In this document: positions 1 through 16,095 of the stretch, piece after piece
Numbering within the stretch: the stretch's first letter is position 1
Layout of the letters: every line of letters begins with the position of its first letter
NCBI GenBank assembly: GCA_964463155.1
Contig: CAYXAY010000016.1
Span: forward strand, 1-16,095
From: an uncultured archaeon
GTDB taxonomy: Archaea; Iainarchaeota; Iainarchaeia; Iainarchaeales; CSSED10-239
DNA length: 16,095 bases
Reading direction: 5' to 3'
Translations under genes and position numbers: made by a program
Notes under the pieces: generated by a model
The model's input: only the letters and a program-made list of their open reading frames with translations
What the model was told of the DNA's origin: nothing
The model's database searches: none

Positions 1-1
1 A

Positions 2-844
2 ATTGATTCTGTTAGATTGATTCTTGCAACAATTGGTGAATATAAAGACATTTGCCATTTAAATCTTGAACCAATATTATATTCCGGGAAAATTATCATT
101 AACGAAGCAAAAAACAAAGGAGTAAAACAAATATTTATCACTCACCAATTTTATTCTTTGGATATTTTCCTTAAATATAAAAGTAGTCTAGAAAACACCT
201 CGTATGTAATATTAACAAGCTATGATACAGAATATGATAAGGAGAACCTTGATTATTATACCTACCCATCAAAACCATTGTCAGAATTTAAGAAAATTTA
301 CTATTTCAAAAACAAGATGTGGCTTTCTAGACATTTGTTTGTTTTTAATCATTTTTACGATTTGGGCAATAATAAATATGAATACTATAAATCAAACACT
401 GATTCTTTAAGTGTAATCTTGCAACAAAAAAATGGAAGCAACTGTATGACTCTTATAAATAACAACAAAGAACTAATCTATAATTTTTATTTCCTTGACA
501 ATTCAGTAGATACACAGCCAAAACTTGAAAAAACAATAGACATTAAACTACAAAAAATAAAAAGAGAAGATATTCCTTCACTTAACCTTGCAACAACTGC
601 ACTACAAAAGGGCGGAAGCTATCCTATTCTTTTTCAGATGTGCTATGATCTATGTACCGACGCAATATACTACAACAAATCCAAAGATAAAAACCTTTTC
701 TTTAAGGTCTTTGAAGAGGTTTTAGAAGACAGAAGTTTTTATTCAAAAAACAGGAATATCCAAACAATCTTTGCATTGTATGAAAAACTAAAAATAAAAA
801 TAGAAACAGAACATCTTAAGAAAACGAAAGACGTGAAAAAATAG
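2..844 (+). CDS. hypothetical protein, 5'-partial (reading frame open to the window edge)
   Basis: The frame of the listed 17..844 ORF stays open back to nt 2 (att gat tct gtt aga ttg...), so the TTG at 17 is probably internal and the gene starts upstream of the window. Stop is TAG at 842-844. I recognise no catalytic or family motif. Confidence 0.5.
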   Translation: MDSVRLILATIGEYKDICHLNLEPILYSGKIIINEAKNKGVKQIFITHQFYSLDIFLKYKSSLENTSYVILTSYDTEYDKENLDYYTYPSKPLSEFKKIYYFKNKMWLSRHLFVFNHFYDLGNNKYEYYKSNTDSLSVILQQKNGSNCMTLINNNKELIYNFYFLDNSVDTQPKLEKTIDIKLQKIKREDIPSLNLATTALQKGGSYPILFQMCYDLCTDAIYYNKSKDKNLFFKVFEEVLEDRSFYSKNRNIQTIFALYEKLKIKIETEHLKKTKDVKK

Positions 845-857
845 AAACTGATAACTT

Positions 858-1223
858 ATGAAAATAAATAAAGACTATAAACTAAATGGATTTTCTATAT
901 TGCAGACATCAAAAACCGAATATACTAGATTTCTTAAAAAAATTAATAATCCCAATTACTTGATTTTAAAAAAAACAAATAACCTATCTGTTTTTTTTGA
1001 AATGACGAATCCGGATTTTATGGAATGGGTAATATATATTTTTAAGATTTCTGCTAACGGAATTCAATTGAAAGCCAGTGCAATTACTTTTTTAAAAAAA
1101 CCAACTAAACAAGATATTAAGGATAAAAAATTCTTAGATCAGATACTTGTTAAATCGGAAGATCGCAACTATCTTTTAACGCCTTCAGCAAATTTGCCGT
1201 ATGGAGTTTTTAATTTTAGATAA
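858..1223 (+). CDS. hypothetical protein (121 aa)
   Basis: ATG ORF starting 13 nt after the previous stop, on the same strand. No recognisable motif. Its 3' end overlaps the convergent dtdA 3' end by 8 nt. Confidence 0.4.
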   Translation: MKINKDYKLNGFSILQTSKTEYTRFLKKINNPNYLILKKTNNLSVFFEMTNPDFMEWVIYIFKISANGIQLKASAITFLKKPTKQDIKDKKFLDQILVKSEDRNYLLTPSANLPYGVFNFR

Positions 1224-2004
1224 TTTCAAGATTATTGTTAATAATTAATAATGCCTTGCTTTTTTTTTTCGCCTGCTCTAATAGTTCTTTTAGTTTTTGC
1301 TTGTCGGTTATTTGCTTTAAAGCATAATCTGGAATAATATGCCCAAAACAGAAAAGATTTGAATCATCAAAAGTCAAGCGATTGAATTTTGTACAATAAT
1401 GTGAACCCCCGACCCCAATAGCTTCTCTCCACTTGTTTCTTTCTTTCGTTTCTTTTTTGTTATAGTCCTTTAAAATATTAATTGTGTTGTCCAAAACAAA
1501 ATTTGAGACAATTTGGTTTTTCCAAGAATTCTTGCAAGAGCCAATTTCTATAAATATTGTTGGTTTTTCTAGGTATGGACCATGATGAGTAGCTTCTTGC
1601 TTTATTTCAAATTCTAAAGTTTTTGGCTCGTTTTTATAAAACTTCAAAAGCAAGCACCTAATGAGAATAGGGTCAGTCTTAACTAAGGTTTCGTTATTTC
1701 CGCCAAGTTCAGCTTTCCCCCAATTTCCAATAGCATGAACTGAAATTGTTCGTGGTTTGATGTTTCCAAGAGTTGAGTGTTTAGACATAAACACAACTAG
1801 GTCTATATCTGAATAATTAGAAATTACAAAAGACAAATAATCTTTTTCAAGAAAAATATGCATCTTGTCTATTTCTAGAATAAATATTTTGTTTTTTCCA
1901 GTAATATCCAATACCCCGTTATTAATCTTATAATTATTCTTAAGAGAATTATAGAAATTAAGACTTGCAATGTCAAGTTTACAGAAAACTAAAAGTATAT
2001 TCAT
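1216..2004 (-). CDS. dtdA: D-aminoacyl-tRNA deacylase, archaeal DtdA/DTD2 type
   Basis: The 262 aa product matches my recollection of Pyrococcus DtdA in length and motif order. Shared motifs are SKHST...SVHAIGNWG (family: SRHSS...HxxGNWG), EATHHGP, FIEIGS, GVGGSHY and FGHIIP. Confidence 0.85.
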   Translation of the reverse strand: MNILLVFCKLDIASLNFYNSLKNNYKINNGVLDITGKNKIFILEIDKMHIFLEKDYLSFVISNYSDIDLVVFMSKHSTLGNIKPRTISVHAIGNWGKAELGGNNETLVKTDPILIRCLLLKFYKNEPKTLEFEIKQEATHHGPYLEKPTIFIEIGSCKNSWKNQIVSNFVLDNTINILKDYNKKETKERNKWREAIGVGGSHYCTKFNRLTFDDSNLFCFGHIIPDYALKQITDKQKLKELLEQAKKKSKALLIINNNLEII

Positions 2005-2065
2005 TTAAATATATAACTAAGTAACCATTTATAAATATTTTTAAGCAATAAATATATGATAAATC

Positions 2066-3022
2066 ATGACAAAAAACGAATTTTTAGACGTCGTGATTTC
2101 TGGTCCAGACATGTCCGGAACAAGCACACAAATTACAGATTTAATTAATTATTTTGTTTCAAAAAAAAGAAGAGTAAGAGATATACGTGGAACAGAAATG
2201 GATTTATTATTCCATGCTGAAATTTTTAGAGAATATAACAAGCATTTTATTTCATTAAAGGCCTTTTTAGACTCAGATGAATTCAAGATTTATGAAAAGT
2301 GCAAACTATTGATGGAAATCTATTCTCTTCTTTCAGGTTATAAGAAGGAAAGCGATTTGTGGGTTGGTTCATTTAGAAAAAACCAAATAACAACCTATAT
2401 CAACCCAAACTCTGCAGATGTATGGGTTATGGAAGAGCCAACCAAGAGGGGGGCAGGACAAGTTAACAGAGTAATTGAACAGAACAGAAGCGCTTATGAT
2501 TTAGATGAAACAATTGATGGAAATTCAGCAGCTTTTTGTCATCAAGTTTACAGGATTGATGAATTTTATAGAGTAAGAAAAATACTAAGAGACAATAACA
2601 AGATAATTATAAGAAGTAGAAGCGAAGAATCTGCATGTTATCAGATATATGATGAAAAACATAATGTTCACGGAATAAAACTAGATTACTATTATAATCT
2701 TCCAGGACACAAGATTGCCTTTAAATATCCGCCAACACACATCTTTATTGTTTGTGGGCCAGAAAATTGGGATAAAGAGGACTATTTAAGATTAAAGACA
2801 GCAAGAAGTAATGGAAGAACACTTGATGATCATGAGATAAACACAGATTATCAGTTATTGGTTAACAAAAGATACGCCAGTTCTTGGCTTGATAAACTAT
2901 ACATAAACGGTCGTAAACTACATAACTGTCAAAACCTTCCAGAAATCTACAGATTCAGCATCTTTGACTCAAAAGAAGACATAAAGAGAAAGATGTTTGA
3001 AAGATTAGACACTTTAATTTAA
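2066..3022 (+). CDS. thymidylate-kinase-like (dNMP kinase fold) protein with degenerate catalytic signatures
   Basis: Motif order follows Tmk. VISGPDMSGTSTQ corresponds to IEGxxGxGKST (Walker A Lys replaced by Thr, nt 2102-2128). IIRSRSEESACYQ corresponds to DR[YH]xxSxxAYQ (Asp replaced by Ser, nt 2615-2623). PTHIFIVCGP and RLKTARSNGRTLDDHE correspond to the LID/Arg-rich region. At 318 aa it is about 100 aa longer than a typical Tmk. Confidence 0.6.
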   Translation: MTKNEFLDVVISGPDMSGTSTQITDLINYFVSKKRRVRDIRGTEMDLLFHAEIFREYNKHFISLKAFLDSDEFKIYEKCKLLMEIYSLLSGYKKESDLWVGSFRKNQITTYINPNSADVWVMEEPTKRGAGQVNRVIEQNRSAYDLDETIDGNSAAFCHQVYRIDEFYRVRKILRDNNKIIIRSRSEESACYQIYDEKHNVHGIKLDYYYNLPGHKIAFKYPPTHIFIVCGPENWDKEDYLRLKTARSNGRTLDDHEINTDYQLLVNKRYASSWLDKLYINGRKLHNCQNLPEIYRFSIFDSKEDIKRKMFERLDTLI

Positions 3023-3047
3023 ATAATCTTTGGAAATTAAATTATTC

Positions 3048-4268
3048 ATGGTGGGAAGGATTTTAGAACTAATTTTAAAAGAAAAGAAAAGACAGCAAGA
3101 AACTGTAGAACTTATTGCTTCTGAAAACATTTGTTCTAAAGAGGTTAGAGACGCTTGTGGTTCTGTTCTTACAAACAAGTATGCTGAGGGCTATCCTGGG
3201 AAGAGATATTATTCTGGTTGCGAAGTTGTTGACGAGATTGAAGATTTAGCAAGAGAGAAAGCAAAAGAGCTTTTTAAATGCAAATATGCAAATGTTCAAC
3301 CACATTCTGGTTCTTCTGCAAATTTAATTGCTTATTTTTCTTTATTGGAACCAAAAGACAAAATCCTTGGAATGTCTCTTGACAGTGGTGGCCATCTAAC
3401 GCATGGCTTTAAATTAAATTTCTCAGGAAAACTCTTTGAAAGCTTTAGTTATGGAACTTCTGACAGCGGTTATCTTGATTATAATGATATTTTGAAATTA
3501 GCTAGAGAAATAAATCCAAAAATGATTATTTGTGGGGCTTCTGCTTATCCAAGAAAGATTGACTTTAAAAGATTTAGAGAAATTGCAGATGATGTTGGAG
3601 CCTATCTAATGGCAGATATTGCTCATATTGCTGGGCTTGTGGCAACAGACCTACATCAATCACCATTGCCTTATGCAGACATAGTTACAACAACTACACA
3701 TAAGACATTAAGAGGTCCAAGAGGTGGGCTAATCTTAACAGATAAAGAAGATATTGCCGAAAAAATAAATAAAATTAATTTTCCTGGATTTCAAGGAGGG
3801 CCACTTGAACATATTGTTGCAGCGAAGGCAATATGCTTTGAGGAAGCATTAAAACCAGAGTTTCGTTTCTATCAAGAACAAGTTTTAAAAAACTCCAAAA
3901 CATTAGCAGAAGAACTAATGGATTACGGATTTAAGCTTGTAACTGATGGAACAGATAATCACTTGATACTTGTAGATTTAAGAAACAAAAATATCACCGG
4001 AAAGAAAGCACAAGAGGTTCTAGAAGAAATAAATATTTCAGTAAACAAAAATGGAATACCAAAAGATCCAAAACCGCCAATGACAACATCGGGGATAAGG
4101 ATAGGAACTCCTGCGATAACTACAAGAGGTTTTGGGGACGCACAAATAAAAGTGATTGCAGACTATATCAACCAAGCAATTTCTTACTCTGATAATCAAG
4201 AACTAAAGCAAAGCATAAAACTAAAAATCATAGAAATGCTAAAAGACTATCCAATAGATAAAATATAA
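3048..4268 (+). CDS. glyA: serine hydroxymethyltransferase
   Basis: Near-complete collinear match to bacterial-type SHMT: [52 protein letters not shown] (PLP lysine) and [15 protein letters not shown]. The track starts at TTG 3030. ATG 3048 ([17 protein letters not shown]...) aligns better with the SHMT N-terminus. Confidence 0.95.
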
Positions 4269-4435
4269 GGTAAAAAAACAATGCCTGCGAAAATAATATA
4301 CTTTCAAGAAGCTGAGAGAAGAATAGAAAGAGATGGAGGAATAAAAAAACCAGATAAAACTTATAAAAATATATTTAAGAACAAGAGAATGCAATTGTTG
4401 TTACTGCTAATCAGATAATATACAGTTTAAAAGAG

Positions 4436-4660
4436 ATGTGTGTTTCTGTAAGTCAAGAGGGATATTTATTCAAACTAAAAAAAATGGAATATTTAACAAA
4501 AGCATTTTATGCAATTATGATAAAGATTGAAAAGTCTAGTATTGGAGATTCCAACAAAATATTATTAAGAAGAAGAGTCCAAGAAAAAGTTGAAAAGATT
4601 GAAATAATAAAACAGGCAGATGAAGATTTAACAAATGAAATTTTCACAGGAAAGAAATAG
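4436..4660 (+). CDS. hypothetical small protein (74 aa as listed; possibly the distal part of a frameshifted ~127-codon ORF starting at 4281)
   Basis: ATG ORF ending in TAG at 4658-4660. Its frame is open back to 4316 without a start codon. An ATG at 4281, in the frame one base ahead, stops at 4323 just after an A4 run (4319-4322). No family recognised. Confidence 0.3.
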   Translation: MCVSVSQEGYLFKLKKMEYLTKAFYAIMIKIEKSSIGDSNKILLRRRVQEKVEKIEIIKQADEDLTNEIFTGKK

Positions 4661-4664
4661 GTGA
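4659..4664 (+). promoter_or_regulatory. Shine-Dalgarno-like AGGTGA upstream of the thyX ATG
   Basis: aggtga lies 5 nt upstream of ATG 4670. It overlaps the TAG stop of the preceding ORF and the GTG (4661) that the ORF track used as the start. Confidence 0.4.
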
Positions 4665-4669
4665 AAGAC

Positions 4670-6187
4670 ATGGAAGAATTTAAACGAAAAATAAAACTAC
4701 TTGATCATATTGTCTATGAAGTTGTGCAAAAAGAAAATATCCCTTGTTCAATTTCTACAGAGAACTTTGCTGAAGCTCATGCAAGGACCGTTGCTCGTCT
4801 TAGCCAAAGTGCAAAATCTTTTGAGGAGATTGTTTGCGAAACATTAAGTGAAGAAGGCTTTGACAAAGAAAAGATAGGGAATTTCCATAAGAGTATAACA
4901 CTGGGAGTTGCTCATCATTCAATTGAACAGCACGGTAATGTAACGCTTTGTTTTGAAAATACAAGCATGATTGCAACAAACAAATATTGTGAAAACAAAA
5001 GGCTGGCAGCATATCTAGAAAAATCAACAAGATATCAAGACTTTTCAAAACCTTGTTTTATTGTCCCTAAAGAGCTTGACGATAAACCAGAGCTAAAAAA
5101 AGAATATATTGAAACAATGAATTACTTGTTTGAAGTTTATGCCAATATTCTCCCAAAAATTATTGAAGAAATAAAAAAAGAATTTGCAAAAAAAGGCATG
5201 GTCGTTGACGAGAAATCAATAAAAAAGAAAGCATTTGATTCTGCAAGATATGCCCTGCCATCAAGTGCTTATACCAACTTTGCAATGACAACTAATTCGC
5301 AAGTGTTTAGATCTTTGGTTGTTGATCTTTTAACAAACAATATTATTGAGTTTAACGAGATTGGAGAAGAAATGCAAAGAGAGCTTGAAAAGGTTTATCC
5401 TACACTTCTTGAAAAAACTGCTTGTATATTTAGTAAGAAGAGAGAAAATATCAAATTTACTTCAAACACAATTACTCCATTGACCTACAATAGTCAAAAA
5501 AAGATACAAATAAATGATTCTATTTTTGAAAACATTGAAAGCCAAGTAAAAATTATTGGACACACAGACAATGCAGAAAAACTAATTGCTTACAATTATC
5601 TTTTGGATAATGGTTTTTCTGTAGAATATAAAGATAAAGAAGTTTATCTTAATTCCAAAAAATTAGCAAACGAAGAAATAAGCAAATATATTAAACAAGC
5701 ATTTAATTATGATTGCACAGATTATCGATCACACAGAGCATTAGAACTTGCAAATTATAATTTTGAAGGAATTATTGACTTTGGTGCATGGAGGGACCTT
5801 CACAGAAACAGAATGTTAACTTGGATTAGCAGTTTTATATCCCCCGAATATGGTTTTGCTATTCCAATATTCTTGCCAAAAGATGCAGAAGAGGAATATC
5901 TTTCTGGTCTTAAAAAGGCATATGCATTCTGGGTAAAACTTCTAGAAAATGGATTTAATAAAGAATTTTGTCAGTATGTGTGTCCACTTGGCACAAATGC
6001 AAAAATTCTTTATACAATAAATGCAAGAGAAATGGATCACGTCTCAAAGACAAGAACAACAGCGCATGCACATTTCTCATATCGTGTCTTTGTGCATTAC
6101 TGTGTTGAAGAAATAAAGAAAATCAATCCAGATATTGGAAAAAATCTAAAAGATTATTATGATGACCCAATATCTTCAATACATTAA
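4670..6187 (+). CDS. thyX: FAD-dependent thymidylate synthase ThyX-like, long tandem-domain form
   Basis: There are two ThyX-like halves. Half 1 has HHSIEQHGNVTLCFE...NKRLAAYLEKSTRY (nt 4994-5035) and ARYALPSSAYTNFAMTTN. Half 2 has FGAWRDLHRNRMLTW (RNR at 5804-5812) and CPLGTNAKILYTINAREMDHVSKTRTTAHAHFSYR. Motif order in both matches T. maritima ThyX (RHRxxSxxExSxRY ... ARxxLP ... NARS ... R..HAQxEIR). An alternative GTG start lies at 4661. Confidence 0.75.
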   Translation: MEEFKRKIKLLDHIVYEVVQKENIPCSISTENFAEAHARTVARLSQSAKSFEEIVCETLSEEGFDKEKIGNFHKSITLGVAHHSIEQHGNVTLCFENTSMIATNKYCENKRLAAYLEKSTRYQDFSKPCFIVPKELDDKPELKKEYIETMNYLFEVYANILPKIIEEIKKEFAKKGMVVDEKSIKKKAFDSARYALPSSAYTNFAMTTNSQVFRSLVVDLLTNNIIEFNEIGEEMQRELEKVYPTLLEKTACIFSKKRENIKFTSNTITPLTYNSQKKIQINDSIFENIESQVKIIGHTDNAEKLIAYNYLLDNGFSVEYKDKEVYLNSKKLANEEISKYIKQAFNYDCTDYRSHRALELANYNFEGIIDFGAWRDLHRNRMLTWISSFISPEYGFAIPIFLPKDAEEEYLSGLKKAYAFWVKLLENGFNKEFCQYVCPLGTNAKILYTINAREMDHVSKTRTTAHAHFSYRVFVHYCVEEIKKINPDIGKNLKDYYDDPISSIH

Positions 6188-6199
6188 AACGGTGAAAAA

Positions 6200-6343
6200 A
6201 TGATAATTCCTGAGAAAAAAGAACTTATATGTATAGACCCAAACTCTCAAAACCAGGAAAAATGCAAAGAACTTTCTGAGTTAACAATAGACAACAATGG
6301 AACCATAGAATACTTAGAAAAGAAAGTAGATAATTTACTATAG
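6200..6343 (+). CDS. hypothetical small protein (47 aa), absent from the ORF track
   Basis: ATG at 6200 is preceded by ggtga (6191-6195) with a 4-nt spacer. Product is MIIPEKKELICIDPNSQNQEKCKELSELTIDNNGTIEYLEKKVDNLL, with stop TAG at 6341-6343. It is in the same frame as the N-terminal part of the dCMP deaminase. Confidence 0.3.
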   Translation: MIIPEKKELICIDPNSQNQEKCKELSELTIDNNGTIEYLEKKVDNLL

Positions 6344-6376
6344 AAGTTACAAGTAGAGAATATATAAAAAACATAT

Positions 6377-6888
6377 TTGGATGAATACCTTATAAAAATA
6401 GTAGGCGTTGTTTCAAAAAGAGAAAGTTGTCTTTTTGTTTGTTTTGTGGCAGTAATTGTTAAAGATAGCATTATTCAATCAACAGGTTATGTTGGAACAC
6501 CAAGAGAAGCAAAAGACTGTTTTGAAAAAGACAATTGCCTTAGAAGAAAATTAAACACCCTTTCAAGCATACAATATGAACTTTGCATAAGCGTTCATGC
6601 AGAGCAAAATGCAATAATCAATGCTGCAAGAGATAGCACATCAACACTTGGGGGAATCCATTATATTTAGACAAGAAAACCTATCAAGACATAGTTAAAC
6701 CGATTGATTATTTTCCTTGCTTTATCTGTAAAAAACGGATAATCAACTCAGGGATATCAAAAGTTGTTTGTACAACTGCAGACAGAAGTTATAAATCACA
6801 CAATGTTTTAGATTTGGTAGATTATTGTAAAAAGAACTACATCATAGATTATAAAGAAAAATATGGGACAAATTATAAAATAAAATAA
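6377..6888 (+). pseudogene. dCMP (deoxycytidylate) deaminase interrupted by a 1-nt frameshift in a G5 run
   Basis: The N-terminal part (6377-6670) carries DEYLIKIV, VAVIVKD, STGYVGTP and HAEQNAI (HAE at 6596-6604), then ends LGGIHYI-stop. The frame one base back continues NPLYL...PCFICKKRIINSGISKVV (PCxxC at 6715-6729) to TAA at 6886-6888. The switch point is ggggg at 6650-6654. A sixth G, or a -1 slip, gives LGGNPLYL. Only a TTG start is available (6377). Confidence 0.8.
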
Positions 6889-7036
6889 TAATGGCAGAAA
6901 TAATGGAATTTAATAAGAATATATTATAAATTAAATAGATTAGAATATGAACACTTAAAGAAATATGGTCTTAAAAAAATGAATAGAAGAGAATTAGACA
7001 AAGTATTTAAAAAGTAACCTTAAGAATAGATTTATA

Positions 7037-7045
7037 TTTTTTTTT
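7037..7045 (+). terminator. T9 tract, candidate archaeal-type oligo-T terminator downstream of the thymidylate gene string
   Basis: An uninterrupted run of nine T sits in the 203-nt noncoding gap between 6888 and 7092. No supporting hairpin was seen, and T-runs are common at this base composition. Confidence 0.25.
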
Positions 7046-7091
7046 ATTTACTGTATTATTATATTTTATAGTTAAAAATGGTGGTAAACAT

Positions 7092-7442
7092 ATGATAGGA
7101 ATAACAACAAGAACATATCCTTATAGATTGGACTCTATGGGTAAAGAACCATTGGAGCTTTTTATCAAACTTACAAACAGCCCAATCAAAAGAATGCTAA
7201 GCATTGATCTTCTTCTTGACGAGGACTTAAGCTTTAATGCAATCAAGCCAATTAATACTGATTACAAAAGAATTGGAGAATTTGGGGCAGGACAAGTTAA
7301 GGAGATCAGATACCACATCTATCCTTCAGTAGGCGCATATCCTGGACTTAAAAGAATCAAGATACGGGTTGGAGAACACAATAACGACTATAATGTTCTA
7401 GATAATAAAACAGAAAGCACAATAGCAATCACTTTAATTTAA
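7092..7442 (+). CDS. hypothetical protein (116 aa), beta-rich by eye
   Basis: ATG is preceded by tggtgg (7078-7083). No recognisable family. Its stop codon TAA (7440-7442) overlaps the first open codons of the AlkD-like frame. Confidence 0.5.
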   Translation: MIGITTRTYPYRLDSMGKEPLELFIKLTNSPIKRMLSIDLLLDEDLSFNAIKPINTDYKRIGEFGAGQVKEIRYHIYPSVGAYPGLKRIKIRVGEHNNDYNVLDNKTESTIAITLI

Positions 7443-8151
7443 TTCTGGAAAACAACTAAAAGATGTCCTTTTGGAACTTAAAAATAAAGGCGACTCTAAT
7501 AGAGCAAAATAATAGAAAAGATATCTTTTAAGCCTACGCAAGTTCTATGGAATTATAGGTAAAGAGCAATACGACGCAGTAAAGAAATACTATCTTCTAA
7601 ATAAAAATATTTCCATGGAACAATTAATGCCGATATTTCAAGAACTTTGGCAAAGTAAATGGCATACAAAAAAATCCTTTGCTGTTTATCTTGCAACTTA
7701 TTATACAGAATTAGTTGAAGAAAAAGAACTGATTTTCTTCAAGAAATGGTTAGACCAATGCACAGGTTGGGATCACACTGACGGCATTTCTGGTTTTGTG
7801 ATTGCAAAAATGGTTGGTAGAAAGCCAAAACTTAAAAGAATCATTAATTCATGGACAAAATAAAAACACATGTGGACAAAAATAGCGAGCCTTAGCAGTT
7901 ATATAAAATCAGTAAGAAAAGACAAAAGGGATTTAGAGGATGCCTTTAATAACAGAAAACCATTAATGCACGAAAAAGAATTCTCCATAAGAAAGGTAAT
8001 TGGCTGGATTCTAAGGGAAGCTTCAAAAAAACCCGAAAAATAAGTTATAGGTTTTATTTAAGAAAATAAAACAAAGCATTTAAATCTTTCAAAAAGAGAC
8101 GCAATAAGAAACATTTTAAGTAAAAAAGAAATATCTAAATATTTAATTTAA
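7438..8151 (+). pseudogene. AlkD-family (PF08713-like, HEAT-repeat) DNA alkylation-repair glycosylase gene with five in-frame stops and no start codon
   Basis: A single frame translates collinearly with B. cereus AlkD. RAK**KRYLLSLRKFYGI matches KAEPMARYMKNHFLFLGI. TGWDHTDGIS matches SWWDSVDSIV. SWTK*KHMW matches KWIASDNIW. KEFSIRKVIGWILREASKK matches KEFFIQKAIGWVLREYAKT. LSKRDAIRNI matches LSKREAIKHI. Stops are TAA 7510, TAG 7513, TAA 7861, TAA 8041 and TAA 8059, with terminal TAA at 8149-8151. No frameshift is needed. The track's 7615..7863 ORF is one fragment of this gene. Confidence 0.8.
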
Positions 8152-8961
8152 AAAATCCCTTAACTCTGTTTGCTTTGTTGTATAATCATAAATCCTAAAT
8201 TCTTCATCCATAATATAATCTAGTGTTTCTTTTTTTGCCTTTTGATATTCCGCATACAGGTTTTCAAGATGTTCTTTTCTTAATTGTATATTTGGGTTTA
8301 ATATGGAATTAAAGTCATAACCCATTTTCTTGTATTTAGATAATCTTGCAAGCTTAAACGACAAGTTAAGCAAGGACAAACGATTTCTATAGTTGTCTTT
8401 TCTGTATCTTCCATTGATTATTTTTTTAATTATAACCCGATTTGCAAAATCAAAGAAAACTTGTTTTCTAGTAGATACTGCTATTTTTTTTTTATAGATT
8501 TCATAATATTTTGGATATTGTTTTTGTAAAGTGTTCTTAATTAGTTTGTGTGGGAATCTAGGGCTTGGAACATTTTGACTTGGGAATTTAATATCCAGAT
8601 AATATTCACAAACGGTGTGGCTTAGACCAGAGTATATGTTTTTCTTCCGAAGATAATCATGTATTCTTTTATCCAAGAAAAAATGAGAAATAAAGCCAAT
8701 TGCAAATAACCTTTCTTGTCTGTTTTTTGCATCCTTTAACATATGTCTCCCAAAATTGTCTCCACAGATGCTTTCTTCCATTTCATGTATAAACTTGCTA
8801 AAATTTGGTTTTATTGTTATTGTTTTAAGTTCTGTGATATAGTAAATGTCTGGATAGATTGCGCCCTGTATTAAATATTTGCAGTCATTTTTAGAGAAAA
8901 GTTTAGGATTCTCCATTGCTAGTTCTTTTACTAGTGCAATGTGTGTGAGTGTTTGTGCCAT
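8143..8961 (-). CDS. zinc-dependent phospholipase C-like family protein
   Basis: N-terminal TLTHIAL...GAIYPDI and a later GFISHFFLDKRIHDYL resemble the His/Asp metal-ligand pattern of the Zn_dep_PLPC family. It starts 36 nt downstream of the PP-loop fusion gene on the same strand, so co-transcription is likely. Confidence 0.6.
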   Translation of the reverse strand: MAQTLTHIALVKELAMENPKLFSKNDCKYLIQGAIYPDIYYITELKTITIKPNFSKFIHEMEESICGDNFGRHMLKDAKNRQERLFAIGFISHFFLDKRIHDYLRKKNIYSGLSHTVCEYYLDIKFPSQNVPSPRFPHKLIKNTLQKQYPKYYEIYKKKIAVSTRKQVFFDFANRVIIKKIINGRYRKDNYRNRLSLLNLSFKLARLSKYKKMGYDFNSILNPNIQLRKEHLENLYAEYQKAKKETLDYIMDEEFRIYDYTTKQTELRDFLN

Positions 8962-8997
8962 ATTAAAAAATAAGAAAGCCCAAATGTATTTTAAAGC

Positions 8998-10485
8998 TTA
9001 TTTTTTTACAAGTTTTGCTTTTTTAATCAAAAGATTGCCAGTAAAGTCGTTTTGCATAATCTTTTTGCAATCTGTGATTTCTATTCTGTGCTTGAAAGTT
9101 GGTGCATCAAGAACCAAAGTCTCATATTCTCCGCCTTCTCCAGCAATATTTATCTTGTATTTTTGGTTTAGCTTCTTTAGCTCTTCTAGGTTTTTTCTAT
9201 CAATTGCTTTTCCGAGCCATTTCTCAGACAAGCCAAAGGCTGCAATCTTACAAATAATAAACTTAAATTTATTATCTAGAAGGATTTTAATCTCGTTTTC
9301 TTCTTTCATGTGCCACAACTGAGCAATCAATTTCAGGCCAAGGTCATTACAAACCTTTTCAATTCTTTGCTTTTGATAATTGCTATAGAGCGCGCCAGTA
9401 ACAATCTCTGTCAAATTGAACTTTTCCTTTGCAAAAGCTATTGCGTTCTTTAAATCTACAAGCTCTTTTTCCTTTTCTCCTTTTGTTTTCGCTACAAGAA
9501 GAGGGATGTCAAGAGCAATTGCTTGAAGTTTTAAGAAATTTAATTCGGGTGTTTGAAACATATAAGAGTCAATGTTTTCTGGAATCATTGAGATTAGACA
9601 AGAAATCTCTCTTCCGCTTTTCTTTGCAAGGAACAAAGAAAGGTTAGAGTCTTTGCCACCAGAATAAAGAGCGCCAATCTTTTCTTTTCTAAGAGATGAA
9701 AGAAAATCGCTTTTTGTTTTAAATTTCTTTTCTTTAGAAAGCTTTTCAATAACTCTGTCGCTATTGCTGCCATATTGGCAAGCAAGCTTTTTTCTATCCG
9801 CCAGTTCTTTTGAAAGCCCAAGGGATTTAGCAATTTCCCTAACAACGATTTTGTTTTGCTTTGAAGAAATCAAAAGCTTTGCTGGAAGTGTCAAAGAGTA
9901 ATCGATGACTTTTTTATCAAGATAAGGGCATTTAATGAGCAGTCCAAAGCTATTTGCTATTGCCTCATCCCTGTCAAGATTATCCTTTTGAAGATTATTA
10001 AGACATTTCTTTGTTTCTGCTTTTTGGTTTTTCGCTGTAAACCGACTATAGCCTGCAAACAATTCATCAGAGCCCAACCCTGAAAAGATAACATCTATCT
10101 TTTTTGCTTTTGCATTTTTGCAAGATAAATAACCAGGAATTGCAACCCCAACAGAAACAGGATTTATGGAATTTATAATTTCAATAACTTCAGGAAAAAG
10201 TTTAGAAACTTCTTTTCGGTCTGCCGAAATTACTTCAAGCTTTAAATCAAGTTCCATTGCTGCCTTTTTTGCAAAAGCCAAGTCTTTTGCCTTTGTGGAA
10301 TCTTTGACATAAGCAAAGAAACAAGAAAATTTCACCTTTTGCCTTTTCAAGAGAATAGCAAGAAGACAAGAATCAACACCTCCACTGAAAAGCAGAGCAT
10401 AATTTTTGCTTTTATCTTTTGTAAGGTTTTTGATTGAATTTTCAAGAAGCTTTAGAAGTTTTTTTTGTTCTTTTAATAAAGCCAT
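8998..10485 (-). CDS. fusion protein: asparagine-synthetase-like PP-loop adenylation domain (no glutaminase domain) plus Dph6/MJ0570-type diphthine-ammonia ligase domain
   Basis: The N-terminal half has LLFSGGVDSCLLA (SGGVDS at 10369-10386), SGLGSDELFAGY, DRDEAIANSFGLLIKCPYLD and ACQYGS, as in the AsnB C-terminal synthetase domain. The C-terminal half has GALYSGGKDSN (SGGKDS at 9646-9663), DSYMFQ, IVTGALYSNYQKQRIEKVC, LWH and GEGGEYETLVLDAP, as in MJ0570/Dph6. I prefer ATG 10485 (MALLKEQKK) over the track's GTG 10518, whose extra 11 residues are MFIFLFFFNLY. Confidence 0.8.
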   Translation of the reverse strand: MALLKEQKKLLKLLENSIKNLTKDKSKNYALLFSGGVDSCLLAILLKRQKVKFSCFFAYVKDSTKAKDLAFAKKAAMELDLKLEVISADRKEVSKLFPEVIEIINSINPVSVGVAIPGYLSCKNAKAKKIDVIFSGLGSDELFAGYSRFTAKNQKAETKKCLNNLQKDNLDRDEAIANSFGLLIKCPYLDKKVIDYSLTLPAKLLISSKQNKIVVREIAKSLGLSKELADRKKLACQYGSNSDRVIEKLSKEKKFKTKSDFLSSLRKEKIGALYSGGKDSNLSLFLAKKSGREISCLISMIPENIDSYMFQTPELNFLKLQAIALDIPLLVAKTKGEKEKELVDLKNAIAFAKEKFNLTEIVTGALYSNYQKQRIEKVCNDLGLKLIAQLWHMKEENEIKILLDNKFKFIICKIAAFGLSEKWLGKAIDRKNLEELKKLNQKYKINIAGEGGEYETLVLDAPTFKHRIEITDCKKIMQNDFTGNLLIKKAKLVKK

Positions 10486-10571
10486 ATACAGATTAAAAAA
10501 GAAAAGGAATATAAACACTTTTGTTGTTTAGTTTTATTTAGTAAGATAATAAAAAAGAGGTTAGGATAATT

Positions 10572-11261
10572 ATGAAATTTTTATTAACAAAAGGACCAAA
10601 ACCACCAGTGACAACAAAACCTAAATCCGAACCTAAACCAAAAATAAAGTTAAAAAAAAAGGTGCCACTTAAGACAAAACTAAGAATTGCGGCTACTGCT
10701 GGAGTTATTGCAACCGGATTAATAACCGGGGCAATTGCTAAAAAGAATGTAAATGGTTTCTATAAAAACGAGTTAACCAAAACAGCAAACCACTTGTCTA
10801 TTCCGGCATATCCGCAAGGTAAAGAACAGATAATTAAATCAAATATATTTAAATTAAACGAAAGATCAAAACCAGGAGAAATCTATTTTTGGGACAGTAA
10901 AGATAAAAAGGTTAGTAGAATAATAATTGACCCAATAAAAATGAGAAATATATTTAGAATACTTGAATATAACGAACAAGTAAAAGAAATTGAAAAAATA
11001 TTGCAGGACGCTGGCGGGCAGGTCTGGGATAAATATTTCTTAAGTAAACCAATTTGGGAAATATATAAAGATTTAACGCCTAGTCAAGCACAAAAACTAG
11101 AAAAAATAGTTAAACAATTGCCAACTCCAGAATTACAATACATACAAAGGGAATCAAATATGTTTGGCACTATTGTAGGTGCCAATGCAGGAGCAATTGC
11201 AGGAATATTTTTAGCAGTATTGCTTGCAAAAATAAAAATTAGAAACAAAAGAAGAGGATAA
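10572..11261 (+). CDS. membrane protein with a Lys/Pro-rich N-terminus and two predicted TM helices
   Basis: gaggt (10557-10561) lies 10 nt upstream of the ATG. The product has KGPKPPVTTKPKSEPKPKIKLKKKVPLKTK, then TM1 LRIAATAGVIATGLITGAIA. A soluble segment of about 140 aa follows, then TM2 GTIVGANAGAIAGIFLAVLLA and a basic tail KIKIRNKRRG. No family recognised. Confidence 0.6.
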   Translation: MKFLLTKGPKPPVTTKPKSEPKPKIKLKKKVPLKTKLRIAATAGVIATGLITGAIAKKNVNGFYKNELTKTANHLSIPAYPQGKEQIIKSNIFKLNERSKPGEIYFWDSKDKKVSRIIIDPIKMRNIFRILEYNEQVKEIEKILQDAGGQVWDKYFLSKPIWEIYKDLTPSQAQKLEKIVKQLPTPELQYIQRESNMFGTIVGANAGAIAGIFLAVLLAKIKIRNKRRG

Positions 11262-11340
11262 GTTTATTTAAACAAATAAACTATATCGTTCCTTCTTACT
11301 CTTTTTTTGCCTTTATTGTAACAAGCTCTTCTTTTTTTGC
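11262..11340 (+). terminator. hairpin plus two T7 tracts immediately after the 10572..11261 gene
   Basis: A perfect 8-bp inverted repeat, gtttattt/aaataaac (11262-11269 and 11274-11281, 4-nt loop), starts 1 nt after the stop. Two identical ctttttttgc 10-mers follow at 11301-11310 and 11331-11340. The stem is AT-only and therefore weak. Confidence 0.35.
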
Positions 11341-11627
11341 AATCTTGCCTTTAGAATACTCCTGGCTTTTTAGTTATATAATATTTTATAACTGATATTT
11401 TTTAATATCCTTTTTAGACAAGCAAATACGGATTTTATAAAGACAAGGATTATTTTTTGTTTTTTTCTGACAATTAAATGTGTTTGTGTATTTTTCTAAC
11501 CGCAAATTAGAAAAGTTGTACTAAAATGTTAACAAAAGATGTGCCATTTTGATTCCATAATTGTGCAAATTGTTCAAATTTAATGATATATTTAAATATG
11601 TTTCGCAACCAAATATTATTGATATGT

Positions 11628-12881
11628 ATGTTAGAAATCTATAAAATCCAAAACCAGCACTGGGAAAACCAACTATATGATATTCCAATTAAAAGAACAA
11701 TTCTTGAAACTTTAAAAAAAGAACTAATTAATCATAGATTAATACTTTCTATTGAAGGGCCCAGAAGAGTTGGTAAATCTGTATTACTCAAACAATTAAT
11801 AAACTATTTAATACAAAACAATATAAAACCAAAAAATATATTTTATTTTTCTTTTGATAAATTAGATAAAAAGATATTAGATACAATAAAAGATTATGAA
11901 GAATTATCTGGAATATCACTAAGAGACGAAAAAACATATTTGTTTTTTGATGAAATACAAAAGATTAAAGATTGGCAATCAGACATTAAAATAATTTATG
12001 ATAATTATCCAAATACAAAGATAATTGTAAGTGGATCAACATTAAGAACAAGCAAAAAAGAAAGCTTAGCCGGAAGAATAATTGATTTTTTTATTAAACC
12101 GCTATCTTTTGAAGAATATTTAATATTTTCTGGCAAAGAAAAGTTATTAGATTCAGACATAGATTCTGTTTTTGAAAAAGAGTATAATGCCTATCTATTT
12201 AGGCAATATCCTGATATTGTTTTAAACAGAGACATTGATTCAAAGCAATACATTTCATTAATTTTACAAAAAATAATATTTGAAGACTCTGAAAAATATA
12301 TAGCAAATGTAGACAAAGACATTTTATATAAAATATGTATGATTATTTTTAGAGACCCCGGGCAAATTATAAATTATTCTGATTTATCAAAAGACTTAGG
12401 GGTAAAAAGAAGCATAATCTCTAAATATATTGGTTTTCTTATTAATTCAGGAATTATTAAAAAAGTATATAATTATTCAAACAACACAAGAAAGTTAGAG
12501 ATCAAATCAAAAAAGTTTTATCCATATTGTACGACTTTAACTAGAGCTATAACAGATAATCCAGATATGTCAAAGATTATAGAAACAGATGTTTGTTTTC
12601 AATTAGATGTTAAATATTTTTTTAATAACAAAAGTAAAGAAGAACTTGATTTTTTACTTATTGACCCCTTAACTTCTAAGAAGATAGGTGTAGAAGTAAA
12701 ATATAGAAATTTAATTACAAACAAAGATGTAAGTGCCTTTAGGTCCGTTATAGTAAAAAAGCTTAACTTAGACAAAATGATAATCATAGTAAAAGCAGAA
12801 TCAAAGTTAGACTTTAACACAAAAGAGATCAGACCAATAAGATACTTTGTTCTCTTCAAGAACAAAGAACAATTTCTTTAA
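11628..12881 (+). CDS. AAA ATPase (COG1373 / AAA_14 plus DUF4143 type) with PD-(D/E)xK-like C-terminal region
   Basis: Walker A is GPRRVGKS (11757-11780) and Walker B is LFFDEIQ. The C-terminus has ELDFLLID...IGVEVKYRN, the D...E-x-K nuclease-like pattern typical of this family. ATG 11628 (MLEIYKIQNQHWEN) is more plausible than the track's 11583. Confidence 0.85.
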   Translation: MLEIYKIQNQHWENQLYDIPIKRTILETLKKELINHRLILSIEGPRRVGKSVLLKQLINYLIQNNIKPKNIFYFSFDKLDKKILDTIKDYEELSGISLRDEKTYLFFDEIQKIKDWQSDIKIIYDNYPNTKIIVSGSTLRTSKKESLAGRIIDFFIKPLSFEEYLIFSGKEKLLDSDIDSVFEKEYNAYLFRQYPDIVLNRDIDSKQYISLILQKIIFEDSEKYIANVDKDILYKICMIIFRDPGQIINYSDLSKDLGVKRSIISKYIGFLINSGIIKKVYNYSNNTRKLEIKSKKFYPYCTTLTRAITDNPDMSKIIETDVCFQLDVKYFFNNKSKEELDFLLIDPLTSKKIGVEVKYRNLITNKDVSAFRSVIVKKLNLDKMIIIVKAESKLDFNTKEIRPIRYFVLFKNKEQFL

Positions 12882-12973
12882 TTAAAAACAAGCAATTCAC
12901 GACAATTAAAAGATAACCTTCAAAGATGGGCTTGTAGAAATCCTTTATGCTCCTTAATTGTAACATAAATAAT

Positions 12974-13966
12974 TTAGAACATATCAGTCTTCCAAAGAAC
13001 ATATATTCCAAGAGCCGAAAGAACGGAAATTATGCCCATAACAATAATAAAAGCATATTTGTGATAGTCAAAAGGCAAATCAACATTCATACCGTAAATG
13101 CTTGCAATAAGTGTTGGTATTGCAATAACAATAGTAACTGATGTCAAAAGCTTTAAGGTCTTGTTAAGGTTGTTAGATATTACAGAATTAAAAAGACCTG
13201 TAGCATCTGTTATTATGTTTTTATAGATTGCAGTAACAATAATTGCTTGCTTGTTCTCATCAATTACATCATCAATAACCTCTTTATCGTCTTCAGAATT
13301 AACAAAGTCTTTATTTCTTGCTATTTTTTCAAGAAGTATTTGATCGCTTTTCAAAGAAGTATTAAAATACACAAGTGATTTCTTCAAGTCAAGAAGATCA
13401 GAAATCTCTTTGTTTCTTTGAATGCTTTCAAATTTTTCTTCAATTGCTTTTATCTTTCTATCTATGTCTTTAAGATATCTGATATAAGTCTTTGAAGAAA
13501 CTAAAAGAAGATTTAGAAGAATCAAAGACCTCTTGTGTTTGAATTTTTTTGTTTTAAGAACATTTAGGTTTTCGTTTTCTCTAAAGCTTATTGTAATCAT
13601 ATAGTCCTTGTTAATCATAATTCCTAATGGTATAGTGATATACTCAACAGCAGACAGATATTTGCTTTCAGGGTCTGTTGTCTTAAGCTTGTGTGGAGTT
13701 CTTGTGATAATAAAGTACTCTTGTCTATATTTCTTCATGCAAGGTATCTCTTCCATGTCCTTTAAGGAATTGATATCAGCCTTAAAGTCCTGATAATCTA
13801 TTTCTTTAACCTTACACATCTTAGCAAGCAGTTTTATCTCATAGATATTTGGGTTAACTACATTTATCCATACCTCCTTTATAGGTTTCTTTAATTGTTG
13901 TAAGCCAGTTTCTGAGAATTTTAGAATTTCAATCATGGTGATTTTCTCCCCTTTATAAAAAAGCAT
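12974..13966 (-). CDS. corA: CorA-family magnesium/cobalt transporter
   Basis: The YGMN signature is present (GMN at 13085-13093 on the minus strand). It lies between two C-terminal TM helices, LLTSVTIVIAIPTLIASIYGMNV and YAFIIVMGIISVLSALGIYVLW. Length is 330 aa. An alternative start, ATG 13936 (MIEILKF), is preceded by gggaga. Confidence 0.9.
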   Translation of the reverse strand: MLFYKGEKITMIEILKFSETGLQQLKKPIKEVWINVVNPNIYEIKLLAKMCKVKEIDYQDFKADINSLKDMEEIPCMKKYRQEYFIITRTPHKLKTTDPESKYLSAVEYITIPLGIMINKDYMITISFRENENLNVLKTKKFKHKRSLILLNLLLVSSKTYIRYLKDIDRKIKAIEEKFESIQRNKEISDLLDLKKSLVYFNTSLKSDQILLEKIARNKDFVNSEDDKEVIDDVIDENKQAIIVTAIYKNIITDATGLFNSVISNNLNKTLKLLTSVTIVIAIPTLIASIYGMNVDLPFDYHKYAFIIVMGIISVLSALGIYVLWKTDMF

Positions 13967-14116
13967 GTTTTAAAAAGTAAGTTTTATAAATATATAATAT
14001 ATTATTAGATATAGGAATATGTTTATAAATGTTTAAGAACATAAATAATTTACGGAAATAATCTAAATTAACTAAAATAAGTTATAATTTTGTAAAAAAT
14101 AAAGGAAAGATAAGAA
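13967..14116. promoter_or_regulatory. divergent intergenic region with TATA-box-like elements
   Basis: This 150-nt AT-rich spacer separates the divergent corA and secreted-protein genes. It contains two tttataaat elements (about 13983 and 14022). TATA-like strings are expected by chance at this AT content. Confidence 0.3.
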
Positions 14117-16095
14117 ATGAACAAAAAAAATTTAATTTCAATTTTTATAATACTAATTTGTGTGCTTTTTATAAGTACAAGCGTTTTTGCATCTGCTGGA
14201 CAAAAAGGACAAAGACCAGAATATTGTACTATTCCGGAAATGACTGATTTAAAGATTATATCTGTTTCTGCAACTAAATATACTAGAGTCCAGAATGACA
14301 GTAATTGTGCAGTTGTAACAGTTATAACAAATGAATATAGTTACACTACTACTAATGAATTCGCTTTAGGCATTATAATTGTAGGAGGTGCAACAAATTC
14401 TAAAAGATCAGTCTATGGAAAAATTATGGAAAAAATATATGTAGATGGTCCGAATAATATAAAAGCGGCAGGTTGTTTTGATATAAATAATTACAGTAAT
14501 TTTGAGAATGGTAAATTGTGTTCTCCATCAATCAAAGAGAAATTAACTCATAGCATTCATTTTGAACATGGAGATCCATTTTGTAATACATCGAAATTTG
14601 ATACATATGTATTCAAACCATGGAAGATATATGCAGGGTTTCAGAATAATGCTTATATTTGTGGTAAGGGAAAAAATAAATCAGATAGTCGAAATTTGGG
14701 GACAGCTTCTGCTGTATTATGGAGTGTAAATAACAGTGTTTTTACAGACACTTATTTTTATAATTTAGATTATGCTTATGACGTTCCATTTCCAAATGCA
14801 GCACCGCCTGCAGCGACACAATCTACATCAATAGCAACAGCACCAACAGATTTAGAGTGTTCAAATAACTGTTCAGGATATGTAAAATCTACAACATATC
14901 CAACATTAACAATAGGTGGAGTAAGATATAATCCAGGATCTTTATGTTATAAATGTAATACTGATAAAACAATGGCTGAAAGATGTAATCCCAAAACTGG
15001 TGAAAAAAGCGGATTTATAGTGAATTTAAATAATTATCCAAATTTAAAAGCGGAAATTTGTCCAAATGTAGAACCAGATACTAAAGCAACAGTTATAAAT
15101 ATAGAAAATAACAGTAACATATCAGATATTAATTTTACAGAAGATAATAAAAATTGGTATCCCGTAACTAAAATTGATGATCCTGAAGCTTACATTTTAG
15201 GAAACAAAACACAAGATAAAAATTTAAGTATTAATTTAGATAGTTTTACGGATGGTAACATTTATGCGATAGTTTCTACAGCTAATAAAAACACAGAAAT
15301 AGAAAAGGAATTACAACAAATTTATAAAACAGGTGTTTTTGCTAATTATGTTAGGCAAACAGACGCAAATCCATTTAATATTAAAAACGGTGAGGATTTT
15401 ATTAAATTAAACTATTCTCTTAGTGGGCCAAAAAATATTAAAATAAATATTACACAAAACACAGTTGAAAATATAGTATTAATATTTATGCAACAATCTG
15501 GCGATAAAGTAAATTTGGCATATACTAATCTATATTTTTTAAATGATAAAAATCAATCACTTTTTTATTTTTGTATGATTAATAGAAATATTGTAAATTT
15601 CTATTGTAAGGGACACAATTGTAGTTTAAATGCCAGTTGTTTTAATTCAGGAAGATGGGATTTTAATTCACAAATCTTTGTCGTATTAGGCAGCAAAAAT
15701 GCAGAACAAGACCGCAAGGACCCGGAATTAGCGCAATCAATAACTTTAGAAAAAGGAAATGATGGTTGTTATACTTCAAATCCACAAACCTTAGCAAAAA
15801 TTAGACAAGAAGACGGAATTGGGATAACAAAACCACCATTTAATGAAAGAAGGACAATGGATAGTATTGTCTTACCAGCGTCAAAGGAGGGAACAGATGA
15901 TGATCCAAGTTTAACTGTTGCTCAAATAAGGAATATTTTTAATAGTACAAGCTTAAATATCCCACAAAGAGTAAAAGATGCCGCGCCATCATTTTATAAT
16001 TTGGGTTTATTATATGACATAGACCCGGCATATATTATTGCAATATTTAGAGCAGAAAAATCAATGTTTAATCAGAACGCCGGCACCGTATCCCA
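14117..16095 (+). CDS. large secreted Cys-rich protein with C-terminal SLT/lytic-transglycosylase-like motif, 3'-partial (runs off the window)
   Basis: I checked codon by codon and found no stop from ATG 14117 to nt 16095 (659 codons). The ORF track omits it because no stop lies within the window. The N-terminus MNKKNLISIFIILICVLFISTSVFA/SAGQ looks like a signal peptide. There are more than 20 Cys and a Pro/Ala/Thr linker (14786-14848). The visible end, YDIDPAYIIAIFRAEKSMFNQNA (16019-16081), resembles the SLT motif YGVDPALVLAVIRQESSFNPNA, with candidate catalytic Glu at 16055-16057. Confidence 0.8.
   Translation, partial: MNKKNLISIFIILICVLFISTSVFASAGQKGQRPEYCTIPEMTDLKIISVSATKYTRVQNDSNCAVVTVITNEYSYTTTNEFALGIIIVGGATNSKRSVYGKIMEKIYVDGPNNIKAAGCFDINNYSNFENGKLCSPSIKEKLTHSIHFEHGDPFCNTSKFDTYVFKPWKIYAGFQNNAYICGKGKNKSDSRNLGTASAVLWSVNNSVFTDTYFYNLDYAYDVPFPNAAPPAATQSTSIATAPTDLECSNNCSGYVKSTTYPTLTIGGVRYNPGSLCYKCNTDKTMAERCNPKTGEKSGFIVNLNNYPNLKAEICPNVEPDTKATVINIENNSNISDINFTEDNKNWYPVTKIDDPEAYILGNKTQDKNLSINLDSFTDGNIYAIVSTANKNTEIEKELQQIYKTGVFANYVRQTDANPFNIKNGEDFIKLNYSLSGPKNIKINITQNTVENIVLIFMQQSGDKVNLAYTNLYFLNDKNQSLFYFCMINRNIVNFYCKGHNCSLNASCFNSGRWDFNSQIFVVLGSKNAEQDRKDPELAQSITLEKGNDGCYTSNPQTLAKIRQEDGIGITKPPFNERRTMDSIVLPASKEGTDDDPSLTVAQIRNIFNSTSLNIPQRVKDAAPSFYNLGLLYDIDPAYIIAIFRAEKSMFNQNAGTVS

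Follow-up and report, generated by a model that had tools for sequence, protein, structure and literature searches.

A predicted secreted GH73-type wall hydrolase encoded at a cassette-polymorphic chromosomal site of an uncultured archaeon

What use would an archaeon have for a large secreted protein that ends in a domain of the kind that cleaves bacterial cell walls? The question is raised by the last gene in a stretch of 16,095 nt (contig CAYXAY010000016.1 of assembly GCA_964463155.1), in the following called the window. From position 14117 up to the window end (16095), a frame on the forward strand runs without a stop for 659 codons. The chance of such an open frame is only about 1e-24 (our own arithmetic), because at 29% GC approximately 8% of random codons are stops. 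It is missing from the program-made list of open reading frames because it runs off the window end, as a preliminary description made from the letters alone had correctly noted. Positional orthologs have a length of 724–925 aa (for instance, P0001, 863 aa; P0005, 741 aa; P0003, 905 aa; P0011, 724 aa), and the enzyme as well as its carrier are annotated 'hypothetical protein'. The gene at 14117–16095 is real. Its continuation past the window end was not found when GTDB genomes and JGI metagenomes were scanned for exact 40-mers, nor by exact-protein look-ups of CorA (with two alternative starts) and of a 318-aa neighbour. Since no contig extension was found, the C-terminus is described from orthologs only: the missing ~88 aa are taken from orthologs ~70% identical in the type A catalytic module, and the intactness of this module, the second half of which lies beyond the window end, is extrapolated to the window genome. 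The features of the gene and its left flank are compiled in Table 1.

Table 1. Coordinates of the gene, its predicted segments and its left flank within the window
Feature	Position	Strand	Basis or remark
CorA Mg2+ transporter gene, conserved divergent left flank	12974..13966	-	PF01544, E 1e-41
AT-rich intergenic region, presumed promoter/ribosome-binding region	13967..14116	+	sequence reading
Truncated gene for the predicted secreted modular wall hydrolase	14117..16095	+	659 codons + 2 nt; ~88 codons missing past window end
Sec-type signal peptide, aa 1–25	14117..14191	+	predicted cut VFA/S by -3/-1 rule; no lipobox
Hypervariable N-domain, aa 28–225	14198..14791	+	beta-rich, 6 Cys, YFYNLDYAYDVP motif at its end
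Pro/Ala/Thr-rich linker, aa 226–246	14792..14854	+	sequence reading; pLDDT below 50
Cys-rich insert module, aa 247–318, 6 Cys, optional cassette	14855..15070	+	
Conserved 'middle' domain, aa 319–520	15071..15676	+	beta-sandwich and two long helices, 10 sequons
Low-complexity linker, aa 521–543	15677..15745	+	no family match; pLDDT below 50
Type A catalytic module, first 116 of ~204 residues, from aa 544	15746..16093	+	
GAA codon of Glu647, predicted general-acid residue	16055..16057	+	invariant alignment column

The contig had been taken for archaeal, and the neighbouring genes agree with this. The window holds archaeal-type genes for DTD2 and a diphthamide-synthase fusion, the syntenic contig L004 carries an aEF-2-type gene together with Dxr, and the contigs with orthologs (123–207 kb) carry the label 'archaeon' in GenBank and are representatives in GTDB. 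GC content is uniform at ~28–29% over the gene and its flanks, and relatives of the gene were absent from the 2.9 million viral contigs of IMG/VR. An archaeal origin of the contig is supported by these observations. The lineage is probably DPANN and Woesearchaeota-like, a placement that below the level of 'archaeon' draws only on Dxr/MEP and genome style.

The protein begins with the signal-peptide-like segment MNKKNLISIFIILICVLFISTSVFA/SAG, where the slash marks the predicted cut. This is its sole hydrophobic stretch, and P0001, P0004 and P0007 have signal peptides with 92% identity to it; an export signal is clearly predicted. No membrane anchor was found in the window protein, and the orthologs also end without one. 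The linker rich in Pro, Ala and Thr, the two Cys-rich regions and the sequon-rich middle region, all of them named together with the signal peptide in the preliminary description, were found again. The 17 N-x-S/T sequons correspond to 2.6 per 100 aa, compared to 0–1.1 in neighbouring genes and to a mean of 10.6 +/- 2.8 sequons after shuffling (p about 0.02), and 10 of the 17 fall into the middle domain. From a total of 18 Cys, six are clustered at aa 248–315 and four (residues 486, 497, 502 and 508), which are invariant in the family, at aa 486–508. The protein probably is Sec-exported and extracellular, N-glycosylated and disulfide-bonded.

The segments between signal peptide and catalytic module differ greatly in their conservation. 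The N-domain is 60–62% identical to P0009 and P0010 only, 23–31% to other family members, and does not match the class of P0002, P0007 and P0008. The Cys-rich insert is 55–59% identical to P0001, P0002, P0006, P0007 and P0008 and is missing from P0009–P0011. The middle domain, on the other hand, is present in every member, including short paralogs with an NlpC/P60 domain, and defines the family. At the position of the second linker the orthologs carry P/T/Q-rich sequences of variable length. Structure prediction by AF2 was poor for the whole protein (pLDDT 59.5), reaching 55–70 in the N-domain and 78–88 in the middle domain. The middle domain has no Pfam or PDB identity, and Foldseek returned for N-terminal and middle domains generic Ig/FnIII beta-sandwiches only. 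Alpha-2-macroglobulin and fibronectin were among these; no functional conclusion was drawn from them. Recognised peptidoglycan-binding domains such as LysM, SH3 or PG_binding were not found in the window protein. The N-terminal part had been suggested as a possible novel targeting or adhesion module. Neither Pfam nor PDB recognises it, and a targeting role is plausible.

At the C-terminus, a lytic-transglycosylase-like domain had been proposed, with an SLT (goose-lysozyme-like) signature beginning just before the window ends. The murein-hydrolase type of the domain and the Glu in the motif AEKS (aa 646–649) were upheld, but the family is GH73-like instead of SLT/goose-type, and the module starts as early as aa 544, with 116 of its ~204 residues in the window. 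This part is made up of a small subdomain at its N-terminus (LEKGxDGCY...DDDPSLT) and the beginning of a lysozyme fold resembling GH73. In eight relatives, the type A modules are 66–71% identical to it. Pfam, NCBIfam and PDB sequence searches with the window protein or complete orthologs alone gave no match, and PF01832, the GH73 family suggested earlier for a check, did not directly match the window protein, complete homologs or isolated type A modules. Therefore, GH73 membership is transitive and structural. By hhalign, type A is related to the PF01832 protein P0013 with 97.3% probability (E 2e-11). The type A profile retrieves PF01832 proteins. In a search of 1.84 billion representatives, 14 of the 17 scanned distant matches (P0018–P0034) are to PF01832, and bridging sequences join both groups: P0020 and P0018 score 29.8 and 23.7 bits against PF01832, remoter relatives up to 54.9 bits, at a gathering score of 30.2 bits. 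Type A itself is a tiny clade, with 11 representatives below 1e-10 in the same set. In its nearest outgroup, P0019, a type-A-like module is fused to YkuD; P0019 probably is archaeal, too. Against PDB, the type A profile matched 8yxk (E 8e-10) as well as Atl, LytB, Auto and FlgJ. TAL-effector rows in the same search contained no passing stretch and were disregarded as repeat noise.

With no more than 57% of the module inside the window, the fold was tested on the module of ortholog P0001 (residues 660–863), for which AF2 gave a confident model (pLDDT 89.6, pTM 0.89). Ranks 1–12 of the Foldseek search against PDB were all GH73 enzymes (LytB, AtlE, Auto, Acp and Ecd09610) at a probability of 0.80–1.00, with modest E-values (2e-3) and TM scores of 0.42–0.61; the top BFVD matches were phage glucosaminidases and tail lysins. 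Profile homology and predicted fold together show type A to be a diverged GH73/glucosaminidase-like module of the lysozyme superfamily. SLT/GH23 identity was rejected on three grounds. The PF01464 HMM, proposed as a check in the preliminary description, matched neither the window protein nor ten complete homologs (E<=1) nor isolated type A modules (E<=10). Among the structures, g-type lysozymes and SltB/Mlt appeared only from rank 19 on, with a probability of <=0.25 and behind the twelve GH73 enzymes. Finally, the SLT order of an E-S motif before GLMQ-type and AYNxG-type motifs was not found in the type A orthologs, which read AE[KR]S ... NDISGV ... CRCGG ... YPTLEQGIEA, without a G-x-x-Q.

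In an alignment of 21 sequences, comprising type A modules and PF01832 relatives, the column of Glu647 is invariant, as are an Asp and a Pro column, and the DP motif and the TLEQGIEA helix are conserved. Glu647 aligns to the Glu of the 'HET' motif in P0013 and in 8yxk and is predicted to be the general acid. Type A deviates from the relatives in its motif E-[KR]-S, where E-[ST]-G is usual, and in having Trp at the aromatic position of the 'YA..D' region, where the relatives have Tyr. After the catalytic helix, the model shows a short beta pair with no conserved acidic column. This part of the module lies beyond the window end.

The genomic location of the gene is conserved. CorA from the window has ~80% aa identity to the CorA proteins adjoining orthologs in L001, L005 and L007, and its position beside the gene is kept across ortholog loci. 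The true start of CorA is probably Met11, at 13936. In the intergenic region, a purine-rich AGGAAAG located 7 nt 5' of the ATG can be read as a putative ribosome-binding site. At the relatives' loci, glmS follows directly on the same strand after a gap of 32–48 nt, or the next gene is an NlpC/P60 paralog. The order corA–gene–glmS marks a fixed chromosomal site, with synteny over contigs of 28–207 kb from independent samples, and the flanking genes of window and relatives are 73–85% identical. The neighbourhood consists of housekeeping genes without a mobile element.

At this fixed site, genomes with ~97% identical flanks hold unrelated N-domains. The C-terminal module is either the GH73-like type A or a second one, type B, which carries ESGC...G[VI][AG]Q[IV], covers residues 640–925 in P0007, for example, and does not occur in the window. 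Both architectures were found in independent samples. In the comparison of L011 with L005, the flanks are 96–98% identical at the nucleotide level and the alignment of the left flank stops approximately at the start codon; within the gene only a core of 597 nt aligns, at 99% nucleotide identity. This core is the middle domain alone, and the C-terminal modules do not align. Similarly, each segment of the window protein has its own, different nearest relative, and among the relatives shared segments of 100% identity adjoin unrelated ones. Module swapping among closely related strains at a fixed site is apparent from these alignments. By sequence comparison, this is a two-cassette polymorphic site, in which N-terminal part and catalytic module appear to be replaced independently of each other between near-identical genomes; two of the four module combinations come from contigs of ~3 kb, which are possible assembly chimeras. 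Tandem paralogs fuse the same middle domain to NlpC/P60, matched in the short paralogs at 31.8 bits with the Cys/His region included, and P0010 carries NlpC/P60 as well. Types A and B are unrelated to each other by hhalign (0.3% probability). Neither the PDB profile, Pfam, PHROGs and NCBIfam searches nor two PDB searches with single sequences gave a significant match for type B; Phage_lysozyme2 came closest, with E 0.028 in one of four members. Its likeness to SLT is an impression at the level of motifs. A cognate immunity gene was not found downstream at the loci examined, where the next gene is always glmS or the NlpC/P60 paralog, the 20-kb flanks showed no silent cassettes, and secretion-system or phage genes do not occur near the locus.

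From these results, the reading we favour, and consider reasonably probable, is that of a secreted, cassette-polymorphic wall hydrolase of GH73 type aimed at bacterial peptidoglycan, with substrate and activity as we infer them here. The hypervariable N-domain would recognise the target. The conserved beta-sandwich of the middle domain would act as a scaffold carrying the N-domain and, via a flexible linker, the C-terminal glycosidase. The GH73 (N-acetylglucosaminidase)-type module, with Glu647 as general acid, would act outside the cell and cleave the glycan strands of peptidoglycan in bacterial walls; this might allow the archaeon to attach to bacteria, penetrate them or feed on them. The catalytic options would be the GH73-like module, the 'ESGC...GxAQI' module, and either of the two combined with or located beside NlpC/P60, and flanks and middle domain may provide the homologous segments for recombination. 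Going one step further, an episymbiotic archaeon could use corA–gene–glmS as a locus at which recombination sets the host range: the scaffold would present exchangeable recognition domains and exchangeable wall-breaching enzymes (GH73-like, ESGC-type, NlpC/P60), and the combination carried would decide which partner wall is opened, bacterial murein or possibly methanogen pseudomurein. This extension is tentative and in our opinion rather doubtful. If it is true, the locus would be an archaeal counterpart to the swapping of phage tail lysins and receptor-binding proteins and to bacterial polymorphic toxins.

The target might instead be the wall of an archaeal host, for instance the GlcNAc-containing pseudomurein glycan of Methanobacteriales or another archaeal glycan envelope. 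Pseudomurein endoisopeptidases belong to the papain-like cysteine peptidases, as does NlpC/P60, and an altered specificity would fit the divergence of type A past PF01832, its tiny clade and the probably archaeal outgroup. Against this, pseudomurein is beta-1,3-linked and resists lysozyme-type enzymes, GH73, the SLT-like motif, NlpC/P60 and YkuD form the canonical murein-active set, and the nearest structures are murein glucosaminidases of Firmicutes and phages. Hence we regard an archaeal target as unlikely, even though cultivated DPANN are episymbionts of other archaea and the known DPANN hosts are archaeal. If pseudomurein were the substrate, this would be, to our knowledge, the first glycosidase for that polymer. 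The constant presence of glmS (glucosamine-6-phosphate synthase) just downstream on the same strand, the housekeeping surroundings free of mobile elements and the lack of relatives on viral contigs would suit an autolysin or remodelling enzyme for a GlcNAc-containing polymer of the cell's own envelope. But unrelated N-domains and different catalytic chemistries between ~97% identical flanks are unexpected for a fixed self-substrate, and glmS is also needed for N-glycans, so that its adjacency may be incidental. Moreover, archaea other than Methanobacteriales and Methanopyrales are not known to build murein-like walls. A housekeeping role therefore appears somewhat less probable still.

One may also ask whether the module cuts at all, or whether an inactive lysozyme fold binds partner wall glycans, with N-domain and middle domain forming the stalk of an adhesin. 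The replacement of E-[ST]-G by E-[KR]-S, the Trp in place of Tyr and the failure to identify a second carboxylate point in this direction, and an attachment role was also proposed by Castelle et al. However, Glu, DP motif and TLEQGIEA helix are kept across the family and its PF01832 relatives, the alternative NlpC/P60 modules look catalytically competent, and the exchange of different chemistries fits enzymes better than binders. We give such an adhesin little credence. That the contig is bacterial, chimeric or viral and the gene an ordinary bacterial autolysin or phage endolysin is extremely improbable. The closest structures are indeed enzymes of Firmicutes and phages, and an ultimate origin of the catalytic domain in bacteria or phages is very probable. 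Nevertheless, the gene is embedded among archaeal-type genes (DTD2, diphthamide-synthase fusion, CorA), with the conserved synteny, uniform GC content and absence from viral contigs described above, and a signal peptide and more than 700 aa are unlike typical endolysins.

The preferred reading, a hydrolase directed at bacterial walls, has its precedents: Earlier publications describe peptidoglycan hydrolases from DPANN and other archaea and interpret them as acting on a bacterial partner or prey (PMC8204110, PMC9723730, PMC12352652). Large extracellular proteins with murein-hydrolase domains are known from Woesearchaeota and Pacearchaeota as fam00969 (Castelle 2021, PMC8204110) and AR20 (Castelle 2015), and GH23 from Lake A MAGs (Vigneron 2022, PMC9723730). 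All of these, like the protein studied here, are secreted, large and mostly unrecognisable, come from archaea with small genomes, contain a wall-glycan-cleaving domain of the lysozyme superfamily and have been given a similar role, binding or degrading bacterial walls. However, they were recognised as SLT/GH23, whereas the window protein is GH73-like without an SLT match, and they reach 3000 aa compared to 470–1120 aa in the window family. The likeness to fam00969 is functional and architectural only. The window family has, furthermore, its own middle domain and a strain-level cassette polymorphism that we did not find described in those papers.

Nanoarchaeota are rich in peptidoglycan-hydrolase genes (PMC12352652), and for modular haloarchaeal enzymes, the Halogranum 'Danwoldo' (PF01832 + PG_binding_1) and 'Woldo' (M23), bacterial killing was shown experimentally (Strock et al. 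2025, PMC12352652). These archaeal enzymes are secreted, too, and the murein hydrolases of that study show domain shuffling and an arms-race-like patchiness, but they use Tat and are enriched on plasmids, while the window family uses Sec and resides at a fixed syntenic chromosomal locus. That survey required a Pfam catalytic together with a Pfam wall-binding domain. In the window protein and the type A orthologs neither is above threshold, and NlpC/P60 is confined to P0010 and the short paralogs; the window family would therefore have escaped the survey. Thus far, whether ultrasmall DPANN attack bacteria or attach to them has been judged from a small number of annotated SLT/GH23 genes and one experimental haloarchaeal case. 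The GH73-like archaeal family makes clear that surveys based on Pfam count too few archaeal wall hydrolases.

With the characterised GH73 enzymes (PF01832; S. pneumoniae LytB, S. aureus AtlE/Atl, Listeria Auto, C. perfringens Acp, C. difficile phage Ecd09610, FlgJ), type A shares the predicted lysozyme-like fold, the catalytic Glu at the end of the same helix and the helices FY.LG..Y.IDP...ES and Y.s.EeGIE.fY. Both are modular with the catalytic domain at one end. In contrast, archaeal type A escapes the PF01832 HMM, shows E-[KR]-S where E-[ST]-G is the rule, has an extra N-terminal subdomain of ~75 aa and a CRCGG loop, and the archaeal protein is without LysM, SH3, choline-binding or GW wall-binding repeats. 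A catalytic module of ~200 aa with a defined Glu makes this a compact, testable system, and the natural module swaps between near-identical genomes could map target specificity.

The arrangement at this locus also resembles that of polymorphic toxins and modular bacteriocins (colicin/pyocin-type, zoocin-like lysins) and of phage tail lysins and receptor-binding proteins. An immunity gene was not found at the corA–gene–glmS loci, and none would be needed if the producer is without murein. Secretion-system or phage genes and silent cassettes are likewise missing nearby, and an antagonistic use would be hypothetical. Common to these systems and the locus are a constant scaffold on which recognition and 'warhead' modules can be exchanged and, in close strains, sharp recombination boundaries adjoining segments of 99–100% identity. 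The structural neighbours of the type A module include phage tail lysins as well as 4kt3, a glycoside-hydrolase effector of the T6SS.

The gene at the end of the window is a genuine feature. At 29% GC about 8% stop codons are expected, therefore an open frame of 659 codons is not due to chance; it is missing from the mechanical ORF list because the frame runs off the window end. A preliminary description had noted the ORF, its signal peptide, linker, Cys clusters and sequons, and all of these were correct when re-measured on the sequence. The 17 N-x-S/T sequons correspond to 2.6 per 100 aa (0–1.1 in ten neighbouring genes), compared with 10.6 ± 2.8 sequons in shuffles of the window protein.

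Table. Positions of the target gene, its segments and other genes of the window and of contigs carrying relatives (L001–L015)
Feature	Sequence	Position	Strand	Remark
Target ORF	window	14117–16095	+	ATG at 14117; 659 open codons + 2 nt to window end; direct reading
Signal-peptide-like segment	target protein	aa 1–25		KK n-region, h-region, VFA/S; sole hydrophobic segment
Pro/Ala/Thr linker	target protein	aa 226–246
Cys clusters	target protein	aa 248–315 and 486–508
Glu647 codon GAA	window	16055–16057	+	invariant Glu column of alignment
ThyX	window	4661–6187	+	508 aa, two Thy1 stretches, after SHMT
ThyA + DHFR	L001; L005; L011	1327–2676; 1–707; 1–372		at ThyX position
Fragmented genes	window	6200–6900 and 7615–8043
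Asn-synthase-like/Dph6-like fusion	window	8998–10518	-	~500 aa
AAA_14/DUF4143 ATPase	window	11583–12881	+	lowest-GC stretch of window (24–26%)
glmS	L001; L004; L005; L011; L014	12638–14467; 12259–14091; 12826–14655; 12767–14596; 2896–4725
Downstream 660–750-aa protein	L007; L001; L011	15806–18061; 16053–18068; 17637–19625
Tandem giant proteins	L015	2232–11346		P0019 and neighbour; 1315 and 1544 aa

Eleven homologs (P0001–P0011) were found, several of them positional orthologs between corA and glmS. The last 116 residues in the window match, with 66–71% identity, the opening 116 of a C-terminal module of ~204 residues, here called type A; judged by the orthologs, about 88 residues of the protein are therefore cut off by the window end. 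Searched alone, the window protein, complete orthologs and the isolated type A module found no match in Pfam or PDB sequences. A type A profile run against 5.8 billion sequences, though, matched three proteins of the glucosaminidase family PF01832 (GH73) with E about 1e-3, and hhalign joined them to type A with 97.3% probability (E 2e-11), setting the Glu of the window's AEKS motif on the HET Glu of these proteins, with the TLEQGIEA helix common to both. When 1.84 billion representatives were searched exhaustively by profile, just 11 proteins fell below 1e-10; 14 of 17 more distant matches that were scanned (P0018–P0034) matched PF01832, with P0018 and P0020 bridging the two groups and P0019 combining a type A-like module with a YkuD L,D-transpeptidase domain. 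Asp-Pro and Glu are invariant in an alignment of 21 sequences. The twelve best PDB structure matches of an AF2 model of an ortholog's type A module (pLDDT 89.6, pTM 0.89) were all GH73 (LytB, AtlE, Auto, Acp, Ecd09610); no goose-type lysozyme or SLT-type transglycosylase ranked above 19th, and their probability was ≤0.25. Among viral proteins, phage glucosaminidases and tail lysins matched best. By sequence, a widened profile reached 8yxk (E 8e-10) as well as Atl, LytB, Auto and FlgJ. As profile matches, distant relatives, alignment and structure search agree, type A is assigned as a GH73-like module diverged below the PF01832 threshold. The SLT family, to which the lysozyme-type motif had earlier been ascribed, is rejected; the catalytic Glu and the superfamily had been recognized rightly.

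Two further architectures touch on this module. Both giant proteins of L015 carry YkuD domains, a type-A-like GH73 module forms the end of one of them, and a TrmB/DUF7343-type regulator lies alongside; the pair may represent a second, unrelated archaeal architecture that draws on this diverged clade of glucosaminidases. P0021, a 758-aa DUF5018 protein, has at its C-terminus (residues 688–753, E 4e-9) the ~70-aa subdomain with which type A begins (LEKGxDGCY...IVxP); as it occurs there without the catalytic part, this subdomain may be an independent small module.

All family members have in common a signal peptide and a ~200-aa middle domain, a beta-sandwich with two helices and four invariant Cys (pLDDT 78–88 in the window model), for which Pfam scan and structure search gave no recognisable relatives. 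Upstream lie the N-domain and optional Cys-rich inserts; downstream a P/T-rich linker leads to type A or to type B, a module of ~280 aa that contains AAESGC...G[VI][AG]Q[IV]. For type B neither PDB, Pfam and other profile searches nor comparison with type A gave a family assignment, and its SLT-like appearance is a motif-level impression only. P0010 additionally carries NlpC/P60, three loci (L007, L008, L012) hold another gene in tandem, whose product is made up of a signal peptide, the middle domain and NlpC/P60 (PF00877 at 31.8 bits, cut-off 23), and L013 has two type B genes in tandem. The same conserved carrier domain thus occurs with a GH73-like module, with NlpC/P60 or with a second module that has a lysozyme-like motif, and a type A relative has YkuD as its partner; this points to cell-wall peptidoglycan as the common theme.

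The nearest relative of the window protein changes from segment to segment. Its N-domain is closest to the type B proteins P0009/P0010 (60–62%; others 23–31% or no match), the Cys insert to P0006/P0001 (59%; absent from P0009–P0011) and the middle domain to P0003 (70%, versus 30% to P0009/P0010); the type A module, which P0006–P0010 lack, has about 70% identity to that of every type A protein. In the flanks, CorA, diphthamide synthase and SHMT are 73–85% identical to the relatives' copies. Transitions between shared and unshared segments are sharp in the relatives. The last 431 aa of P0002 and P0003 are 100% identical and their N-terminal halves unrelated; P0002 and P0007/P0008 share 99–100% identity across about 620 aa, after which P0002 continues as type A and P0007/P0008 as type B. 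Between L011 (P0003, 157-kb contig) and L005 (P0007, 28-kb contig) the flanks have 96–98% nt identity, whereas within the gene a 597-nt core alone aligns (99%), a 1.4-kb 5' part and a 0.7-kb 3' module showing no alignment. Both architectures recur in independent samples. The P0002 and P0006 combinations are known from ~3-kb contigs and might be chimeras, but the conclusion is independent of both: N-terminal and catalytic cassettes are replaced independently at a fixed chromosomal site.

Contamination or a virus could be invoked as the source of such a gene. Its window neighbours are a DTD2-type D-aminoacyl-tRNA deacylase (PF04414), an Asn-synthase/diphthamide-synthase fusion, SHMT, ThyX and CorA; DTD2 and diphthamide synthesis are archaeal/eukaryotic traits. 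Orthologous loci keep this gene order on contigs of 28–207 kb, one of which also has an EF-2-type gene and Dxr. The family occurs in two GTDB representatives, both filed in GenBank as 'MAG TPA_asm: archaeon', the ortholog HOW29360.1 is annotated 'hypothetical protein [archaeon]', and IMG/VR viral contigs encode no relative. Since a clade of 52 Woesearchaeota is distinguished by a bacterial-type MEP pathway (PMC8204110), Dxr on a syntenic contig makes a Woesearchaeota-like DPANN lineage plausible, if unproven.

Sequence comparison and modelling show an exported, anchor-less, multi-domain protein with a GH73-type module and its general-acid Glu; domain identity and export we hold with high confidence. 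Taken as a whole, the protein is explained best, with moderate confidence, as a secreted hydrolase acting on bacterial peptidoglycan, and murein is a reasonably probable substrate. Once the protein has been exported by Sec and probably N-glycosylated and disulfide-bonded, its variable N-domain would recognise a target surface. The conserved middle domain would serve a common function, which could be to keep the protein at the surface of its producer or to bind a wall feature that stays constant, besides offering a central homologous segment for recombination. The tethered module would then hydrolyse GlcNAc-beta-1,4-MurNAc bonds and NlpC/P60 paralogs would cut the peptide stems. A substrate in the wall of an archaeal host, such as pseudomurein, is a rival to murein; other rivals are a non-catalytic adhesin and a self-directed autolysin linked to glmS. 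If the archaeon lacks murein it needs no immunity gene, which fits the absence of one beside this putative hydrolase of bacterial walls.

The central idea of the preliminary description, an archaeal murein-type enzyme that could act on bacteria, was right in kind and wrong in family; its novelty was overstated, since the idea is already in print. Castelle et al. proposed that bacterial walls are bound or degraded (PMC8204110), Vigneron et al. 2022 reported Woesearchaeota MAGs with GH23 genes and a lifestyle called 'vampiristic' (PMC9723730), and Strock et al. 2025 found that about 5% of archaeal genomes, prominently those of Nanoarchaeota, encode modular peptidoglycan hydrolases, and that two haloarchaeal enzymes, one with PF01832, kill a bacterium (PMC12352652). 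Three points go beyond these studies: a GH73-like module and a carrier domain escape Pfam-based surveys and bear a 'hypothetical' annotation, the family is confined to a very narrow clade, and two cassettes are polymorphic at a housekeeping locus with conserved synteny. No paper treating GH73 together with Woesearchaeota was found in the open-access literature.

The Asn-synthase-like PP-loop/diphthamide synthase fusion is conserved in all syntenic loci and adjoins a Zn-dependent phospholipase C gene. The AAA_14/DUF4143 gene looks like a lineage-specific insertion between a 229-aa gene and corA, as L001, L004, L005 and L007 lack a counterpart. Related genomes have ThyA and DHFR in place of ThyX, an apparent non-orthologous replacement between close relatives. 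A dCMP-deaminase-like ORF (HAE motif) ends after 97 aa where relatives have a 361-aa AAA_17/18-deaminase fusion, and a pair of short neighbouring ORFs is similar to the ends of a DNA_alkylation gene found in L005; these fragmented genes could be pseudogenes or assembly errors. In every listed locus glmS follows the hydrolase gene(s) on the same strand after 32–48 nt; the genes may be co-transcribed or tied to amino-sugar metabolism. A further conserved protein is encoded downstream, at a distance of three to six genes from the locus, and its L007 copy has ten 'Decapeptide repeat' (PF25296) units (E 3e-128).
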